Assembly: GCA_963715335.1 (NCBI GenBank)
Contig: CAVQRZ010000023.1
Location: forward strand, 83,711-147,710
Length of the DNA: 64,000 nucleotides
From: an uncultured delta proteobacterium
Lineage (GTDB): Bacteria; Desulfobacterota; Desulfuromonadia; Desulfuromonadales; BM103
Direction of reading: 5' to 3'
In this document: positions 1 to 64,000 of the stretch, one piece after another
Position numbering within the stretch: the first letter of the stretch is position 1
Layout of the letters: each line of letters starts with the position of its first letter
The notes under the pieces: generated by a model
Told to the model about the DNA's origin: nothing
Databases searched by the model: none
What the model saw: the letters and a program-made list of their open reading frames with translations, nothing else
Program-made: the position numbers and the translations under genes

Positions 1-218
1 AGTCGAACCAGTTTCGTGCCGACGAAAACATCCTTACCGTCTTTCTCATAAACCTTGAGGTCGTTCAGTTCGATCCCTGTAAACAGGCTGACGCTGATAT
101 CACCAAGTTCAACCTTGCGCTGCAATGCGTCCTCGGCAAGCGGTAACACGGTCTGCTTGACACGCTCTGGTGTAATCACAATTTTGGCCAGCACAACCAG
201 ACCAATGACAAGCACCAC
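1..218 (-). CDS. AsmA-family protein, N-terminal fragment (gene runs off the window start)
   Basis: Minus frame open from nt 263 to the window edge reads NEFSKILAVVAVVVVVLVIGLVVLAKIVITPERVKQTVLPLAEDALQRKVELGDISVSLFTGIELNDLKVYEKDGKDVF. This is a TM anchor plus an AsmA-like N-terminus. ATGs at 267 and 259 are out of frame. The first in-frame canonical start is GTG at 218, inside the TM helix, so the start is unresolved. Confidence 0.45.
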   Translation of the reverse strand, partial: MVLVIGLVVLAKIVITPERVKQTVLPLAEDALQRKVELGDISVSLFTGIELNDLKVYEKDGKDVFVGTKLVR

Positions 219-341
219 TACAACTACGGCGACGACGGCAAGTATCTTCGAGAACTCATTGTTCCATTATGTACCGTTCAAATAGATCAAATCGGCTGGA
301 AAATATTTGATATTGGAAAAATTTTTATCAATGTGATTGGC

Positions 342-815
342 TCAACGGGTCTTCGATCTGGTTGACCAGCAACACCTCACGCCACTGTTCTTGGTGACCG
401 GTTGAACGGACAATCGGTTGCCCTTGCGCAGGACATCCATCCCCGACAGGACCGGATGCCTGCGGAGGTCGTCCCGGGTCAGCGGGCATGGCAGGTGACA
501 CAAGTACCGTACGTCCACCACAAACCAGATCGGTTTCGCATCAGAAGCGTTCGGATCAAAATGCTTTTCACGCGGATCCAGGGCAGTCAGGTCTGGATAC
601 CCTTCACGAACAACCTTCGCCAGCCCGACAATTGCCGGCTCCTTGCAGTTGCTGTGATAGAACAGTACGCCGTCACCGGCCCTGATTTGATCGCGCAGGA
701 AGTTGCGTGCCTGGTAGTTGCGTACACCATCCCACCGGTCCGTACTCTCCGGGCAGGCTTTCAGATCATCGATAGAGAAACAATCCGGTTCGGATTTCAT
801 CAACCAGTAGTTCAT
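342..815 (-). CDS. EVE (PUA-like, DUF55) domain protein; the 3' end looks frame-disrupted
   Basis: MNYWLMKSEPDCFSIDDLK...WDGVRNYQARNFLR...FYHSNC is a typical EVE domain. After RLSVQPVTK the called frame gives NSGVRCCWSTRSKTR. The adjacent frame gives the expected QWREVLLVNQIEDPLSQSH ending at 328. Confidence 0.8.
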   Translation of the reverse strand: MNYWLMKSEPDCFSIDDLKACPESTDRWDGVRNYQARNFLRDQIRAGDGVLFYHSNCKEPAIVGLAKVVREGYPDLTALDPREKHFDPNASDAKPIWFVVDVRYLCHLPCPLTRDDLRRHPVLSGMDVLRKGNRLSVQPVTKNSGVRCCWSTRSKTR

Positions 816-825
816 TATAACCTCG

Positions 826-906
826 ATGAGCGAGGGTCGAAGCGAGAAGTGTGAAAGTTCATGACTTTATTCCTCCAACCATCCTCACTTCGCGTCCCGC
901 ACTTCA
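826..906. repeat. Heptamer-periodic imperfect palindrome
   Basis: Left arm GAGCGAG GGTCGAA GCGAGAA GTGTGAA. Right arm CCTCACT TCGCGTC CCGCACT TC, after a roughly 30-nt spacer. Confidence 0.7.
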
Positions 907-919
907 TTTTTCGATTTTT

Positions 920-933
920 TTGACCTCTGTCAA
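920..933 (+). promoter_or_regulatory. CRP/FNR-type palindrome TTGAC-N4-GTCAA upstream of hcp (candidate HcpR/FNR site)
   Basis: Perfect TTGACctctGTCAA lies 172-185 nt upstream of the hcp ATG. hcp genes in delta-proteobacteria are reported to be under a CRP/FNR-family regulator (HcpR). Confidence 0.4.
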
Positions 934-1104
934 AGCGCGCTGAAACAAAACCGGATAAGCTCGCGTCAACTTCACTCACATGTGTAAGTATATCAAATCA
1001 CCGAGTTGAAGCTGCGAGATATTTTACATAAACCTGTTAAACTCGTTGTGATTTGAACGCCCGATTCATAGATTGCAACCCAACCGAAGGAACGGAGGAG
1101 AACC

Positions 1105-2727
1105 ATGTCCATGTTTTGCTACCAATGTGAACAAGCTGCCCAAGGCACCGGCTGCACCGCAATCGGCGTCTGCGGCAAGCAACCCGATGTCGCCGCCCTG
1201 CAGGACCTGCTGGTCTACACCCTCAAGGGGATCGCATTCTGGGCCGACAAGGCCCGGACGAAAGGCGCCAGGGACCAGGAAATCGACCGCTTCATGATCG
1301 ACGGCCTCTTCACCACAGTTACCAATGTCGACTTCGATCCGGAAGCCGTCTCCAAATTCATTGCCGAGGGCGTCCGCCTGCGCGGCAAGGCCAAGCAGCT
1401 TGCCGGTGCGTTTGACGGCAAAGTTCCCCCGGCCGCACAGGACTGGGCTCTGCCGAAATCAATTGACGAGCAGGTCAAGCTTGGCGAACTGCATGGCGTG
1501 AAGGATTACACCGTCGATCCCGACATCCACTCGGTACGTGAGATCACCATGTACGGGATCAAGGGGTACGCCGCCTATGCCGACCACGCCAAGATCCTCG
1601 GCAAGGAATCCGAAGAGATTTATGCCTACACGCACAAGGCCCTTGCCGCCCAACTCGACGACAGCCTCGACCTGATGGCTAACGTCGGCCTGGCCATGGA
1701 GGCCGGCAAGATCAACTATGTGACCATGGAGCTGCTCAACCAGGCCCATGTCGAGGCTTACGGTCATCCGGTCCCGACTCCGGTCCAGCTTGGCACCAAG
1801 GCCGGCAAGGCGATCCTGGTCTCCGGCCACGACCTGAAATTCCTCGAAGAATTGCTCAAGCAGACCGAGGGCACCGGCATCAACATCTACACCCACGGCG
1901 AGATGCTGCCGGCCCACGGCTACCCCGGCCTGAAGAAATATGCCCACCTGGTTGCCAATTTCGGTGGCGCCTGGCAGGACCAGCACAAGGAATTCGCCGA
2001 ATTTCCCGGTGCCATCATCTTCAACACCAACTGCATCCAGAAGCCGGCTGAGAGCTACAAGGACCGCCTCTTCACCTGGGGCCTGGTCCAGTGGCCCGGC
2101 GTCAAGCATGTCAACGGCTGGGATTTTTCCGAAGTCATTGCCAAGGCGAAACAATGCGCAGGTTTTACGGACAACCCCGGCCAGGAGATCCTCACCGGCT
2201 TTGGTCACAACGCCATCCTCGGCGTCGCCGACAAGGTCATCGCAGGCGTCAAGGCCGGCGCCATCAAGCACTTCTTCCTGGTTGGCGGCTGCGACGGTGC
2301 CAAGTCTGGTCGTAACTACTACACCGAGTTTGCCGAGCAGGCACCGAAAGACACCGTCATCCTGACCCTGGCCTGCGGCAAGTTCCGCTTCAACAAGCTC
2401 GACCTCGGCGATATCGGCGGCATCCCGCGCCTGCTCGACGTCGGCCAGTGCAACGACGCCTACAGCGCCATCCAGGTCGCTCTGGCTTTGGCGGACGCCT
2501 TCGAGTGCGGTGTCAACGACCTGCCGCTCTCCATGGTCCTGTCCTGGTACGAGCAGAAGGCGGTTGCGATACTTTTGACCCTGCTCCACCTCGGCATCAA
2601 GAACATCAAGCTCGGACCGTCACTGCCGGCGTTCATCACGCCGAACGTGCTCAACTTCTTGGTTGAGAACTTCAATATCGGACCGATCACAACTGCAGAA
2701 CAGGATCTCAAAGAGATTCTCGGTTAA
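1105..2727 (+). CDS. hcp: Hydroxylamine reductase / hybrid-cluster protein
   Basis: 540 aa. N-terminal MFCYQCEQAAQGTGCT...GVCGK Cys cluster and a full-length Hcp-like sequence. RBS GGAGGAG lies upstream. Confidence 0.95.
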   Translation: MSMFCYQCEQAAQGTGCTAIGVCGKQPDVAALQDLLVYTLKGIAFWADKARTKGARDQEIDRFMIDGLFTTVTNVDFDPEAVSKFIAEGVRLRGKAKQLAGAFDGKVPPAAQDWALPKSIDEQVKLGELHGVKDYTVDPDIHSVREITMYGIKGYAAYADHAKILGKESEEIYAYTHKALAAQLDDSLDLMANVGLAMEAGKINYVTMELLNQAHVEAYGHPVPTPVQLGTKAGKAILVSGHDLKFLEELLKQTEGTGINIYTHGEMLPAHGYPGLKKYAHLVANFGGAWQDQHKEFAEFPGAIIFNTNCIQKPAESYKDRLFTWGLVQWPGVKHVNGWDFSEVIAKAKQCAGFTDNPGQEILTGFGHNAILGVADKVIAGVKAGAIKHFFLVGGCDGAKSGRNYYTEFAEQAPKDTVILTLACGKFRFNKLDLGDIGGIPRLLDVGQCNDAYSAIQVALALADAFECGVNDLPLSMVLSWYEQKAVAILLTLLHLGIKNIKLGPSLPAFITPNVLNFLVENFNIGPITTAEQDLKEILG

Positions 2728-2786
2728 GCGTTACAACAGACTGCAGAAAATAAAGGGCGGCCCATAAAGCCGCCCCGGATTGTTGA

Positions 2787-2820
2787 CAAACCCCGCACGT
2801 GATGCGGGGTTTGTTTTTTT
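2787..2820 (+). terminator. Rho-independent terminator of hcp
   Basis: CAAACCCCGCA-cgtga-TGCGGGGTTTG followed by T7. Confidence 0.85.
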
Positions 2821-2850
2821 ACCTGGCAGGTGAAGCTTCTATAAAGCATG

Positions 2851-2877
2851 GGGCAACAGATGGTTAATCTGTTGCCC
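2851..2877. repeat. REP-like hairpin GGGCAACAGAT-GGTTA-ATCTGTTGCCC, copy 1
   Basis: Perfect 11-bp stem. The same hairpin occurs at 32186, 32694 (inverted) and 58253. Confidence 0.85.
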
Positions 2878-3032
2878 TCCTAAACATCAATGCTGAAATT
2901 TGTCAGCAGCCTGGAGCGCCCCTTTTGCCATCGGCTTAAACTGTTTTTCGTGACAAACAAAAGGCCCCCGATCCGCAAAGAGGGGGCTTTTGAATTTTAT
3001 AGGCAGTGACACACGACGATCAATGCAAGCTT

Positions 3033-4442
3033 TCAGGCTTGCGAGATCCGGTCCTTGCCCGACAACTTAGCCTTGTACATAGCCTTGTCAGCAAGTTGCA
3101 CGAGTTGGTCGCAAGATTGGGCGCTGTTACCTGTCAAGGTTGAGGTTCCTAAGCTGATAGTGACCTGCTCACCATCGAGACATTCAAACCGGTGGTCACG
3201 GATTATCGAGCCTAACCGGGTTGCCAGCTGCAGGGCTCCTTCAGAGGTTGTGTTCGGCAGGACAACCGCAAATTCTTCTCCTCCATATCGTGCCGGCACA
3301 TCACTCAACCTGGCGACGTCCTTCGTGAGCTTACCGATTTCTCTTAGGACAGTATCTCCCTGGGTATGGCCATAATTGTCGTTGATCCGCTTAAAATTAT
3401 CTATGTCAAAGAAGACCAGAGAAAGGGGTGTGTGGTAGCGTCTCGCTCTGCTGAATTCTTTTTCAAGACAACTGTAAAAATGTTGATGGTTGTAGAGTTT
3501 TGTCAATCCGTCCCGAATCGACATTTCCTCAAAATACTCTTGTGCGGTTTGCATCGACTCAAACAGGACAGCCGTTTCCAATGCGTTGGCGGAGAGGTTC
3601 GCCACCAATTGACACAACTTGTGGATTCTTTTGGTGACGCAACCGGGTAGCGGGCTCGCCATCCGCAAGAGGAAAGTCCCTATGACACTTTCTTTTTTAA
3701 TAACCGGAATGACAACGATTGAATTGAAATTAAGACCAGCGATCTGTGCTCTTACAGAATCCATGAGCGGGTCGTTTTTTATGTCATTGATGATGACGGG
3801 TTGTTTGGTGGCTAGGGCCTTGCTGATTTCCGGGTAGTTGCATAGTTCCAGTTTTATCTCTTCGTAAATCTCAAGGTCGCTACTGGCTTTGACATAAGGG
3901 ATGCCGTCATCCTTGATGCTGACAATGGAACAGCGTGCTTCATCAATGATGGCCGACATCCTGTCGACGATCAGATGAAGTATCGTCATGGGATTGCGTA
4001 TCGCAGAAATGTTTTCTGCCAGTTCAAGGAGCAGTATCAAATCTCTTGGTTCTAAATCGGCATAGTAATCTTTGGGCCTGAGATGGGCACCTACACGTGC
4101 AAGGATTTCTGGAAGACACATCGGTTTTGTAATGTAATCGTCCGCCCCAACCTTTAACCCCCGAGCAATGTCTTCCTTTTTTGCAAGGGAGGTGAACAAG
4201 ATGATGGGGATTTTTCTTGTCTTGACACTCTCCTTGAGAGTACGACAAGCATCAATCCCGTTTTTTCCTGGCATTTCAACATCCATGATAATCAGATTGG
4301 GTTCCTGTGTCCTGGCAAGACGGATGGCCTCATCACCACTCACTCCTTCTATGATGTCGTATTGATCTTTCAAAGCATCTTTCAGAACACTCCTGAAAAA
4401 GAGCTCGTCATCGACAACTAGAATTTTCAGTCCTGTTTTCAC
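3033..4442 (-). CDS. Response-regulator receiver + GAF + GGDEF diguanylate cyclase
   Basis: REC N-terminus (ILVVDDE...MDVEMPG). C-terminal GGEEF with an RxxD I-site five residues upstream (RLSDVPARYGGEEF). Confidence 0.9.
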   Translation of the reverse strand: MKTGLKILVVDDELFFRSVLKDALKDQYDIIEGVSGDEAIRLARTQEPNLIIMDVEMPGKNGIDACRTLKESVKTRKIPIILFTSLAKKEDIARGLKVGADDYITKPMCLPEILARVGAHLRPKDYYADLEPRDLILLLELAENISAIRNPMTILHLIVDRMSAIIDEARCSIVSIKDDGIPYVKASSDLEIYEEIKLELCNYPEISKALATKQPVIINDIKNDPLMDSVRAQIAGLNFNSIVVIPVIKKESVIGTFLLRMASPLPGCVTKRIHKLCQLVANLSANALETAVLFESMQTAQEYFEEMSIRDGLTKLYNHQHFYSCLEKEFSRARRYHTPLSLVFFDIDNFKRINDNYGHTQGDTVLREIGKLTKDVARLSDVPARYGGEEFAVVLPNTTSEGALQLATRLGSIIRDHRFECLDGEQVTISLGTSTLTGNSAQSCDQLVQLADKAMYKAKLSGKDRISQA

Positions 4443-4600
4443 AAATACCCCTAATATATCCAGAGCTTGAATTAATTATCACTTTAACAGTACTCATTTA
4501 CTGATTCGTTTACAAGGCAAGAAAGCATCGAGATGCTACTGAATCGAATAAAGTTGGCAAAGTCGAGCGTGGTCGAGGATTTTTGCTGCCCCTGATTAAC

Positions 4601-4636
4601 AAAAAAATGGCCACTTGGTGAGATCCAAGTGGCCAT
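4601..4636 (-). terminator. Rho-independent terminator downstream of the OsmC-like gene
   Basis: ATGGCCACTTGG-6 nt-CCAAGTGGCCAT followed by T7 on the minus strand. Confidence 0.75.
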
Positions 4637-4711
4637 CATTGTGTTAATTGGCAAGCGTCCCAAATGCCTCTATCAAAAGTTGGGACTGGATTTGAATACT
4701 GATCCTATCCT

Positions 4712-5176
4712 TCAGGCTGAAACCAGCTCAAGAGAATGTTCGATCCGGATACACCCGGTAACGCTCATCGCTGCGGGGCACTTTTCAATATAATTTTCCA
4801 TTGCCCATCGAGCATCAGCTTCTTCTTGGTGACTGAGTTTCAGTACATAGTGAACGCGAATCACAGTAATTTTGAGTATACCCTCTACGTTCTCAATATC
4901 GCCTTCGACATTGGCCCGAAAAAGATCGGTGTGGGTTCTTATCTTTTTGGTCGCCAGCACGCTGGCGAAGGTGCCCATCATTCAAGCCGAGACTGCACCG
5001 ACGATGTGATCCAAAGTAGCCGCGTGCTCTTCTACCGGATCGACCTTGTAAAATTTTTGTATTCCGCCATGGACCCCATAGAAGACCGGATCAGAAAAGC
5101 CTTCTATTTGAGCTATCCTGATCGGACCCCTGTCTCTTGTGATGGTGATGCGTGATGTGTGAATTATTTCAGCCAT
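4712..5176 (-). CDS. OsmC/Ohr-family thiol peroxidase-like protein, candidate selenoprotein (in-frame TGA at 4982-4984)
   Basis: Two abutting same-frame ORFs (4982-5176 and 4712-4981) are separated only by TGA. Read through, they give ...LDHIVGAVSA-U-MMGTFASVL... The TGA sits where OsmC/Ohr proteins carry their first conserved Cys. The second conserved Cys is present (IEKCPAAMS). Confidence 0.6.
4951..4968 (-). promoter_or_regulatory. Candidate bacterial SECIS hairpin
   Basis: mRNA UCGCCAG-CGUG-CUGGCGA starts 13 nt after the UGA. The loop GU falls at positions 25-26 counted from the U of UGA, close to the canonical 23-24. Confidence 0.45.
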
Positions 5177-5283
5177 TGTAATGTCTCCTTTCTTAAGAAC
5201 ATCGACATGTAAAACGTTACCACATTGCAGTGACCGCGCTCACAAGGCAGAGGGGAAATGTGTCATGGAAGTTGTTTGAACTA

Positions 5284-5314
5284 ACCTGGTCAAAAATAGC
5301 TGACCTGGTCAAAA
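5284..5314. promoter_or_regulatory. Perfect 12-nt direct repeat ACCTGGTCAAAA x2 (19-nt period) upstream of the OsmC-like gene
   Basis: Copies at 5284-5295 and 5303-5314, about 110-140 nt upstream of the start at 5176. Confidence 0.35.
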
Positions 5315-5526
5315 TTTCTACAACTTTCACGAACAAGACGTCATCTTCCCCCTGCAAAATCTACTTGAACAAGACTACTTTAACGCATTGACTCTATATA
5401 GCAAAGCTGTTGCATCCAAAACCTTGATAAAATCAGCAAAATGGTTTACCAATGGTGACGGATTGCTGCGATAAACCAGGCAATTCCGGGTTTGCCTGAA
5501 GAGCTTGACAGGAGCGCGTGGCGCAC

Positions 5527-5943
5527 TCAACTCATGCCTTCAAAAGTCAGAACCTTTGCCGTAAAATCAGCGTCCAGCCTTCTCGGTTTACGTTTCTGGT
5601 AATCGAAACAGACCAGCGCCGTTTCTCCTTCGGCCGTGACTTCACCATTTCGTTCGATGCGATATGCCATACTGAAGGACGAGCGGCTCAAATCGCGCAC
5701 CCTGACAGCAATCAACAACTCATCATCGTGAAACATCTCCGCCCGATACTTGACATGCGCCTCGGGCAGAATAATCCCACAGCCCCCGCCTATATCGAGC
5801 TCTGAATAGCCGCCGAGATTTTTCAGGTAACCAATCCGGGCATCCTGAAAAAAATTCAGGACCGCAGAGTTGGCGACATGCCCACCGTAGTTGACATCGG
5901 CAATCCGTACTCTGTACGGGAGCGTGAACTTGAATCCTTGCAT
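5527..5943 (-). CDS. Hotdog-fold acyl-CoA thioesterase (4HBT/YbgC type)
   Basis: 138 aa. YRVRIADVNYGGHVANSAVLNFFQDARIGYL is a typical thioesterase N-terminus. Confidence 0.8.
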   Translation of the reverse strand: MQGFKFTLPYRVRIADVNYGGHVANSAVLNFFQDARIGYLKNLGGYSELDIGGGCGIILPEAHVKYRAEMFHDDELLIAVRVRDLSRSSFSMAYRIERNGEVTAEGETALVCFDYQKRKPRRLDADFTAKVLTFEGMS

Positions 5944-5999
5944 GTTTGACTCCTGGGGCGAGAACTTCAGGGCTTTATATCCTTCAAGACCTGATCAAT

Positions 6000-6815
6000 T
6001 CATTTCTGGCATTTTGCGCAATGGTAAGTCGATCGCTGTCCCAATCTTGTCTGTATAATGGCGCTACCGCAGGCTGTACAAGGTTCTCCCGCCCTGCCGT
6101 AAACCCGGAGTTCCTGTTTGAAATAGCCGGGCCGGCCCTCGGTGTCCATAAAATCCCTGATCGTAGTCCCACCGGCGGCAATCGCTTCGGCCAGAACCTC
6201 CTGCACAGATTGGACGAGCAGCGCAAACGCTTTTCTGCTGACCCCGCCAGCTTGCCTGCCTGGTGAAATGCGCGCGCGGAATAACGCTTCGCTGGCGTAG
6301 ATATTGCCGACTCCAACAACCACATGCGCGTCCATGATGAACGGTTTGACGGCTACTTTACGATCCCGAGAGGTGCGAAAAAGGTAATCGGCGTTGAAAA
6401 GACCGGTTAACGGCTCCGGCCCAAGGCTGACCAGGCGTTCATGTTGCAGGGGATTTGTGTCTGTCCAGAAGATGGCACCGAACCGCCTTGAGTCATTGAA
6501 GCGCAAAACCGAGCGGTCGGTAAAGAACAACTCTACATGATCGTGTTTGCGTTTCTCTTCGCCAGACCGGCAAACCCGCAGATGACCGGTCATGCCCAGG
6601 TGGATTATCAGCGTTCCCTGTTCGAAGTTCATCAACAGGTACTTGGAGCGCCGCTCCACTGCGCAGACTTTTTGTTTTATGAGGGTTGCATTGAGGTCCG
6701 GCGGGACCGGCCACCGTAATGAGGCATTGTGAACCAGCACCCGTTCTACATACTTGCCCCTGACCAGTGGCTCAATCCCACGTCGGGTGGTTTCAACTTC
6801 CGGCAGTTCAGGCAT
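6000..6815 (-). CDS. mutM: Formamidopyrimidine-DNA glycosylase
   Basis: MPELPEVETTRRGI N-terminus. C-terminal zinc finger CTACGSAI...YHCAKCQ. Confidence 0.95.
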   Translation of the reverse strand: MPELPEVETTRRGIEPLVRGKYVERVLVHNASLRWPVPPDLNATLIKQKVCAVERRSKYLLMNFEQGTLIIHLGMTGHLRVCRSGEEKRKHDHVELFFTDRSVLRFNDSRRFGAIFWTDTNPLQHERLVSLGPEPLTGLFNADYLFRTSRDRKVAVKPFIMDAHVVVGVGNIYASEALFRARISPGRQAGGVSRKAFALLVQSVQEVLAEAIAAGGTTIRDFMDTEGRPGYFKQELRVYGRAGEPCTACGSAIIQTRLGQRSTYHCAKCQK

Positions 6816-6845
6816 ACAAGACCGGGACGCGGAAAATGATTTGCA

Positions 6846-7331
6846 TCATTTTTGGGATACTTTCTCCATCAGATTCGCTAGATAGCTTTCTGCTTCAATG
6901 GATCCTTCGGCAGGCGACCAGGGAGCGAAATCTTTATCCGACATGGGCACGTAAGGGCCGGGTTTGGTCTCGAAAAACACACTGCCGGGCTCAAGGGCCA
7001 GCAACGTGTGCCAAAGACCTGACGGCAGTTCTATGGCCACAGCATTGTGGCCATCGCCGAGAGGTACGATTTCTTCAATCTCACCGTGGGCATCGAAAAC
7101 AAGCAGAGCCATCCTGCCCCGGACTGCCAAAAAACATTCGGGCTTAGGGGGATCGATGTGACGATGCGGACGAATATAAGTACCAGGCTCCACTGCATTA
7201 AAGAGCCTTTGGCACGGATCGTCGTACTGCTCATGCAGGTTGAGGTTCTTGCGGCGGCGGTCAGACTCTGCCGCCTCTCTGCTTAAACCGTCGAGAATGC
7301 CTTGATTGATTATTTTCATGGCTGAGCGCAC
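6846..7331 (-). CDS. Cupin-fold protein, WbuC-like
   Basis: 161 aa. RRRKNLNLHEQYDDPCQRLFNAVEPGTYIRPHRH resembles the WbuC cupin family. The start may be the internal MKII. Confidence 0.6.
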   Translation of the reverse strand: MRSAMKIINQGILDGLSREAAESDRRRKNLNLHEQYDDPCQRLFNAVEPGTYIRPHRHIDPPKPECFLAVRGRMALLVFDAHGEIEEIVPLGDGHNAVAIELPSGLWHTLLALEPGSVFFETKPGPYVPMSDKDFAPWSPAEGSIEAESYLANLMEKVSQK

Positions 7332-7763
7332 TCAGTAGATCGTGTTCGGATCAAGGTTGTCAAAGTCGCCAATGGTCAGGGCTTCCGGTTCAGCAGGGAG
7401 TTCACTTGCGGTCATCTTCAGTCCCCGATGATATCGCCAGGCTTGATCTTCCATTTTCAGCCAGACGAGTTCCGCAAACCACAGCAGGTCGCCCTGGACA
7501 TCCATCTGCATCAGAAAAACCACCCTGGATTCCTCACTGTCGAGCTCTTCGTCGAGAACTCTGCAATCGAGGATTTTATAACCTGGGCCGAGGTTCTCTT
7601 CACCGAAGCGACAGTACTCGTTACGGTCCGGGAACTGCCGCCGAAAATTCGACGCGGAGTGGTAGGAGTCATGAATAAAACCGAAATCGCCTGCCGAAAA
7701 AGCATGATTTCGGGCCAGGATCAGTTCAGACGGCGTGTAATCGGACAGGCTCTTCCTGTTCAT
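7332..7763 (-). CDS. Hypothetical protein (possibly YchJ-like NTF2 fold)
   Basis: 143-aa ORF abutting the downstream gene. Only weak family resemblance. Confidence 0.5.
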   Translation of the reverse strand: MNRKSLSDYTPSELILARNHAFSAGDFGFIHDSYHSASNFRRQFPDRNEYCRFGEENLGPGYKILDCRVLDEELDSEESRVVFLMQMDVQGDLLWFAELVWLKMEDQAWRYHRGLKMTASELPAEPEALTIGDFDNLDPNTIY

Positions 7764-7832
7764 TCCAGCGACCCTGTTAATATAGAAGAAAAGCCACCGT
7801 TCCAGGGCTTAAAGGCCTTACAGCCCTGCAAT

Positions 7833-8675
7833 TCAGTCCTTGATCCTAGGATCCATGGCATCGCGGATTCCCTCACCCAGCAGGTTGTAGCCAAGGACGG
7901 TGAAGAGAATCGCCAGGCCGGGGAAGACCGACAACCACCAGGCCGTGCCCAGGGTCTGCTTGCCGGCAATCAGCATGTTGCCCCAGGACGGAGTCGGGGG
8001 TTGAACGCCGATACCGAGGAAAGAAAGTGCACTTTCCGTCAGGATCGCACCGGCAATGCCGAGCGTCGCAGAAACCAGCACCGGCGAAATGGCGTTCGGC
8101 AGGATATGCCTGAAGATAATCCTTGTATCCCGTGCGCCGATTGCACGTGCTGCGACCACGAAGTCGCGCTCCCGCAACGACAGGAATTCTGCCCTGACCA
8201 GCCTGGCTACACCCATCCAGCTGGTCAGGCCGATGATAATCATGATGTTCCAGATCGATGGCTCGAGAAAGGCAATCACGGCCAGGATCAGAAAAAAGGA
8301 AGGGAAGCAGAGCATGATATCGACGAATCGCATGATCAGGGAATCGATCCACCGACCGTAAAAGCCGGCAAGAGCACCGAGCAGGATGCCGATGAAAGTC
8401 GCGATGCCTACGGCGACGAACCCAACCAGCAGAGAAATCCGTGCCCCGTACAGAATTCTGGCCAGCACATCACGACCCAGGTCGTCCGTACCGAGAGGAT
8501 AATCGAAACTGGGGGGCTGGAGCCGGTGGACAATGTCTATCGCGCCAGGGTCGCGACCCGAGACCGGCGCGAGCATAGCAAGACAGAACATGGCCAGAAC
8601 GATCAGCCCACCGGCCATGGCCATGTGGTTTCGTTTCAGGCGTGTCCAAAGCACTTCACGAAAAAAAGCAGCCAT
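7833..8675 (-). CDS. ABC transporter permease, DppC/OppC family (orphan in this window)
   Basis: 280 aa, multi-TM. PLGTDDLGRDVLARILYGARISL and the EAA-loop region ARAIGARDTRIIFRHILPN. Confidence 0.85.
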   Translation of the reverse strand: MAAFFREVLWTRLKRNHMAMAGGLIVLAMFCLAMLAPVSGRDPGAIDIVHRLQPPSFDYPLGTDDLGRDVLARILYGARISLLVGFVAVGIATFIGILLGALAGFYGRWIDSLIMRFVDIMLCFPSFFLILAVIAFLEPSIWNIMIIIGLTSWMGVARLVRAEFLSLRERDFVVAARAIGARDTRIIFRHILPNAISPVLVSATLGIAGAILTESALSFLGIGVQPPTPSWGNMLIAGKQTLGTAWWLSVFPGLAILFTVLGYNLLGEGIRDAMDPRIKD

Positions 8676-8837
8676 TGAATCCTCGAAATGTCATTTATAC
8701 CATTGTCGGCAGGTTACTTTGAGCCATTCGGCACTAAACCCGCGCGAATCGACATTCTAACATAACCCCGCATGAAACGCGGAACGGGGCCGGCGACCCG
8801 GCAAATGGACGGAAGCCGTTCAATGGTCTCGCGCAAC

Positions 8838-10172
8838 TCAGCGCCGGCCGATGCCGAAATACTCGAAACCGGCCTCTTTCAGGCTGCGCGGGTCATACTG
8901 GTTCCGACCGTCGAAGATGACCGGTTGCTTCATCATCTCTTTCATGGCCCGGAAGTCCGGATGACGGAAGGGTTTCCATTCCGTAACCAGTGCCAATGCG
9001 TCAACCTGCTCCACAGCCTCGTACTGATGCCGCACGAGAGTCACTGAGCCGTTATCGAGCCATGCACCGGGCAACTCGTCACGGGTAGCCTCCAGCGCCT
9101 CGGGATCGTAGGCACGCACCCTGGCCCCTGCGTCGACCAATTCCCTGATCAGGATGAGGGCCGGAGCCTCGCGGATATCATCCGTGCCGGGCTTGAATGC
9201 CAATCCCCACAGGCCGAAAGTCAACCCTGAAAGATCAGCGCCAAAGCGGGCTTTGATCTTGCGGAACAGGACGTGTTTCTGGTCTTCGTTACGCTCATGT
9301 ACAGCCTGAAGTATCATCGACGGGTAATCATTCTCGCCAGCCATATGGATAAGCGCCCGGACATCCTTGGGGAAGCATGACCCCCCGTAACCGCACCCCG
9401 GGTAGATAAAGGAATAGCCAATCCGGCTGTCGGCGCCGATGCCGAGACGGACGTTCTCGACGTCAACATCGAGATGGTCACAGAGGTTGGCGATTTCGTT
9501 CATAAAGGAGATCTTGGTTGCCAGCATGGAGTTGCCGGCGTACTTGGTCATTTCCGCATCCTTGACGCCCATGAACAGGATCCTGTCATGGTTGCGGCTG
9601 AAATCCTTGTAGAGTTCACGCATGACCTCACGGGAGCGATCCGAATCAATCCCGACCACGATCCGGTCGGGCTTCATGAAATCGGCGACAGCAGCCCCCT
9701 CTTTAAGAAACTCCGGATTGCTGACCACGTCAAAAGCTACGCTGACTCCACGGCTTTGCAGTTGCCTGCTGACTGCCGCCTTGACTTTCTCGGCCGTCCC
9801 GACCGGCACGGTCGATTTGGTGACAACGACAACGTAATCAGACAGGTTTCTGCCGATCTCGGAGGCAACGGCCAGCACATGCTGGAGATCTGCCGAGCCG
9901 TCCTCGCCGGGGGGTGTCCCCACGGCAATGAAGATGACTTCCGAATCTTGCATGGCTTCGGCCAGAGCCGTCGAGAAGACCAGCCGCCCTTCTTCGCAAT
10001 TACGTTCGACGATCGGCTTGAGCCCCGGCTCGTAGATAGGAATCCAGCCATCCCTTAGCCTGGCCACCTTTTCGATATCTATGTCCACACAGGTCACGTG
10101 ATGTCCCATTTCCGCAAAACAGGATCCTGTGACCAGTCCGACGTATCCGGTTCCAACGACAGTTAACTTCAT
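8838..10172 (-). CDS. ugd: UDP-glucose 6-dehydrogenase
   Basis: MKLTVVGTGYVGLVTG Rossmann N-terminus. GGAGG lies 6 nt upstream of the ATG at 10172, so the longer ORF start at 10214 is rejected. Confidence 0.9.
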   Translation of the reverse strand: MKLTVVGTGYVGLVTGSCFAEMGHHVTCVDIDIEKVARLRDGWIPIYEPGLKPIVERNCEEGRLVFSTALAEAMQDSEVIFIAVGTPPGEDGSADLQHVLAVASEIGRNLSDYVVVVTKSTVPVGTAEKVKAAVSRQLQSRGVSVAFDVVSNPEFLKEGAAVADFMKPDRIVVGIDSDRSREVMRELYKDFSRNHDRILFMGVKDAEMTKYAGNSMLATKISFMNEIANLCDHLDVDVENVRLGIGADSRIGYSFIYPGCGYGGSCFPKDVRALIHMAGENDYPSMILQAVHERNEDQKHVLFRKIKARFGADLSGLTFGLWGLAFKPGTDDIREAPALILIRELVDAGARVRAYDPEALEATRDELPGAWLDNGSVTLVRHQYEAVEQVDALALVTEWKPFRHPDFRAMKEMMKQPVIFDGRNQYDPRSLKEAGFEYFGIGRR

Positions 10173-10262
10173 AAAACCTCCGAGACGCGCAGCGCGAAAC
10201 GCGCAACGCGACAAATGATTAACCTCTCAAATAACGGCCCAAACCTGAAATGGAGCTTGTTC

Positions 10263-12159
<1,897 letters not shown>

Positions 12160-12160
12160 T

Positions 12161-13165
12161 TCAACCTCCAACACACGTGAGTTCTGCCAGGGACAGGTTT
12201 CGGTCATGGAAATGCAGGCTGCCACGGGCGACAGACGCATCGACCCGTAGCGAAAAATCCGGGCAAATGCAACTGAGCCACGCCCGGTTCTCGCCACGGT
12301 GGCCGACGGCGTCGCTGAGATCATCAGGATGCACGGTGAGCGGATGCCCGTGATTACCGGCCCGTACCAGCGCCCGTCGCCAGATCCGTGAGCGAACCAG
12401 CTGCCCGAACGCCGGGTGAAAGGGGCCGGCCAGCAGGTTTCTCTGCAGGGCGCTGTCCTGCTGCAGACCAAGCCGTATAACCGGTATATCACGCTGGCGA
12501 CAGAGCAGCATCATGTCTGCGCAGAGCTCGACGGTTTGGTCCAGCGACCACGGCTGGTAGCCCCCGGCATGCCAGAGCTCCGCCAACGCAGTGTCTGCGA
12601 TCACAACCGTCGGATAGATTCTCAAAAAATCGGGTTTGAGTTCCAGGGCCTGGTGCAATGAACTCATGGCCTCCTCAACGCTGCCACCAGGCAACCCGGG
12701 CATCAATTGGACGCCGACGTTGAAACCGGCCGCCCGACAGCGCCGCACCGCAGCAATACTCTCGGCAGCGCCATGACCGCGCCCCGCCTGCATAAGCACG
12801 CTGTCGGAGAAGCTCTGGCAGCCGATTTCGATCGTCCGCACACCGCCTTTCTGCAATCGCTCGAGACACGCTTCGTCGAGAGCGTCCGGTCGGGTCGAGA
12901 TACGGATACCGGCCGCCCTGCCGGTCGCTATGAACTGACTAGCAGCAGCCAGGTAGAGCTGCTGCTGGCGTAGCGGCAGGAGAGAGAAGGTGCCGCCGTA
13001 AAAGGCGATTTCACCGTTGCCGTGGTCCGGCAACATGTCGTCCAGCCGGCTGACAACCGCAGCAGCATCAGGGACATCGACCTGGCTGACAGACCTGTCC
13101 TGGGCACAGAAGAGGCAGCGGTGCGGACACCCTGCATGGGGGATAAAAACCGGATATATTTTCAC
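12161..13165 (-). CDS. Radical SAM protein (ELP3-like family) between rnc and era
   Basis: FIPHAGCPHRCLFCAQ cluster motif at the N-terminus. 334 aa. Confidence 0.75.
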   Translation of the reverse strand: MKIYPVFIPHAGCPHRCLFCAQDRSVSQVDVPDAAAVVSRLDDMLPDHGNGEIAFYGGTFSLLPLRQQQLYLAAASQFIATGRAAGIRISTRPDALDEACLERLQKGGVRTIEIGCQSFSDSVLMQAGRGHGAAESIAAVRRCRAAGFNVGVQLMPGLPGGSVEEAMSSLHQALELKPDFLRIYPTVVIADTALAELWHAGGYQPWSLDQTVELCADMMLLCRQRDIPVIRLGLQQDSALQRNLLAGPFHPAFGQLVRSRIWRRALVRAGNHGHPLTVHPDDLSDAVGHRGENRAWLSCICPDFSLRVDASVARGSLHFHDRNLSLAELTCVGG

Positions 13166-13878
13166 GAGTCTTTGTCCAGGAGCATCAACGCCGCGGCTGC
13201 GGCCGCCTGTTCGGCGCTTTTTTTCGTCCGGCCCTTGGCCGTGCCATATGCACGCTCGCCGATCAACACCTCGACCTGGTAAACACGTTCATGGGGTGGG
13301 CCGGACTCGTCTAACATTCTGTAGACAGGGAGTTCCTTGCGGGTTGCCTGCAGCAGCTCCTGCAAACGGCTTTTATGGTCCTGCCCGGCTTCGGCAGAGG
13401 CCTGTTTCAGCAACGGGACAAACAGCGGCAGGACAACCGATTTGGCGGCTTCATAGCCACCATCAACAAAAACCGCACCGAACAAGGCCTCCAGGGTGTC
13501 TGCAAGCAGACTCGGCTTTTCCCGGCCACCGCTGCCGGATTCACCTTTGCCCAGCAACAGCTTACGACCGATCCCGAGCGAGCCAGCCAACCCGGCAAGG
13601 CTTGGCATGGCAACAACCTCTGCCCTGATCCGGGTCAGTTCTCCTTCATCAGCAGCTGGCAGCGCATCCATCAGGTACTCGCTGACGACCAGGTCCAGCA
13701 CCGCGTCGCCGAGGAACTCTATCCGCTGGTTATCCGGGCCTGCGGCTTCAGGATACTCGTTGGCATAAGACTTGTGGGTCAAAGCATTGACCAGCAGCGA
13801 CTTGTCCCGAAAAGAATATCCCAGGGTCTTTTCCAGCTTCTGCCGGTCATCGTCATCCAGGCTGACAGGTGATTTCAT
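13162..13878 (-). CDS. rnc: Ribonuclease III
   Basis: NQRIEFLGDAVLDLVVSEY signature plus a C-terminal dsRBD. Confidence 0.95.
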   Translation of the reverse strand: MKSPVSLDDDDRQKLEKTLGYSFRDKSLLVNALTHKSYANEYPEAAGPDNQRIEFLGDAVLDLVVSEYLMDALPAADEGELTRIRAEVVAMPSLAGLAGSLGIGRKLLLGKGESGSGGREKPSLLADTLEALFGAVFVDGGYEAAKSVVLPLFVPLLKQASAEAGQDHKSRLQELLQATRKELPVYRMLDESGPPHERVYQVEVLIGERAYGTAKGRTKKSAEQAAAAAALMLLDKDS

Positions 13879-14068
13879 GAACAGATGTTTTCTCGACGGC
13901 TGAGGAATTACCTTGCCACACAGCTTAAACTACGATGTTCAAAGTCAGTCATATTACACCAACTCACCATATATATCAATTGCACCAAACCACAAATTCA
14001 TTATAGTATGGCGATTCATTTCAAGCGTGTGAATACACCATCCACCAGACGATCCAAGATACTGTTTT

Positions 14069-14716
14069 ATGTCATTTTTTATTACTTTGGAAGGGATTGA
14101 GGGGAGCGGCAAAACAACCCAGTTGCTGCGCCTTCAGGAACACCTCCGGACGTTGGGGCACCAGGTCGCCGTAACCCGTGAACCGGGAGGTTGCAGAATA
14201 TCCGATGCCATCCGCACCCTGCTGCTGCACCCGGGGAATCACTCGATAGCGCCGCACACGGAACTGCTGCTCTACAGCGCGGCAAGGGCTCAACACGTTG
14301 CTGAGTTCATTATCCCGGCCCTGGGACAGGGCAAGATTGTCCTCTGTGACCGCTTCGCCGATGCGACAACTGTTTACCAGGGTGCAGGACGCGGATTGGA
14401 CATGGCCCAGCTCGAAACCATCAACCGGTTTGCCAGCAAAGGGCTGATCCCTGACTTGACACTCTTGCTCGACTACCCGGTCGAGGATGGTTTGCCTCGA
14501 GCGAGAGCGCGTAACCACAGGGACAATCTCGAAGCGGAGGGTCGTTTCGAGTTGGAACCTCTCGATTTTCACCAGCGAATTCGCCAGGGCTACCTCGACC
14601 TGGCGGCCCGCGAGAAACGGTTCCGGGTAATCGATGCACAGGGTGATGAGGATGCCGTTGCTAAGCGCATGATCACCGTGGTTGACCTCTTCCTGGCCGG
14701 CAGGAGATCGGCATGA
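14069..14716 (+). CDS. tmk: dTMP kinase
   Basis: FITLEGIEGSGKTTQ P-loop. 215 aa. Confidence 0.95.
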   Translation: MSFFITLEGIEGSGKTTQLLRLQEHLRTLGHQVAVTREPGGCRISDAIRTLLLHPGNHSIAPHTELLLYSAARAQHVAEFIIPALGQGKIVLCDRFADATTVYQGAGRGLDMAQLETINRFASKGLIPDLTLLLDYPVEDGLPRARARNHRDNLEAEGRFELEPLDFHQRIRQGYLDLAAREKRFRVIDAQGDEDAVAKRMITVVDLFLAGRRSA

Positions 14717-15681
14717 CCTTCGACCAGATCCTCGGCCATGACCGACAAAAGGAGATCCTGAGCCGGGCCCTGGAAAACGGCAGGCTTGCTCACGCCTACC
14801 TGTTCTCGGGTCCGGATGGCATCGGCAAGCGGCTTATGGCTCTCGCCCTCGCACGGGCTGTCGTCTGTCACGAGCAGCGCGGTTGCGGCAATTGCCAGGC
14901 CTGCCGGAAAATAGACCATCAGAACCATCCCGATCTGCACGTCCTCGAACCGGACGGCAGTTCGATCAAGATCGAACAGGTCAGGGCCTTTCAGAAAGAC
15001 CTCAACCTCAAACCTCTCGAGGCATCCCACAAGATATGCCTGATTGAAGAGGCCGACAGCATGACGGTCGGTGCTGCCAATGCCCTGCTCAAGACCCTTG
15101 AAGAACCACGCGGCGATACGCTGCTGATTTTGCTGACAGCCCACCCGAACCGACTGCTCGAAACGATTCGCTCCCGCTGCCAGCTTTTGCCGTTCACACG
15201 GCACCCGAACAGCAGGATTCAGGCGCAGCTCGAGAAACAGCTCAACATCGATCCGACGGAATCTCACATTCTGGCTGCGCTTTCCGAAGGCAGCTTCAAA
15301 AAAGCCTTCGGCAAAGACCGCCAGCTCTACCTGGAGGAACGCCGGAAACTGCTAAAAACCTTGACGGGGCTAACCACAGGCAGTATCTTGCCAATTCTGG
15401 ATTTTGCCGAGCAGATCGCTGCCGACAAATCCGTTCTGCCCGATATTTTGGAAATTTTCCAGGCTTTTTACCGGGATGTTATGATGATGCTTCAGGGCCG
15501 CGGGGATGATGATCTCGTTAACCTCGACCTGAAGGAAAAAATCCGCAGGGTTGCCAACCGTGAGAACCTAACGTCAATTCTCGCCAAGCTTGACGCCCTG
15601 ATCGAAGTCCGCCGCCAGCTCGACCGCAACGTCAACCGGCAATTGGCCATGGAAGTGCTGCTGTTGAAACTGGCGAACTGA
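14713..15681 (+). CDS. holB: DNA polymerase III delta-prime subunit
   Basis: AHAYLFSGPDGIGKR, a CGNCQAC zinc module and SRCQ. The start overlaps the tmk stop (ATGA). Confidence 0.9.
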   Translation: MTFDQILGHDRQKEILSRALENGRLAHAYLFSGPDGIGKRLMALALARAVVCHEQRGCGNCQACRKIDHQNHPDLHVLEPDGSSIKIEQVRAFQKDLNLKPLEASHKICLIEEADSMTVGAANALLKTLEEPRGDTLLILLTAHPNRLLETIRSRCQLLPFTRHPNSRIQAQLEKQLNIDPTESHILAALSEGSFKKAFGKDRQLYLEERRKLLKTLTGLTTGSILPILDFAEQIAADKSVLPDILEIFQAFYRDVMMMLQGRGDDDLVNLDLKEKIRRVANRENLTSILAKLDALIEVRRQLDRNVNRQLAMEVLLLKLAN

Positions 15682-15731
15682 GCTGATCGCCAGGTACAGG
15701 ATTTGCTCCCCCTACTTAAAAAAATGACCTT

Positions 15732-16799
15732 ATGATACGCATTGTCCCATTAAAATTTCAGCAGGCCGGTCGCCAGTACAATTTCAACGCCACAACACTT
15801 GAACTCAAGGCGGGCGACAAAGTGATCGTCGAAACCGATCGCGGTCGCGCCATGGCGAGCGTTGTCGTTGTGCCTCGGGAGATAGAAGACAACAAAGCCC
15901 CGGAAGGCCTGAAAAGCATCCTTCGCATGGCCACGGAAGAGGACTTGGCACTGGCAGAAACCAATGCGGCCAGGGAAATGGACGCCTACAAATACTGCCA
16001 GGAACGGATCAAGTCCCGCCAACTGGATATGAAGTTGGTACGTGCCGAATACGCCTTCGACGGCTCGAAAATCATCTTCTTCTTTACCGCCGATGGCCGT
16101 ATCGACTTCCGCGAACTCGTCAAAGACCTCGCTCATCATTTCCACACCAGGATTGAAATGCGTCAGATCGGTGTCCGTGATGAAGCCAAACTGGTTGGCG
16201 GCCTCGGCATCTGCGGTCGGGAGCTTTGCTGCAGTAGTTTTCTCACCCAGTTCAACCCGGTTTCGGTCAAGATGGCCAAGGAGCAGGGGCTGGCCCTCAA
16301 CCCGACCAAAATATCCGGCCAGTGTGGGCGTCTGCTCTGCTGTCTCGGCTACGAGTTCGAGACCTACTGTGCGCTTAAAAAAGGCATGCCGAAATGTGGC
16401 AAGAAGGTCTCCTGGCAGAATCGCGAATGTGAAGTCACATCCGTCGACATCCTGCGCCAGCAGATCAGCCTGCGAGACCAGGAGGGCAATAGCTACCGCA
16501 TAACCTTGAAAGAATTGCAGAGCGGACAGGCCGAGCAACCGGCGGCCCAGGAGCAAACCACCCCTGAGACCCATGCCAGTCGCCTGAGCAAACGCAGGCA
16601 TGAGCCCCGCAAGCAATCGGGCAGAGGCCAGGGCTCTGCCGAGAAAACCGGCGAGCAGCCGAAACAACCTGAGGAAGAAAAGAACCAGCCTGAGCAACGG
16701 GCTGCGGGTGAGGACAGGAGCCAGAAGAAGCCTCGTCGGCGCGGCAGGCGCAGACCCCGTGGCGGCCGCAAACCGGGCCCGGGCAAGCAGGGAGAATAA
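15732..16799 (+). CDS. PSP1-domain protein (RicT/YaaT-like) with a basic low-complexity tail
   Basis: PSP1 core with CGRELCCSSFL and CGRLLCCLGYE. The last roughly 90 aa are Q/E/K/R/P/G-rich (KKPRRRGRRRPRGGRKPGPGK). Confidence 0.85.
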   Translation: MIRIVPLKFQQAGRQYNFNATTLELKAGDKVIVETDRGRAMASVVVVPREIEDNKAPEGLKSILRMATEEDLALAETNAAREMDAYKYCQERIKSRQLDMKLVRAEYAFDGSKIIFFFTADGRIDFRELVKDLAHHFHTRIEMRQIGVRDEAKLVGGLGICGRELCCSSFLTQFNPVSVKMAKEQGLALNPTKISGQCGRLLCCLGYEFETYCALKKGMPKCGKKVSWQNRECEVTSVDILRQQISLRDQEGNSYRITLKELQSGQAEQPAAQEQTTPETHASRLSKRRHEPRKQSGRGQGSAEKTGEQPKQPEEEKNQPEQRAAGEDRSQKKPRRRGRRRPRGGRKPGPGKQGE

Positions 16800-16804
16800 T
16801 ACTC

Positions 16805-18340
16805 ATGTCGGATGCAAAGCCTTATTACCTGACGACTCCGATTTACTACGTTAACGATGTTCCGCATATCGGTCACGCCTACACGACACTGGCATGTGAT
16901 GTCATGGCACGATATAAGCGCGCCCGCGGCTTTGAGGTCAGCTTCCTCACCGGCACCGACGAACATGGTCAGAAAGTGGAAAAAGCTGCCCATGCCAAGG
17001 GTGAAACCCCGCTGGAGTTGGCGGACCGGGTTGTCAAACGCTTTCAATCACTGTGGGAAAAGCTGAATATCTCGCACACCGACTTCATTCGCACATCACA
17101 GGAACGCCACAAGCTGGCGGTCCAGGAAATTTTCCGGACGATTGAAGCCAAGGGCGACATCTACCTCGGCGAATATGAAGACTGGTACTGCACTCCCTGC
17201 GAGACATTCTGGACCGAAACCCAGTTGCTTGACGGCAACTGCCCCGATTGCGGACGTCCGACCGACAAGCTCAAGGAGGAGTCCTACTTCTTTCGCATGA
17301 GCAAATACCAGGACCAGCTACTCGCTCATATCGATGCCAATCCTGATTTCATTCAACCAAAGTCACGGCGCAACGAGATCCTCAGTTTTGTTCGTGAGGG
17401 GCTGCGCGACCTTTCCATCTCACGGACAACTTTCTCTTGGGGGATCCCCGTACCGGACAATGAGAAACATGTCATCTACGTCTGGTTTGACGCCCTGACC
17501 AACTACATCAGCGCTCTTGGCTACCCGAATCGGGACGGTGATTTCAGTAAATTCTGGCCTTGCGACGTTCACGTTATCGGCAAGGACATCCTGCGTTTCC
17601 ATACCGTCTACTGGCCGACCTTCCTGATGGCTGCCGGGATCCCGCTGCCGCAAAAGGTCTTTGCCCACGGCTGGTGGACAGTTGAGGGCCAGAAAATGAG
17701 TAAAAGCCTGGCCAACGTCGTCGAACCGAACATGCTGATCGACAAGTACGGCGTCGATGCGATCCGTTACTTCCTGCTGCGTGAAGTTCCCTTCGGGCTC
17801 GACGGCGACTTCTCCCACAACGCACTGGTCCACCGCATCAACTCGGACCTTGCCAATGACCTTGGCAACTTGGTCAGCCGCTCCACGGCAATGCTCAACA
17901 AGTACTTTAAAGGAATCCTGCCAAGCCCCTTAAAAGGTGATGCTATTGACGACATACTTAAAGACAAGTTTGTCAAGCAAACCGGCGTTGTCGACGAGCA
18001 GATGGAGGCTCTCGCCTTTAACAAGGCCCTGCAGTCGATCTGGGAGTTGGTCAGCGCCGCCAACAAGTATATCGATGACTCGGCACCCTGGACTCTGGCC
18101 AAGGACGAGACGCAGCGCGAACGCCTTGGCACCGTCATGTACAACCTGCTCGAAGCCGTACGCCTGATCGGCTTGCTGGTCACCCCTTTCATGCCTGACA
18201 CCGGCATCAACATTTGCAACATCCTTGGGATTGACTCCGCAGACCGGCAACTCGATGAACACGACAGCTGGGGGCTTCTGCAGCCAGGCAGTTCAATCGA
18301 AAAGGCGGCCCCGCTCTTCCCCAGGATTGAGACGGAATAG
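16805..18340 (+). CDS. metG: Methionine--tRNA ligase
   Basis: HIGH-type motif (PHIGHAYT), KMSKS, and a CTPC...CPDCG zinc knuckle. 511 aa. Confidence 0.95.
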   Translation: MSDAKPYYLTTPIYYVNDVPHIGHAYTTLACDVMARYKRARGFEVSFLTGTDEHGQKVEKAAHAKGETPLELADRVVKRFQSLWEKLNISHTDFIRTSQERHKLAVQEIFRTIEAKGDIYLGEYEDWYCTPCETFWTETQLLDGNCPDCGRPTDKLKEESYFFRMSKYQDQLLAHIDANPDFIQPKSRRNEILSFVREGLRDLSISRTTFSWGIPVPDNEKHVIYVWFDALTNYISALGYPNRDGDFSKFWPCDVHVIGKDILRFHTVYWPTFLMAAGIPLPQKVFAHGWWTVEGQKMSKSLANVVEPNMLIDKYGVDAIRYFLLREVPFGLDGDFSHNALVHRINSDLANDLGNLVSRSTAMLNKYFKGILPSPLKGDAIDDILKDKFVKQTGVVDEQMEALAFNKALQSIWELVSAANKYIDDSAPWTLAKDETQRERLGTVMYNLLEAVRLIGLLVTPFMPDTGINICNILGIDSADRQLDEHDSWGLLQPGSSIEKAAPLFPRIETE

Positions 18341-18342
18341 AC

Positions 18343-18421
18343 CGAAGTGCGAGGTTTGAAGCGAGAGTGTGAAGAAACTCTTTTGATAATTTCTCGTCTC
18401 GCACCTCGCGCTTCACGCTTC
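18343..18421. repeat. Heptamer-periodic imperfect palindrome downstream of metG
   Basis: Left arm GAAGTGCGAGGTTTGAAGCGAGAGTGTGAAGAAA. Right arm TTTCTCGTCTCGCACCTCGCGCTTCACGCTTC. Confidence 0.7.
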
Positions 18422-18431
18422 TGATATTTAT

Positions 18432-19823
18432 ATGAATAATTTACAGTCAACCCTCGTCGACTCTCACGCCCATCTCGATTCAAAGCCCTACGCAACCGAC
18501 CTGGACGATGTCATAGTGCGCGCCAAAGAGAATGGTGTCGCATACATCCTGACGGTCGGCTGCGACCTCGAGAGTTCCCGTGCCAGTGTCGACCTGGCAA
18601 TTCGTTACCCGAATGTCTACGCCAGCGTCGGCGTCCACCCGCATGATGCCGACCAGGTCAATGAACAGGTCATGGCAGAACTGGCTTGCATGATCGAATC
18701 GGTAGACAAGATCGTTGCCGTTGGCGAAACAGGACTCGACTTCTACCGCGACCGCTCACCGCGCGACCAGCAGAAAGAGGCTTTTCGCCGTCACATACAG
18801 CTGGCCAAAGAGACTGGCAAACCACTGATCATCCACGACCGCGACGCACATGATGAGGTCGTACGGATTCTGCGGGACGAACACGCCGCAGAGACAGGTG
18901 GTGTCCTGCACTGTTTCTCCGGCAATCTGGAGATGGCCCGCAAATGCGTAGAGATGGGCTTTTACATTTCCTTCGCCGGCCCCCTGACCTACCCGAAGAA
19001 TGACGCTTTGCGCAGTATCGCGGCAGCGCTGCCGGTCGATGTCATGCTGGTGGAAACTGACTGCCCTTACCTGTCACCGCAGAGCTGGCGCGGCAAGCGC
19101 TGTGAACCGGCCTACGTCCGCACAACTGCCGAGAAACTGGCGGAAATCAAGGGACTGACCATCGAAGATGTGGCTCGCATCACCAGCCTCAATGCCTGGC
19201 GCCTGTTCGGTATCGGTGAGATCGATCAAAGCACCAGAATCGCGTACGTCATCCGCAACAGTCTCTATCTCAACATAACCAACCGGTGCACCAACAGCTG
19301 CACCTTCTGTGCAAAGTTCAGGGATTTCACAGTCAAGGGGCACCAGCTCTGCCTGGAACGAGAACCGACCGTCGAGGAGGTCATGCAAGCGATCGGCGAT
19401 CCATCCTCTTACGATGAGGTCGTCTTCTGCGGCTACGGCGAGCCCCTGCTTCGGCTGGACCTGGTCAAAGAGATTGCCAGCTACCTGAGGCAGAACAACA
19501 TAACGGTCCGGATCAACACCGACGGCCAGGCCAACCTGGTGCATGGCCGAAACATCCTGCCGGAGCTCGCCGGCCTGGTCGATTCGATCAGTGTGTCGCT
19601 CAACGCTCCCGACGCAGAAAGCTACCAGAAGATCTGCAGATCAGAGTTCGGCGAAAAAGGCTATGCCGCCATCAAGGATTTCCTCGCAGAAGCGGTACGG
19701 CACATCCCTTCCGTCACTGCCACGGCTGTTACCCTGCCAGGAATAGATATAGATGCATGCCGTAAGGTCGCCAAACAACTTCAGGTGGAATTTCGTGAAA
19801 GAGTTTACAACGAAGTAGGATGA
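18432..19823 (+). CDS. TatD-family hydrolase fused to a radical SAM domain
   Basis: N-terminal VDSHAHLD...ETGLDFY...HCFSG...ETDCPYL (TatD). From about aa 270 onward, NITNRCTNSCTFC (CX3CX2C) and a short rSAM domain, in one uninterrupted ORF. Confidence 0.85.
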   Translation: MNNLQSTLVDSHAHLDSKPYATDLDDVIVRAKENGVAYILTVGCDLESSRASVDLAIRYPNVYASVGVHPHDADQVNEQVMAELACMIESVDKIVAVGETGLDFYRDRSPRDQQKEAFRRHIQLAKETGKPLIIHDRDAHDEVVRILRDEHAAETGGVLHCFSGNLEMARKCVEMGFYISFAGPLTYPKNDALRSIAAALPVDVMLVETDCPYLSPQSWRGKRCEPAYVRTTAEKLAEIKGLTIEDVARITSLNAWRLFGIGEIDQSTRIAYVIRNSLYLNITNRCTNSCTFCAKFRDFTVKGHQLCLEREPTVEEVMQAIGDPSSYDEVVFCGYGEPLLRLDLVKEIASYLRQNNITVRINTDGQANLVHGRNILPELAGLVDSISVSLNAPDAESYQKICRSEFGEKGYAAIKDFLAEAVRHIPSVTATAVTLPGIDIDACRKVAKQLQVEFRERVYNEVG

Positions 19824-19952
19824 GCTTGTCAGCTCCTGACTTTCAAACGGGGGCAGGTTTCACGTCTGACTCCGCTTGATATCCTGTCGGTTTTGCTTGC
19901 CATGACAACGGTTGCGGGACAACCCTGCGGCTCTCAAGCCGACCATCAAGAC

Positions 19953-22193
19953 TTACTCGACCTGCTCCGGCGTCACCAGGTCACCCAGGAACAGACTGCC
20001 ATTGTGGACAAAGAAGCAGTTCTGAAAGCCCGCCGCAAGTTCAGCCAGCCGTTCTGCATAGTTTTCCTCATCACCGGCATTCGGTGTCGCCAGGCCCAAC
20101 AGGACGGTATCGGCATGAGCACTCTCCCGATGCATGATTTCCAACACGCTTTCATCTTCTGATTTGAGTGTGATTTCAACGTCCGCGTCGATTCGTATCT
20201 CCGGAATCAACTGTGCCAGGAATCGCTCAGTCCGCCCTTTCATGAGTTCGTTTGAGGCAATACTCAAGATCCTGATCTTGGCCTGCCGCCATTCCGGATT
20301 ACGGGTCAACAGATATGCCAGAAGCAGCATCAGGTCGCCGTTACGTCTAAGACCACCCCACCAGACATGAATCTCCTGGCGCTGGTCTTCTCGAAACGAC
20401 ATCAGGGGGTTGGTTTTGCCGATAATCAGGCTTTTATTGATATGTTTCAGTGCTCGAATAACCCGCAGGAACCTGACCAGTCGCGACAGGTCATCCGGCC
20501 AGCCAACCAGAACCGTATTACTGGCCAAACCGGCAATTCCGTTCGACTGGGTGACGGCGAGAACACCGCGCTCCAGGTCCTGAACAATATTGACTTCGCC
20601 GAAAGCAACGATCCCATGTGCTTTAAGTACGGCATTGATCTGTTGTTCTCGTGCGAAAACATCGACATTGAGCTCGATAAGGTCCCCTTGGTAAAGCTCG
20701 CAGATCGAGACCACTCCGCGATTCTCGGCAAACCAGGCACCGAAGCGCACCAGATCAAGACGCTTCTCCACATTGCTGACAAATACCAGCATGTGTGGTC
20801 GCCAGTTGCGGGCGGTCATCGGACGATTATTCAGTTTGACCAGCGCCCAGCGGATCAGGGCCTCGTAAAGGTCGCGCCAGACATCGCCCCAGGAATCCTT
20901 GCGCACGCGTCTTTTCAGATAGAGCCAGATCGCGAGTTCGACGGTCATGGCAAAAATGGTTGCTGGCCAATGGATCAGCAACATTACACCGAAACAGCCG
21001 AACCCCCCGAGCAGGCTCAAGGTCCAGTGGATATTCAAGGTGGGCCGCCAGGATGGGTTGCCGGAAAGATATTCCAGGGCGGAGACGAGGTTGACTGTGC
21101 CGTAAACGCTCAGGAAAAACATCGTCGCTACAGTGGCGACAGTATTCAGATCGCCGAGAAAAACTGCGGCCAGGCTGATTACCAGAGTGACGATCATGCC
21201 CAATTTAGGTTCTTCTCCAGGCCCTGAAGACCCGGCGAGCCGGTGTGGCACAAGTCTGTCAAGAGCAAGGGCCTGAAGGGTCCGTGGAGCGGCGAGCATC
21301 GAGCCGACAGCAGAGGAAAAGATCGCACCCCATAGCCCCGGCAGAACCAGCCATGGCCCGAACAGGGCAATCCGGGTCCAGATCATCGGGTCGCTGTTGA
21401 GACTGCTTGAATCGGCGCTGAGATAGAGCAAGACCGGAATCGCCAGGTACACCACAAGGCCAACCAAGGTTGCTGCGACACTGCCACGCGGGATCGAGTG
21501 GCGCGGGTCGGCAAGGTCTCCTGACATACTCAACCCGGCCATAATGCCGGTGACGGCGGGGAAAAAGACGGCGAAGACAATCCAGAATCCGGCTGGGGTA
21601 AAAGTACCGGGAACTTCGGCCGAAGCCTGGATGCCCGGCCCGGTGAATACCCCGGAAGCAAGTGCCAGTAAAGACAGGGCAATCAATACCATGACCGGAA
21701 GTTGAGCGCGCAAAGCAAAGGTGGCCCCACGGAACGACAGAATCGCGACCGCGAGGATAATGGCACACGCCGCAATCGACACAGGGATGGCCGGCCAGAC
21801 AAATTTCAGTGATTCTGCAAGACCGAAGGCATAAAGAGTTACAGACAGTGCCTGGGAGACGTATAGCGGGAAACCGATAGCGCCGCCGATTTCCAGTCCG
21901 AGGCTGCGGGAGATCATGTAATAGGCCCCGCCGACGCCAACGTGGCTATTCGTGGCAATGGCAGAGAGGCTTAAAGCTGTAAGCAAAGTAATCAGGTTGG
22001 CAAGCAGGACGATCAGAATGGTTTTGAAAAGTCCGACCTGGCCGACCACCCACCCAAAGCGTAGGTACATGATGACACCGAGAATCGTCAGGATGGTCGG
22101 TGTGAATACACCGAGAAAGGTCCCGAGTTTTCCGGATGATGAAGCACTCCTCCCGAACATGCTCAGTCTATTTTGCGATTTGGTGGATGGCAT
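19953..22193 (-). CDS. APC-superfamily permease, cation-chloride cotransporter-like with a large cytoplasmic C-domain
   Basis: 746 aa. About 12 TM segments are followed by a roughly 300-aa soluble domain (SLC12-like architecture). Confidence 0.75.
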   Translation of the reverse strand: MPSTKSQNRLSMFGRSASSSGKLGTFLGVFTPTILTILGVIMYLRFGWVVGQVGLFKTILIVLLANLITLLTALSLSAIATNSHVGVGGAYYMISRSLGLEIGGAIGFPLYVSQALSVTLYAFGLAESLKFVWPAIPVSIAACAIILAVAILSFRGATFALRAQLPVMVLIALSLLALASGVFTGPGIQASAEVPGTFTPAGFWIVFAVFFPAVTGIMAGLSMSGDLADPRHSIPRGSVAATLVGLVVYLAIPVLLYLSADSSSLNSDPMIWTRIALFGPWLVLPGLWGAIFSSAVGSMLAAPRTLQALALDRLVPHRLAGSSGPGEEPKLGMIVTLVISLAAVFLGDLNTVATVATMFFLSVYGTVNLVSALEYLSGNPSWRPTLNIHWTLSLLGGFGCFGVMLLIHWPATIFAMTVELAIWLYLKRRVRKDSWGDVWRDLYEALIRWALVKLNNRPMTARNWRPHMLVFVSNVEKRLDLVRFGAWFAENRGVVSICELYQGDLIELNVDVFAREQQINAVLKAHGIVAFGEVNIVQDLERGVLAVTQSNGIAGLASNTVLVGWPDDLSRLVRFLRVIRALKHINKSLIIGKTNPLMSFREDQRQEIHVWWGGLRRNGDLMLLLAYLLTRNPEWRQAKIRILSIASNELMKGRTERFLAQLIPEIRIDADVEITLKSEDESVLEIMHRESAHADTVLLGLATPNAGDEENYAERLAELAAGFQNCFFVHNGSLFLGDLVTPEQVE

Positions 22194-22242
22194 TGACAGT
22201 CTCCGCTAACAGAAATTAACGAGAGGATACCTTGAATGCTGC

Positions 22243-22276
22243 AAAAACAAAAGGGCGGCCTTAATGGCCGCCCTTT
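22243..22276 (-). terminator. Terminator downstream of csp
   Basis: AAGGGCGGCC-ttaat-GGCCGCCCTT followed by TTTTGTTTTT on the minus strand. Confidence 0.75.
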
Positions 22277-22300
22277 CAAAACTGGTCGATATGCTATGTA

Positions 22301-22501
22301 TTAAAGCTTAACGACGTTCGATGCCTGGGGGCCTTTCTGGCCATCAGTAACATCGAAAGAGACTCGCTCGTTTTCGGCGAGAGTCTTGAAACCATCGCCC
22401 TGGATCTGGGAAAAGTGAACGAATACGTCAGGACCGTTGTCCTGCTCGATGAACCCAAAACCCTTAGCTTCGTTGAACCATTTCACTGTGCCTTCAGCCA
22501 T
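22301..22501 (-). CDS. Cold-shock protein (CspA family)
   Basis: [15 protein letters not shown] and DVFVHFS RNP motifs. 66 aa. A 245-nt non-coding gap lies upstream, consistent with a long csp leader. Confidence 0.95.
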
Positions 22502-22746
22502 CTTGAAACTCCTTCACTCCGGTTGGGAGGTGTTCTGTTGTGTATTTTCGTCTGCCGTAAATAATAAACCACTCAACGAAAGCTTGTCTGAGTGGTCTCT
22601 TCCAAACTGACTACCTTTAATCTGTCTGTTGAGCAACGAAATAGATACACAAACTTGTTATGATGCGCCCTTCTATCACAGTCAAATCAAAAAAAGCAAG
22701 TGTTTATTTATTTTTCATGAGGTTTTTCTTGCCTGGACTTCTGTTA

Positions 22747-24099
22747 CTAAACCCGCTCAGCCAGCAGGACAGATTCATCCCAGGCGACCGGTTTGACCAT
22801 AACACATTGGCCGACCATTGACTGGTCCCCATCAATGCGCACATCCAGATAATTCCTCGATATCCCCTTCATCAGGCCGTTTATGGAACCGGTCTCAACG
22901 ATCACCTCGAGCTCTGCATTGATAAACCCTTCGGCAAAAAGCTTATATTTCCGTTCGGCAAGGCTTCTTAATTTCTCAGCCCTCCCCTTGCTGACCTTGC
23001 CCGGAACCTGGTTGCTCATGGTTGCAGCCTGAGTTCCCGGACGTTTGCTGAAGGGGAATACGTGCAGGTCCGTAATTGGCAAGCCTGCTATAAAATCGTA
23101 AGCATCGTTAAATTCCTGATCAGTCTCTCCCGGGAAACCGGTGATCACGTCCAGACAGATCGCAGCGTTCGGCAAAGCTGCCCTGACCTTTTCAATCAAC
23201 CTTGAGAAGAAATCCCGGTTATAGGTACGGCCCATGCGCTGCAGGACAGCATCGTTTCCGGCTTGCAAAGGAATGTGTAAGTGTGGGCAGACAATTTTCG
23301 AATTGGTCACTGTTTCCAGCAGTTCGTCAGTCAGTTCAGTGGGCTCAATGGAACCGAGACGAAGGCGGTGTATGGTAGATTCTGACTCGACCCGTCTAAC
23401 GAGGCGGTGCAACGTTGAGGAAGGAACCAGATCCGCACCGTAGCCGCCGACATGAATACCGGTCAGAACCACCTCCCGAAATCCGGAGTCCGCCAGTCCG
23501 TTGATCTGCTCGAGGACTTCATGCTCCGGTGCGGATCGACTGGCACCGCGAGCATACGGGATGATGCAATAGCTACAGAACGCGTCGCAGCCATTCTGGA
23601 TCTGGACAAAAGCCCGGCTGCGTCCGGCAAAGGATATTGATGCCGGAAGACAGACTGATTCAGCCTGTCGGATGTCTGAGACTTCCACCAGGGTTGACGG
23701 GTAATCCTGCTGAAGAAAATCGAGCAGGCGCTGTTTTTCTTCGTTGCCAATCACCAGGCTCACACCGGGTAGATCGTGCAAGGCGTCCGGGTCGACCTGG
23801 GCGTAGCATCCCGTCACAATCACCCGGCATTCGGCATTCTGTCGCCGCGCCCGACGAATCAGGTTGCGCGACTGGGCATCGGTCGCACTGGTCACTGTGC
23901 AGGTATTGACGACTACCAGGTCAGCACCATCCTCAAAACGAACAATCCGGTAACCAGCCCCCTGTAAGGCCTCCTGCATCGCGGCAGACTCGAACTGGTT
24001 GGTTTTGCAGCCTAGCGTCGCAAACGATACCGTTTGTGAAGACGGGACGCGGGACGCAGGACGCGGGACGCGACTGTTGTCTTTATCGGGAGTAGTCAT
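22747..24099 (-). CDS. mtaB: tRNA ms2t6A37 methylthiotransferase MtaB
   Basis: MTTase N-domain (FATLGCKTNQFES), rSAM CDAFCSYC, and a TRAM-like C-terminus. The first roughly 20 codons are encoded by heptamer repeats, so the start is uncertain. Confidence 0.85.
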   Translation of the reverse strand: MTTPDKDNSRVPRPASRVPSSQTVSFATLGCKTNQFESAAMQEALQGAGYRIVRFEDGADLVVVNTCTVTSATDAQSRNLIRRARRQNAECRVIVTGCYAQVDPDALHDLPGVSLVIGNEEKQRLLDFLQQDYPSTLVEVSDIRQAESVCLPASISFAGRSRAFVQIQNGCDAFCSYCIIPYARGASRSAPEHEVLEQINGLADSGFREVVLTGIHVGGYGADLVPSSTLHRLVRRVESESTIHRLRLGSIEPTELTDELLETVTNSKIVCPHLHIPLQAGNDAVLQRMGRTYNRDFFSRLIEKVRAALPNAAICLDVITGFPGETDQEFNDAYDFIAGLPITDLHVFPFSKRPGTQAATMSNQVPGKVSKGRAEKLRSLAERKYKLFAEGFINAELEVIVETGSINGLMKGISRNYLDVRIDGDQSMVGQCVMVKPVAWDESVLLAERV

Positions 24100-24200
24100 A
24101 ATGTCTGTTGAATTACCTTAAACTTCACTATCGGAAAACAAGAGGCCAGTTATTTGGTTTCCGCGTACCGCGTACCGCATTCCTCGTCCCGCGTCGCGGA
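24040..24200. repeat. Heptamer-repeat arms flanking the mnmA/mtaB junction
   Basis: GGGACGC GGGACGC AGGACGC GGGACGC at 24045-24072. GTACCGC GTACCGC ... CGTCCCGCGTCGCG at 24165-24200. Confidence 0.65.
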
Positions 24201-25283
24201 GTTGCTGATCCAACCGCCACCAATCACCCGATCATCATCGTAAAACACCGCAGCCTGGCCTGGTGTCACACCGTTTTGCGGTTCGTCGAAATCGACCCGC
24301 ACCGTACCATCGTCCATGGCTGTGATCTTCGATGGAACCTCCTGATGACGATAGCGGATGCGACAGGCCGCCTCGAGTGTTCCGGTCGGAGGATCAATGA
24401 ACCAGTTGACATCAGAAACAAGACATTGCGAAACACTGAGGTGCCGTTTTTCACCAACAATGACCTGGCGTTTGGCCGCATCGATACCAACGACATAAAG
24501 CGGTTGCGGCCACGCGAGCCCCAGTCCGCGGCGCTGACCGATCGTGTATCGATATGTCCCCTGATGCCTGCCGAGGACCTGGCCATCGATGTGGACGATC
24601 TCGCCGTTCATCGTCCCGGGGCCACGCTGTTCTTCAAGGAACCGGACGTAATTGCCATCGGGGACGAAACAGATGTCCTGACTCTCCGGTTTTTCAGCGA
24701 CCTGCAAACCAAGTCGCACAGCGTGGTCGCGTACCTCATTCTTGGTCATGCCGCCGAGCGGGAAACGGACATACCGCATCTGTTCCCCGGTCAGCGTGAA
24801 GAGAAAATAAGTCTGGTCCTTGTTGCGGTCATGCCCTTTCCTGAGAACCATGCGACCATCTTCTTCGACCAGTTGGGCATAATGCCCGGTAACCAGGTAA
24901 TCAGCCTGCAGCTCTCGAGCCCTGCGCAGCAATATCTCGAACTTGAGCAGCTGGTTGCAAAGCACACAAGGGTTGGGCGTACGACCGTTGAAGTAGTCAT
25001 CACAGAAGCGGTCGATGACTGCCGCTTCAAACTGTTTTTCAAAATTGACGACATAAAAGGGTATGCCGAGAGACTCGGCCACCCGGCGGGCATCGTAGAC
25101 ATCGTCGAGAGAGCAGCAGGTGCCGAACTTTTCGCCGTGCTCCGCGGTAAAGCCGGAATAGTCCCAGATCTGCATGGTCATGCCGATCACCTCACAGCCC
25201 TGCTCCTTGAGTAAAGCAGCAGCAACCGAGGAATCTACCCCGCCGCTCATGGCAACGACGACTCTTTTGCCTGGTTCAATCAT
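24150..25283 (-). CDS. mnmA: tRNA 2-thiouridine(34) synthase
   Basis: [15 protein letters not shown]-loop and a full-length MnmA-like sequence. Confidence 0.95.
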
Positions 25284-25339
25284 GTCAGATCTGTACGAAC
25301 ACTCACGGGAATGATCAATAGGTAATATTCGTCCATAAG

Positions 25340-25444
25340 GAATTCAGAATACAGTATCCAGTATCAAGAAGAAAACCTAAAGTATAGGGTCTATAGGCTT
25401 CCGGCTTCTGGCTTCTGGCTTCTGGCTTCTGGATTCTGAATTCT
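25340..25444. repeat. Heptamer tandem repeat (GGCTTCT x7, degenerating) with an opposing heptamer arm
   Basis: 25396-25444 reads GGCTTCC GGCTTCT x4 GGATTCT GAATTCT. 25340-25374 reads GAATTCA GAATACA GTATCCA GTATCAA GAAGAAA, a partial reverse complement. Confidence 0.85.
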
Positions 25445-25516
25445 CGGATACCCAACAAAGAAAGGGCATCCAAAAGATGCCCTCCTTTACTTCAAGTCGA
25501 TTCTTCGAAATGAGCT

Positions 25517-25885
25517 CTAACCATTCTGTTCTTTATAGTTTTTAATGGCCTCGTGCAAGGCATCTGCGGCCAGGTTCGAACAATGCATCTTCTGCGCCGG
25601 CAACCCGTCGAGGGCCTCAGCAACCGCCTGGTTACTGAGCTCAAGCGCCTCATCGATCGTCTTGCCAATCGCCATCTCCGTAACCATTGAAGATGTGGCA
25701 ATGGCCGCGCCACAGCCAAAGGTCTTGAACTTCACATCTTGAATGACGTTGTTTTCGACCTTGAGAAAAATTTTCATGATGTCGCCGCAGGAGGCATTAC
25801 CCACCTCGCCCACGCCGTTGGCATCTGTTATTTCACCCACATTGCGCGGGTTGGTAAAATGGTCCATTACTTTATCTGTGTACAT
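25517..25885 (-). CDS. nifU: Fe-S cluster scaffold, NifU N-terminal/IscU type
   Basis: HFTNPRNVG...GNASCGD...FKTFGCGAAIA...HCS, with the three conserved Cys. 122 aa. Confidence 0.9.
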   Translation of the reverse strand: MYTDKVMDHFTNPRNVGEITDANGVGEVGNASCGDIMKIFLKVENNVIQDVKFKTFGCGAAIATSSMVTEMAIGKTIDEALELSNQAVAEALDGLPAQKMHCSNLAADALHEAIKNYKEQNG

Positions 25886-25936
25886 GTCGACTCCTTAATA
25901 TTCACTGAAGACTTTCAACAGTCTGCCTTTAAAAAA

Positions 25937-25999
25937 CGAGAAGTGCGAAGTGCGAGGTGCGAAAGGTCTTTTCGGGCTTCGCGCCACTCGCCTCGCGTT
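25937..25999. repeat. Heptamer-periodic imperfect palindrome between nifS and nifU
   Basis: Left arm GAGAAGTGC GAAGTGC GAGGTGC GAAAGG. Right arm GGGCTTCGCGCCACTCGCCTCGCG. Confidence 0.7.
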
Positions 26000-26000
26000 C

Positions 26001-27230
26001 CTAAATTCTCCTCACCGTTTCACAGGTCTCGCACCCTTCCGGAGTTTTTCCACAGTTATACAGGGGGCTCATATCGCGGAGACGCTGCACGGTAGCCGGC
26101 AAGACCTCCAGGACCTTGTTAATCTCTGCCTCTGTGGTTTCAGGGCCGAGACTGAAACGCGTACTCGAGTGTGCCAGGGTCACTTCGACGCACATAGCTC
26201 CCATGACATGGGATGGCTCCAGGGAACCGGAAGTGCATGCAGAACCTGACGACGCTGCAATGCCAAACATGTCGAGGTTGAGGAGCAGTGACTCTCCCTC
26301 AATGTATGCGAAGCTGACATTCAGGGTGTTCGGCAGGCGCTTGTCACGATCAGGCGTTCCGTTCAGCTTGATGTCCGGGACCTGACTGAGGACGCCATCT
26401 TCCAGGCGGTCACGCAGTGTGCGGACACGGCGGGAACAGGTTTCGAGTTCGGCGGAAGCCAGTTCACAGGCCTTGCCCAGCCCCACGATACCGGCAACAT
26501 TCTGAGTTCCGGCACGCCGGTTGCGTTCCTGGTGGCCGCCATGGATCAGAGCGGACATCCGCGTGCCGCGTCGCACATAGATTGCGCCAACCCCTTTTGG
26601 TGCGCCAATTTTGTGGCCAGAAATCACCAGCAGGTCGACATTGGCTTGCTGCACGTCAACCGGGATCTTGCCGACAGCCTGTACCGCATCGGTATGAAAC
26701 CGGATGTTGTACTTCCTGGCGATTCGGCCGATCTCCTCGACCGGATAAATGTTGCCGGTCTCATTGTTGGCCCACATCACCGATATCAGTATGGTTTTGT
26801 CAGTAATTGCAGCTTCCAGGTCAGCAAGATCGAGCATGCCGTCCTTGTCTACCGGCAGGTAGCTCACAGCATAGCCCTGCTTTTCGAGATACTGACAGGT
26901 TTCAAGGACTGCAGGATGTTCTATCGCTGTTGTAATGATATGGTTGCCTTTTTCTTTCAGGGCATCCAGCGTTCCCTTGATAGCCATGTTGTCACCCTCG
27001 CTGCCACAGGAGACAAAGACTATCTCGGCGGCCGAGGCGTTGATCAACGCGGCAACCTGCTCACGCGCCTTCTCCAGGGCACCGGAGACCTGCCGTCCCG
27101 CCCAGTGAACGCTGGAAGGGTTGCCGAACTGTTCGCGGTAAAAAGGCAACATCACCTCCAGGACCTCTGGCCTGACCGGTGATGTGGCGTTGTAATCTAG
27201 ATAAATGTTGCCCAATTCCCTGTCCTCCAC
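26001..27230 (-). CDS. nifS: Cysteine desulfurase (NifS/IscS class)
   Basis: SGHKIGAPKGVGA PLP-lysine motif and the SSGSACTSG active-site Cys loop. 409 aa. Confidence 0.9.
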   Translation of the reverse strand: MEDRELGNIYLDYNATSPVRPEVLEVMLPFYREQFGNPSSVHWAGRQVSGALEKAREQVAALINASAAEIVFVSCGSEGDNMAIKGTLDALKEKGNHIITTAIEHPAVLETCQYLEKQGYAVSYLPVDKDGMLDLADLEAAITDKTILISVMWANNETGNIYPVEEIGRIARKYNIRFHTDAVQAVGKIPVDVQQANVDLLVISGHKIGAPKGVGAIYVRRGTRMSALIHGGHQERNRRAGTQNVAGIVGLGKACELASAELETCSRRVRTLRDRLEDGVLSQVPDIKLNGTPDRDKRLPNTLNVSFAYIEGESLLLNLDMFGIAASSGSACTSGSLEPSHVMGAMCVEVTLAHSSTRFSLGPETTEAEINKVLEVLPATVQRLRDMSPLYNCGKTPEGCETCETVRRI

Positions 27231-27239
27231 TTACAAAAT

Positions 27240-27677
27240 TTAATGGCTACCTTTTGTTTCCTTGAACTTGCCCCTTGCTTCCTGGGTCAACTCTTCGAGA
27301 GTGATCGAGGCAAGGAAGTCGCGGATCTTCTCACCCAACCCATGCCAGACATTATGTGTGACGCAATGGTCATCACAAACGCAACCGCGCTTCTGGTCCA
27401 TGCAGGCGACCGGGACCAGAGATTCCTCGACACTGTCGATGATCTCATCGACCTGAATCTCCCGCGCAGGTCTGGCCAGGAGATATCCTCCTCCAGGACC
27501 GCGAACACTTTTTACGATCTTGCCGCGGCGTAATTTAACAAAAAGCTGTTCAAGGTAAGTCAATGAAATACTCTCTCGCAGAGAGATATCGCGCAGGGAT
27601 ACCGGTGAGCCTTCGGAATAAAGATTCAGATTTACCATGGCCCGCACGGCGTACTGTGCTTTGGTGGACATTCGCAT
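27240..27677 (-). CDS. Rrf2-family transcriptional regulator (IscR-like)
   Basis: MSTKAQYAVRAMVNL wHTH N-terminus. Three Cys (CMDQKRGCVCDDHC) fit a cluster ligand set. Confidence 0.85.
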   Translation of the reverse strand: MRMSTKAQYAVRAMVNLNLYSEGSPVSLRDISLRESISLTYLEQLFVKLRRGKIVKSVRGPGGGYLLARPAREIQVDEIIDSVEESLVPVACMDQKRGCVCDDHCVTHNVWHGLGEKIRDFLASITLEELTQEARGKFKETKGSH

Positions 27678-27679
27678 GT

Positions 27680-28477
27680 TTACGCCTCGGTTTTTTCCTT
27701 TTTACGAGAATCCGTCGGGCTCGCGACTGATTTTGCCGCAGCGCTCCTGGTCGACGCAGCGCGTTTGACGGTCTTTTTCACAGCAGGTTTTGCTTGCGTC
27801 TCTCCAAGGCGGGACGTCAGGTCTTCAACTTTCTTTTCCAGAGCTCTAATTTGATCAAACAGGCAGCTGATCGCCTTGGCTTCGGGGTCGGGCAGATTGC
27901 CATGTTCGAGGTCGGGGCGTTGTTCCTCATCGACAACCTTCTTTTCCTGCTGCATCACGACCCGACCGGGGATGCCAACCACCGTGGCATTCTGCGGTAC
28001 TTCCTTGACGACGACCGAATTGGAACCGATCTTGGCACCCTTGCCGACGGTGAACGGGCCGAGAACTTTCGAACCGGACCCGATCACGACATTATCCTCG
28101 ACAGTCGGATGACGCTTGACCTTGTCCCAGGTCACGCCGCCGAGAGTTACGCCATGATAAATGGTAACATTATCACCGATTTCGGCTGTTTCGCCGATGA
28201 CCACGCCCATGCCGTGATCGATAAAGAACTTCTTGCCGATCTTTGCCCCGGGATGGATCTCGATGCCGGTGAAAAAACGTCCCAGGTGAGAGGTTAACCG
28301 GCCAAGGAAGTAAAGCTCGTGGGTCCAGAGCCAGTGTGCGACGCGGTAAAACCAGACCGCGTGCAATCCTGGGTAACAGAAAATGATCTCCAGGACACCA
28401 CGCGCCGCAGGATCACGGTCAAAAACTGAATAAATATCCTCGCGAATTTTATCGAACACTTGCAGTATCTCCTCCAC
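27680..28477 (-). CDS. cysE: Serine O-acetyltransferase with a C-terminal extension
   Basis: [12 protein letters not shown] and hexapeptide repeats ([19 protein letters not shown]). GTG start. Confidence 0.9.
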
Positions 28478-28659
28478 ACCCCATCAGACATGATTCGAGT
28501 TACATTATAAAAACACCGGCGAAACATCAGCCGGTTACCGAGCATGGTCTAGGGATAGCATACCTGAGTAAAACTGTCAATTAATTTAGATGAAGGAATC
28601 GGATAAAAAAGGACCACTGAAAAAATCGCAGAGAAGAAAAGTTTCTCCGCGTATATACG

Positions 28660-30168
28660 TTACAAAAACAGCTGGTAGGCCTGGTTGCGAGTCTCTTCGA
28701 CATACCGGTAACCGAGATTTTCAAGGAAGGCCTGCAGCTGCGGCTCCTGCCCTTTTGGTATTTCCAGGCCAACCAGGACCCTGCCAAAATCACCACCCTG
28801 TGTGCGATAGTGGAACAATGAGATATTCCAGTCTGCGCCCATTGATGCGAGGAACCGTGCCAAAGCACCGGGCCGTTCAGGGAACCAGAAGCGGAACAAG
28901 CGCTCCCCGGTCACGTCAGGAGAACGACCGCCGACCATATAACGAACATGGGTCTTGGCCAGTTCGTCGTCAGTCAGGTCGATGCTTTCAAAACCTTGCT
29001 GCGTCAATTGCTCGCGAAAGGCCTGGCGCTTTTTATCGCCATCAATGGCTATACCGACAAAGATATAAGCCGATTCACGACCAGACAGGCGATAGTTGAA
29101 CTCGGTAATATTCCTGTCACCGACAACTTCACGGCAAAAACGGAACAACGCTCCGGGTTCCTCCGGAATGGTGACAGCAAATAACGCTTCCTGTTTCTCG
29201 CCGATCAGGGTGCGTTCAGCCACATAGCGCAGGCGATCGAAATTCATGTTGGCGCCCGAATTGATCGCGACCAGCGACTGACCAGTCACTCCTTTGTCGC
29301 GTACATATTTTTTCAACCCCGCAACAGCAAGGGCTCCGGCCGGCTCAACGATTGAGCGGGTGGCCTGGTAAACACTCTTCACCGCACTACAGATTTCATC
29401 CACATCGACCAGGATAATCTCATCGACATGCCGGCGACAGATATCGAACGTCAGTTTACCAACCTCGCGTACGGCAACGCCGTCAGCGAAGATCCCGACT
29501 GAATCGAGTTTGACGCGACGGCCGGCGGCCAGCGAGCGGGCCATGGCGTCACTGTCGACAGGCTCGACTCCAATCACCCTGATATCCGGGCAAAGCTCTT
29601 TGAGAAACAACGATACGCCTGCAAGCAGTCCGCCACCACCGACCGGGACAAAAACCGCATCGATCCGGCCGGCGCTCTGGCGAAGGAGCTCATCGGCAAC
29701 TGTCCCCTGCCCTGCGATAACCAGTTCGTCGTCGAACGGCGGGATGAAGACCATACCGGACTGCGCGACCAGGGAGTCACAATGTTCAGCAGCTTCCGAG
29801 TAGTTGTCGCCAAACAGAACCACCTTGACGCCAAACGCCTTAACTGCTGCAACCTTGATGGCAGGGGTCGTCACCGGCATCACGATGGTTGTGTCAATCC
29901 CGAGCTTCTGGCCTGAGAAAGCGACGCCCTGGGCATGGTTGCCGGCTGAAGCCGTAATGATGCCCAAAGCTCTTTCTGCATCGCTTAAGTTGGCGATTCG
30001 ATTATAGGCGCCACGAATTTTGAAAGAGAAGACTGGCTGCAGGTCCTCACGCTTGAGCAGCACGCGATTGTTCAGCAATTGGGACAGGTAGGCCGACTCC
30101 TCGAGGGGGGTCTCAATGGCAGCCTCATAGACCTTGGATGTCAGAATTTGTTTGAATAATTTATGCAT
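28660..30168 (-). CDS. ilvA: Threonine ammonia-lyase, biosynthetic (two ACT-like C-domains)
   Basis: Start taken at MHKLFKQILTSKVYEAAIETPLEE (ATG 30168). FKIRGAYN PLP-lysine motif. 502 aa. Confidence 0.9.
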   Translation of the reverse strand: MHKLFKQILTSKVYEAAIETPLEESAYLSQLLNNRVLLKREDLQPVFSFKIRGAYNRIANLSDAERALGIITASAGNHAQGVAFSGQKLGIDTTIVMPVTTPAIKVAAVKAFGVKVVLFGDNYSEAAEHCDSLVAQSGMVFIPPFDDELVIAGQGTVADELLRQSAGRIDAVFVPVGGGGLLAGVSLFLKELCPDIRVIGVEPVDSDAMARSLAAGRRVKLDSVGIFADGVAVREVGKLTFDICRRHVDEIILVDVDEICSAVKSVYQATRSIVEPAGALAVAGLKKYVRDKGVTGQSLVAINSGANMNFDRLRYVAERTLIGEKQEALFAVTIPEEPGALFRFCREVVGDRNITEFNYRLSGRESAYIFVGIAIDGDKKRQAFREQLTQQGFESIDLTDDELAKTHVRYMVGGRSPDVTGERLFRFWFPERPGALARFLASMGADWNISLFHYRTQGGDFGRVLVGLEIPKGQEPQLQAFLENLGYRYVEETRNQAYQLFL

Positions 30169-30448
30169 GCAGGGATTCTGCCACGAAGACCTGGAGAGAC
30201 AAAGAAAAAACTGGCAGATTCGTCGTCCGTTAACGAACATAAGCCAATAATTTACAGCTTCTTTGCCAGGCTTCGCCATGACCCAGGATCGTAGGGCCAA
30301 TAATGACAAGTGCCCGCCAGAAACAGAAGATTATTTCCACTTAATGATCGACAACTGTATACAGTTTCGCTATACTTCAAAATCTGATTCTATCCGGGGT
30401 TCAGTCCTCCGGAGCATATATTTATTGACGTCATAAAGGAGAGAGATC

Positions 30449-32071
30449 ATGCCGGAATTCTTTTACCAGAACCCGTATCCCGTCGGTGCAGACAAGACCA
30501 GCTACTACAAGGTCGAAGGTTCGGAGAAGTATGTCTCCGTCGAAAGCTTCAATGGTCGGGATGTCCTCAAGGTCGATCCGGAAGCACTGACTGTGTTGTC
30601 CAGCATTGCCATGAAGGATGTGTCCTTTCTGCTGCGCAAGGAGCACAACGAGCAAGTCGCCAAGATTCTGATGGACCCCGAAGCCTCCCGTAACGACAAG
30701 GGTGTGGCGATGGCATTCCTGCGCAACGCCATGGTTTCGGCCCAGTTCGAACTGCCGACCTGCCAGGACACCGGCACGGCAACTATCGTTGCCAAAAAAG
30801 GTCAACAGGTCTGGACCGGTGTTAACGATGCGGAATATCTTTCCAAGGGGGTTTTCAAGACTTACACCGAAGAGAACCTGCGCTACAGCCAGACCGTGGC
30901 CCTTGATATGTACGAAGAGAAGAACACCGGCACCAACCTGCCGGCGCAGATCGACCTTTACGCCACAGAGGGTGACGCCTACAAGTTCCTGTTCGTAGCA
31001 AAAGGTGGCGGTTCCGCCAACAAGAGCATGCTCTATCAGGAGACCAAGGCGCTGCTCACCCCGGAGAAGCTCTTTGACTATCTGGTCGCCAAGATGAAAA
31101 CTCTCGGCACCGCAGCCTGCCCTCCTTACCATCTCGCCTTCGTCATCGGCGGGACCTCGGCCGACGCAGTCATGAAGACCGTCAAGCTGGCGACTGCCAA
31201 GGAACTCGACAATCTGCCGACGGTCGGCAACGATCACGGCCAGGCCTTCCGTGATATCGAGCTGGAGAAGAAACTGCAGAAAGCTGCCCAGGACCTCGGC
31301 ATCGGTGCCCAGTTCGGCGGCAAGTACTTTACCCACGATGTCCGCGTCATCCGCCTGCCCCGCCACGGCGCATCCTGCCCGCTCGGCATGGCGGTTTCCT
31401 GCTCGGCTGACCGCAACATCAAGGCCAAGATCACCAGAGACGGCCTGTTTGTCGAAGAGATGGACCGCGATCCGGGCCGCCTGCTCCCCGAGCAGTATCG
31501 TATGGCCAAGCATGAGCATGGTCACAAGGTCGACCTCAACCAGCCGATGGAAGCCATCCTCGCCGAGTTGACCAAGCTCAAGTGCGGCGACGCCCTGTTG
31601 CTCAACGGCACCATCGTGGTCGGTCGCGACATCGCCCATGCCAAGTTCAAAGAGATCCTCGACAGCGGCAAACCATTGCCCGACTACCTGAAAAAACACC
31701 CGATTTACTACGCCGGACCGGCCAAGACCCCTGCCGGCAAACCATCAGGCTCCTTCGGCCCGACTACGGCCGGCCGGATGGACTCTTACGTCGGCCTGTT
31801 ACAGGAGAACGGCGGCTCAATGGTCATGATCGCCAAGGGCAATCGCTCGCAGCAGGTCACTGATGCCTGCAAGAAATTCGGTGGCTTCTACCTCGGCTCC
31901 ATCGGCGGCCCGGCCGCCTTGCTCGCCGAAGAAAACATCAAGAAGGTCGAGTGCATCGACTTCCCCGAACTCGGCATGGAAGCTGTCTGGCAGATCGACG
32001 TCGTCAATTTCCCGGCATTCATCCTGGTTGATGATAAGGGTAACGACTTCTTCAAGCAGTTGGGTCTGTAA
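30449..32071 (+). CDS. Class I (Fe-S) fumarate hydratase, fused alpha/beta
   Basis: 540 aa. CQDTGTA, GGGSANK and a C-terminal beta domain (GKGNRS). Confidence 0.9.
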
Positions 32072-32119
32072 ATCAGCCAACAAAAAGCCCCGGGGATTTC
32101 CCGGGGCTCAGATTGTTGA

Positions 32120-32155
32120 CGAACCCTGCACGTGATGCGGGGTTCGTTTTTTTTT
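32120..32155 (+). terminator. Rho-independent terminator of the fumarase gene
   Basis: CGAACCCTGCA-cgtga-TGCGGGGTTCG followed by T9. Paralogous to the hcp terminator. Confidence 0.85.
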
Positions 32156-32185
32156 GCCTGTCAGGTGGAGTATTTATGAAGTTTA

Positions 32186-32720
32186 GGGCAACAGATGGTT
32201 AATCTGTTGCCCTCGTTCTCTTATTTGAGATCCAAACACAAAAGTTGAAGAACAAAACCGTCGGGGTTGCCCGACAGCAACTTCATTTTCTTTGTAGCGA
32301 CAAAGAAAGGAAGCAAAAGAAAGCTTGGCGCTACGCTGGGCATGTCTGGCTCGGCAGGGCGGCGACCTCAATGCAGAACGTTCTAAACGATCAAGAGTCT
32401 ACGCTTCACCCGCAGGAGCCGAGGCTCTTGAGAGCCTCTCCTGCTGTGGAGACTTGCGTTGATAGAGGTTGTTTTGGCTTTTCCCTGGTAGATCACACGG
32501 CAAGGTCAGGCCCTTTGACACAGGGCCGGATCACCATCACAGCGGGTTCTTGAAGTCACAGACATCCGGCAAAGGAGATGCCCTCCGCAAGGAGAAGGCA
32601 CTTTTGCATACTTTTGTTGCCGGACAAAAGTATGGCGTCGGGCGGGACGCGACCCGCCGGTTTTGCTTTTAAGCTTTTCAAGAAAAGCAAAAAGGGCAAC
32701 AGATTAACCATCTGCTGCCC
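32186..32720. repeat. About 0.5-kb structured non-coding element, copy A, bounded by inverted REP-like hairpins
   Basis: GGGCAACAGATGGTTAATCTGTTGCCC at 32186-32212, and its inverted variant at 32694-32720. The interior is highly similar to 58253-58765, and no ORF is conserved between the copies. Confidence 0.8.
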
Positions 32721-32836
32721 TCTCTATCATGAATTCAGGTTAAACTTTTACAGCAGCCCCGCCCCGGGGGTTTCCGGGTGTTTTTAATTTCATGGCGGCG
32801 AAGAGAAGACTATTGAGAGAAGACAAGCTGAGATAC

Positions 32837-34651
32837 CTATCGTCCCTGATAAAACCCGGCCTGGGCATTATAAAGACCGGCATAAGCACCAGCAAGCCGC
32901 AACAGCTCAGCGTGGGTTCCTTTCTCGATAATCATTCCATCATCCATCACATATATCCGATCAGCCAACTGCACTGAAGAAAGACGGTGGCTGATGATCA
33001 GCGCGCTACGTTGACCGATGACATTGCGAAACGAACGGATCATCTCAGCTTCAGCCAGAGGGTCGAGGGAACTGCTCGGTTCATCAAATATCATCAGGTC
33101 AGCGCTACGGAACCAGGCCCTTGCGAGAGCGAGACGCTGCCACTCACCAATACTGAGCTCCTGACCGGCCTGAAAATGCGTGCCGAGCTGCGTATCAATG
33201 CCATCAGCAAACCGGTTTATGAACTGGTCCGCACCAGCAATTTTTGCCGCAGCAGTCAATTCATCAGCATTTGCTTCCTTCTCTGAATCTCCCAGCCATA
33301 TGTTCTCGGAGATTGGCAGATCGAATTGTGCGAAATCCTGGCTCACAACACTCAAATGGCGACGCCATGACCTCGGCAAGAACAATTTCAGGTCCTTGCC
33401 TTCCCAGCTAACCTGTCCTTCATCAGGGTCGTAAAGCCGGCAAATTAATTTTGCCAGGGTTGTCTTTCCTGCTCCATTCACCCCAACCAAAGCGACTATC
33501 TCACCTGGACGTACTTCGAGATTCACATTCTTTAGAGTATGCTCCTTACGACTTGGATAAGTGAATGAGAGATCACGACAGACAAGCCCCAAGGCTGCCG
33601 GCTCCGGCACGAAACTTTGTCCGTTCTCCAGCTCAACCTTTACCGGTAGGTCAATCAAATCATAAAAATGTCTCAAGAACAGGTTGTCCTCATAGAGCCA
33701 ACCCAGCCCCTGAAGAACATTCTGCAGAGCTGTCAAGGCTCTCTGATAACCTTGAAAATACATAACGATAACACCAAGAGTCATCGCCCCCTGGATCGCC
33801 ACAAAAACCATCGCGGCCAGAGTTCCATATAGTGCGATTGTTGCACCGCCCTGCGCCAGGATGTCGCGCCTGACACGCCTTTTACTGATGTCGAGGCGCC
33901 CCTGACGCAACTTGTCACGCAAATCCCGGTAACGCCCACGGAATAAATCACCGATACCCAGCAGACGGATTTCACGAGCAAAATCAATACTGGTCATCAT
34001 CCAGTGGTAGAACCAGGCTTGCCGTTCGAGTTCAACCCGGTCTCGCTCAAAGGTATAGAGTTGGCGGGCATAGATAAGACGCACCAGCCCTGCAGGGACA
34101 GCGGCCAGAAGGAGAGCCAACCCAACGGCCCAATGAAAGGAGAACAACAGCCCGACGATACCAAAAAGTATCAGGAGGTTCTGCAGAGTCTGCTTCAACC
34201 CATTGACGATGTTGGCCGGACGTGACAAGGCGTCTTGTTGAGCAAGATGGAGGGTATTGTGATATGCAGGGTCTTCATAATAACCGAGATCGACTGCAAT
34301 TGACTTTTCGTGGATAAGGTCTGAGACAAAGTCAGAGACAGCCAGAGATTGTGCTTCCGTGACATATGCAGCGATACTGTTAATTGACGCAGTCGCCAAC
34401 GCGACCAGGCCAGCAAGCCCGACCCAGATTAAAACTTGCGTTACCGCACCGTCACCTCTTTCAAGCAATGCGGCACCGAGAGAATCAACTATCTGCTTCA
34501 GCAGCAACAACGCGAACACCGGCAAAGCCGTCTGTACTATCATCAACAACAGGCTTGCAAGAGTCCAGCGAGGGGTTGCTGCCCAAACCAGTCGCCAGGC
34601 ACGGTGCAGATTGAAGATTCCTTTGATTCGCATTTTTATCGAACTATTCAT
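32837..34651 (-). CDS. ABC exporter, fused permease-ATPase (RiPP cassette)
   Basis: Six-TM N-domain, then Walker A GVNGAGKTTLAKL, signature LSIGEWQR and Walker B LMIFDEPSS. Start set at MNSSIK (34651, TAGGAT upstream); 34666 and 34633 are also possible. Confidence 0.85.
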   Translation of the reverse strand: MNSSIKMRIKGIFNLHRAWRLVWAATPRWTLASLLLMIVQTALPVFALLLLKQIVDSLGAALLERGDGAVTQVLIWVGLAGLVALATASINSIAAYVTEAQSLAVSDFVSDLIHEKSIAVDLGYYEDPAYHNTLHLAQQDALSRPANIVNGLKQTLQNLLILFGIVGLLFSFHWAVGLALLLAAVPAGLVRLIYARQLYTFERDRVELERQAWFYHWMMTSIDFAREIRLLGIGDLFRGRYRDLRDKLRQGRLDISKRRVRRDILAQGGATIALYGTLAAMVFVAIQGAMTLGVIVMYFQGYQRALTALQNVLQGLGWLYEDNLFLRHFYDLIDLPVKVELENGQSFVPEPAALGLVCRDLSFTYPSRKEHTLKNVNLEVRPGEIVALVGVNGAGKTTLAKLICRLYDPDEGQVSWEGKDLKLFLPRSWRRHLSVVSQDFAQFDLPISENIWLGDSEKEANADELTAAAKIAGADQFINRFADGIDTQLGTHFQAGQELSIGEWQRLALARAWFRSADLMIFDEPSSSLDPLAEAEMIRSFRNVIGQRSALIISHRLSSVQLADRIYVMDDGMIIEKGTHAELLRLAGAYAGLYNAQAGFYQGR

Positions 34652-34774
34652 AGATCCTATCCACATGGAGTCATTACATTTTTCACCAGAAACACATAAA
34701 AAAAATATGCATACTATAGCATTTAAATCATATATTTGTCGTAACAACCATATTCGACATATAATAGCTGCCTT

Positions 34775-35662
34775 ATGTCTGATCGTGACAAAATATACGG
34801 GCAAGAACTTGCTATTGGCCCCCTCATCTACCACCTCTATGCGATTGATGAATGGGGCGCAAGTATTCTTCATGGAATCAGCACACATCTTGCCTGTAAT
34901 GAAATTTCGAGAACGGCTGATCGAATAATATTATTGTTTCATAATGAGCCGGCAGCCTTTACTTCGAAAAAAGTTCCCGCCGCTTTTTCAACCTGTGAAG
35001 TTGAAGAAGATTCGTGGTATTTCCGCAAAAACCTGATTGACACGACCTGGCAATCGGATCAATCAACCTGCACCTTCTGGTCAGCAGGGGTTGACACGTT
35101 AATCGGGCCCGTTCGTTTTCATCTTCCATGGAGCCTTGTTGTTGATGATCTTGTTGCACGGGGGGGAGGACTGATCCACGCCGGGCTGGCCGACCACGGA
35201 GGCTCCGGATATCTGTTTGCTGCCCCGCCAAGCGGCGGTAAGAGCACAACATTGGCAACAGCCCCAGCCGAGTGGATGATTATGAGTGATGACGCTGCTC
35301 TCGTCTGGCCAGACGAAAATGGCTGGCTGGCCAGTCCCCTGCCATCCTGGGGAGACCAACTCAAGCCTGACGAGCCCTGGCCCTGGCCACAGATGGCGCT
35401 TGACTCGACTTGCGCTCTGAGCAACATTTTGCAGCTTGATAAAGGCGCCCATGTCGAACTCGCCAGGCTGAAAGAGTCAGCGGCCCTCCCCTTTATCTAC
35501 CAGGCTTTAAGTGAGTATCCCGTCATTATTCTGGCAAACATCAGTTATAGAGAAGAATACTTCCGTAGCGCAGCGCAAATGGCCCGCGTTCTCTCAACAT
35601 GGCAGCTTACCCTGCCGAAGCATGGCGACATCTGGCACCTGCTCCAGCAGAGAACCAAATGA
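34775..35662 (+). CDS. HPr-kinase-like P-loop protein (ScmC-like)
   Basis: GGGLIHAGLADHGGSGYLFAAPPSGGKSTTLA resembles the HprK/HprK-related kinase core with a Walker A. 295 aa. Confidence 0.7.
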   Translation: MSDRDKIYGQELAIGPLIYHLYAIDEWGASILHGISTHLACNEISRTADRIILLFHNEPAAFTSKKVPAAFSTCEVEEDSWYFRKNLIDTTWQSDQSTCTFWSAGVDTLIGPVRFHLPWSLVVDDLVARGGGLIHAGLADHGGSGYLFAAPPSGGKSTTLATAPAEWMIMSDDAALVWPDENGWLASPLPSWGDQLKPDEPWPWPQMALDSTCALSNILQLDKGAHVELARLKESAALPFIYQALSEYPVIILANISYREEYFRSAAQMARVLSTWQLTLPKHGDIWHLLQQRTK

Positions 35663-36300
35663 ACACACTAACCAACACCTTCATATACAAAGGCAGAAGC
35701 ATGTGGCCATGTTTTCAGGAAGGCGACCTCCTGGTGCTGGCTGACATCGAATTCAACCAGATTCGTGCAGGCGATTGCATAGCGTACCAGAGGACCAGCG
35801 GCAGAAAAGCGGTGCACCGTGTAGTTGCGCTTCAAAGCTCACTTATCACACGCGGCGATTCTTTACCTTGCGTTGACACTGAATCGGTCAAATCGGAGCA
35901 GGTTATAGGGCGGGTTGTGAGTTTTTATCGCTTCGGCAGGCGGCATCAAGTTGTCGGAGGGTTCATAGGCAGGATTGTGGGTCTGTTCTACCGATATGCA
36001 GGCCGTATCGATCCGCAAAGACAGGCGCGAGGCGGCTGGCTAGCGCGCAAAATCCGCTTTTTCAGCATGGCGATACTGAAAACAATTCAATGTGATGGGA
36101 AAGCTGAGAGGCTTAAACTTGATGGGGCAGATGAATTGAAGGTGTGGACTATAGCCGGGAGGGTTATCGGACAACAGGATCAGGACTCAAGGCAATGGAA
36201 GATTGCCTGGCCATGGATGTTTTTGTTGAAATCAGGGAGACTTTTAAGATGGGGCAGAGGTCTTATTTTTCGCCGTTACCTACAGAACAGTAAACACTAG
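35659..36300 (+). CDS. S26-family peptidase, Sec11/SipW (Ser-His) type, with an uncharacterised C-terminal half
   Basis: GRSMWPCFQEGDLLVL matches SGSMEP-F-RGD of ER/archaeal-type signal peptidases. VHRVV stands in place of the bacterial KRV box. The start ATG overlaps the upstream stop (ATGA). Confidence 0.7.
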   Translation: MNTLTNTFIYKGRSMWPCFQEGDLLVLADIEFNQIRAGDCIAYQRTSGRKAVHRVVALQSSLITRGDSLPCVDTESVKSEQVIGRVVSFYRFGRRHQVVGGFIGRIVGLFYRYAGRIDPQRQARGGWLARKIRFFSMAILKTIQCDGKAERLKLDGADELKVWTIAGRVIGQQDQDSRQWKIAWPWMFLLKSGRLLRWGRGLIFRRYLQNSKH

Positions 36301-36469
36301 CTCCATTGCCACGCGTACAGTTACCCTGGTTTGACGCCCCTGACCCAGATGCGCATTGGGTTGGACCGCCAGGCGTGGGCGTAGTACCAGTCGCGCATTC
36401 ACCGAAAATCGGCTGACATGAGTCAACAGACCTGACCATCGGCTCTTTCCATAAACGCTTATTACTCAT
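36263..36469 (-). CDS. Candidate RiPP precursor peptide (68 aa, Cys/Gly/Ser/Thr-rich)
   Basis: MSNKRLWKEPMVRSVDSCQPIFGECATGTTPTPGGPTQCASGSGASNQGNCTRGNGASVYCSVGNGEK. RBS GAGGGGG lies 7 nt upstream, and the ORF has its own promoter. It sits immediately downstream of the two rSAM/SPASM genes. Confidence 0.65.
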   Translation of the reverse strand: MSNKRLWKEPMVRSVDSCQPIFGECATGTTPTPGGPTQCASGSGASNQGNCTRGNGASVYCSVGNGEK

Positions 36470-36499
36470 ACAACAGCCCCCTCAAAAATGATTTCCGCG

Positions 36500-36528
36500 A
36501 TTATAGCCCTATCCGGGTATCTTGCCAA
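36500..36528 (-). promoter_or_regulatory. Near-consensus sigma70 promoter for the precursor ORF
   Basis: Minus strand reads TTGGCA-17 nt-TATAAT. The -10 element ends about 30 nt upstream of the ATG. Confidence 0.65.
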
Positions 36529-36572
36529 CCCCCAGATTATGTAGCCAATCTGCAAGATGAGCCTCGACACCT

Positions 36573-37646
36573 TTAGCCTCTGCGCCTCTTTAACGGGAAC
36601 AACCCTTGTTCAGCGGCTTGTTGACAGAACCAGTATGGTGCCAGCAGGTCACCGGAGAGCTGATAATTGGAGGCGACACAACTACCAAGGCAGTTTTCCT
36701 GCATCAAACAATCACGGCAAATCCCCTGAAGACTCTTCGGCAAGCCTTCCCTCAGGCCCATAAGCACCTGGTGGCTCTGCCAAATCTCCTTGAGCTTTAC
36801 TGACATGACAGCACCCATCGACAGTTCCGGAACATGTTGACCAACACCACACAACGAGTAGGCCCCTGAGGGCAGGATGCCGAGCACGTGCATGATGTTA
36901 CAGACCCCGTCATCCTCCCCGGAGATTATGCGTGAGAGAGGTCGGAAAGCATGTGGAACGCCCATTTGAATGGGGAGGCTGAACTGCTGTGACCACTTCT
37001 CAGAAACTTTTGCAGATATATCCAGGATCTCCTTGATACTCAAGGCATCTCCTTCATTAGAGAGGGTCTCAGCTCTCAGGACCGGTTGCAGCACGTTCAG
37101 TTTGACTGCGCCAGCGCCCAACCCCTCAGCCAGGGCAAAAAAATCAGGCAGTTGTCTTTTGTTCGATTGTTGCAAGGTCAAAATCAATTCAGGACGGAAA
37201 CCCGCGCCAACCAATGCGCGAATCCCCATAATGGTTTTTTTAAAACCACTTTTGACGCAGCGAATCGCATCGTGGGTCCTGTCATTTGCTCCATCCAGGC
37301 TCACGGACACCCTGCTCACTCCGCTGTCCCGCATCAAGCTTGCCAGTTCATCATTAACCAACATACCGTTAGTCTCGACAATCGCCTCTAGATTGTATTC
37401 TCTCTGCAAATCAAGAAGCTCACGGAAACACGGATGCAGTGTCGGTTCCCCGCCAGTCCACTTGATGGCAGAAAGACCCAACGGGAGAGCCTGTTCGATG
37501 GCATGCCTCAATATTCGCGGCTCAAGGACAACTTGCTCATCCTGCTTTTGACGTTCCGGCACGAACCAGCAATGCCGACAAGCACAGTTACAACCACTGG
37601 TCAGGTAAGCATAGAAGGTATTCAATGTCGGCACAGTCACGGCCAT
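36573..37646 (-). CDS. Radical SAM/SPASM peptide-modifying enzyme 2
   Basis: YLTSGCNCACRHC cluster motif and C-terminal CGVG...CRDCLMQENCLGSC (SPASM). Start at MAVTVPTL (ATG 37646, AGAGGGG upstream) overlaps the upstream stop by 10 nt. Confidence 0.85.
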   Translation of the reverse strand: MAVTVPTLNTFYAYLTSGCNCACRHCWFVPERQKQDEQVVLEPRILRHAIEQALPLGLSAIKWTGGEPTLHPCFRELLDLQREYNLEAIVETNGMLVNDELASLMRDSGVSRVSVSLDGANDRTHDAIRCVKSGFKKTIMGIRALVGAGFRPELILTLQQSNKRQLPDFFALAEGLGAGAVKLNVLQPVLRAETLSNEGDALSIKEILDISAKVSEKWSQQFSLPIQMGVPHAFRPLSRIISGEDDGVCNIMHVLGILPSGAYSLCGVGQHVPELSMGAVMSVKLKEIWQSHQVLMGLREGLPKSLQGICRDCLMQENCLGSCVASNYQLSGDLLAPYWFCQQAAEQGLFPLKRRRG

Positions 37647-38746
37647 AACGATAGCCCCTCTGCTGCAAGTTTCTCCTGAAATCGTTTGAGACAGGTCGAC
37701 GGGCATGGCTGGTCAACTTTCCCGGTCGCTGTAAACGCCGTACCGGGACAGTTCCCGGTACAACTTGACTGCCATTCACACAGACGACATTCGTCAAACT
37801 CTTCAAGCGCAATTTCCCACCGTTCACGCAACCGGCATAATGACTCGGCATTCTGCCAGACCTCAACCAGTGGAGTCTCTCCGACCTTGCCGAGGACCAT
37901 GTGCGGCAGCATGACACAGGGGATATAAGCACCATCTGAACGAACCGCAAGGCTGTCGTAAATACAGCCACAACCGACCAGACGTCCCCGACCCGGCACA
38001 GGAGTCCCAGACCGTCGTGCCTCCTCCATTTCACTGAACATACGCCAGTCCGCCAGAGGCCCTGCATTTGCGCGAATCCGCCCCGGATATTGTTTGTCAA
38101 GGTTCGCCATGATTTTTATCGCTTTTAAATGCTCTCTGGTGTTAAGCAAAACACCCGTGCCGTATTTTGTCGAAGTCCCGAGCGAGGAAGCGGCATTGGT
38201 ACTGAAAGAAGGGAGCCTCAGTTCTGTCAGCAATAGTCGTGCGATTTTCGGAAGGTCATCTATATTGCCGGGATGGATGGTCACTCTGACTGTTACTGGC
38301 AGTTTGGTACTCTGCAAAGCTCTGATTCCTGATAACGCCGGCTCAAATGTTCCCTTACCGCGAAGACTTTCATGAATTTCTGCTGTCGAGCCATCCAGTG
38401 ACACCTGGACCATGTCACACCGGCCTGTCTGCTGCAGGTGAACAGCAATTTGCGAGGTCAGGAAACTGCCGTTGGTCAACACGGAAAAACGCATGCGATT
38501 GGCAACAATCCCGTCAACCAAGTCTAAAAAATCATCCCTGATCAACGGTTCACCACCCTGCAGGGTTACATTCATCACCTGGCAGTTTGCCAGTTCCTCG
38601 AAAAAGGTTAACCAGAATTCAGTAGGCAGGTCGGCGTAGATTACATCAGGGTTGTTAAGATAGTAACAATAGCTGCAGTTCGCGTTGCAGCGGCTGGTAA
38701 TTTCAAGATCCAGAGAGCGTGGAGTACGCATCACTTGCGGAGACAT
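37637..38746 (-). CDS. Radical SAM/SPASM peptide-modifying enzyme 1
   Basis: LEITSRCNANCSYC and C-terminal GCGC...YIPC...CRLCEWQSSCTGNCPG (SPASM). ATG 38746 overlaps the PqqD stop (TAATG), with GGAGCAGGA upstream. Confidence 0.85.
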   Translation of the reverse strand: MSPQVMRTPRSLDLEITSRCNANCSYCYYLNNPDVIYADLPTEFWLTFFEELANCQVMNVTLQGGEPLIRDDFLDLVDGIVANRMRFSVLTNGSFLTSQIAVHLQQTGRCDMVQVSLDGSTAEIHESLRGKGTFEPALSGIRALQSTKLPVTVRVTIHPGNIDDLPKIARLLLTELRLPSFSTNAASSLGTSTKYGTGVLLNTREHLKAIKIMANLDKQYPGRIRANAGPLADWRMFSEMEEARRSGTPVPGRGRLVGCGCIYDSLAVRSDGAYIPCVMLPHMVLGKVGETPLVEVWQNAESLCRLRERWEIALEEFDECRLCEWQSSCTGNCPGTAFTATGKVDQPCPSTCLKRFQEKLAAEGLSLWP

Positions 38747-39051
38747 TAATCCTGCTCCCAAACCCCTACAGCACCGAGGATTGCTAATGTCTCCATTAAA
38801 CCAATGACCTGCTGGGCCGTCGAGTCATCAATGCCCTCGTATCTGTTCCTTAGGCAATCAACAACTTCACCCAGGCTACGTTTTCCATCCAGCAACTTCC
38901 ATACGTCAACCGCCGTGCTGTTGAGCATCTGCACCTTTCCATTATCAGGGTCAAACAACAGCGCGCAATCATCGTCTTCGATGCGCAGAACGAGACCTGG
39001 ATTGACCGCCAGGCGACTGTCCATATCGATTTTCAATTCGTTGTTATCCAA
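38746..39051 (-). CDS. PqqD-family protein (RiPP recognition element)
   Basis: LLFDPDNGKVQMLNSTAVDVWKLLDGKRSLGEVVDCLRNRYEGIDDSTAQQVIGLMETL is the classic PqqD pattern. Probable TTG start. Confidence 0.8.
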   Translation of the reverse strand: MDNNELKIDMDSRLAVNPGLVLRIEDDDCALLFDPDNGKVQMLNSTAVDVWKLLDGKRSLGEVVDCLRNRYEGIDDSTAQQVIGLMETLAILGAVGVWEQD

Positions 39052-39072
39052 AGGAATCCTTAATAGAAGAGA

Positions 39073-39360
39073 CTATTCTATTGGCAGCTTTACAACGAGA
39101 CCGTGACGTAGAGCGAAACCAAGGATGGATCGAGTCTGTCGTTCAGCATCAGCCCGGTTGAGGTCAAAGTTCTGCAACAGGAAATTCAAACAATCACTAC
39201 GGTTAAAAAATCGTCCTTCAGGCAGCAACGACGCCTGCTCGAAGAGCGCCGCGGCAGCGTGATTGACAGTAACCATCACATCCCGATTAGCAATCAGCAT
39301 AACTGCATCCTCGTCAAAAAATTCAATGAAAACATGAGGAGAGAGTTGGTAGCAATCCAC
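39073..39360 (-). CDS. Second, divergent PqqD-like protein
   Basis: IEFFDEDAVMLIANRDVMVTVNHAAAALFEQA...DCLNFLLQNFDLNRADAERQTRSILGFALRHGLVV follows the PqqD wHTH pattern. GTG start. Confidence 0.65.
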   Translation of the reverse strand: MDCYQLSPHVFIEFFDEDAVMLIANRDVMVTVNHAAAALFEQASLLPEGRFFNRSDCLNFLLQNFDLNRADAERQTRSILGFALRHGLVVKLPIE

Positions 39361-39390
39361 CAGGCGTACACCTTTCGAATATGATCCTTC

Positions 39391-39420
39391 ATGTTAGTTG
39401 TTTTACAAGTGGACTGTCAA
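39391..39420 (-). promoter_or_regulatory. Candidate sigma70 promoter of the pqqD-rSAM operon
   Basis: Minus strand reads TTGACA-18 nt-TAACAT, about 30 nt upstream of the GTG at 39360. Confidence 0.45.
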
Positions 39421-39459
39421 ATAAACGGAGGGATGAAATCATTCACCGCCAGAGAATGA

Positions 39460-40162
39460 TCAAAACCCTGACAGCGCCATCAGCAGCGGCAGGAGAAAGG
39501 TTGTCATCAGACCATTCAACCCGATCGCCAAACCAGCAGCGGCACCGGCAAGACGGTTGACCTCGAGCATTCTCGCCGTACCGATGCCGTGGGCGGACGT
39601 GCCGATCGCAAGCCCCATCGACACCGGGGAAGTCACACCGATGCGGCGGCAGAACTCCGGGCCGCAGACCGCCCCGAGACAACCGGTCAGAACGACCAGG
39701 GCGGCGGTCAGAGGCGCAATGCCACCGAGCTTGTCAACGATACTGATGGCAATCGGTGTGGTCACCGACTTCGGTGCCAGGGAGAGGATCACCTCCCGGC
39801 TGCCACCGAGGAGCCAGGCCAGTCCGCAGGCTGAAATAATCGAGGCGAGAGAGCCGGCAAAGATGCCGGCCAGGATCAGTCGCTTGCGTTTCCAGATCTC
39901 TTCACGGCGCTGGTACAGAGGGACTGCCAGGGCAACCACGGATGGACCGAGCAGGAACAGGATCATGTCGCCGCCACGGGCATAATCACGGTATTCGATC
40001 CCGGTGCCTTTAAGCAGCAGAATGATTGCAACGATCGCCAACAGGACCGGGTTGGCCCATACGCTGTTGACGCGCCGGTAGAGGGTTTGCGCCAAGCAGG
40101 TAGACGACCAGCGTCAGGCCGATGCCGAACAGCGGAGTCTTGACCAGTTCAGCCCACATCAT
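39460..40162 (-). pseudogene. lrgB: LrgB/CidB-family membrane protein, apparently interrupted by a 1-nt frameshift near 40095
   Basis: ATGATG at 40162 overlaps the lrgA stop and encodes MMWAELVKTPLFGIGLTLVVYLL, a typical LrgB first helix. The rest (AQTLYRRVNSVWANPVLLAIV...) is in another frame starting at 40095. Confidence 0.6.
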
Positions 40163-40502
40163 CGCTCCCCCGGTTTTCGAGTTTCTGGGCCAGCAGACCG
40201 GTGACAGCCATGACTACAAAAGTACTGATTATTGTTGCGACGGTAATCGGCAACCATTCTGCAGCGATCAGGTCACTGTAAACCATGACGCCGACGCCGG
40301 CCGGGACAAAGAACAGCGTCATGTTGGACAGCAGGATTTCCGCTGCCTCCTCGATCCATTTCACATCAACCCAGCCGACAATTAAACCAAGCAACAGCAG
40401 CCCCATCCCCATGACGTTACCTGGAATCGGTAAGCCCAGGGACCGGCTGATGATTTCACCACACAGCTGGAACAGCAGCAGGAATGTCAGACCACGAACC
40501 AT
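40149..40502 (-). CDS. lrgA: CidA/LrgA holin-like protein
   Basis: 117 aa, four TM segments. LLFQLCGEIISRSLGLPIPGNVMGM. Confidence 0.85.
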   Translation of the reverse strand: MVRGLTFLLLFQLCGEIISRSLGLPIPGNVMGMGLLLLGLIVGWVDVKWIEEAAEILLSNMTLFFVPAGVGVMVYSDLIAAEWLPITVATIISTFVVMAVTGLLAQKLENRGSDDVG

Positions 40503-40513
40503 GAGGCTCCCTC

Positions 40514-40547
40514 ATTCTGGATACTGAATACTGAATTCTGAATACCA
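40514..40547. repeat. Heptamer tandem repeat (ATTCTGG ATACTGA ATACTGA ATTCTGA ATACC)
   Basis: Read directly. Located between lrgA and the TPR gene. Related to the 25340-25444 units. Confidence 0.7.
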
Positions 40548-40560
40548 GTCACTCGACACA

Positions 40561-41353
40561 TCAGCCTTCGTCCTGGAGGCCTTCGATAAGCGCCTTGACT
40601 TCGGCGCAGATATCCTTCGATGCCTGGCTCTTCTCATGTTTGAGAAATTCCCTGAAACAGTGCAGAGACTCCTGAATCTGCTCCTGGTCCAGGTAGATAT
40701 TTCCCAGCGTCAGGTAAGCAAAGGAGAAATCCGGATCGAGGGCTATGGCCTTGCGGCAGTATTTTTCTGCCTCGGCCAGATGCATCATTCTCATAGTGGA
40801 ACTCGGCCAGGTTGAAATGGCCCTGCGGATCTTCAGGTTCGAGCTCGATGGCCTTCTCAAAACAATCGCGAGCTTCATCCGCACGTCCGGTCGCGAAACA
40901 GACATCGCCAAGTGAATAGAGGGCAAAAGCCGACTCCGGGTCCTGTTCGAGAGCCTGTCGATAGCACTCCTCGGCCTTGTCCATGCGCTCCTGATGAAAG
41001 TGGATCAGGCCGAGACTGACTCGGGCGTCGATTTGACCCGGGTCACGTAACAGAACATCCTCGTAGACCCGGCATGCTTCTTCAGGACGTCCCAGTTCAA
41101 AATAAACATCGCCCAGGTCAAATTGCAGATCATATTCTCCAGGAAGTTCTCCAACGACTTTCTCAAGCACTCTGGCCGCCTCTTCAAGATGACCCGCCTC
41201 GACCAGGGCTTCCCCCAGGAAGGCACGGGTTTCGACGTCGTCCCCCTGCTCCTGCAAAAGCCTTTTGAGGATCCGTACGGCCTCTTCCGCCGCACCTTTT
41301 TCAAGCGCCTGCTCCGCCCTGCTTATGGAAATTTGTCCTTCATTCATCTGCAT
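40561..41353 (-). pseudogene. TPR-repeat protein, apparently interrupted by a 1-nt frameshift near 40790
   Basis: TPR sequence continues from frame 1 (...GHFNLAEFHYE) into frame 2 (MHLAEAEKYCRKAIALDPDFSFAYLTLGNIY...). The span of 793 nt is not a multiple of 3. Start taken at MQMNEGQ (41353, GAGGAG upstream). Confidence 0.6.
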
Positions 41354-42677
41354 TCTCCTCGTATTCTGTGTTAAGAACCGGCGCAAACTCTTCATTCAAG
41401 GTGTCAAGCATGTCCCACACTCCCCATGGCTCAGCCGGAATGACTTCAACCTCGACCTGCAGGTGGTCGGCAAGGTCGCGAATGGACACATCGTCCAGGA
41501 ACACATCTTCAGCTTCACGCAGCATGACATCCGGAACCAGCAGTATCTGGCCGAGTTCTGCATTGGCCAACTGCTCAAGCAGATCCTGGCCGGTCAGAAG
41601 TCCGGCCACGGTAACATCCCCGGCAAAGAAGCGATTCTCAACCGTATGCACCCGCAGGTCAGTACCGCATTTTTCGTTCAGTAAATCAGCAAACCAGCGG
41701 AGTTCCCCGGCAGCGGACACCCCGGTCACCAGGCTGACCGGCGGCAGCTTGAGCGGTTGCGCCTCTTTGATCACTGCCTCGGCCTGCATACGAAACATCG
41801 GGACCAGGCCGACGCCATTCTCAATCTGGGACAGTTCTTCGTAGGACTCCAGGGGAGGAAAATCCTTTGCCGCCCTGAGATAGAGTTCGTCAGCGGCGAA
41901 CATAAATCGTGTGCCGAGCGTTTCCAGCAACTCGGACTGTTTCTCCCCTATCCAATCTGCCAGTTCCAGAGCTTCGCCCCTGGTGTGGATCCTCAATTCT
42001 GGAAGACGCTGCCGGTGCCCGGTCAATCCGACCGGGACAATCGCCAGAGATTTGACTCCGGGAGCAAGGCAGGACAGTTCTTTCAAGGTCTGCTCCAGGT
42101 GAACACCATCGTTAATTCCGGGACAGACAACGACCTGGGTGTGCAACTCTATGCCTCCATTGACCAGGGTCCTGATTATCGGCATGACATCCGGTGCAGG
42201 TTTGCCAAGCAGTTTTTGCCGCAGCGTGTTATCGACGGCATGCACTGAGATGTAGAGTGGCGAGAGCTGCTTACGCAAAATCAGCTTCAGGTCATCCTCA
42301 GTCAGGTTGGTCAGGGTGATATAGGCCCCGTAAAGATAGGAAAACCGGTAGTCTTCGTCCTTGATGTACAGGGTACGCCGCATGCCCTGCGGCAGTTGGT
42401 GGACGAAACAGAAGATACAGTTGTTCCCGCACTGTTTCGGTTCCGGATGCGGCAACAAGATGCCGAGCGGCTCCTCGCTGTCGTGCTCGATGTCGAGTTC
42501 CCAGATTTCACCATCGACGCGTTCAACTTCGATCCACAGCTTTTCGCGAGGTTCTTCGATCAGGTAATCAACCAGGTCATTGACCTGTTCGCCGTTCAAG
42601 CGAACCAGACGGTCACCGGGCTGCAACCCCAATTCATCGGCAATACTGCCGGGCTCTATGGCAAGGATTTCAAGCAT
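41340..42677 (-). CDS. PDZ + DUF512 (radical-SAM-like) protein
   Basis: N-terminal PDZ (GLQPGDRLVRLNG), then CGNNCIFCFVHQ and a DUF512-like remainder. 445 aa. Confidence 0.8.
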   Translation of the reverse strand: MLEILAIEPGSIADELGLQPGDRLVRLNGEQVNDLVDYLIEEPREKLWIEVERVDGEIWELDIEHDSEEPLGILLPHPEPKQCGNNCIFCFVHQLPQGMRRTLYIKDEDYRFSYLYGAYITLTNLTEDDLKLILRKQLSPLYISVHAVDNTLRQKLLGKPAPDVMPIIRTLVNGGIELHTQVVVCPGINDGVHLEQTLKELSCLAPGVKSLAIVPVGLTGHRQRLPELRIHTRGEALELADWIGEKQSELLETLGTRFMFAADELYLRAAKDFPPLESYEELSQIENGVGLVPMFRMQAEAVIKEAQPLKLPPVSLVTGVSAAGELRWFADLLNEKCGTDLRVHTVENRFFAGDVTVAGLLTGQDLLEQLANAELGQILLVPDVMLREAEDVFLDDVSIRDLADHLQVEVEVIPAEPWGVWDMLDTLNEEFAPVLNTEYEENADE

Positions 42678-42805
42678 AATGCAACCTGGGCAGCGATCTA
42701 CCGCCTAAGACTTAAATCTTAGCCCTCAACAAAAACAAAGGCCCCAAGCCGGTATTTCCGGCAAGGGACCTTTGGCGCATACAGTTCGACAATTCAGGGC
42801 GAAAA

Positions 42806-43039
42806 TCAGTCCCTGCCGCCATGCAGGCGGAAGCTGCCGTCGGCTGATGTAATTGACGTGATTGCATGTTTGTAAAGCAGCAGATCACCGTTACTGTCAA
42901 CCAGCACGCAGAAGCTGTCAAACGATTTGACGTAGCCTTGCATTTTCTCGCCGGACATCATGGCGATGTCGACGAGGACTCTCTCTTTGCGAGCCTGGTT
43001 AAGATATTGATCCTGAATATTGAAGGGGGACTTAGCCAT
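42806..43039 (-). CDS. hfq: RNA chaperone Hfq
   Basis: MAKSPFNIQDQYLNQARKERVLVDIAMMSGEKMQGYVKSFDSFCVLV (Sm1/Sm2). AAGGAG lies upstream of ATG 43039. Confidence 0.9.
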   Translation of the reverse strand: MAKSPFNIQDQYLNQARKERVLVDIAMMSGEKMQGYVKSFDSFCVLVDSNGDLLLYKHAITSITSADGSFRLHGGRD

Positions 43040-43055
43040 AACAACCACTCCTTTT

Positions 43056-43994
43056 CTAAATGACATGGAAATTTTCAATCAACTTCTGGATTGTAGCAAA
43101 GTCACTAAATGATTCAAGCCAAATTATTGATTTATCTTTACGAAACCAGGTTATCTGTTGTTTTGCGTAACGCCGTGTCGAGCGTTTCAGGTCTTCTACA
43201 GCTTCTTCATGAGACATTTCGCCGCGCAGCAACGCAAAGGCCTGCCGATAACCGATGGTTTTGAAGATTTTCAGACCAGGATCATATCCGCTCTGCAGAA
43301 TCTGCTCAGCCTCTCCAAGCAGGCCCTGCTGGAACATCGCCTCGGACCGCCGGTCGATCCGTTCATAAAGGGCTTTCCGCTCACAGGCCAGGCCAATCTT
43401 CAGGACACGGTAACGCTCGGTCTTGAATCCGTGCTCATCCTGCAACTCGGAGAGGGGGCGGCCGGACTGGCGAAAAACTTCCAGGGCACGAACGATTCTG
43501 ATCAGGTCGTTGGGATGCAAACGGGCCGCTGATTCCGGGTCAATCTCTGCGAGCTCTGCATGCAGGGGCGCACTGCCCTCCCGTTTTGCCCGGTCATGTA
43601 AATGCTTGCGCAGGTCCGGATTGGCGCCCGGGGCATCGAGCAGACCTTCCGTCAATGCCTTGATATAGAGACCGGTTCCGCCAACCAGAAAAGGCCGTTT
43701 GTTGCGCTGGCAGATGTCCTGCATGGCTGCCTCGGCAAGGGTGATAAACCGCGCGGCATGGAACTCCTCGTTGGGCCAAACCACGTCAATCAGGTGATGC
43801 CGAACCCGCAGCTTTTCCTCTGGCGTCGGCTTGGCTGTGCCGATATCCAACAGGCGATAAACCTGGCGGGAGTCCGCGGAGATGATCTCACCACCGAAGA
43901 CCTCGGCAAGCGCCAGGGCCAGCTCCGTCTTGCCAGCTGCAGTCGGGCCGCAGATGACCGTCAGAGGGGAACGCATGTCTGTCGTATCCGGCAC
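43056..43994 (-). CDS. miaA: tRNA dimethylallyltransferase
   Basis: ICGPTAAGKTELAL P-loop and ADSRQVYRLLDIGTAKP. Confidence 0.95.
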   Translation of the reverse strand: MPDTTDMRSPLTVICGPTAAGKTELALALAEVFGGEIISADSRQVYRLLDIGTAKPTPEEKLRVRHHLIDVVWPNEEFHAARFITLAEAAMQDICQRNKRPFLVGGTGLYIKALTEGLLDAPGANPDLRKHLHDRAKREGSAPLHAELAEIDPESAARLHPNDLIRIVRALEVFRQSGRPLSELQDEHGFKTERYRVLKIGLACERKALYERIDRRSEAMFQQGLLGEAEQILQSGYDPGLKIFKTIGYRQAFALLRGEMSHEEAVEDLKRSTRRYAKQQITWFRKDKSIIWLESFSDFATIQKLIENFHVI

Positions 43995-43996
43995 AG

Positions 43997-45790
43997 TCAG
44001 CCCCTGTGAAAAAACTTCTCAACTTCACGTTTCGACAGACGGTGCGTAACGGGTCGACCATGAGGACAACAACTGCCAAAATCTATTTCGGCAAGATCTT
44101 TCAACAGCTGCTGCATCTCACTTGACGAGAGAGCCTGGTTGGCTCGCACCATACTGTGACAGGCCAGAACGGAGAGAACCCGTTCGATCTCGTCATCGAG
44201 TTTTCCGGCCCGCCCAATCACGTTGAGTTCTGCAGCAAGGTCGCGGACCAGTCGTTCGGCATCGACATCGGCGGCCAATGCCGGGACAGCCTTGACCGTG
44301 AAAGAACGGCCTCCGAAAGCTTCCACTTCGAACCCGAAGCGTGCAAAGTCATCGAGATGTTCGGCCATGACGGCGGCCTCACGATGTTCAAGTTCGATAA
44401 CAACCGGGAAGAGCAGGTTCTGGCTTTCGATGCCGTCCGCCGCCAGTTGACTGCGCAAACGCTCGAAGCCTATACGCTCGTGGGCGGCATGCTGGTCGAT
44501 CAGGACCAGTTCATCGCCAGCCTGGCAAAGCAGATAGCTGTTGAGATATTGCCCTATCAGCCGCCAGCCATCGGGCATTGCAGGTGATTCGGATGACCAT
44601 CCGGAGATTTCTCCTTTGACAGTAGAAATGGCCGAGATTATCGGTGTTCTGGCAACCTTCTCGTTGAATGCAGTCAGCGACTCCTGGATGCGTACAGGGT
44701 ATTGGCCGAAGCCCGGACCTGGTGGCGATGCCGGCAACGGGGGCCTTTCGTAAGGCGTTACGCTGAAGGGTGCCGCAGGCGCAAAGGCCCCTTCATGCAA
44801 CCTTTCCCGAAGCGCTGAGGTTATGAAATCGTGGACTTGTTGCTGGTTGCGGAAACGCACTTCGTGCTTGGTCGGATGAACGTTGACGTCCACAGTCTCC
44901 GGTGGCATGTCGATAAAGAGCACGGCAATTGGATAACGGCGCTTCTCAAGCAAAGTTCGGTATGCTTCCAGAATCGCATGCTGGACGACCCGGTCACGAA
45001 CGAAACGGCCGTTGATGTAAGTATAAATCTGTGCTGTCGAGGAGCGGCTGACTCCCGGTGCGCCGAGCAGGCCGACCAGCATCTCACCGTTGCCGGAGTC
45101 GGCATCCACAGGGAGCAGGTCTCCGGCAAGGTTGCGCCCGAGCAGAACGGCGACCCGTTCCTCAAGACGGCCGTGCCGATAGGCGTCCAGGACGTTACGC
45201 CCGTTGTGCGACAGCCGAAAGTGAATATCGGAACGTGACAGCGCCAGGCGGGACACGACATCGGCTATGTGACCGAATTCGGTTTCATCTTTGCGCAGGA
45301 ACTTGCGTCGCGCCGGTGTGTTGAAAAAGAGGTTGCGCACCTCGACAATCGTTCCTGGAGCGGAGCCAACGGCCTCAGCCTGGCGAATCGTGCCGCCCTC
45401 GGCATAGATCTGCCAACCTGATTCATCGTCGACCGAGCGGGTCGTCATTCTCAGTCTGGAGACGGAAGCTATGGCAGGCAGAGCTTCACCACGAAACCCC
45501 ATGGTGTGCAAAGCAAAAAGATCGTCTGCATTTTTGATCTTGCTGGTGGCATGTCTTTCAAGCGAGAGGAAGGCATCATCCTTCTTCATGCCGTAGCCAT
45601 TGTCAGCAACCCGGACCATACTCTTCCCGCCTTTTTCAATGTCAACGAAAACTTCAGTCGCCGAGGCATCGATCGCATTTTCGATCAATTCCTTGACCAC
45701 GGAAGCCGGGCGCTCGACAACTTCACCGGCGGCGATCTGGTTGGCAAGGTTTTCCGGGAGGATTTGGATTCGGTTGTTCATAGGCTTCAA
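43997..45790 (-). CDS. mutL: DNA mismatch repair protein MutL
   Basis: IQILPENLANQIAAGEVVERPASVVKELIENAIDA GHKL N-terminus. 597 aa. Confidence 0.95.
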   Translation of the reverse strand: MKPMNNRIQILPENLANQIAAGEVVERPASVVKELIENAIDASATEVFVDIEKGGKSMVRVADNGYGMKKDDAFLSLERHATSKIKNADDLFALHTMGFRGEALPAIASVSRLRMTTRSVDDESGWQIYAEGGTIRQAEAVGSAPGTIVEVRNLFFNTPARRKFLRKDETEFGHIADVVSRLALSRSDIHFRLSHNGRNVLDAYRHGRLEERVAVLLGRNLAGDLLPVDADSGNGEMLVGLLGAPGVSRSSTAQIYTYINGRFVRDRVVQHAILEAYRTLLEKRRYPIAVLFIDMPPETVDVNVHPTKHEVRFRNQQQVHDFITSALRERLHEGAFAPAAPFSVTPYERPPLPASPPGPGFGQYPVRIQESLTAFNEKVARTPIISAISTVKGEISGWSSESPAMPDGWRLIGQYLNSYLLCQAGDELVLIDQHAAHERIGFERLRSQLAADGIESQNLLFPVVIELEHREAAVMAEHLDDFARFGFEVEAFGGRSFTVKAVPALAADVDAERLVRDLAAELNVIGRAGKLDDEIERVLSVLACHSMVRANQALSSSEMQQLLKDLAEIDFGSCCPHGRPVTHRLSKREVEKFFHRG

Positions 45791-45898
45791 AAGGTAAAAA
45801 TTCGATTTTACTTGGTGTCTTGGTGTCTTTGTGGCAACAAATCTGCTACCACAGTCTTACATGCTAACAGAGGAAACTATTAAAGGTCAGCTTTCCGC

Positions 45899-45927
45899 CA
45901 AAAAAAACGGCCGGTCATACCGGCCAT
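45899..45927 (-). terminator. Terminator downstream of the ExeA-like gene
   Basis: GGCCGGT-atga-CCGGCC followed by T8 on the minus strand. Confidence 0.7.
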
Positions 45928-45940
45928 CTGTTGCCTGAAA

Positions 45941-46843
45941 TCATTTTTTCAGTTCCAGCTTGTCGAGCATGCTGTCGATTTCATCCAGTTCATCTTTGAT
46001 TTTATCCCGGGGTGAGACGACGATCGATTGCTGCAGTAAACCGAGGTCGCCGGCCACGCTATGCGCTATGCGGTTGTCGATCATTTTCATTTTGCACAAG
46101 TAGGCTTCAAATAGACAGTTATCGCTGATCGTATTGACCAGGCGCGGGACACCGCCAGCATAACGATGGATCAAGGGGATCACTTCATCACCAAACAGTA
46201 CCTGTCCGGCTCCGGCAATCTGCAGGCGGTGCTTGATATAGGAGGTCGTCGTGTCGACAGTCATTGACTTGAGGGTATACTTGACGGCAACCCTCTGTGC
46301 CAAAGGTTCATCCAGGGCCAGGCAGTCTTCAAGTTCCGGCAGGCCGAAAAACACGATATTGAGAAGTTTTTTGCCCGGCACCTCGAGATTCAGAAGGCCG
46401 CGGAATTCTTCCATGAGTTCACGGCTCTGCAGCATTTGTGCTTCATCAATTAACACCACGGCACGCCTCCCCTCAGCCTCGATTTCCAAAAGCCTGGCAT
46501 AGAGCTGTTTGAGGAGCTTGAGACGATCACCGGCTGGATCCCTGACCCCGAGCTGCAGGGCGATCCTGGTAAGGATCCACTCCGGGGTAATGCCTGAATG
46601 AACCATCACCAGAAGCGAGGACTCGTAATGCTTTTCCGGCAGGTTGTCGAGCATGCGACGGGCCAGAGTCGTCTTCCCCGTTCCGACATCACCGACCAGT
46701 ACGGCCAACCCTTTGTTTGAATCAACGGCGTACATCAGCCGGATCAACGCCTGGCTGTGCTGGTCGCTGTTGTAATAAAAACGGGCGTCAGGCGCATTGG
46801 AGAAAGGTTCGCGCTCGAGTCCGTAATGTTCAAGGTAACTCAT
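45941..46843 (-). CDS. ExeA/GspA/MshM-like AAA ATPase
   Basis: YLEHYGLEREPFSNAPDARFYY and GDVGTGKTTLARRM. 300 aa. Confidence 0.85.
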   Translation of the reverse strand: MSYLEHYGLEREPFSNAPDARFYYNSDQHSQALIRLMYAVDSNKGLAVLVGDVGTGKTTLARRMLDNLPEKHYESSLLVMVHSGITPEWILTRIALQLGVRDPAGDRLKLLKQLYARLLEIEAEGRRAVVLIDEAQMLQSRELMEEFRGLLNLEVPGKKLLNIVFFGLPELEDCLALDEPLAQRVAVKYTLKSMTVDTTTSYIKHRLQIAGAGQVLFGDEVIPLIHRYAGGVPRLVNTISDNCLFEAYLCKMKMIDNRIAHSVAGDLGLLQQSIVVSPRDKIKDELDEIDSMLDKLELKK

Positions 46844-46864
46844 AAACTGTCCATAAAGCTCTGG

Positions 46865-49404
46865 TTAGACATAAGACACGCGGTCACGGTCGCCCTGAGG
46901 ACCGTCGTCATCGGATTCACCAAGACCCAGCTCACGACGCAGGTTTTTGATCAGCTCAGAAACGTTGCGGAAGAACGAATCCCTTTCAGCCACTAGCTGG
47001 AAAGCTTCCAGGGCCTCGAGAAGCTGACCATTCATCTGGTAAAGCATGCCGAGTTCAAAATTCAAGGTCATGCGGCCCTCATCACTCAGGTTATCCAAGG
47101 CCAGGCCTTGTTTGAAGATCTCCATGGCCAACTCGGTTGCACCGGATTCACTGTGGCATTGGCCGATCAAGGTTACGCAGTCGATTGCACGAGACGGGTC
47201 ATGGGAGGCTTTTTCAAACTCCGCTATGGCATCATCATAAAGACCCATTTCCTTGTAGGCAATGCCCAGGTTGAAGTGTGATTCCGTGTCTGCCGAATCG
47301 AGTTCCGAGACCGTGTTCTGAGTCAGTTCTTCATCAACCTTGCTGTCAGCACCGAAAGAATCGAGGAGATCGGTCGCGGCAAACAGATCATCATCCCGGA
47401 GGTCTGTCATAAGATCTACGAAATCAACGTGTTCGGACACTTCTTCAGCAGTTTGCAGCCTTTGGTTGATCTCACCCATCATGGCGTGCAGTTCCGGAAG
47501 ATCAGGGCAGTACTCCAACAGGGTCTGAACGACTCTTGTGGCATCCTCATAGAGTCCCTGCTGCAGGTAGAACTCAGCTTCTTCGAGCTCTGCTCCAACA
47601 TTGAGAGAGGCAGCAAAACTCGATCTGTTGCCAGTTACTGCGGCGACTGCAGGAGCCGCTTCGTCGAAATCTTCGAGTTCATGAAGTTCTTCGAACTCCT
47701 CGAGTTCTTCAAGGTCTTCCACTTCATCGAGTTCTTCCAGCTCCTCGAGATCGTCCGGTCCATCGAGTGCCTCCAGGCCCTGTAGCTCTGCCAGCTCATC
47801 CGTTTCAACCGGCTCGTCAGTGCCAGTGTCGTCCAGATAAAGGCCTGCATCGAGGGCGGGGCCACGTTCGGATTCAAGGCGATGTTCTGCCCCGACGTCC
47901 ACCAGGAGAACTGCGTCAACCCCGGTTTCCTTACTTTCACCAACGGTTTCTTCAGTATCGGACCCTGCCTGTCTCCCGCCGCCGAGTCATCAGCAAAATC
48001 ATCGTCGAAATCGAGGGACAGGTCGCCCATATCGTCAAAGTCGATTTCCACTTCTACTTCCACTTCGACATCAGCATCGGCAGCCGGAACAGTTTCAGAC
48101 TCCATCTGAGGCGGCCCAGGAGAATCCTTGACTGCGTCATCGACTCCAGCGAACGGTGCTTCAAGGTCAAGATCGAGCAGGATGTCTGCGGCCGCGACCT
48201 TCTCTGCCGGGAGGCCTTGTTCCTGCATTTCAGTACTGAGTGACGGCACTTTGAGATCGGGGGAAGCTTCCTCGCCAATCATGTCCAGCTCTTCTACATC
48301 ATCGATCGCTCCGTCGAGGACGGCATCATCGGCCGTCTCCTCGGGAAGATCAGAAGAGGCATAAGATCTGTCCAGGTCATCGAACTTCGACTTATCACCA
48401 ACCGCCTCGTAGATGGCAGAAAGCGTATCGGCAACAACCGCATCATCGGCTAAAGACTCTTTCAGCTCTTCGTAAAAGCCCTTGAGAGCCGCGACGCGAC
48501 CTGCCCGTAAAAACGCGTTTTTCCAGCTTTCGAGGCGGTCGCGGGCACGCTCGAACTCACCGAAATCGATACAAACCCTGACATAATATTCACGGAGATC
48601 GAGATCCCCCTGGTTAATTTTCAAGAGATGTTTGAGGGTGAGTCGGGCGTTGGCAAAATCCCGGCTGGCAACGTAAGCTTCAGCCAGGCACCGATTTACC
48701 TCCTGGTCTTCAGGGGCTTGTTTGAGCAGCTCCTTGAGAAGCGATATGGCCTTCTCAACCAAACCATTGCCAACCAATGCGGCAGCCAGCGGTAGACGCG
48801 ACGGCCCATCTTCCGGGCAAATGTCCAGAAAGCGGTCGTAGAGCTTTATAACCTTTGCATGCTCACCCTTGGCGGACAGGGAGGCAATAAGCTCATGAAA
48901 CCGCTCCAAAGCCTGGTCGTTCTGACCGGTGATCATGTAACATTCTGCAACCTTGGCCAGAACGTTGAGATTGCCCGGATCCAGTTCGGCCATCTTCTCC
49001 AGAACTTTGAGGGCTTCATGGTGCATCTTGTTCTTGTCATAGAACGAGATCAGGTTGCGATACTCGGTCAGGGCGTTGCCAACCAGCCCCTGTTTTTCAT
49101 TGAGTTCTGCGAGACGATGGTAGAGATCGACGCGTGACGAATCGATCTTCTGCATCTGTTTGTAGACCGCAATCGCCTTGAGGTAGAAGCCCGTTTCCGT
49201 GTAGTGCTTGGCAACGACTTCGTATTCCTTCAATGCATCCTCGGTGCGATTATCACGACTGAGAAGTTCGGCAAACTTCTGCCGATTGCGCACATCCTTG
49301 GGAAAAGCGCCGACCAGTTTCTGGTACTCACCGATCGCTTTCGGCAGCTGCCCTTTTGCAAGGAATTTCTGTGCGCTTTCGAGGAGTTTGTCTTTACTTG
49401 CCAA
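46865..49404 (-). pseudogene. Large TPR protein with a central acidic region, apparently interrupted by a 1-nt frameshift near 47950-47986
   Basis: The N-terminal TPR ORF (from 49404) turns to junk after ...DFDDDFADDSAAGD. The acidic sequence continues in the frame of ORF 46865-47902 (SDTEETVGESKETGVDAVLLVDVGAEH...). The span of 2540 nt is not a multiple of 3. Confidence 0.6.
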
Positions 49405-49531
49405 TGGATTCCCCTAACGGGTTAATAGCAAAAGATTTAAATGTGTACTTTATATGAATAAACTTGAATGTGTCAAGCAAACAAACCTGCGCGAAGTGAT
49501 GAGTTTTACTTAAAAAACAGCTAAGTAGACA

Positions 49532-50932
49532 TTATTTGCAAGTCAGCACCTTAAAGCTCAGCCTTGCCATGATCGATGCATACTCTTCCGCTTTCTCTGC
49601 GTAATTCTGTCGCCCCATCAACGCGTAGGTAAAGTGTTTGCCCTCCTCCACCCCGGGCTGGTCCAGCGAATTGACGTCAAACAGGTAACCGGCAAAAAGG
49701 GTCTGCACTTCAAACATGTAGAGCAGAGCGCCAACCGTCTCTGCAGTAACCTCGGGGATAGTGATCGTGCAGTTCGAGCGCTGGTTTTTGACCAGCGCCG
49801 CTGCGGTTGCCTGCTGTTCGACACGCAACAGCTCCCCCATGCTGTGTCCCGCCAGGTACAACATCTGCGGTGACGACGGATACTCAGGAAAAGGCAGGTT
49901 CTGACCAAAGCTCTCGACACCGATGAAGGTGACAACCTTATCGAAAGGCCCTTCGACGTAAAGTTGCACCTGCGAGTGCTGGTCCGTGGTGCCAAGGGCG
50001 TTCACAGGAGTCGGTCCGGTGTGAATCACGGTTCCGTCCATCGCGAATTTCTTGCCGAGACTTTCTGCCCAGAGCTGGCGAAACCAGTCAGCGATGTCTC
50101 GCAGGCGATCGCTGTAGGGCATAAGCACGGAAATGCCCAGACCTTTCCGGTACGCCAGATACTGCAGTGCGGCATTAAGATAGGCCGGGTTTTTCTGCAA
50201 GTCTTCGGCACAGACATGACGTGAAAATTCAGCCGCTCCCTTGAGCAGTCCGACGATATCGACACCAACGCACGCCAACGGCAGCAGGCCGACCGGGGTG
50301 AAGACACTGAAGCGGCCACCAACACCGGCCGGGATGGCAAAGCTGCGATACCCTTCCCGTGCCGCAAGCTCGCGCAAGGCACCGTGCTGCGGATCGGTAA
50401 TCATGACAAAATGATCACGGAATGAGTCACCAACCGCCGCCTCGATCCACTCTCGCGCAACCAGAAACTGGCCGGTCGTCTCTACCGTAGACCCCGACTT
50501 GCTGATCACCAGGAAACAGGTGCGAACCGGGTTACAGAGGGAAAGGCTGGTGGCAAAACCATCGGGGTCAACATTGTCGAGAACGAACAGACGCGGCAAG
50601 CCGTTGCGTTCGGTTTTGCTCCGCAGGTTGTGACCGGGACACAAAGCGTTGAAAATTGCTGAGGTACCAAGGGCAGACCCACCGATACCAAGCACGACCA
50701 GGTCATCAAAATCGCTCTGCACCTGCTGGGCAAAACCCAAAATTTCCGCTACCGATTCAGCCTGGTACGGCAAATCATAAAATGGCAGCTCACCATTTTT
50801 GCGACGCGACTGGATCTGCTGGTGGTACTCTTTCGCCTTTGCCGCCAGGGTGGTTATCTCTTCGTCAGCGATGCCATACTCAGGACCTATGGCGCCCACC
50901 ATCATATTGGTGTAATCAAGGGTAATTGTCAT
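49532..50932 (-). CDS. pgi: Glucose-6-phosphate isomerase
   Basis: 466 aa. VVLGIGGSALGT, ISKSGSTVET and the SIS/PGI signature. Confidence 0.9.
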   Translation of the reverse strand: MTITLDYTNMMVGAIGPEYGIADEEITTLAAKAKEYHQQIQSRRKNGELPFYDLPYQAESVAEILGFAQQVQSDFDDLVVLGIGGSALGTSAIFNALCPGHNLRSKTERNGLPRLFVLDNVDPDGFATSLSLCNPVRTCFLVISKSGSTVETTGQFLVAREWIEAAVGDSFRDHFVMITDPQHGALRELAAREGYRSFAIPAGVGGRFSVFTPVGLLPLACVGVDIVGLLKGAAEFSRHVCAEDLQKNPAYLNAALQYLAYRKGLGISVLMPYSDRLRDIADWFRQLWAESLGKKFAMDGTVIHTGPTPVNALGTTDQHSQVQLYVEGPFDKVVTFIGVESFGQNLPFPEYPSSPQMLYLAGHSMGELLRVEQQATAAALVKNQRSNCTITIPEVTAETVGALLYMFEVQTLFAGYLFDVNSLDQPGVEEGKHFTYALMGRQNYAEKAEEYASIMARLSFKVLTCK

Positions 50933-50974
50933 ATTTCACTCCAGTTGCTTCTGTAAATACAGGGGGAATCAGGG

Positions 50975-51694
50975 TTATCTCCGATCGAGGTTCTTCAATC
51001 GGTTCACTTCCGATTTTGTCAGAATTCGCGTCTGTCCGGGGGCCAGGTCTCCAAGAGTCAAAAAGGCGTAACCGATACGGACCAGTCGGCTGACCTGGTA
51101 ACCCAGGGCTTCGCACATGCGTCTGACCTGGCGGTTGCGACCCTCATGAATACACAACTCGAGCCAGGTGTGGCCGCCGCGCGTACGCACCTTCTCGACC
51201 CGGGCAGGGGCAGTTATACCGTCATCCAGCAAAACACCTTGTGCAAGTTTGATTTTCACCTCGTCAGTCAACTGGCCACGGATCTTTACCAGGTAACGCT
51301 TATCTATTTGGTGACTCGGATGTGCCAGGCGATTGGCAAGATCGCCGTCGTTGGTCATTAACAAGAGTCCGGAGGTATTGATATCCAGTCGCCCGACAGG
51401 GAAAAGACGAACAGGCTGGTCCCGCACCAGGTCTGTGACAACGCGGCGTCCGTCAGGGTCATTCAGTGTCGTCACGACTCCAAGGGGTTTGTTAAGGAGA
51501 AGATAGGTCAGCTCTTCGGCAGCTCTGACAGGCTTGTCGTCAATCAGGACCTGACAGCTCTCCACGTCCGCCTGGTCGCCCAGTTTGGCAACCTGACCAT
51601 TGACGCGGACCCTTCCCGCGGCAATCAGTTCTTCAGCGCGACGCCGTGAGCAGTAACCGGCGGCGGCAATTATTTTCTGCAGGCGTTGCTGCAT
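50975..51694 (-). CDS. rluB: Pseudouridine synthase, RsuA/RluB family
   Basis: S4 domain (RLQKIIAAAGYCSRRRAEELI) and the GRLDINTSGLLL catalytic motif. Confidence 0.85.
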   Translation of the reverse strand: MQQRLQKIIAAAGYCSRRRAEELIAAGRVRVNGQVAKLGDQADVESCQVLIDDKPVRAAEELTYLLLNKPLGVVTTLNDPDGRRVVTDLVRDQPVRLFPVGRLDINTSGLLLMTNDGDLANRLAHPSHQIDKRYLVKIRGQLTDEVKIKLAQGVLLDDGITAPARVEKVRTRGGHTWLELCIHEGRNRQVRRMCEALGYQVSRLVRIGYAFLTLGDLAPGQTRILTKSEVNRLKNLDRR

Positions 51695-51748
51695 AATCAG
51701 ATCTAAGGAACGCCCCTGTTGATCACAGACCGCAGAAAAATCTGCGGA

Positions 51749-52702
51749 TCAATGGGTTATGGCGGCAAAAAGCAATCGGTGCAGAATCTCCGAAAGCTCC
51801 GTATTGTCCGTGCCTTTGGCATACATGGCCGTCAGGTCCGAGAAGACTCCACAGTAATGATTGACCAGACGGGGCTTATCTGTAGCAAGGTTGAAGACCA
51901 GCTTTGCCTGACCTTCCTGGTGCAGGGTTGCAAGCTCTTTGGCGTGATCCAGTTCGACGAGGCCGTCTTCGTAACGCAGGTGAGTTGTCTTATAGTTTTT
52001 TCCGAGTGTCCAGTTGGTATCGACCATTCCGTAGCAGCTCCGGCCCTGCTCGGCGAACTTGTAAATTCCAAGGCCCTGGACCTGGGCGCAACCCAGAGAC
52101 TGGATAACCGTCATACGGCCATTAACCAGTTTCATTGATGCCGCGTCGATAAGACGTGACAGAGCACTGAGGCCGCTGACACCACTGTCCGTCCAGGCGC
52201 CTGCCTTGCCGACTGCACCGAGGGTCAGTTTGCCATCAATGTAATAGGGGTCAGCAAAGCAGGTATTGAAGCCGAGCAATTCACCAAGATCGAAATTGCG
52301 TGATTCCCGCTGCTCGCGCCACCAGTCGACTTCGCGCCCGTAGGCCGGATGAAAAGCTGTATAAAGGGGTAATTTACGGGTCCGGGCGGCCGTTATCAGG
52401 GCATCCATTTCCGACTGGCTGGTACAAAGTGGTTTTTCCACAATCGCAATCCTGTCGGACTCGATGACCCGCATTGCCACTTCGAAATGGGAATATGTGG
52501 GCGTGGAAACAAGGAAGGCGTCCGCTTTCGACTTTTGCAGCATTTTCTCCAGGTTTTCGTAGAACTGCACACTCCCCGGGAGCTCTTCGGCCTTATTGGG
52601 ATCAAGGTCATGGGCATCCACCAGTTTGATCCCTGGAGTATGGGTAATGGCCTGCATCTGGTAGTTGGCGATCTTACCGATTCCGATCAGTGCAATCTGC
52701 AT
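51749..52702 (-). CDS. Gfo/Idh/MocA-family oxidoreductase
   Basis: MQIALIGIGKIANY Rossmann N-terminus. GGAGCGAG lies upstream of ATG 52702. Confidence 0.75.
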   Translation of the reverse strand: MQIALIGIGKIANYQMQAITHTPGIKLVDAHDLDPNKAEELPGSVQFYENLEKMLQKSKADAFLVSTPTYSHFEVAMRVIESDRIAIVEKPLCTSQSEMDALITAARTRKLPLYTAFHPAYGREVDWWREQRESRNFDLGELLGFNTCFADPYYIDGKLTLGAVGKAGAWTDSGVSGLSALSRLIDAASMKLVNGRMTVIQSLGCAQVQGLGIYKFAEQGRSCYGMVDTNWTLGKNYKTTHLRYEDGLVELDHAKELATLHQEGQAKLVFNLATDKPRLVNHYCGVFSDLTAMYAKGTDNTELSEILHRLLFAAITH

Positions 52703-52842
52703 AGAATCTCGCTCCATCCATTGATGATTTCAGTTTTCATTAACAAGTTTGTTGATCAAGTGAAGCATATTTCACGAAGTTTTTCACTGAAAAACATTAC
52801 CGGGGGCCCGACACGGATCACGACTTACGATTTCGTGCTTAT

Positions 52843-53940
52843 TCAACCCAACAGCGCATCAATAGCGTCGAAGTTGAAACGCTTGTCAGCCAGTTCCTTG
52901 ATCAGGTCAATCTTCTGGGTGTCTGTGGCGTTGAGCTTGGACACGTCGTCATTGATGATATTGTAGACTTCCGCCGTATTGCAACTGACCCGCATATACG
53001 GTATGCCGCTTCGGTCAAGGATCTTCTGGGTAATCAAACTGACCTGGGCCAGGCCCGGAATCAGCAATCCGGCCAATAAGTGATGATATTCCGGAATGTT
53101 ATAGATATTCGCCAGAGTTACGAGCAATTCATCCCTGCTGCTGGTGACGATCACCAGGGAAGATTCACACAGCATCTCAGTGACCCGCTGGGTCGAAGCG
53201 GCACCGATCTGCACATGATGAACAATCTGCCCGGCAACTTCCGGGTTGCCGTGCAACTCGACACCGAGCACCTGGCTGATACGCCGCAGGGTCGGATTGG
53301 CAAGGATCGGCTGGTAATTGAACCCACCTATCACCTTGAAAGACTCCTTGGCAAAGGCCAGGGAGAGGTAATGCAAAGTCTTTTCGCGTTTATCGGGAAT
53401 AATCTTGTTGGCCAGGACAGCCCTGACCTCGGCACCCTCCTGCCTGAACAGGGCCATGTTCATGTAGGCGGCGTCGACGACATTGCCGATACCGCCACCG
53501 GTCACCATGAGAACCGGGGCGTCAGCCAATCGCGCAATCCGTGCATTGGATAAACCGATCACCGATCCGACCCCGGTGTGCCCTGCCCCCTCTATGATGA
53601 GAAAATCGTTCTTGCGGTCGAGTTCCTCGATTGCATGGAGGATTTTCCGTTCCTGGTCCTGGGCGGAGATTTCACCGTCGAGGATTTTCTGCGTATCCCC
53701 CGGCATCAGGACGACGGGCGACATCAACGCCAGGTCGTCTTCGAGGCCAAAGACTTCTGCCATCAAAGCCGCGTCCTTGTCTGTAACCATCTTGTTTCTG
53801 GCCACGGTCGGTTTCGGACCCAACGGCTTGATGAAGCCGACCCGCGCGTATTTCTTGCGGGCCATATACATCAATGAGAGGCTGGTCGTGGTTTTACCGC
53901 TGTTCTGGCCGGTTGCGGCGACAAATACCTTGCGGGCCAT
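52843..53940 (-). CDS. BioD-like P-loop + DRTGG domain protein (phosphotransacetylase N-terminal-domain-like)
   Basis: VFVAATGQNSGKTTTSL and a later DRTGG-like block (IVTSSRDELL). 365 aa. Confidence 0.65.
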   Translation of the reverse strand: MARKVFVAATGQNSGKTTTSLSLMYMARKKYARVGFIKPLGPKPTVARNKMVTDKDAALMAEVFGLEDDLALMSPVVLMPGDTQKILDGEISAQDQERKILHAIEELDRKNDFLIIEGAGHTGVGSVIGLSNARIARLADAPVLMVTGGGIGNVVDAAYMNMALFRQEGAEVRAVLANKIIPDKREKTLHYLSLAFAKESFKVIGGFNYQPILANPTLRRISQVLGVELHGNPEVAGQIVHHVQIGAASTQRVTEMLCESSLVIVTSSRDELLVTLANIYNIPEYHHLLAGLLIPGLAQVSLITQKILDRSGIPYMRVSCNTAEVYNIINDDVSKLNATDTQKIDLIKELADKRFNFDAIDALLG

Positions 53941-53961
53941 AAAATACTCCATAAAAAAAGA

Positions 53962-54027
53962 CGTGGCGAGTGGCGTGTAGCGCGTAGCGAGGAACGGCTC
54001 ATGGCTTTTTCTCGCTACACGCTACTC
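53962..54027. repeat. Heptamer-periodic imperfect palindrome
   Basis: Left arm GTGGCGA GTGGCGT GTAGCGC GTAGCGA. Right arm CTCGCTA CACGCTA CTCTAC. Confidence 0.7.
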
Positions 54028-54031
54028 TACT

Positions 54032-54607
54032 TTAATTCCTGTCTTTCACCAGTTTCGAGATCGCCTTGAACTGGTCGTGGGTCGATTCCTTCAACATCTG
54101 GAACAGGACTGTCTCGGCAGTCGTCACAACGGCACCGGCCTGGGCAGCACTGGCAACCGCGGCCAGGAAATCCAGCTTGCTGCGCGAGCAGATGGCATCG
54201 CGCACCAGATGCACATGGTAACCATCCTCGAGCAGGCCGAGGACCGTCTGATAGACACAGACATGGGCTTCCATGCCGGTCACGATGACCTGGCTGCGAC
54301 CGGTTCCCCTGATTGCCGTCAAAAAATTCGGCTCACCACAACAGCCGAAACTGACTTTTTCTACCACATTGTCGCCGCAGGCATCGGCCAGTTCCGCGAC
54401 GGTATGCCCGATCCCTTTAGGATACTGTTCCGTAGTGACGATCGGGACCCCGAGCAGCTTGGCCGCCTCGACCAGCATGGCAACCGTATTGAGCAACCGC
54501 AGATAAACCTTGTGCGGCATTGCCGGCACCAGGCGCTCCTGAATATCGATCACCACCAGGACCGCCTTGTCCGCTTCCAGCTTGAATTTCCCCATATCAG
54601 TCGACAT
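54032..54607 (-). CDS. Isochorismatase-family hydrolase
   Basis: KAVLVVIDIQERL...VTGMEAHVCV. AGGAG lies upstream of ATG 54607. Confidence 0.85.
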   Translation of the reverse strand: MSTDMGKFKLEADKAVLVVIDIQERLVPAMPHKVYLRLLNTVAMLVEAAKLLGVPIVTTEQYPKGIGHTVAELADACGDNVVEKVSFGCCGEPNFLTAIRGTGRSQVIVTGMEAHVCVYQTVLGLLEDGYHVHLVRDAICSRSKLDFLAAVASAAQAGAVVTTAETVLFQMLKESTHDQFKAISKLVKDRN

Positions 54608-54691
54608 TAATAGCTCCTGTGATCTGGATTGACCTTCTTCATGCCTCGCACTTCGCACTTGCCGAGAGGCTTTTCCCGCACGGGAAACCTT

Positions 54692-55168
54692 TTAAGGATA
54701 CACCCGCATCACCTGTTCGGCAACGCAGGCCGGCTTTTCCCTGCCCTCGATCTCAATGGTCAGTCTGTAAACAATCTGCGCTCCCTTACTGACCCCTGCT
54801 GCCGATTGTACTGCTGTTCTGGCACGAATCCTGTCTCCGCACAGTACCGGTGCCGGGAAACGCAGCTTGTTCAACCCGTAATTGACTCGCAGGCGCATGC
54901 CGGGATAATTGTTCGAGAAAAAATCCGGATGATTGCTCTGGGTCAGGTACGGCAATAGCGACAGGGTCAGGAAGCCATGGGCAATGGTCGTGCTGTAAGG
55001 GGATTCTTTCGCAGCACGGTCGGGATCAACATGAATCCACTGCTCGTCGCCGGTCACCCTGGCAAATTCATCGATGCGCTGCTGGTCGATTTTCAACCAG
55101 GGTCCGACGTGAACTTCCAGGTCGACCAGCTTTTGGTATTTATCGATCAACTCATCTGTTAACGTCAT
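54692..55168 (-). CDS. MaoC-like (R)-hydratase, hotdog fold
   Basis: FARVTGDEQWIHVDPDRA...TIAHGFLTLSLL. Confidence 0.85.
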   Translation of the reverse strand: MTLTDELIDKYQKLVDLEVHVGPWLKIDQQRIDEFARVTGDEQWIHVDPDRAAKESPYSTTIAHGFLTLSLLPYLTQSNHPDFFSNNYPGMRLRVNYGLNKLRFPAPVLCGDRIRARTAVQSAAGVSKGAQIVYRLTIEIEGREKPACVAEQVMRVYP

Positions 55169-55436
55169 GCGCAGTCCCATCCTCAAGCGTGTTTCACAGC
55201 AATCTTAAATAACGTTATTCGGCAAACCCTGCAAGCCAAATCAGCCGCCGTCAAGATAAAGATAATTTTCCCCGTTGCTGATAAACCTTGAGCAATTACG
55301 CTTATTTCTCGATAATAGGCAGAAATCGACCATCTCCGCAAAGAACGCAATCGTGGGAAAGCAAGATCGCGATCATGGCAAGCTCGGCAGACGGTCTTTT
55401 CAGGTCGTCAGCTTTATTCACAGCATGAGGTCCATC

Positions 55437-57293
55437 ATGTCACAAAATGACAAAAGCAATCACCAGAGCCAGGCACATCCGATGAATCGAGCCACGGACA
55501 AAGTCGTGCCGAACAAGTATATGCTGACGATCAAGGATGTCGCCAAGCTCCTGCATCAGCGTAGCAGGCTCAGCGACGAGCAATACCAGATGGTTCTCGA
55601 GCGCGGCGATGCCCAGGCGGCCAGGTTGAACAGCCACCTGAAAACCGGCAAGGTAAAAAAAGATGTCTACCTCGCGGAACTCGCATCTCCGGCCCAGATC
55701 ATTACCTCATTCAACCTGGAGATTCCGGCGACCCAGAAGAAGTTGACTGAAGATGTCATAACCGAGCTGATCGCCCAGGCCGCGGGGATGGAATACATCA
55801 AGATCGACCCGCTCAAGCTGGAGCTCGATGTCGTCACCGACCAGATTCCCCGCGCCTTCGCCCTGAAGAATCTGGTCGTACCGATCGATGCAAAAGAAGG
55901 CGTTGCGACCATCGCAGTGGCTGATCCATACAATATCAGGCCGATCGAAGACCTGCAGCATGCCCTGGGTATCCAGATCAGGCGCATCCTGGCCTCGCGC
56001 AGCGATGTCCTGAAAATTCTCGAGGAGTTTTTCGGCTTTCAGGCCTCGGTGAGGGCCGCCCAGTTGGATATGGGGCTACGCTCGGAGTTGTCAAACCTTG
56101 AACAGCTGTTCAAGATGCGCGGCCGCGATGAAATCGAGAGTAGCGACCAGCACATCATTTCCGCCGTTGAATTTCTGCTCAAATACGCCTTTGATCAACG
56201 GGCCAGCGATATCCATATTGAACCGAAGCGCGAAAAATCGATGATCCGTTTCCGCGTCGACGGGGTACTGCACAACATTCACACCGTGCCGATCAACCTG
56301 CACCCGGCCATGATATCGCGCCTGAAACTGCTTTCCCGGCTTGATGTCGCTGAGAAACGCCGCCCCCAGGACGGACGCATCAAGACGGAACATATGGGCA
56401 AGGACATCGAACTGCGCGTCTCAACCCTGCCGGTCGCTTTCGGCGAAAAGGTAGTCATCCGTATTTTCGACCCTGAGATTCTCATGCAGAAACTCGACCG
56501 GATCGGCTTTAACGAGCGCGAGTATAAACTCTACAGTTCATTCATCAGAATGCCGCACGGCATCATCCTGGTAACCGGCCCCACCGGCAGCGGCAAAACC
56601 ACGACCCTCTATTCGTCCCTGAAAACCATCTCTTCGCCGGAAATCAACATTATCACCGTCGAGGATCCGATCGAGATGGTCATGGAAGACTTCAACCAGG
56701 TCGGAGTCCAGGCGGCGATCGACGTCACCTTTGCCACCGTCCTGCGCAACATCCTGCGCCAGGACCCCGATGTCCTGATGATCGGTGAAATCCGCGACCG
56801 GGAAACCGCCAGTAACGCTGTGCAAGCGGCCTTGACCGGCCACCTGGTTCTCTCGACTCTGCACACCAATGACTCCCCCTCTGCGATCGCCCGGCTCCTG
56901 GATATCGGCATCCCGGCCTTCCTGATCAGCTCCACGGTCAGCGGCATCATCGCCCAGCGCCTGCTCAGGACAATCTGCCAGGAATGCAAGTTCGAGAGGG
57001 TCCTCAGCGATGACGAAATGGTCTACCTTGGGCTGGCGAAAAAAATATACAAGGTCTGGCAAGGCAAGGGCTGCGACGCCTGCCGTGGCACCGGCTACAA
57101 GGGGCGGACCGGGATCTTTGAGGTTCTTGAGATAACCGAGCGACTCAAGGCCCAGATTACTGAGCAGACCGACATGACAAAAATTTATGAGATCGCCAGA
57201 GCGGACGGGATGGTCAGCCTGCGCGAGTTGGCCATTCAGAAGCTCCTTGACGGGCACACGACCTTCCAGGAGATCGTTTCCGTCACCGGCTGA
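55437..57293 (+). CDS. GspE/PilB-family secretion ATPase (orphan)
   Basis: T2SSE N-domain, Walker A GPTGSGKTTTLYS, Asp/His boxes and a tetra-Cys CQEC...CDAC. Start could be 55437 or 55425. Confidence 0.85.
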   Translation: MSQNDKSNHQSQAHPMNRATDKVVPNKYMLTIKDVAKLLHQRSRLSDEQYQMVLERGDAQAARLNSHLKTGKVKKDVYLAELASPAQIITSFNLEIPATQKKLTEDVITELIAQAAGMEYIKIDPLKLELDVVTDQIPRAFALKNLVVPIDAKEGVATIAVADPYNIRPIEDLQHALGIQIRRILASRSDVLKILEEFFGFQASVRAAQLDMGLRSELSNLEQLFKMRGRDEIESSDQHIISAVEFLLKYAFDQRASDIHIEPKREKSMIRFRVDGVLHNIHTVPINLHPAMISRLKLLSRLDVAEKRRPQDGRIKTEHMGKDIELRVSTLPVAFGEKVVIRIFDPEILMQKLDRIGFNEREYKLYSSFIRMPHGIILVTGPTGSGKTTTLYSSLKTISSPEINIITVEDPIEMVMEDFNQVGVQAAIDVTFATVLRNILRQDPDVLMIGEIRDRETASNAVQAALTGHLVLSTLHTNDSPSAIARLLDIGIPAFLISSTVSGIIAQRLLRTICQECKFERVLSDDEMVYLGLAKKIYKVWQGKGCDACRGTGYKGRTGIFEVLEITERLKAQITEQTDMTKIYEIARADGMVSLRELAIQKLLDGHTTFQEIVSVTG

Positions 57294-57405
57294 TCGGCAG
57301 AGAATACTTTTTCACGTAAAAGTTAAGACAAAATTTCTATACCAGATTGACTTCCTGCTGAATCGTGATTCTGTTTAAAGACAGAGCCATTTCAGGGAGG
57401 CAATC

Positions 57406-58176
57406 ATGCGTCGATACAAGCCGTTACTCGCCATTACTATGCTCATCCTCGGCATTTTCCTGCTGCAAATCTCCATTGCGCCGCCAGCCGTTGCCCAGAT
57501 GGACTGGCTGAAGACCGGCAAAGACCTGCTCGGCACAGTCGGTGCGACGCCAACGAACGAAGCTTCCGATCTGACCAGCGGTGAGATCGCCAGCGGCTTG
57601 AAAGATGCTCTGCGGGTCGGCACTGAAACGGTGGTCGCACAGCTCGGGCAGCAGGATGGCTTCAACGCCGATCCGGCGATTCACATCCCGCTGCCGGACA
57701 GCCTCAAACAGATCAAGTCGGCCCTCTCAGCGGTCGGCATGTCGTCGATGATGGACGATCTCGAACTCAAACTGAATCGCGCTGCCGAAGCGGCAACCCC
57801 GCCTGCAAAGAAGCTGTTCCTGGATGCGATCACAGCCATGACCCTCGAAGATGTCAAAAGCATCTACAACGGCCCGGATGACGCTGCCACCCGCTATTTC
57901 CAGGACAAGATGTCTGCACCGCTTGCCGCAGAGATGCAGCCGATCGTCGAAAATGCCTTAAACCAGGTCGGTGCGGTGCAGAGCTACGATGCGGTTATGG
58001 GTGAGTATGCCAGCATCCCCTTCGTGCCCGACGTCAAGGCGGATCTGAACAAGTATGTCGTCGACAAGGGGATGGAGGGGATTTTCCACTACGTCGCTGT
58101 AGAAGAAGCCGCGATCAGGAACGATCCGCTGAAACGGAGCACGGATATCCTGCAAAAGGTGTTCGGTGCCAAATGA
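57406..58176 (+). CDS. DUF4197-family secreted protein
   Basis: Signal peptide (LLAITMLILGIFLLQISIAPPAVAQ) and EIASGLKDALRVGTETVV...IHIPLP. Confidence 0.75.
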   Translation: MRRYKPLLAITMLILGIFLLQISIAPPAVAQMDWLKTGKDLLGTVGATPTNEASDLTSGEIASGLKDALRVGTETVVAQLGQQDGFNADPAIHIPLPDSLKQIKSALSAVGMSSMMDDLELKLNRAAEAATPPAKKLFLDAITAMTLEDVKSIYNGPDDAATRYFQDKMSAPLAAEMQPIVENALNQVGAVQSYDAVMGEYASIPFVPDVKADLNKYVVDKGMEGIFHYVAVEEAAIRNDPLKRSTDILQKVFGAK

Positions 58177-58252
58177 GACAAGAAAGGCAGCTCCAGAAGT
58201 AAGAGCCGCCTTAAGTCTGCTGACAAAGTTCATCCAAAATTCGTGATGGAGA

Positions 58253-58765
58253 GGGCAACAGATGGTTCATCTGTTGCCTTTTTCCATTGGACGTTGGAAT
58301 TCAAAGACAAAAGCAAAACCCGGGGGTTGCGCCCCCCGACTGCGCCTTACTCTTTTGCTGGCCCAAAAGAGTAAGCAGAAAAAGGCCTGCGCTGCGCTGG
58401 GCATGTCTGGCGCGTCAGGGCGGCAACCTCAATTCAGACAGGGCTATCCGACCAAATGTCTACATTTCCCCCGCAGGTGACGAGGCTCTTGAGAGCCTCT
58501 CCTTTCGTGGAGATTTGCGTCGATAGGGGTTGTTTTGGCTTTTCCCTTGTAAATCACACGGAAAGGTCAGGTCCTTTGACACAGGGCCGGATCCCCATCA
58601 CAGCAGGTTTTTGAAGTCACAGAAATCCGGCAGAGGAGATGCCCTCCGCAAGGAGAAAGGCACTTTTGCATACTTTTGTTGCCGGACAAAAGTATGGCGT
58701 CCGGCGGGACGCGACCCGCCGGTTTTGTCTTTCCGAAAAAGCAAAAGGACACAGATGAAACGGCC
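58253..58765. repeat. About 0.5-kb structured non-coding element, copy B
   Basis: Begins with GGGCAACAGATGGTTCATCTGTTGCC. The interior matches 32186-32720 closely from about 58389 to 58745. The right-end hairpin is degenerate. Confidence 0.8.
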
Positions 58766-58788
58766 TTTTATCATGTTTCTATGTACTT

Positions 58789-59412
58789 TTAGCCCCACAG
58801 TATCCTGCCTCCGACGAGAATCAACAGACACCCCAGAATTCCCTGGATCACCGGACGGTAGCTCAGGAACAGTGGTTGGAACGTCCGACTCGACACCAGG
58901 CAGGCAACGCTCGTGTACCAGACCAGCGAAATCAGGAACATCGAGATATTCAGGAATACTTTGCCCCACAATGGAAAATCCGGACCCATCACCAGGGTGA
59001 AGAGACTCAGGTAAAAGGCCCAGGCCTTCGGGTTGGTCAGGTTGGTCAACATGCCGGTCCGGTAAGGCACCATGGCTGACGACCCGATCGGCTTGTCCGT
59101 TGCTTTCGGAACAAGCTCACTGCGGCGGGTTCGCAACATGCCCAGGCCAATCCAGGCCAGGTAGCCGCCGCCGACAAACCGCATGATCTCGGCAAAGTGC
59201 GGTAGCGAGTGGACTAACGGCAACAAGCCGACCAGACCGGCGAAAGCAAAGATCCCGCTGCCGGTGGCCACCCCCATCGATGTCAGAACACCTTCACTCC
59301 GGGAACGGTTCAAAGCAGTGTTGGTCACGAGGATAAAGTTTGGTCCTGGTGAAATGATAGCAAGGGCGAAAACCCCCAGAAAAGTAAATATGGCCGGCCA
59401 GATTGATTCCAT
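58789..59412 (-). CDS. LysE/RhtB-family amino-acid exporter
   Basis: 207 aa, six TM segments. ISPGPNFILVTNTAL motif. Confidence 0.85.
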   Translation of the reverse strand: MESIWPAIFTFLGVFALAIISPGPNFILVTNTALNRSRSEGVLTSMGVATGSGIFAFAGLVGLLPLVHSLPHFAEIMRFVGGGYLAWIGLGMLRTRRSELVPKATDKPIGSSAMVPYRTGMLTNLTNPKAWAFYLSLFTLVMGPDFPLWGKVFLNISMFLISLVWYTSVACLVSSRTFQPLFLSYRPVIQGILGCLLILVGGRILWG

Positions 59413-59493
59413 GGCGACAGTTTAGCGATAGTTGTGCAGGAAACAAGAGAAATTGCATCACAAATGTTTTATGTGGCCGCTATCACAAATAAC

Positions 59494-59528
59494 ACAAAAG
59501 CTCCGACCGGGAATCAGTCGGAGCTTTT
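59494..59528 (-). terminator. Terminator of ssrA
   Basis: AAAAGCTCCGAC-9 nt-GTCGGAGCTTTT followed by a T-rich run on the minus strand, directly after the tmRNA 3' end. Confidence 0.75.
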
Positions 59529-59536
59529 GCACAGGA

Positions 59537-59888
59537 TGGTGGAGGTGGCGGGAATCGAACCCGCGTCCGAAAATCTTTCACGTCAGGCGTCTACATGCGT
59601 AGTTCGTGTTTTGCTTAACCCGTAAGAGCTCCCACGAACAGGATATTCTTGCGGGGGAGTCCGCTTAAGTTTCGCCTTCACGCCACGGACACTCGCGAAG
59701 ACTATCCCACTAAATTAGCGTCTCAAAACCCACATGGGCGATGAATCAGGAGACGAGGCAGCAATTAAGCTGCCAGTGCGTAACGAACGTCAGTGTCGGC
59801 GTTTGTTAGTGTTGGGCTTTGTTACGGAGCCAGCCCACTCCGGCATGCAACCAGCGCTTCCAATCCCCGTCGAAACCTTGGCACCCCC
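59537..59888 (-). ncRNA. ssrA: tmRNA (SsrA)
   Basis: 5' end GGGGGUGCCAAGGUUUCGACGGGG. 3' end GCGGGUUCGAUUCCCGCCACCUCCACCA. Internal tag frame 59765-59800 encodes ADTDVRYALAA-stop. Lies adjacent to smpB. Confidence 0.95.
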
Positions 59889-59903
59889 TTTAAGTTCGGA
59901 ACC

Positions 59904-59961
59904 GAGAGGCGCGAGGCGAGTGGCGCGAAAAGGATTATTCGCACTTCGCACTTCGCACTTC
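59904..59961. repeat. Heptamer-periodic imperfect palindrome between smpB and ssrA
   Basis: Left arm GAGAGGC GCGAGGC GAGTGGC GCGAAAA. Right arm TTCGCAC TTCGCAC TTCGCAC TTC. Confidence 0.75.
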
Positions 59962-60004
59962 AATAGTCTCATATTTATTGCTATAAATCAATCGGTTAAA
60001 AGAA

Positions 60005-60460
60005 CTATCTCGAGTGATCTCTCACCGCACGGCTGGCCTCTCGATCAGCCTGCTTGCGCTTGAGAGTCTCGCGCTTGTCGTAAAGCTTCTTACCGCGACA
60101 GACGCCGATTTCAAGCTTGGCGCGACTGTCTTTGAAGTAGATCTTGGTCGGCACCAGGGTCAGCCCTTTTTCATCGACTTTTTTGCTCAGTTTGTCGATC
60201 TCGATGCGGTTCAGCAGCAGCTTGCGTGAACGCAGCGGATCGTGGTTCTCGCGGTTGCCCTGCTCATACGGGCTGATGTTCATGTTGTCGACGAACACCT
60301 CGCCATTGCGAATCCGGCAGTAAGATTCCTTGATGCTGACCTGCCCCATGCGAATCGACTTGACCTCGGTCCCCTGCAGAGCAAGGCCCGCCTCGAATAC
60401 TTCGTCAACGAAGTACTCGTGGTAAGCCTTCTTGTTGTTGGCGATAATTTTTATACCCAT
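60005..60460 (-). CDS. smpB: SsrA-binding protein
   Basis: [10 protein letters not shown]...GTEVKS...SRKLLL signature. 151 aa. Confidence 0.95.
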
Positions 60461-60471
60461 AATTAACCGAA

Positions 60472-60600
60472 TCGCGAGGTGCGAAGTGCGAACCGCGAGA
60501 AATCTTTCTCTAGACCAGCATGTTTCAGGATGTCTTAATCGTAAAAGCCGAATAACAAGTTTTTAATAATTATCCTGCCTCGCGCCTCGCACTTCGCGCT
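60472..60600. repeat. Heptamer-type inverted arms separated by a roughly 70-nt AT-rich spacer
   Basis: CGCGAGGTGCGAAGTGCGAACCGCGAG at 60472-60498. CCTCGCGCCTCGCACTTCGCGC at 60577-60598. Confidence 0.65.
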
Positions 60601-61048
60601 ACGGGACTTCATCCCTAAGGATAGCAACGATTTTAGGCATATATGCCTCTTTCGACAAGGCGCTGCTGCCAACCCGGAGGATGACGAAACTGCCGATCAT
60701 GAAGAAAACCCCGAATATCGCCGAGAGCAGGTTCGGTTCGAGGCCGACGTCCAGCTTCTCCCCCACGGCCTTGCCGACCAGAGCACCGAGCACCAGGGCG
60801 ATCAGCGGGACGATGTAGAGCAGAAACGATGACTGCAGAAAAGACCGGGTCGTGGTAGCGATCCGTACATGGTCACCCACCTCCGCCCCAAGATCGTTCC
60901 TGACCTCGATCAGGCGGGTGTGATTATCATCACCGATCATGCAGCTGCCACTGGTCGCACAGTGCTCACAGAGACTGCTCTTGCGGCACATGACCACAGC
61001 GGTGGCCTTGCCCTTCAATTCAACGACTGTTCCATTTTCTTCTATCAT
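60599..61048 (-). CDS. RseC/MucC-family (SoxR-reducing system) protein
   Basis: GTVVELKGKATAVVMCRKSSLCEHCATSGSC, then two TM helices. Confidence 0.8.
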   Translation of the reverse strand: MIEENGTVVELKGKATAVVMCRKSSLCEHCATSGSCMIGDDNHTRLIEVRNDLGAEVGDHVRIATTTRSFLQSSFLLYIVPLIALVLGALVGKAVGEKLDVGLEPNLLSAIFGVFFMIGSFVILRVGSSALSKEAYMPKIVAILRDEVP

Positions 61049-61108
61049 GTCATATATTTACACTAGTAAAAACAAAACTGTCTTAACGATGCCGAGCCTC
61101 GCACAACT

Positions 61109-61786
61109 TCAGTCTACCACATCGGCCTTTTTTACAAGAGGAGGGACCTTCTTTTCAGGCGGAGTCACCATGCCGCCGCTGATGATCAGCTTGAAAGCCT
61201 CTTCCACCGTCATTTTCAGCACGATCAGGTCTTCTTCCGGGACCAGGATGTAAAAGCCCGACGTCGGATTCGGCGTCGTCGGTACAAACACGTTGACCAG
61301 GTTTTCAGCGGTCACCCGTTGCACTTCACCCGTGGACTTCCCTGTGACGAAAGCGACCGCCCAGATCTCCTTGCGCGGGTATTCGATCAGGACCACTTTG
61401 CGGAAAGCCCCATGGTCGCGTTTCAAAACTGTATCGGAAACCTGTTTGAACAGCGTGTACACCCCCTTGACGAGCGGGATCCGGTCAACCAGATTTTCCG
61501 AAAAAGTCACCAGGGAACGACCGAAGATATTCGCTGCCAGAACACCGACCAGCAAAATCAGCAGAAACGTAGCCACCAGGCTGATGCCTGGCACCGGGAT
61601 CCCGTACAGCACCTCAGGCCGCAGGATTTCAGGCAGAACTGAGATGAGCAGGCTGTTGATGAAGCGGAACAGCCAGCGGATCACCAGGACGGTCATGCTG
61701 ATCGGCACGACCACCAGCAGGCCGGTCAGAAAATATTTCTTCAGCTTGTGACGAAACAGCCGGTTGAACGCAGAAAGTCGAGCCAT
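61109..61786 (-). CDS. DUF502-family membrane protein
   Basis: FLTGLLVVVPISMTVLVIRWLF...IPLVKGVY pattern. 225 aa. Confidence 0.8.
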   Translation of the reverse strand: MARLSAFNRLFRHKLKKYFLTGLLVVVPISMTVLVIRWLFRFINSLLISVLPEILRPEVLYGIPVPGISLVATFLLILLVGVLAANIFGRSLVTFSENLVDRIPLVKGVYTLFKQVSDTVLKRDHGAFRKVVLIEYPRKEIWAVAFVTGKSTGEVQRVTAENLVNVFVPTTPNPTSGFYILVPEEDLIVLKMTVEEAFKLIISGGMVTPPEKKVPPLVKKADVVD

Positions 61787-61833
61787 AAAACCTCATCGGA
61801 CAGGGGTTGCCAGCGGTGTATTATAGAGGCAGC

Positions 61834-63106
61834 TTAAGATTCCGGCAAGACGTTCCGCGCACCAAGGTAAAGATGGTTGACCACAGCGTTCTCACCAGCA
61901 GCACAGAGAGCCTCTTCGAGTTCGGCCATGGAGGGCAAACCGGGCAGGCTGACGATCTGAAAAGAGGCGTCGCAGCCAACCGCAAGCTGCCCTGTCCTCC
62001 CCTGCAGTCCCAGCGCACGGGAGCCTCCCAGGGTTGCAATTTCCAGCCATTTGCGCGGGGCAACATCACCGTCAAACCAACTTCGCGCAAAAGCCAGTTC
62101 ATCCCAGATCGACAGGCTCGTTGTACTGGCCAGGCTGTCGGTACCCAGAGAGAGGGGCAGACCAGCCTTCAGGTAGGCTGCGACAGGCGCCTTGCCGATA
62201 TTCAAGGCGGCATTGGAGCGCGGGCAGAGAGCAAGGCTGCAGGCTTGGCTTTTGAGCAGGGCGATATCTGCTTCATTTACCTGTACGCCATGCACCACGA
62301 GATCATTCTTGCGCAACCGCCCTGCCCGGCATAGAGCCTGGACCGGGCTGCAACCGGCAGGAGGCTCGGTCGCGGGGTCCCAGCGCGCAGCGGCATAGAG
62401 TTTTTCTGCAATGGCCCCCTTCCCCTCCTGCATAAAAAGGGTTTCGTCTGCAGATTCAGCGAGGTGGATGCTGCTTTGCAGCGCCTGCTCCGAGGCAAAG
62501 GCAAAGACCTGGTCCATGGCAGAGGCAGACAACGTATAAGGGGCATGAGGAGAGAGGCCCCAGTTCAACGCCGGTCCGGGTCGTCTGCAGAGCATTGACC
62601 TGATTATGGCCAATCGGTCGGACACGACGCCTGAATCGTGCCCAAGGACCTCCGCAAACACCTGCCCATACAATGGTGATTCCCGATAAGCATCGACTAC
62701 CGGCAAAGTTGTGAAGATGTCGCCAACGGCGCCGGTCCCTGACCTCAAGGACTCTTCCAGGCCGCTGGCAAGAGACTCTCTGACCTGCTTGACGTCAACA
62801 GTGCGGCGCACCCTTACCAGCCGGAGGATCCAGTCGACAAAGTCTTCGGGTGCTTCAGCCTCATCTGCGGCAGCGGCCCAATCAGGGAAAGAGCTGAGCT
62901 CAAGGTGGGTGTGTGCGTTGACCATCGGCGGCATCAGAACCACATCACCGAAATCAGTCTGCTTCGCCCCGGCAGAAGTCCCTGTGCAGCTCGGAGCGCG
63001 AGCCGACAGCAAGAATCCGTCCGTCAGCAACGAGCAAAGCCCCGTCTTCAATCGGCGGGGCCGCTATCGGCAGGAGATACCTGGCCGTGTAGAGAGAAAG
63101 TGCCAT
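61834..63106 (-). pseudogene. Amidohydrolase (chlorohydrolase/nucleoside-deaminase family), apparently interrupted by a 1-nt frameshift near 62957-63000
   Basis: ATG 63106 opens MALSLYTARYLLPIAAPPIEDGALLVADGRILAVGSRSEL..., a typical N-terminus, and stops at 62954. The body (TDFGDVVLMPPMVNAHTHLE...) is in another frame. The span of 1273 nt is not a multiple of 3. Confidence 0.6.
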
Positions 63107-63117
63107 AGCAGAATCGA

Positions 63118-64000
63118 TCAGGCACACGCCGTGGATGGCTGCTCACTGATGCCGGCGCACAGCGACTCGACGTGCTGCAGGAGTTCCTGAATATCCTGCT
63201 GCAGAACGATGGTGCATTGTTCGTCGAGCACCGACCTGAGAAGATCATCCGTGGTCAGCGGGTTGGCCAGGACAACACGCAGCACAGTGACCTGTTGCCC
63301 TGAACTGAAAGTCTGCAGCCGGGTTCTCGATACGAAGGTTTTACCGGCTTCACGTTGGTCCTTCTGCAGCAGTTGGTTGACCTGGTCCAGATGCTGGTTG
63401 ATCTGATCACGCTGTTCGTCCGTCGCCTTGCTCAGGGCATCCTGCACGGCCGCCGGGCAATACCGATAAGTCAGGATGTTCAGTTCCGGGGGGCTGGTCA
63501 ACTCGAAATGGGGGTGCTGGCGAATCATTTCAGCAAAGACTCTCGCCCTTTCGATCCCCATATCGATCAGCAGTTCATAGCCCTTGCGGCCGATGATCGA
63601 CAAGCCGGCATGGACCAGCAGCGCCTTGCCGGGGCGGGACCCTTCCAGCGTGTGGCTGCCGAGGTCCTTGGAGCCGTGGCGCAAGATGTAATTGGCATGA
63701 TGCTCAATAGCGGAAAGAGCCGTGGGGTCCCTGAAAACAACCATCCCCGCCCCCATCGGCACATACAGCTGTTTGTGGGCGTCGATCGTTACCGAGTCTG
63801 CACCTTCGATACCACCCAGGAGGTGACGATGGCGTTCCGAGAACAGGGTCGGCCCGCCCCACGCCGCATCGACGTGGAAGTGGCAACCGGCCTCTGCGGC
63901 CAGCGCCGCCATCTCTGCGAGCGGATCGACATTGCCGGTCTCGGTGGTACCGGCGATCCCGACCAGGGCCAACGGGCGGATATTTTCCTGGTGCAGGCGT
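63118..64000 (-). CDS. PLP-dependent group II decarboxylase-like protein, C-terminal part (gene runs off the window end)
   Basis: SVTIDAHKQLYVPMGAGMVVF PLP-lysine motif. The frame is open to nt 64000. Confidence 0.75.
   Translation of the reverse strand, partial: RLHQENIRPLALVGIAGTTETGNVDPLAEMAALAAEAGCHFHVDAAWGGPTLFSERHRHLLGGIEGADSVTIDAHKQLYVPMGAGMVVFRDPTALSAIEHHANYILRHGSKDLGSHTLEGSRPGKALLVHAGLSIIGRKGYELLIDMGIERARVFAEMIRQHPHFELTSPPELNILTYRYCPAAVQDALSKATDEQRDQINQHLDQVNQLLQKDQREAGKTFVSRTRLQTFSSGQQVTVLRVVLANPLTTDDLLRSVLDEQCTIVLQQDIQELLQHVESLCAGISEQPSTACA

Follow-up and report, generated by a model that had tools for sequence, protein, structure and literature searches.

OsmC-like selenoproteins have been a predicted family since a 2005 study of the Sargasso Sea by Zhang, Fomenko and Gladyshev, which yielded three sequences assigned to COG1765 and carrying a UxxT motif (PMC1088965). 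Five sequences were again reported from the marine metagenomes of the 2008 GOS analysis (PMC2398784), and the family is named in reviews of 2022 and 2026 (PMC9312934, PMC13188914). A survey of a deltaproteobacterial symbiont, on the other hand, places OsmC-like proteins among the families not detected as selenoproteins (PMC1976440), and our literature search found no experimental description of an Ohr or OsmC protein containing selenocysteine (Sec). The Desulfuromonadia are documented users of Sec, with 6 selenoproteins including SelD in D. acetoxidans and 13 each in D. soudanensis and G. sulfurreducens (PMC1794560, PMC12013277).

Here we analyse a locus in a 64-kb stretch of DNA (hereafter the window, meaning the whole stretch), in which two small open reading frames (ORFs) are almost certainly a single gene for a 154-residue OsmC/Ohr-type peroxidase, its internal TGA standing for selenocysteine at the catalytic position. 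Scanning species-representative genomes confirmed at least 484 stretches that encode relatives; the 80 best of these, together with 2 metagenome contigs, make up the 82 related loci used throughout. A sequence-only reading of the same DNA had stated that OsmC-like selenoproteins were reported from both metagenomic and delta-proteobacterial surveys. The marine metagenomes bear out the first part of that statement (PMC1088965, PMC2398784), while the deltaproteobacterial survey, in which the family was not detected as a selenoprotein, does not bear out the second (PMC1976440). The published UxxT/COG1765 form appears to be a different and distant subfamily, at about 21% identity.

Comparison with a representative of that published form, MCS5647933.1 (COG1765/YhfA), illustrates both the kinship and the distance. 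Both belong to PF02566, both have Sec, on the same helix, where the first catalytic Cys would be, and both are known from computational prediction, with Sec/Cys pairs and a bacterial SECIS element (bSECIS). BLASTP aligns the window protein to MCS5647933.1 with Sec on Sec at about 21% identity over 47 residues (pairwise E 5e-4), which points to a shared superfamily and position, and to a putatively separate subfamily. The window clade reads U-M-M-G-T (U-x-x-G-T), with Thr at +4, whereas MCS5647933.1 reads ...GIGFULLT... (UxxT), with Thr at +3; a search for the UxxT motif found it neither in the window protein nor in any of the 82 relatives. The N-terminal half of the window clade is also distinctive (HTSRI...YYGVHGGI...EHAATLDH). 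The two forms differ in ecology, with the window clade in anaerobic Thermodesulfobacteriota and allied lineages and the UxxT form in surface-ocean metagenomes, and in number, with 3-5 Sec sequences in the published family against at least 484 relative-encoding stretches in the window clade, where TGA is present in 80/80 of the best-matching loci. No signature string of the window clade occurs in the supplements of the deep-Sep catalogue, which cover representatives of known families and 20 full selenoproteomes, and no NCBIfam model, Ohr/OsmC or other, scored above its cutoff (TIGR03563, the SACOL1771 peroxiredoxin model, reached 16.9 bits against a cutoff of 166). Because of the low identity to MCS5647933.1, the U-M-M-G-T motif, the absence from the deep-Sep supplements and the lack of an NCBIfam model, we file the clade as a divergent subfamily; it is apparently an uncatalogued branch of a known kind of selenoprotein and not a new mechanism.

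Two other groups of described proteins invite comparison. The two-Cys peroxidases of the Ohr/OsmC type (PDB 6d9n, 1zb9, 1n2f, 1nye, 1qwi) resemble the window protein in fold, as judged from a model of a Cys form, and in the chemistry proposed below; in both, the peroxidatic residue sits on a long helix and is followed, about 68 residues later, by a C-P motif that supplies the resolving Cys. Unlike them, the window protein is predicted to have Sec for the peroxidatic Cys, and sequence identity is 10-19%. The Sec peroxiredoxins and Prx-like thiol:disulfide oxidoreductases of the Desulfuromonadia (D. soudanensis, G. sulfurreducens; PMC12013277) share host lineages with the window clade, as well as the exchange of a redox-active Cys for Sec and a bSECIS within the ORF immediately downstream, but they have a thioredoxin rather than an OsmC fold and carry TxxU or WUPxC motifs.

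Gene structure and conservation of the internal TGA

The features of the locus, all on the minus strand, are as follows.

4712..5176 (-), OsmC/Ohr-like selenoprotein gene (predicted), 154 codons (64 + Sec + 89) plus the terminal TGA at 4714..4712
4982..4984 (-), in-frame UGA, the proposed Sec65 codon at the peroxidatic residue
4951..4968 (-), bacterial SECIS-like hairpin, 7-bp stem UCGCCAG/CUGGCGA, loop CGUG at 4961..4958, -10.7 kcal/mol
4778..4780 (-), Cys133 (TGC) in a K-C-P-A-A motif, the proposed resolving cysteine
5185..5192 (-), Shine-Dalgarno sequence GAAAGGAG, 8 nt upstream of the ATG at 5176
5215..5241 (-), conserved upstream block GAGCGCGGTCACTGCAATGTGGTAACG, kept in most of the 9 closest relatives
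4606..4637 (-), intrinsic terminator, 13-bp stem and T-run, about 75 nt past the gene stop

The first ORF begins at the ATG at 5176 and ends with codon 4987..4985 (64 aa), followed by TGA at 4984..4982; the second, in the same frame, runs from the ATG at 4981 to the stop at 4714..4712 (89 aa). The two are thus parted by the TGA at 4982-4984 only, as the sequence-only reading had described, with the junction ...ATLDHIVGAVSA-[TGA]-MMGTFASVLA... and, across the predicted Sec65, the peptide ...VGAVSA-U-MMGTFASVLATK. That reading had also called the joined 154-aa product OsmC-like, and with C in place of the stop it matches the Pfam OsmC model PF02566 over residues 56-147, at 37.3 bits against a gathering cutoff of 27.5.

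The Shine-Dalgarno sequence of the first ORF, AAAGG(A/G)G at equal spacing, is kept in 9/9 close relatives, and inspection of the sequence and of these relatives revealed no comparable element ahead of the ATG at 4981. The conserved block further upstream is probably a promoter or operator, although a scan for the sigma-70 consensus did not call GAGCGCGGTCACTGCAATGTGGTAACG at 5215..5241; beyond the block the sequence is unalignable among the 9 closest relatives. A tandem repeat upstream, TTTTGACCAGGT, was considered as an operator and rejected, as it is not conserved in relatives.

Mean pairwise differences among the 83 sequences (the window and its 82 relatives) were computed for codon positions 1/2/3. 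On the upstream side of the TGA they are 0.10-0.16 / 0.11-0.12 / 0.56-0.58, and on the downstream side 0.23 / 0.20 / 0.54, so that both halves code in a single frame, with purifying selection acting on each. TGA ends most genes of the window, being the commonest ordinary stop there (25/46), which marks the genetic code as standard.

The internal TGA is invariant. It occupies codon 65 in 82/82 related loci, or 83/83 counting the window, and at least 60 open codons precede it in every locus; the loci comprise 76 distinct sequences at 62-96% identity. By comparison, the true end of the gene in the 83 sequences is TGA in 35, TAA in 25 and TAG in 23. The motif U-[ML]-[ML]-G-T is present in the window and all 82 relatives. 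The hosts of these loci are labelled as Desulfuromonadales, Geopsychrobacteraceae, Deferrisomatales, Desulfobacterales, Syntrophobacteraceae and Deferrimicrobium (Deferrimicrobia), as Nitrospirota, Methylomirabilota and an Olavius symbiont, and, in a few bins, as Actinomycetota and Gemmatimonadota. Carriers of the gene include the complete chromosomes OY781919.1, OY970341.1, CP070768.1 and CP070652.1 and the cultured Malonomonas rubra and Desulfuromonas carbonis.

A homologue search returned about 10 relatives of full length, 56-61% identical, and over 100 of its 120 best matches were "proteins" of 88-95 aa, 77-96% identical, that start at, or just ahead of, the residue following the TGA. An exhaustive profile search, covering 1.84 billion cluster representatives, gave many matches that have their own C-terminus at profile position 64 or their residue 1 at profile position 66; dozens of representatives of the 50%-identity clusters stop at 64 or begin at 66 in this way. 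Such a pattern is the trace left when a family is systematically split at residue 65.

A hairpin under selection downstream of the UGA

Published criteria for a bSECIS are a loop of 3-9 nt, a stem of 4-16 bp, a G in the first two loop positions, a distance of 16-37 nt from UGA to loop and a minimum free energy of -7.5 kcal/mol or lower (PMC13188914). The hairpin that had been noted from the letters alone, UCGCCAG-CGUG-CUGGCGA at a SECIS-like distance, is indeed present and falls within all of these limits, its stem beginning 13 nt and its loop 20 nt past the UGA. A strict contiguous-stem SECIS test was passed by 78/82 relatives and failed by 4/82. As a background, 4.7% of the 2,426 TGA triplets in the window precede a hairpin that falls within the SECIS criteria, and 1.4% precede one as stable as that of the gene. 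The loop has a G followed by G or U, a feature also seen in SelB-type bSECIS geometry.

The fold of the 66-nt segment taken by itself was no better than shuffles (z = -1.25), and the case for the hairpin rests on comparative data. When 78 distinct sequences were aligned without gaps, each of the six core pairs was present in 96-100% of them, and pairing was better in the true register than in every slid register. Paired cells amount to 86.9%, compared with 80.4% in shuffles, and 0/500 shuffles reached the observed value. The pair that links the third positions of an F/L/M codon and the second Ala codon is GC in 51 sequences, CG in 23, GU in 2 and AU in 1, with a single break. By parsimony on the gene tree, independent compensatory events are few, roughly 3-6 and far from dozens: the CG sequences form what is essentially a single clade, AU and GU have separate origins, and a change from CG to UA took place at least three times in the outer pair.

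The strongest evidence for the hairpin is the constraint on its synonymous sites. Third-position entropy within the stem is 0.09 bits at Ala+6 (C in 82/83) and 0.0 bits at Leu+9 (G in 82/82), and the Val in the loop has 0.60 bits, compared with 1.3-2.0 bits at 28 other conserved four-fold sites in the gene. In Cys forms, the hairpin in the same register is weaker or degraded (-4.3 to -9.2 kcal/mol, against -11.3 +/- 1.0 kcal/mol in the TGA-containing family), and the peptide over it is relaxed to A-S/T-V-L-A. The region 13-31 nt past the UGA is thus a hairpin under selection of its own that fits the bacterial SECIS consensus. Rfam holds no model for it at gathering or permissive thresholds, where only chance sub-threshold matches were returned (e.g. 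Qrr, 25 against 50 bits).

Cysteine counterparts, fold and proposed chemistry

Cys occupies position 65 in paralogous or ancestral forms of the protein. In the first homologue alignment, six full-length relatives show Cys in the TGA column and five show "Trp". A Trp at the catalytic position (P0002, P0005 and others) was rejected as an artefact of gene callers applying code 4 to short contigs, because the DNA of both "Trp" proteins checked reads TGA. In a larger alignment of 50 full-length sequences (46 cluster representatives of at least 125 aa and 4 reference Cys forms), column 65 is Cys in 37/50, within C-x-x-G-T, and column 133 is Cys, within a C-P motif, in 38/50. The three Cys-form genes fetched (L083-L085) have TGC at the aligned codon. 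The wider subfamily pattern is C/U-x-x-G-T...C-P, which aligns with both catalytic Cys of Ohr, in place of the A-x-x-x-C motif that the sequence-only reading had ascribed to the family.

Three further proposals of that reading withstood these comparisons: that the protein belongs to the OsmC/Ohr family, that the TGA lies at its conserved catalytic Cys position, and that the second conserved Cys is found in KCPAAMS. In a comparison of the family profile with the Ohr structure 6d9n (marginal E of 0.021), U65 falls on ysaCf, at the peroxidatic Cys, and C133 on vCPys, at the resolving Cys; C133 is the residue encoded by TGC at 4780..4778. A search of the PDB with the single sequence found nothing relevant, and Ohr was reached by the profile alone. 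The Cys form closest to the window protein (P0001, 59% identity) was modelled with AlphaFold2 (pLDDT 84.5, pTM 0.80); the model places residue 65 inside a long helix, 47-76, and in a Foldseek search of the PDB its top 50 matches were all OsmC/Ohr structures (probability 1.00, TM 0.42-0.61). R14, R20, E50 and D56 are invariant in the family and are candidates, from the alignment, for the catalytic Arg/Glu of Ohr/OsmC.

These counterparts bear directly on the possibility that the UGA is a true stop, such that chains of 64 and 89 aa are made separately, the second by termination-reinitiation at UGA-AUG, and together adopt an OsmC-like fold in which the first catalytic residue is missing. The AUG AUG directly after the stop does resemble a coupling junction, and gene callers universally annotate the halves apart. 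A split at this point, however, would remove exactly the catalytic Cys that 37/50 full-length relatives keep, and a true stop should drift as the gene end has done (35/25/23 for TGA/TAA/TAG), yet TGA is found in 83/83. The Met-Met is also present in Cys forms made as a single chain, and because these share C-M-M-G-T it reflects a constraint on the protein and is not a start signal; indeed, CUG or CUC replaces the first AUG in two relatives. With a second ORF that has no Shine-Dalgarno sequence, and with selection on the synonymous sites of the hairpin left unexplained, we regard separate chains as very improbable.

Under the selenoprotein reading, SelB-GTP-Sec-tRNA(Sec) would bind the hairpin within the ORF while the ribosome is at the UGA, and Sec65 would be inserted. 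On its long helix, Sec65 would face Cys133 of the C-P motif, an arrangement like that of the catalytic Cys pair of Ohr/OsmC, and could reduce a hydroperoxide to the alcohol, becoming a selenenic acid that Cys133 would then resolve to an intramolecular selenenylsulfide. A cellular dithiol reductant, either a lipoyl-protein or thioredoxin-like as for Ohr/OsmC, may regenerate the enzyme. The Sec65/Cys133 chemistry is deduced from the Ohr/OsmC family; the substrate and the reductant we infer purely by this analogy.

Selenocysteine use, annotation and genomic setting

A comparison of size-matched ORFs with NCBIfam found none of selA, selB and selD in the 64-kb window, which contains a tmRNA gene but no detected tRNA-Sec (selC). 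Searching the window by tblastn with 10 selenoproteins of D. soudanensis and G. sulfurreducens, SelD included, found no other known selenoprotein of the Desulfuromonadia. Across about 500 kb of related loci there was likewise no tRNA-Sec and no SelD, and the sole other selenoprotein was in a family-bearing genome (L044), where a canonical Prx-like selenoprotein gene with W-U-P-F-C (W-U-P-x-C) lies a few hundred nt from the family gene. A homologue search showed SelD homologues to be abundant in the Desulfuromonadia, although it linked none of them to a genome that carries the family gene.

That the Sec machinery is not seen in the window could be taken to favour recoding of the UGA independent of Sec, by a near-cognate tRNA (Trp or Cys) or a local reassignment of the code, with the hairpin as a generic stimulator of read-through; some gene callers do put Trp at the codon (P0002, P0005 and others). 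These "W" calls are the code-4 artefacts on short contigs described above, though, and a real Trp codon is present in no homologue, the alternative residue being Cys, the hallmark of Sec/Cys pairs. Furthermore, TGA ends 25/46 genes of the window, the OsmC-like gene itself among them, the hairpin fits SelB-type bSECIS geometry, including the loop G and its following G/U, and Sec use is documented in the host lineages (PMC1794560, PMC12013277). We give such recoding the same slim chance as the separate chains. A functionless nonsense change or a sequencing or assembly error, for which a single base change from TGC or TGT to TGA would suffice, has a negligible likelihood given an identical TGA in 82 independent assemblies from many lineages, strong purifying selection on both halves with no other disruption of the frame, and loci that are not copies of one contaminant (76 distinct sequences, 62-96% identity); the same assemblies effectively exclude that resequencing would show TGC or TGT. 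Taking the evidence together, we consider it highly probable that UGA codon 65 encodes Sec in a single, monocistronic gene for a 154-residue thiol peroxidase of the OsmC/Ohr fold.

The consequences are chiefly for annotation. In the annotations examined the gene is cut at residue 65, and the 89-aa fragment is named "OsmC family protein" at NCBI; a catalogue and annotation-model entry would correct hundreds of genomes. Selenoproteome counts would rise in the Desulfuromonadia, Desulfobacterales, Syntrophobacterales and Deferrimicrobia, and Sec use would be extended to a predicted Ohr/OsmC-type peroxidase of strict anaerobes. Because natural Cys counterparts exist, Sec and Cys catalysis can be compared in one scaffold. 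The concept of Sec decoding is unchanged: this would be a real but unsurprising selenoprotein, whose value lies mainly in annotation. It is also possible, and we stop just short of calling it probable, that the clade represents a "form 2" of OsmC-like selenoproteins: Sec-dominant (U-x-x-G-T...C-P), having gained Sec independently of the marine UxxT/COG1765 form, and carried by hundreds of species genomes of anaerobes as a self-contained promoter-gene-terminator cassette. If true, this would make it the most accessible natural system for learning what Sec buys an Ohr-type peroxidase.

The genes encoded around the locus in the window are listed here.

EVE-domain protein
1105-2727, hybrid-cluster protein (Hcp)
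3033-4442, receiver-GAF-GGDEF regulator
5527-5943, 4HBT thioesterase
6000-6815, Fpg/MutM

No regulator of the OhrR type was found nearby in the window. Across 80 loci there was no conserved neighbour or partner gene, the top "cluster" being an antisense shadow ORF, and synteny with the neighbours in the window was absent except for Hcp in one locus (L013). Nucleotide similarity to the closest relatives (84-89%) is confined to 4601-5340, which spans the putative promoter, gene and terminator. The gene is a free-standing cassette of putative promoter, Shine-Dalgarno sequence, gene and terminator, and its function is therefore to be inferred from the protein alone.

Similarity around the selenoprotein gene

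Nucleotide similarity of 84-89% to L003 and L004, the loci carrying the closest relatives of the selenoprotein gene among the matches listed, extends over window positions 4601-5340. It is restricted to the promoter, the selenoprotein gene and the terminator, and the flanks are unrelated. No conserved neighbour of the gene was found across 80 loci, the best 80 of at least 484. Bins carrying the labels Actinomycetota, Gemmatimonadota and Deferrimicrobium contain near-identical copies of the gene (for example, those in related loci L038 and L035), which suggests either horizontal transfer of the cassette or contamination of bins.

Among these best 80 of at least 484 loci, just one of the neighbouring window genes, about 2 kb from the selenoprotein gene, recurs close to the copy carried by a relative:

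1105-2727, plus strand: hybrid-cluster protein (Prismane/Hcp), E = 4.7e-173

Its counterpart, at positions 1-1305 of the related locus L013, shares 89% amino acid identity with the window protein and differs in orientation. The presence of Hcp near both copies could reflect a loose association with oxidative or nitrosative stress, or could be due to chance.

A second selenoprotein gene adjoins the OsmC-Sec copy in another related locus, L044 (3741-4247, minus strand). It encodes a Prx-like thiol:disulfide oxidoreductase, and its in-frame TGA, at 4085..4083, falls within the canonical ...YRGYW-U-PFC... motif. Like the OsmC-Sec gene, it is cut in two by gene callers.

Upstream and overlapping features

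Two upstream elements and one overlapping reading frame were identified at the selenoprotein gene:

5284-5314, minus strand: tandem direct repeat TTTTGACCAGGT (5314-5303 and 5295-5284, period 19)
5215-5241, minus strand: block GAGCGCGGTCACTGCAATGTGGTAACG, 35-65 nt 5' of the ATG
4736-5155, plus strand: antisense "shadow" ORF of 139 aa, overlapping the selenoprotein gene

The GAGCGCGGTCACTGCAATGTGGTAACG block is kept in most close relatives, and sequence farther 5' is unalignable. A scan for the sigma-70 consensus did not call this block; it is probably a promoter or regulator site. The TTTTGACCAGGT repeat, located approximately 110-140 nt 5' of the start codon, is partial in L003 and missing in other relatives, and could be a lineage-specific operator.

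The shadow ORF recurs in 56 related loci solely as a result of sense-strand conservation, and could be mis-called as a gene. Overlapping the terminator hairpin is a sub-threshold Rfam match to the Qrr sRNA (4601-4686, minus strand; E = 0.028, scoring 25.4 bits where the gathering score is 50), most likely a chance match.

Other genes in the window

The only structured RNA gene detected within the 64-kb window is a tmRNA, whose tag peptide is ADTDVRYALAA:

59537-59888, minus strand: tmRNA gene, Rfam 201.7 bits

A TatD-family nuclease and a "TatD-associated radical SAM" domain, usually described as associated partners, are fused here in one 463-aa ORF:

18432-19823, plus strand: TatD nuclease (residues 8-260, TIGR00010) and radical SAM domain (residues 270-459, TIGR04038)

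At 46865-49404 on the minus strand and 55275-57293 on the plus strand lies a type IV pilus neighbourhood. It includes a PilB/TfpB assembly ATPase and two overlapping ORF calls (345 and 589 aa) with SgmX-like TPR matches, which may represent a single longer gene or a frameshifted one.

Follow-up and report, generated by a model that had tools for sequence, protein, structure and literature searches.

Bacterial MITEs and palindromic repeats such as ERIC/IRU, Correia, RUP/BOX/SPRITE and QMITE are small, non-coding, multicopy, intergenic sequences with terminal inverted repeats (TIRs) and target duplications (TSDs); they carry terminator-like hairpins, are found nested and occur in size variants produced by internal insertions. 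Some MITEs give rise to sRNAs (PMC10969869). Among insertion sequences, IS1272/TnSha1 of the IS1182 family target terminator hairpins in both orientations and with little primary-sequence specificity; IS1272 removes part of the hairpin without making a duplication (PMC4923244). The IS110-family system ISPpu9-ssr9 of Pseudomonas putida includes an ncRNA module with many orphan copies beside palindromic repeats, which has been read as a selfish passenger able to parasitise such a recombinase (PMC12288879). Palindromic sites of 26–28 bp, inverted around a segment that occurs in two orientations, are found in invertible segments (hix/gix, Bacteroides invertons) and in the pdif modules of Acinetobacter plasmids. 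In pdif modules, the module together with one site is the unit of gain and loss.

The 64,000-nucleotide stretch of DNA from an uncultured delta proteobacterium analysed here (the window) holds two copies of a repeat that are probably members of a large family of non-autonomous mobile elements built in two layers, with an inner cassette inside an outer shell. The element has the MITE traits listed above and is a new member of the MITE-like non-autonomous elements, a kind already known, without a match in Rfam. Three of its properties are non-standard for that kind: its TSD is a whole terminator hairpin of 20–32 bp, compared with 2–10 bp in known MITEs; its interior is a palindrome-bounded cassette that is separately exchangeable and invertible; and it is most conserved in a strongly constrained core within that interior rather than at its ends. 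A further difference is that no parent IS is known for it. Hairpin targeting is the only trait seen in common with the IS1182 family; the element duplicates the hairpin intact. Like ssr9, its non-coding module occasionally lies directly 3' of a DEDD transposase module; here, however, the transposase is part of a complete IS1111-type element that has ends of its own and is inserted into the repeat, shared end boxes were not found in our alignments, inverted palindromes bound the cassette on both sides and the copy number is far higher. By comparison with invertons and pdif modules, no recombinase, dif-like sequence or promoter reading out of the segment was found for the element, and its cargo is a conserved non-coding core instead of genes or a promoter.

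Two copies in the window and the wider family

A first-pass annotation of the window had proposed a non-coding element of about 0.5 kb that is present twice (copy A, 32186–32720; copy B, 58253–58765). The likeness of the two copies is borne out: the core of copy A (32328–32596, + strand) and that of copy B (58389–58657, + strand) are 87% identical over 269 nt without a gap, and the sequences that follow (32595–32670 and 58657–58732) are 96% identical across 76 nt. Both copies are intergenic and lie between convergent neighbours, fumarate hydratase and an ABC transporter for copy A and a DUF4197 protein and a LysE exporter for copy B, beside which the LysE stop codon is at 58789. Copy A folds with a z-score of -9.5 on the + strand and -7.8 on the - strand, and all of the hairpins quoted in the annotation were found (32421–32438, 32607–32634, 32641–32670, 32288–32307 and 58346–58375). 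We agree with the annotation that the element is not protein-coding, as 1- and 2-base indels separate the two copies and their ORFs are short, overlapping and in no case common to both. Nor did it belong to a recognised RNA family: with the Rfam covariance models, a tmRNA was the sole hit passing the gathering threshold in the whole window, the best scores in 32100–32800 were 13–21 bits against thresholds of 41–90, and permissive thresholds also returned no family there. The element matched no known IS end.

The family is far larger than two copies. A scan of species-representative genomes with an 18-mer from the core returned at least 98 stretches, and a scan of sediment metagenomes with a 20-mer from the central hairpin returned at least 120 contigs. 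Together these yielded at least 130 full-length cores with 70–91% identity to copy A; because the search patterns demanded an intact core block, this sample is biased toward intact cores. Of the genome loci listed, about two-thirds belong to a small number of Desulfuromonadales-like 'delta proteobacterium' assemblies, with at least 28 in a single MAG, and about one-third are single hits in unrelated taxa, at which the element is absent. At least 30 copies occur in one genome. The diversity of copies within a genome is high, unlike that left by a recent burst. Plasmids and viral contigs were also searched and gave no matches to the element, and a plasmid or phage origin was rejected on this basis. 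Genome papers on Geobacter and Pelobacter describe many multicopy intergenic sequences, and the element is not recognised in their main text.

The outer shell and host terminator hairpins

BLAST coverage places the boundaries of copy A at ~32107 and ~32758–32759, a whole unit of ~640 bp. The annotated span of 32186–32720 is thus a real inner cassette, within a full unit that is wider (32107–32759). The left arm of the shell (32107–32185, + strand), delimited by BLAST coverage of 98 loci, recurs at 2778–2850; in copy A it contains the terminal inverted repeat CAGATTGTTGACGAAC (32109–32124, + strand), recognised by end alignment, and a strong terminator-like site that we regard as a built-in intrinsic terminator (32118–32155, + strand). 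The right arm (32721–32759, + strand) terminates in ...TTTTACAGCAGCC, where the family consensus is ...GTCAGCAGCCTG. Alignment of ~60 copies gave a left end of CAGATTGTTGACAAAC and, for the reverse complement of the right end, CAGGCTGCTGACAAAG. Paired ends are spaced 610–713 bp apart with a single exception, a 142-bp unit in the window (2774–2915, + strand) which consists of the left arm, one palindrome (2851–2877) and the right arm, with no cassette. This third copy was missed in the first-pass annotation, as were the inverted palindromes at both ends of copy A.

On either side of a unit, abutting its ends, stands a direct copy of a GC-rich hairpin of 20–32 nt that is specific to the locus. 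Direct-repeat scores ranged from 14 to 29 in more than 30 units, against a maximum of 13 in mismatched controls. Copy A bears the same signature as these other loci, with GCCCCGGGGATTTCCCGG at 32087–32104 on the left and GCCCCGGGGGTTTCCGGG at 32761–32778 on the right, the latter followed by the host T-tract. Across loci the host A-tract stays with the left hairpin copy and the host T-tract with the right copy; the target is therefore an intrinsic and often bidirectional terminator. Two empty sites, each with a filled counterpart, confirm the duplication. Locus L079 is empty, with one TGGCCACCCGGGTTAATTCCCGGGTGGCCC, and L215 is filled, with the element between two copies of this 30-bp hairpin; a second polymorphic site is empty in L045 and filled in L110.

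With its TIRs, its duplication read against empty sites and its small, multicopy, transposase-free interior, the shell (~140 bp; CAGATTGTTGACAAAC ... GTTTGTCAGCAGCCTG) behaves as a MITE. Of the two identities first offered for the element, structured RNA or MITE, the second is accordingly well founded, with dozens of copies per genome and no internal transposase, and the first is plausible only.

On this evidence the shell inserts at the base of a host intrinsic-terminator hairpin and duplicates all of it (20–32 bp). The gene upstream is predicted to be terminated still, because the left arm of the shell brings its own terminator, which would restore termination. The enzymes for both shell and cassette would act in trans, and we expect the mover of the shell to be a hairpin-targeting DDE transposase like those of the IS1182 family. 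An autonomous relative with the same ends was sought as end pairs 1–5 kb apart and as solitary ends beside long ORFs; only chance matches were found in 218 loci (~1.5 Mb) and the window, and no candidate recombinase was found in the ~1.5 Mb of loci.

A cassette exchanged between inverted palindromes

The 27-nt terminal palindrome occurs four times in the window and in none of 100 shuffles. In copy A the left palindrome, GGGCAACAGAT-GGTTA-ATCTGTTGCCC (32186–32212), forms one boundary of the cassette, and the right palindrome (32694–32720) is inverted relative to it, with the loop TAACC, and is followed by a T-run on the - strand. The left palindrome of copy B (58253–58278) has two mismatches; at its right end there is a degenerate half-palindrome, GGACACAGATGAAACGGCC (58747–58765), beyond which the outer arm has been lost, and locus L089 has the same half-site variant. 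In most copies the palindromes lie ~90 nt upstream and 8–18 nt downstream of the core, and ~15–20% of cores are flanked by other hairpins instead.

Between palindrome and core the left arm of the cassette comes in different modules. Copy A has a mirror-image terminator at the left end of the cassette (32250–32275, - strand), an inverted repeat in which the hairpin is followed by a T-run, and then a 'c1'-type hairpin, TTCTTTGTagcgACAAAGAA (32288–32307, + strand). Copy B and most other copies have an X-type arm (58315–58375, + strand), made up of a mirror terminator (58315–58339) and hairpin X, CTTACTCTTTTgctggcccAAAAGAGTAAG (58346–58375), which mirrors the hairpin and terminator on the 3' side. 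These 3' features are the 11-bp hairpin X', CATACTTTTGT-tgccgg-ACAAAAGTATG (32607–32634, + strand), and an intrinsic terminator, GGCGGGacgcgaCCCGCC followed by the T-run GGTTTTGCTTTT (32641–32670, + strand), in copy A, and hairpin X' (58669–58696) and an intrinsic terminator (58703–58732), together 58669–58732 on the + strand, in copy B. The X-type arm of copy B is an imperfect inverted copy of its 3' arm. The hairpins at 32288–32307 and 58346–58375 had been described as a structure-preserving swap. Both exist and both fold, but the compensatory reading was wrong: they are alternative left-arm modules that recur in many copies.

The ~500-bp cassette between the inverted palindromes is present or absent, inverted or replaced when related genomes are compared. 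Presence and absence are seen between the short form in the window (2774–2915) and its orthologue L049, which has the cassette and a second palindrome between flanks that are 88% identical, so that the unit of insertion or deletion is the cassette plus one palindrome. Inversion is seen in L066, the orthologue of the fumarase locus, which holds the cassette flipped relative to the shell. The two orientations are about equally common across the family and both occur in the window: copy B has a shell arm of the 'right-arm' type on its left (58213–58252, - strand; preceded by a host hairpin at 58186–58210), so its cassette is inverted relative to the shell by comparison with copy A. The right end of copy B is decayed. 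Replacement is seen between L013 and L089, in which flanks and shell are 92–100% identical while identity falls to 47–57% just inside the left palindrome and is depressed in variable stretches up to the right one; the left-arm modules and right palindromes of this pair also differ. As shell and flanks remain 92–100% identical while the cassette varies, the palindromes are the points of recombination. The mover of the cassette would be a site-specific recombinase or, as an alternative, homologous recombination stimulated by the palindromes. We note that two palindromes in inverted orientation are a poor fit to simple integration and excision at one site. No other cargo was found between palindromes in the sampled loci, all of which were chosen for containing the core.

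Constraint, folding and the part played by the core

Among 128 distinct copies of the core, invariance reaches at least 95% in 168 columns and stays below 80% in 120. The column classes in alignments of 38 and 128 copies resolve copy A into near-invariant blocks (UGCGCUGGGCAUGUCUGG, CAACCUCAA, UUCCCCCGCAGG, GAGGCUCUUGAGAGCCUCUCC, GCUUUUCCC, GUCACAC and GGAGAUGCCCUCCGCAAGGAG) separated by three variable segments, which are near substitution saturation and conserved in length. The 21-nt 3' block GGAGAUGCCCUCCGCAAGGAG is at least 97% invariant in copies that had not been selected on it. Were the blocks decaying neutrally as fast as the variable parts, one of 21 nt would almost never persist; the blocks are therefore under selection. 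Pairs of copies at the same locus differ at 2.4% of positions in invariant columns and 50% in variable columns. These pairs were rejected as a test of purifying selection in place, as their cassettes had been exchanged; with such exchange, 'orthologous' cores are not strictly vertical, and purifying selection in place is inseparable from selection for mobility. Since cassettes turn over quickly, what is being selected may be how well a cassette spreads, and not a function for the host.

RNAalifold pairs the 5' and 3' blocks in a predicted long-range helix (32332–32347 with 32574–32589 in copy A, + strand) that encloses a multi-branched domain, followed by two hairpins and the intrinsic terminator. 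The hairpin GAGGCTCttgaGAGCCTC (32421–32438) lies between the two arms of this helix. In the 38-copy alignment 97.6% of cells are paired in the predicted fold, and eight pairs show double changes, compared with 3.8 ± 1.1 in shuffles (reached in 1 of 500) and 0–4 in slid controls; with 128 copies there are nine such pairs, against 4–8 in slid controls. Covariation is thus modest, and the double changes of the 38-copy alignment fall mostly in the terminal hairpins. Hairpin X', helix 10 of the model, has them in three pairs, and the terminator at 32641–32670 shows compensatory GC>AU and GC>UA changes in 5 of the 38 copies and 13–16 of the 128. Most helices, the long-range helix among them, never vary and are therefore uninformative either way.

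The + strand has 1249 G-U cells compared with 225 A-C cells, in 22 of 25 copies it has a lower minimum free energy than the - strand, and one hairpin on it is capped by a GNRA loop; RNAalifold energies are similar for the two strands (-133.6 versus -136.7). These observations lend weak support to an RNA-type folding of the core, which is plausible. No sigma-70-type promoter was found upstream of the core, and no sigma-54, ECF or other promoter motif was seen in a check by eye. The variable segments do not fold on themselves (z ~ -0.1 to -0.25) and were rejected as covarying helices, as duplex energies between segments of the same copy equalled those across copies. A search for pairs by mutual information was set aside, its signal being dominated by subfamily structure. 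A guide function for the element's own insertion site was rejected: the longest matches between flank and interior were no better than those in mismatched controls.

With ~170 near-invariant positions maintained in a population that turns over fast, the core may be needed for the persistence or spread of the cassette itself and act as a folded single strand, a proposal whose chances we put at about even. In that case it would most likely be an ncRNA of ~340 nt, read from the + strand of copy A and ending at 32641–32670; an RNA product from the core seems to us an evenly balanced prospect.

Several other explanations have to be weighed against a core that serves the cassette. The core may instead belong to a host-serving (domesticated) family of ncRNA genes, for example trans-acting regulators, with variable segments that set the targets and the shell as a vehicle. 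We hold this to be possible, if doubtful. It would account for invariant scaffold blocks that alternate with unstructured, length-conserved variable segments, and for a diversity within genomes that is not burst-like; moreover, copy B and ~15–20% of copies retain an intact core despite palindromes or shell ends that are decayed or different, although this last point is diminished by search patterns that demanded an intact block. Other observations fit a domesticated gene poorly: no promoter was found, 30 to at least 100 copies per genome would be out of the ordinary were it a host regulator, and no complementarity was seen between the variable segments and their own flanks.

Two diverged copies, L077 and L205, have an IS1111-type element directly upstream of the core, at exactly the same point in both. 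It is 1338 bp long in L077 and 1333 bp in L205 and consists of a DEDD transposase (76% identical between the two), subterminal inverted repeats and a 3' non-coding region which holds a copy of its right end-target junction. This position, immediately 5' of the core, invites the idea that the cassette hitchhikes on an IS110/IS1111-type RNA-guided recombinase and moves as a minicircle into palindromes, in which case the core could be a bridge- or seek-type RNA. In line with such an idea, the indel unit is the cassette plus one palindrome. ISPpu9, for its part, has insertion sites next to a REP palindrome and a similar palindrome at one of its own ends, and orphan ssr9 modules exist (PMC12288879). 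We nevertheless consider the hitchhiker explanation unlikely, as the IS is a discrete insertion (1338 bp) that has ends and a 3' non-coding region of its own; it stands beside only 2 of ~190 core hits (130 full-length and 63 partial HSPs); neither its ends nor its non-coding region is significantly similar to the core; and the core consensus is not significantly complementary to the palindrome. Derivation of the core from the ends or non-coding region of the IS was rejected because local alignments were no better than shuffles, and pairing of a core RNA with the palindrome because its duplex energy fell within those of shuffles. The core sequence GGGCAT(GT)CT resembles the subterminal repeat of the IS, GGCCATCT, over a length too short to count. 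The simplest reading is that an RNA-guided IS1111-type element uses the repeat as a landing site.

Inverted repeats around a segment that is seen in both orientations are what defines an inverton, and the cassette shows them when genomes, as distinct from cells of one population, are compared: palindromes that resemble hix/gix sites are inverted around a segment of ~480 bp, and both orientations occur, including at one orthologous locus. A phase-variable cassette flipped at its 27-bp palindromes by a dedicated invertase could also make use of an inward promoter-like sequence, CTGACA-N17-CATGAT, found in one shell arm in about one-third of copies, which could read either strand of the cassette. 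This seems improbable to us, however. The terminators at both ends of the cassette, with the palindromes, are predicted to block transcription into and out of it, and no difference in expression between orientations is apparent; further, presence/absence and wholesale replacement are more than inversion alone explains, and neither a gene for an invertase nor a promoter pointing outward was found.

Two hairpin-forming palindromes inverted around a spacer also recall a REP/REPIN-type element moved as ssDNA by a Y1 transposase (RAYT or IS200/IS605-type) that recognises hairpins, and the folding bias of the + strand could also arise from G-T pairs in ssDNA. The spacer here is ~480 bp, against tens of bp in REPINs, and the TIRs and long TSDs of the shell are not products of Y1 transposition. 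The end hairpins of IS200/IS605 elements have the same orientation on one strand, unlike the inverted palindromes here. Together these differences make a Y1-moved element very unlikely. Finally, a small protein gene or type I toxin-antitoxin locus can be dismissed almost entirely, despite terminators at both ends, a long-range 5'-3' pairing that recalls hok mRNA and AAGGAG motifs in the invariant 3' block, since no ORF is common to the copies, indels of 1–2 nt occur throughout, and the AUG follows AAGGAG at zero spacing in a frame that crosses the terminator and the palindrome.

We return, then, to a core that serves the cassette. In its most specific form, which we put forward tentatively, the core of ~270–340 nt would represent an undescribed class of structured RNA or a folded ssDNA, and would be the active, self-propagating component of cassettes that move between palindromic docking sites in terminator-targeting MITEs.

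The repeats have practical consequences for the genomes that carry them, whose assemblies they will fragment, and in which they may be taken for regulatory RNAs or CRISPR-like repeats. By the simplest reading they are, in addition, where an IS1111-type RNA-guided insertion sequence specifically lands. If the picture outlined here holds, the shell would represent a transposon family that reads the structure of a terminator and not its sequence and copies the entire hairpin; an insertion that repairs its own damage with its own terminator would be a clean natural case of low-cost insertion, and the hairpin-length duplication constrains how the target is cut by the transposase. The cassette is abundant in sediment Desulfuromonadales, where a genome holds dozens of diverged copies, and has ~170 positions that are invariant; it is a concrete candidate for a new large ncRNA or a new recombination substrate. 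Were the core self-propagating, it would count as a selfish non-coding gene that has recombination chemistry of its own or a cofactor role, and not as a passive passenger.

Insertion of an IS1111-type element beside the core

A complete IS1111-type insertion sequence was found in two diverged copies of the repeat, at database loci L077 (287-1624, minus strand) and L205 (70-1402, plus strand). The insertion point is identical in both, GAAGCA|AAAGAAAGC, immediately 5' of the conserved core of the cassette. The element encodes a DEDD transposase and carries the subterminal repeats ATGCTGGCCATCTG and CAGATGGCCACAT; its 3' non-coding region also holds ATAAGAAAAG, which duplicates the sequence where the element's right end meets the target. 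A seek/bridge RNA guide would be expected to contain such a copy.

Neighbouring features of the window

A tmRNA gene (59537-59888, minus strand; 201.7 bits, full length) lies approximately 0.8 kb from copy B of the repeat. The window is also rich in short tandem heptanucleotide arrays of 3-6 units, the unit being different at every site (5139, 10181, 24043, 24161, 25396, 25940, 40517, 53966, 54646, 59906, 59938, 60474 and 60577). Some of these form an inverted pair (59927-59987 and 60450-60510) flanking an ORF at 60005-60460, and the arrays are reminiscent of a repeat class described from Geobacter metallireducens, the 'four tandem heptanucleotide repeat' elements (PMC2700814).

Shell arm and cassette boundaries

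In approximately one-third of copies the right arm of the outer, MITE-like shell contains an inward-facing promoter-like motif, CTGACA-N17-CATGAT (for example in L010, L018, L080, L193 and L215), with a degenerate form at 32721-32759 and 58213-58252 of the window. The motif stops a few bases short of the palindrome, which looks like a terminator when read in the direction of this motif.

A half-palindrome variant without the 3' stem, GGAC(A/C)ACAGATGAA(A/C)C, recurs at the right end of the cassette both in copy B (58747-58765) and in the unrelated locus L089. It is therefore characteristic of a subfamily and not a product of random decay.

For approximately 15-20% of cores the bounding sequence is not the GGGCAACAGAT palindrome (for example the flanks in L141, L152, L030, L083, L179 and L050). 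The alternative hairpins, such as GGGGACACAATGCAACCAAGTATTGTGTCCCC, have a loop motif in common and variable stems, and are again in inverted orientation, which suggests that there are several types of shell or docking site.

Follow-up and report, generated by a model that had tools for sequence, protein, structure and literature searches.

The 64,000-nucleotide stretch of DNA analysed here (the window) carries an intact gene cluster that would make a small, cysteine-rich modified peptide. The cluster belongs to a known type of RiPP cassette, SynChlorMet (SCM), in a divergent version of the Desulfuromonadales type; its clade is seen in MAGs of Desulfuromonadales and Geobacteraceae and in others whose title says only "uncultured delta proteobacterium". 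The SCM cluster type is already defined in databases, precursor included, and its product is described in no paper that we found. The window probably holds a complete, apparently functional SCM-type cassette of a divergent clade working by the pathway proposed below. All eight ORFs were found upon translation of the window at the positions given by a sequence-only reading of this DNA. The features, from the start of the operon, are as follows.

39391..39420, minus strand: TTGACA-18-TAACAT promoter-like site of the five-gene operon (consensus scan, 10 of 12 matches; pattern only)
39073..39360, minus strand: P95, second stand-alone RRE, PqqD-like, 95 aa, GTG start
38746..39051, minus strand: ScmD-like PqqD-family RRE, 101 aa
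37637..38746, minus strand: ScmE, radical SAM/SPASM enzyme 1, 369 aa from ATG
36573..37646, minus strand: ScmF, radical SAM/SPASM enzyme 2, 357 aa
36500..36528, minus strand: TTGGCA-17-TATAAT, near-consensus sigma-70-type promoter-like site of the precursor gene (11 of 12 matches)
36263..36469, minus strand: predicted precursor peptide, divergent ScmA, 68 aa
35659..36300, plus strand: S26-family Ser/His peptidase without membrane anchor, 213 aa
34775..35662, plus strand: ScmC-like HPr-kinase-related P-loop protein, 295 aa
32837..34651, minus strand: fused permease-ATPase ABC exporter, about 604 aa (ORF open to 34888)

The five minus-strand genes are tightly packed, as had been reported. The ScmD/ScmE junction is a TAATG stop/start overlap (gattaATGtct, 38748-38744), ScmE and ScmF overlap by 10 nt (37646-37637, ttATGgccgTGA), and ScmC is coupled to the S26 peptidase through ATGA (aaATGAac, 35659-35662). 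The motifs CNANCSYC, CRLCEWQSSCTGNC, CNCACRHC, CRDCLMQENCLGSC and PPSGGKSTT are all present in the translations. The ScmE frame extends back as far as a TTG at 38761 (374 aa), and the ATG at 38746 is the start used by its relatives. The exporter frame is open from 34888; its start at 34651 (604 aa), set by alignment to the orthologue of locus L085, leaves a 123-bp divergent intergenic region ahead of ScmC.

The two radical SAM enzymes identify the cassette. In the NCBIfam HMM search, ScmE matched TIGR04250 with 447.2 bits (cutoff 400, E 3.7e-134) and ScmF matched TIGR04251 with 382.7 bits, just under the cutoff of 400 (E 1.9e-114). These E-values, together with purifying selection on the small ORF, place the cassette far beyond chance. 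The top models are SCM models for both enzymes rather than those of non-peptide-modifying families, and SCM models are also the best NCBIfam matches of ScmD and ScmC, which agrees with the resemblance to SynChlorMet noted in the sequence-only reading. The cluster-binding residues are conserved: 21 homologues of ScmE all keep its CxxxCxxC motif together with eight C-terminal cysteines, and C19/C23/C26 and seven SPASM cysteines of ScmF are invariant in 46 of 46.

Two predicted leader-binding proteins are encoded upstream of the enzymes. ScmD matched Pfam PF05402 (PqqD) with 48.8 bits (cutoff 23.4), and its best NCBIfam match was TIGR04248 (ScmD) with 64.5 bits, under the cutoff of 100. P95 had no NCBIfam or Pfam match at E<=0.01. 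Profile-profile comparison aligned it with the ScmD family over 80 columns (88% probability, E 3.1e-6), and the AF2 model (pLDDT 87.7) has a beta-beta-beta-alpha-alpha-alpha topology. The top Foldseek matches of this model in the PDB were the lasso-peptide RREs TbiB1 (5v1v_A, E 1.1e-5, TM 0.72/0.77) and TfuB1 (6jx3_B). The predicted structure therefore assigns P95 the PqqD/RRE leader-binding fold, as its earlier description as PqqD-like implied. Homologues of P95, detected by tblastn at >=45 bits, occurred in 10 of 45 informative loci, only where ScmE is 53-74% identical to that of the window.

Purifying selection (dN/dS 0.08-0.17) shows that the 68-aa ORF is a genuine gene. It begins 103 nt after ScmF and has orthologues in the same position in loci L001-L012, L054, L064 and L085. 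After its leader (KRLWKEPMVRSVD...IFG), the peptide has four C-x-x-G repeats, at C25, C39, C51 and C61. Judged by profile comparison, it is a member of the cassette's precursor family: it did not match NCBIfam TIGR04252 (SCM_precur_ScmA), and hhalign aligned it with canonical ScmA-type peptides at 98.1% and E 8.3e-14. TIGR04252 was matched by 8 of 20 recovered family peptides; the precursor class is thus already defined in silico, contrary to the earlier statement that the cassette has no identified precursor.

Of the 45 informative ScmE/ScmF loci, 39 carried a family member by iterated HMM search; 19 non-SCM radical SAM loci carried none. Homologous cassettes usually do have an adjacent small ORF. 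The genes mostly lie <150 bp after ScmF, 55 of 59 matches are on the ScmE strand, and some loci have 2-5 tandem precursor genes. Family members share a [W/Y]xxP leader and 2-8 C-x-x-G-[S/T/N] repeats of roughly 10 residues. Of 225 cysteines behind the leader, 204 have Gly at +3, and the commonest Cys-Cys spacing is 10. This repeat of about 10 residues is not described in the literature searched.

The other parts co-occur with the enzymes across phyla. The HprK-like ScmC, present in 32 of 45 informative SCM loci, best matched TIGR04249 (ScmC; 67.5 bits, under the cutoff of 125) and also TIGR04352 (HprK_rel_A, E 1e-4); its orthologues bear the precomputed Pfam PF27840 "ScmC". The top four hits of the ScmC family profile among PDB sequences were HPr kinases/phosphorylases (1jb1, E 0.0012), in an alignment spanning H-G-x-L...G-x-G-x-L...G-x-GKS...DD, i.e., the P-loop and DD segment. 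H135, G155, K156 and D172/D173 are invariant.

The S26 peptidase has homologues in 29 of 45 informative loci. It scored 52.8 bits against TIGR02228, the archaeal-type signal peptidase I (cutoff 51.85), and matched no SCM-named NCBIfam model. Across 18 cassette homologues the catalytic motifs G12-x-S14-M15, H53-R54 and T64-x-G66-D67 do not vary, in line with the Sec11/SipW-type S26 assignment made earlier; all 18 matched TIGR02228 and 11 matched the NiSOD maturation protease TIGR02754. The catalytic Ser is residue 14, too close to the N-terminus for a transmembrane segment to precede it. The conserved C-terminal half (about 100 residues) had no family match. The NiSOD maturation protease, which the peptidase resembles, is a cytoplasmic enzyme acting on a pro-peptide.

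The ABC exporter is MsbA/HlyB-like and has no peptidase domain; it matched Pfam ABC_tran (109 bits), ABC_membrane weakly, and NCBIfam MsbA with 269 bits, far under the cutoff. The gene beside ScmC is conserved in close relatives (53-76% identity), and tblastn detected an exporter in only 16 of 45 informative loci. The sequence-only reading had listed a full set of RiPP pathway parts. The gene identities and the RiPP-cassette interpretation stand, while kinase, leader peptidase and exporter are putative roles assigned by homology.

These parts suggest the following pathway. The ScmA-like peptide would be made from its own, pattern-matched strong promoter, and its leader (K-R-x-W-x-E-P-x-V-x-S-V/I-D) would be bound by the stand-alone RREs ScmD and P95, which would hand the core to ScmE and ScmF. 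The two enzymes would then work on the four C-x-x-G-[S/T/N] repeats, most likely linking each Cys sulfur in a sactionine- or ranthionine-type thioether, with the invariant Gly as a possible acceptor. ScmC probably phosphorylates Ser/Thr of the peptide. Ser/Thr occurs at +4 or +5 in only 133 of 203 repeats, so that a kinase role per repeat is not obvious. The anchor-less peptidase could take off the leader, with the cut probably falling directly behind the conserved Gly23 (I-F-G | E-C), and the ABC transporter could export the product. A Gly lies <=5 residues ahead of the first core Cys in 44 of 56 peptides, 38 of which have a small/aliphatic residue or Gly two positions before it, and this fits the -3/-1 rule of S26 peptidases. 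Chemistry, step order, cleavage site, phosphorylation and export are all proposed here as the most plausible course.

Precedents exist for several steps. HPr-kinase homologues phosphorylate Ser of lasso-peptide precursors (PMC8498205), the radical SAM/SPASM enzyme StsB makes Cys-to-Gly sactionines (PMC10288494), and the two radical SAM enzymes TrnC and TrnD work as a complex (PMC12093266).

Compared with the SCM cassette as defined in databases, the window shares the PqqD-like RRE, the two PqqE-like radical SAM/SPASM enzymes, the gene order D-E-F, the HprK-related ScmC and a small Cys/Gly-rich peptide gene directly 3' of ScmF. However, only ScmE scores above the trusted cutoff, with ScmF, ScmD and ScmC under theirs and the peptide missed by TIGR04252. 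The window's clade also has the extra stand-alone RRE (P95) and a divergently transcribed ABC exporter, and its ScmC and peptidase genes are convergent on the opposite strand instead of downstream on the same strand. Two other in-silico-defined radical SAM or HprK-related peptide systems, GeoRSP (TIGR04302/TIGR04303) and HPr-rel-A (TIGR04352/TIGR04353), likewise combine a PqqD-family chaperone with a radical SAM/SPASM enzyme and/or an HprK-related protein, but in the comparison by model scores ScmD, ScmE, ScmF and ScmC matched them weakly (21-101 bits, far under the SCM scores). The SCM system was unmentioned in the openly accessible full-text literature searched; this agrees with the earlier remark that no product is characterised and is not proof of it.

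One alternative concerns the thioether. With peptide and architecture unchanged, ScmE and ScmF might form none, and instead introduce C-C/C-O cross-links, epimerise residues, act on the backbone at the invariant Gly, or oxidise Cys to formylglycine or thioaldehyde, as in anaerobic sulfatase maturase; the Cys could also stay free, e.g., as metal ligands in the product. We regard this as a real but lesser chance. The nearest characterised relatives of both enzymes, WgkB, AhbD, MftC, PqqE and SkfB, catalyse differing reactions, and ScmE and ScmF are roughly equidistant from these and from BlsE and anSME, so that thioether formation is not favoured by homology over the other reactions; moreover, Cys and the Gly at +3 are the sole invariant core features, which leaves the acceptor residue undefined. 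On the other side, thioether formation is the most common fate of Cys-rich repeat cores paired with SPASM enzymes, sactipeptides and ranthipeptides being examples, and a Cys-to-Gly sactionine has the StsB precedent (PMC10288494).

Thioether formation is the preferred chemistry, and the sactipeptide/ranthipeptide systems (SkfB, StsB, PapB, CteB, TrnC/TrnD) are among the closest known systems. They share a leader-dependent SPASM radical SAM enzyme, a Cys-rich core and a required RRE, and they offer a precedent for every feature proposed: repeat cores in PapA/freyrasin, Cys-to-Gly sactionines in StsB (PMC10288494) and paired radical SAM enzymes in TrnC/TrnD (PMC12093266). In contrast, matches of ScmE and ScmF to SkfB, StsB and PapB reach only 67-91 bits, and the SCM RREs stand alone instead of being N-terminal domains. 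To our knowledge, HprK-like proteins and S26 peptidases are not parts of sactipeptide or ranthipeptide pathways, and no S26 enzyme is known to us as a characterised RiPP leader peptidase. The cassette peptidase shares the invariant G-x-S-M, H-R and G-D with the NiSOD protease SodX (TIGR02754) and archaeal/SipW-type signal peptidase I, but differs in lacking a membrane anchor, in its conserved C-terminal half and in its RiPP-cassette setting. Like ScmC, the paeninodin-type kinase is an HprK-like P-loop protein encoded in a RiPP cluster, and it modifies the precursor before maturation (PMC8498205); it targets a C-terminal Ser, whereas the window peptide ends in ...GNGEK, and ScmC carries about 120 additional residues at its N-terminus.

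A PQQ- or mycofactocin-like role, in which the peptide would be turned into a redox cofactor for use inside the cell instead of being exported, is improbable. ScmD is a PqqD homologue, ScmE and ScmF are PqqE/MftC-like, the W-x-x-P leader motif resembles that of PqqA, and record titles and general background describe most of the host lineages as anaerobic. However, cofactor-precursor cores are nearly invariant, unlike SCM-family cores, whose sequence, length and number of repeats (2-8) differ widely and which some loci encode in 2-5 tandem genes. A dedicated ABC exporter is present in the window's cassette and its close relatives, and no partner oxidoreductase genes are evident within the cassette. 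Nor does PQQ biosynthesis (PqqA, PqqD, PqqE) match in detail beyond the stand-alone PqqD, PqqE-like SPASM enzyme and leader motif: ScmE and ScmF score only 80-104 bits against the PqqE model, the window has two radical SAM enzymes, a Cys/Gly repeat core stands in place of Glu...Tyr, and pqqB, pqqC and pqqF are missing. It is most improbable that the small ORF is no substrate and that ScmE and ScmF act on a non-peptide (e.g., a tetrapyrrole, as AhbD/NirJ) or a protein encoded elsewhere: AhbD (heme b synthase) is the second-best family for ScmF, followed by NirJ-type models, but it scores 143 bits against 383 for the ScmF model, the operon has two leader-binding RREs, the peptide family accompanies 39 of 45 SCM loci across many phyla and 0 of 19 others, and the cassette has no tetrapyrrole genes.

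A promoter scan of 8.2 kb (32000-40200) gave 8 sites against 6.4 expected by chance. The best of them, a pattern match only, was TTGGCA-17-TATAAT ahead of the precursor gene; ahead of the operon, 31 nt separate TTGACA-18-TAACAT from the GTG with which P95, the first gene, begins. A GAGGGGG Shine-Dalgarno sequence stands 7 nt ahead of the precursor ATG.

The SynChlorMet (SCM) gene neighborhood, namely a PqqD homologue, two adjacent radical SAM (rSAM)/SPASM genes and an HprK-related gene, was complete at the window locus. All ORFs listed by the sequence-only reading were found where it had placed them. Its identification of an ABC exporter also held. This ORF is open from 34888, but comparison with an orthologue places its start at 34651. 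The following ORFs are present in the window:

39360-39073, minus strand: P95, the 95-aa protein of the first operon gene
39051-38746, minus strand: ScmD-like protein, 101 aa
end at 37637, minus strand: ScmE, rSAM/SPASM enzyme, 374/369 aa
37646-36573, minus strand: ScmF, rSAM/SPASM enzyme, 357 aa
36469-36263, minus strand: proposed precursor, 68 aa
35659-36300, plus strand: S26 peptidase, 213 aa
34775-35662, plus strand: ScmC-like protein, 295 aa
end at 32837, start by orthologue comparison at 34651, minus strand: ABC exporter

The ScmD, ScmE and ScmF genes follow one another directly, stop and start codons overlapping at both junctions, and the ScmC gene is 0.9 kb distant. The claimed junctions were read directly from the sequence: the TAATG overlap at 38748-38744, the 10-nt overlap ATGGCCGTGA at 37646-37637 and the ATGA coupling of the ScmC and S26 genes at 35659-35662. 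The quoted cysteine motifs and PPSGGKSTT were found in the translations. The 68-aa ORF is preceded by a 103-nt gap carrying a GAGGGGG ribosome-binding site and a promoter-like site (TTGGCA-17-TATAAT, 11 of 12 positions matching) that scored highest in the 8.2 kb scanned. A second promoter-like site, TTGACA-18-TAACAT, lies ahead of the operon at 39420-39391. At its C-terminus the S26 protein extends 17 aa beyond its counterparts in close relatives (213 aa versus 196 in the close relative L085). The last 38 nt of the ORF (36263-36300) run into the 3' end of the convergent precursor gene; the two genes abut without overlap in relatives.

The best matches of ScmE, ScmF, ScmD and ScmC were the SCM models TIGR04250, TIGR04251, TIGR04248 and TIGR04249, respectively, so the earlier assignment to SynChlorMet was correct; the copy is divergent. 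Only ScmE reached the NCBIfam equivalog cutoff, with 447.2 bits against 400 (E 3.7e-134, model positions 1-353 of 358). ScmF was matched over its full length with 382.7 bits against 400 (E 1.9e-114), slightly short of the cutoff, yet its model was the top match by 240 bits. The ScmD-like and ScmC-like proteins scored well below their cutoffs (64.5 bits against 100 and 67.5 against 125), and ScmA also fell short. In Pfam, the ScmD-like protein matched PqqD with 48.8 bits against a cutoff of 23.4. Given these sub-cutoff scores, an added PqqD-like leader-binding protein (RRE) and a rearranged gene module, the locus is a variant, neither a plain SCM member nor new in kind.

The SCM cassette is already defined in silico by TIGRFAMs/NCBIfam, and the system and its likely precursor were predicted over a decade ago. 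In the library of papers searched, none on the cassette, its accessions or a RiPP combining HprK with rSAM enzymes was found; within that scope this agrees with the earlier statement that no product had been characterized, and the SCM product seems uncharacterized. The sequence-only reading had described a real locus, placed it correctly and read it essentially correctly, but overstated its novelty, because both the cassette and the precursor class had been catalogued.

Judging by record titles, SCM cassettes are spread over many, mostly anaerobic, phyla: Desulfuromonadales, Geobacteraceae, Desulfobacterales, Syntrophobacteraceae, Chloroflexota, Acidobacteriota, Aminicenantes, KSB1, Omnitrophota, Armatimonadetes, Bacteroidia, Campylobacterota and others. 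Most of these loci have all genes on a single strand, ordered ScmD-ScmE-ScmF-ScmA(n)-ScmC-S26. In contrast, the clade of the window (Desulfuromonadales- and Geobacteraceae-type MAGs with ScmE 53-84% identical to that of the window) has an extra RRE, P95, ahead of ScmD, inverted ScmC and S26 genes converging on ScmA, and an ABC exporter divergent from ScmC. Informative loci were defined as those with ScmE, ScmF and downstream sequence exceeding 1.5 kb. Of these 45 loci, tblastn showed ScmC to be present in 32, S26 in 29 and P95 in 10, and 16 gave a strong ABC match. In L085, whose ScmE is 84% identical, the cassette occupies the same chromosomal site beside lrgA and lrgB.

Direct NCBIfam and Pfam family searches with the 68-aa ORF and with P95 returned nothing, and the identification of both took profile or structure methods. 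For the 68-aa peptide, two word-indexed homologues with 71-79% identity were found among 5.8 billion proteins, both in the same place after ScmF and converging on the peptidase and ScmC genes. Comparison with six orthologues gave dN/dS values of 0.08-0.17 (computable for five), which indicates a genuine coding gene. A total of 79 genome loci were fetched via ScmE alignment, and an HMM iterated from the window peptide was run on 13,096 small ORFs from these loci and the window. At convergence the set comprised 59 ORFs (56 unique), 55 of them on the ScmE strand; none were found in 19 loci with only distant, non-SCM rSAM genes. It had been considered that homologous cassettes might never carry an adjacent small ORF, but at least one member of the precursor family was present in 39 of the 45 informative loci, usually starting less than 150 bp after ScmF, and some SCM loci hold 2-5 copies.

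Members of the family share a leader motif [W/Y]-x-x-P-x-[L/V/I], followed by a core in which C-x-x-G-[S/T/N/G]-[G/S/T]-A is repeated 2-8 times, cysteines most often being spaced 10 apart; Gly occupies position +3 for 204 of the 225 post-leader cysteines. The leader usually has a Gly one to four residues ahead of the first core Cys. With a limit of 5 residues, such a Gly occurs in 44 of 56 peptides, and in 38 of these 44 the residue two positions before it is small or aliphatic (or Gly). In Bacteroidia and some Chloroflexota, 2-5 precursor genes are arranged in tandem per SCM locus (L040, 12964-14164; L037, 2343-3117; L042, 13038-13671; L022, 12186-12710), with near-identical leaders (KEYQIPELVDLN...) and short two-repeat cores that vary between copies.

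The claim that no precursor had been identified for SCM is outdated, since NCBIfam already contains TIGR04252, "SCM_precur_ScmA". An NCBIfam scan showed that this model matched 8 of 20 diverse family members (best E 6.6e-10), and of 10 diverse cassette peptides tested individually (L006-L060) one passed its 35-bit cutoff, with 39.1 bits; the model is so narrow that most SCM precursors of this survey would go unnamed. The window peptide gave no match to it even at E<=1. In hhalign, however, the peptide subclade of the window was linked to canonical peptides with a probability of 98.1% (E 8.3e-14, leader aligned), and on this basis the 68-aa ORF is a divergent ScmA, undetected by the current model. 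When the whole library was searched with a profile of the three closest peptides, 12 clusters only were obtained, with no new architecture, so the subtype is rare among called proteins. The exact 68-aa sequence was absent from a collection of 15 billion proteins that does contain its neighbors from an NCBI/ENA contig; hence the precursor gene was probably left uncalled in the source record.

The other protein without family matches, P95, aligned as a family profile with the ScmD family (88% probability, E 3e-6). Its AlphaFold2 model, built with 23 homologues (pLDDT 87.7), shows a winged-helix fold resembling that of solved RREs, with a three-stranded sheet preceding three helices. The top PDB matches were two lasso-peptide RREs in leader-bound form, TbiB1 and TfuB1 (E 1e-5 to 1e-4, TM 0.65-0.77; Foldseek for TbiB1, E 1.1e-5, TM 0.72/0.77), followed by other RRE domains. 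Considering the modeled fold together with the profile alignment, P95 is a second stand-alone RRE with predicted leader binding. In the 15-billion-protein collection it occurs only as P0141, a truncated 75-aa call; the NCBI/ENA contig of origin (183,540 bp) also encodes the identical ScmE. This first RRE was probably annotated too short in the source record.

Both ScmE and ScmF exceeded the Pfam gathering scores for Radical_SAM and SPASM and contain the CxxxCxxC motif of the SAM cluster together with the seven-Cys SPASM motif for two auxiliary [4Fe-4S] clusters. The invariant cysteines are C25/C29/C32, C264, C266, C282, C325, C328, C334, C338 and C357 in ScmE (21 sequences) and C19/C23/C26, C249, C266, C310, C313, C319, C323 and C341 in ScmF (46 of 46). 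Their conserved residues predict two catalytically complete SPASM rSAM enzymes. The nearest solved structures were SkfB, PqqE and the cytosylglucuronate decarboxylase BlsE, and homology to SkfB, StsB and PapB was weak. Anaerobic sulfatase maturases, named earlier as a reading that would count against a peptide-modifying role, were rejected: the anSME model scored 62 bits versus 383 for ScmF, and no sulfatase was seen among ORFs of at least 40 aa within 30000-42500. One delta-proteobacterial MAG (L015, 9668-11098) encodes ScmD and ScmE as a single 476-aa fusion protein, P0092, carrying PqqD, Radical_SAM and SPASM; this natural RRE-rSAM fusion supports a functional partnership of ScmD with ScmE.

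ScmC contains the elements typical of HprK-like proteins: a Walker A motif G-x-x-G-x-GKS/T preceded by H-G-x-L and followed by a catalytic DD. The four best PDB sequences for its family profile were HPr kinase/phosphorylases, with a best E of 0.0012 and only ~65 residues aligned; the alignment spans H-G-x-L...G-x-G-x-L...G-x-GKS...DD, and these motifs are invariant in 21 homologues. An AlphaFold2 model from the single sequence had a pLDDT of 30.5. A Pfam ScmC family, PF27840, appears in precomputed annotations. By these motifs ScmC is an HPr kinase-like P-loop protein and a putative kinase.

The S26 peptidase matched TIGR02228, archaeal-type signal peptidase I, with 52.8 bits against a cutoff of 51.85. 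Enzymes of the archaeal/ER/SipW type are expected to have a catalytic Ser in G-x-S-M-x-P, a His acting as general base in H-R, and a G-D-N box. Correspondingly, all 18 cassette homologues share G-x-S-M, H-R and T-x-G-D without variation (residues S14, M15, H53, R54, G66 and D67). Since the catalytic Ser is residue 14, there is no N-terminal membrane anchor, and 11 of the 18 homologues matched the model of the cytoplasmic NiSOD maturation protease. To our knowledge, S26 peptidases of the Ser/His type are not known to remove RiPP leaders. The ABC exporter is a fused MsbA/HlyB-like protein without a peptidase domain.

The operon is thus intact, and the locus provides a conserved precursor together with two RREs, two rSAM enzymes, an HprK-like protein, an S26 peptidase lacking a membrane anchor and an exporter. 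It is very probably an SCM-type RiPP cassette with the 68-aa peptide as substrate. The RREs would bind the W-x-x-P leader and hand the core to ScmE and ScmF, which may act as a pair by analogy with TrnC and TrnD, enzymes that work as a pair (PMC12093266). They would modify each C-x-x-G repeat, most likely forming a thioether, and the invariant Gly would be a candidate acceptor by analogy with StsB, which forms Cys-to-Gly sactionines (PMC10288494). In the window peptide the repeat cysteines are C25, C39, C51 and C61. HPr-kinase homologues phosphorylate lasso-peptide precursors (PMC8498205), and ScmC may similarly phosphorylate Ser or Thr of the peptide. The S26 peptidase could cut the leader off after the conserved Gly, since the residues at and before this Gly fit the -3/-1 rule of S26 enzymes; for the window peptide the predicted cut follows Gly23 (IFG|EC). 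The ABC protein would export the product. Thioether chemistry in particular is tentative, its chances being somewhat below even; the scheme as a whole, mixing the cassette and substrate claims with the thioether claim, is probable.

Among the alternatives, a different rSAM chemistry on the same peptide substrate fares best; it is rather unlikely, with the nearest characterized relatives of ScmE and ScmF catalyzing unrelated reactions, which speaks in its favor. A role like that of PQQ or mycofactocin, in which the peptide would give rise to a cofactor, is unlikely in view of the hypervariable, multi-copy precursor cores and the exporter in the cassette. The idea of a non-peptide substrate, as for AhbD or NirJ, conflicts with the 240-bit lead of the ScmF model, the two RREs in the operon and the co-localization of the peptide family with ScmE/ScmF. 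The preferred scheme of an SCM-type cassette acting on the 68-aa peptide could be extended to a new RiPP class, a possibility that we consider doubtful. In such a class a SPASM pair, possibly complexed, would introduce a cross-link into each C-x-x-G repeat of ~10 residues, perhaps giving Cys-to-Gly thioether micro-rings; a cytoplasmic anchor-less S26 Ser/His peptidase would remove the leader, an HprK-like kinase would tailor the core, and the second RRE would give each rSAM enzyme its own leader-binding partner.

Compared with the catalogued system, the new elements are the window peptide as a divergent ScmA missed by TIGR04252, the repeat grammar of the precursor family (leader motif plus ~10-residue C-x-x-G repeat), the placement of P95 as an RRE by predicted structure, and the S26 peptidase as a frequent component (29 of 45 loci) matching no SCM-named model and a candidate leader peptidase. 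The SCM parts list is concrete and testable, and the compact eight-gene variant with two RREs could suit heterologous expression. What could be gained is the structure and chemistry of a radical-SAM-modified peptide that may be of a new kind; no concept would be overturned.

A 760-bp gene-free gap (32072-32836) separates the fumarate hydratase gene from the ABC exporter. It contains many terminator-like hairpins and an imperfect inverted repeat whose 57-nt arms (32172-32228 and 32678-32734) are 75% complementary and lie 449 nt apart; both arms have a hairpin of their own (AGGGCAACAGATGGTTAATCTGTTGCCCT). An Rfam search of the gap gave nothing near gathering scores, and it may be a MITE-like remnant or a scar of cassette insertion. 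On the other side of the cassette (40634-42677, minus strand) lie lrgA, lrgB, a 253-aa ORF that appears TPR-like by eye and a gene for a DUF512/PDZ radical SAM protein. This arrangement is syntenic in L085 (4024-6194), and lrgA, lrgB and their neighbors look like ordinary chromosomal genes rather than parts of the cassette. An ordinary tmRNA gene (Rfam RF00023, 201.7 bits) is located at 59537-59888 on the minus strand.
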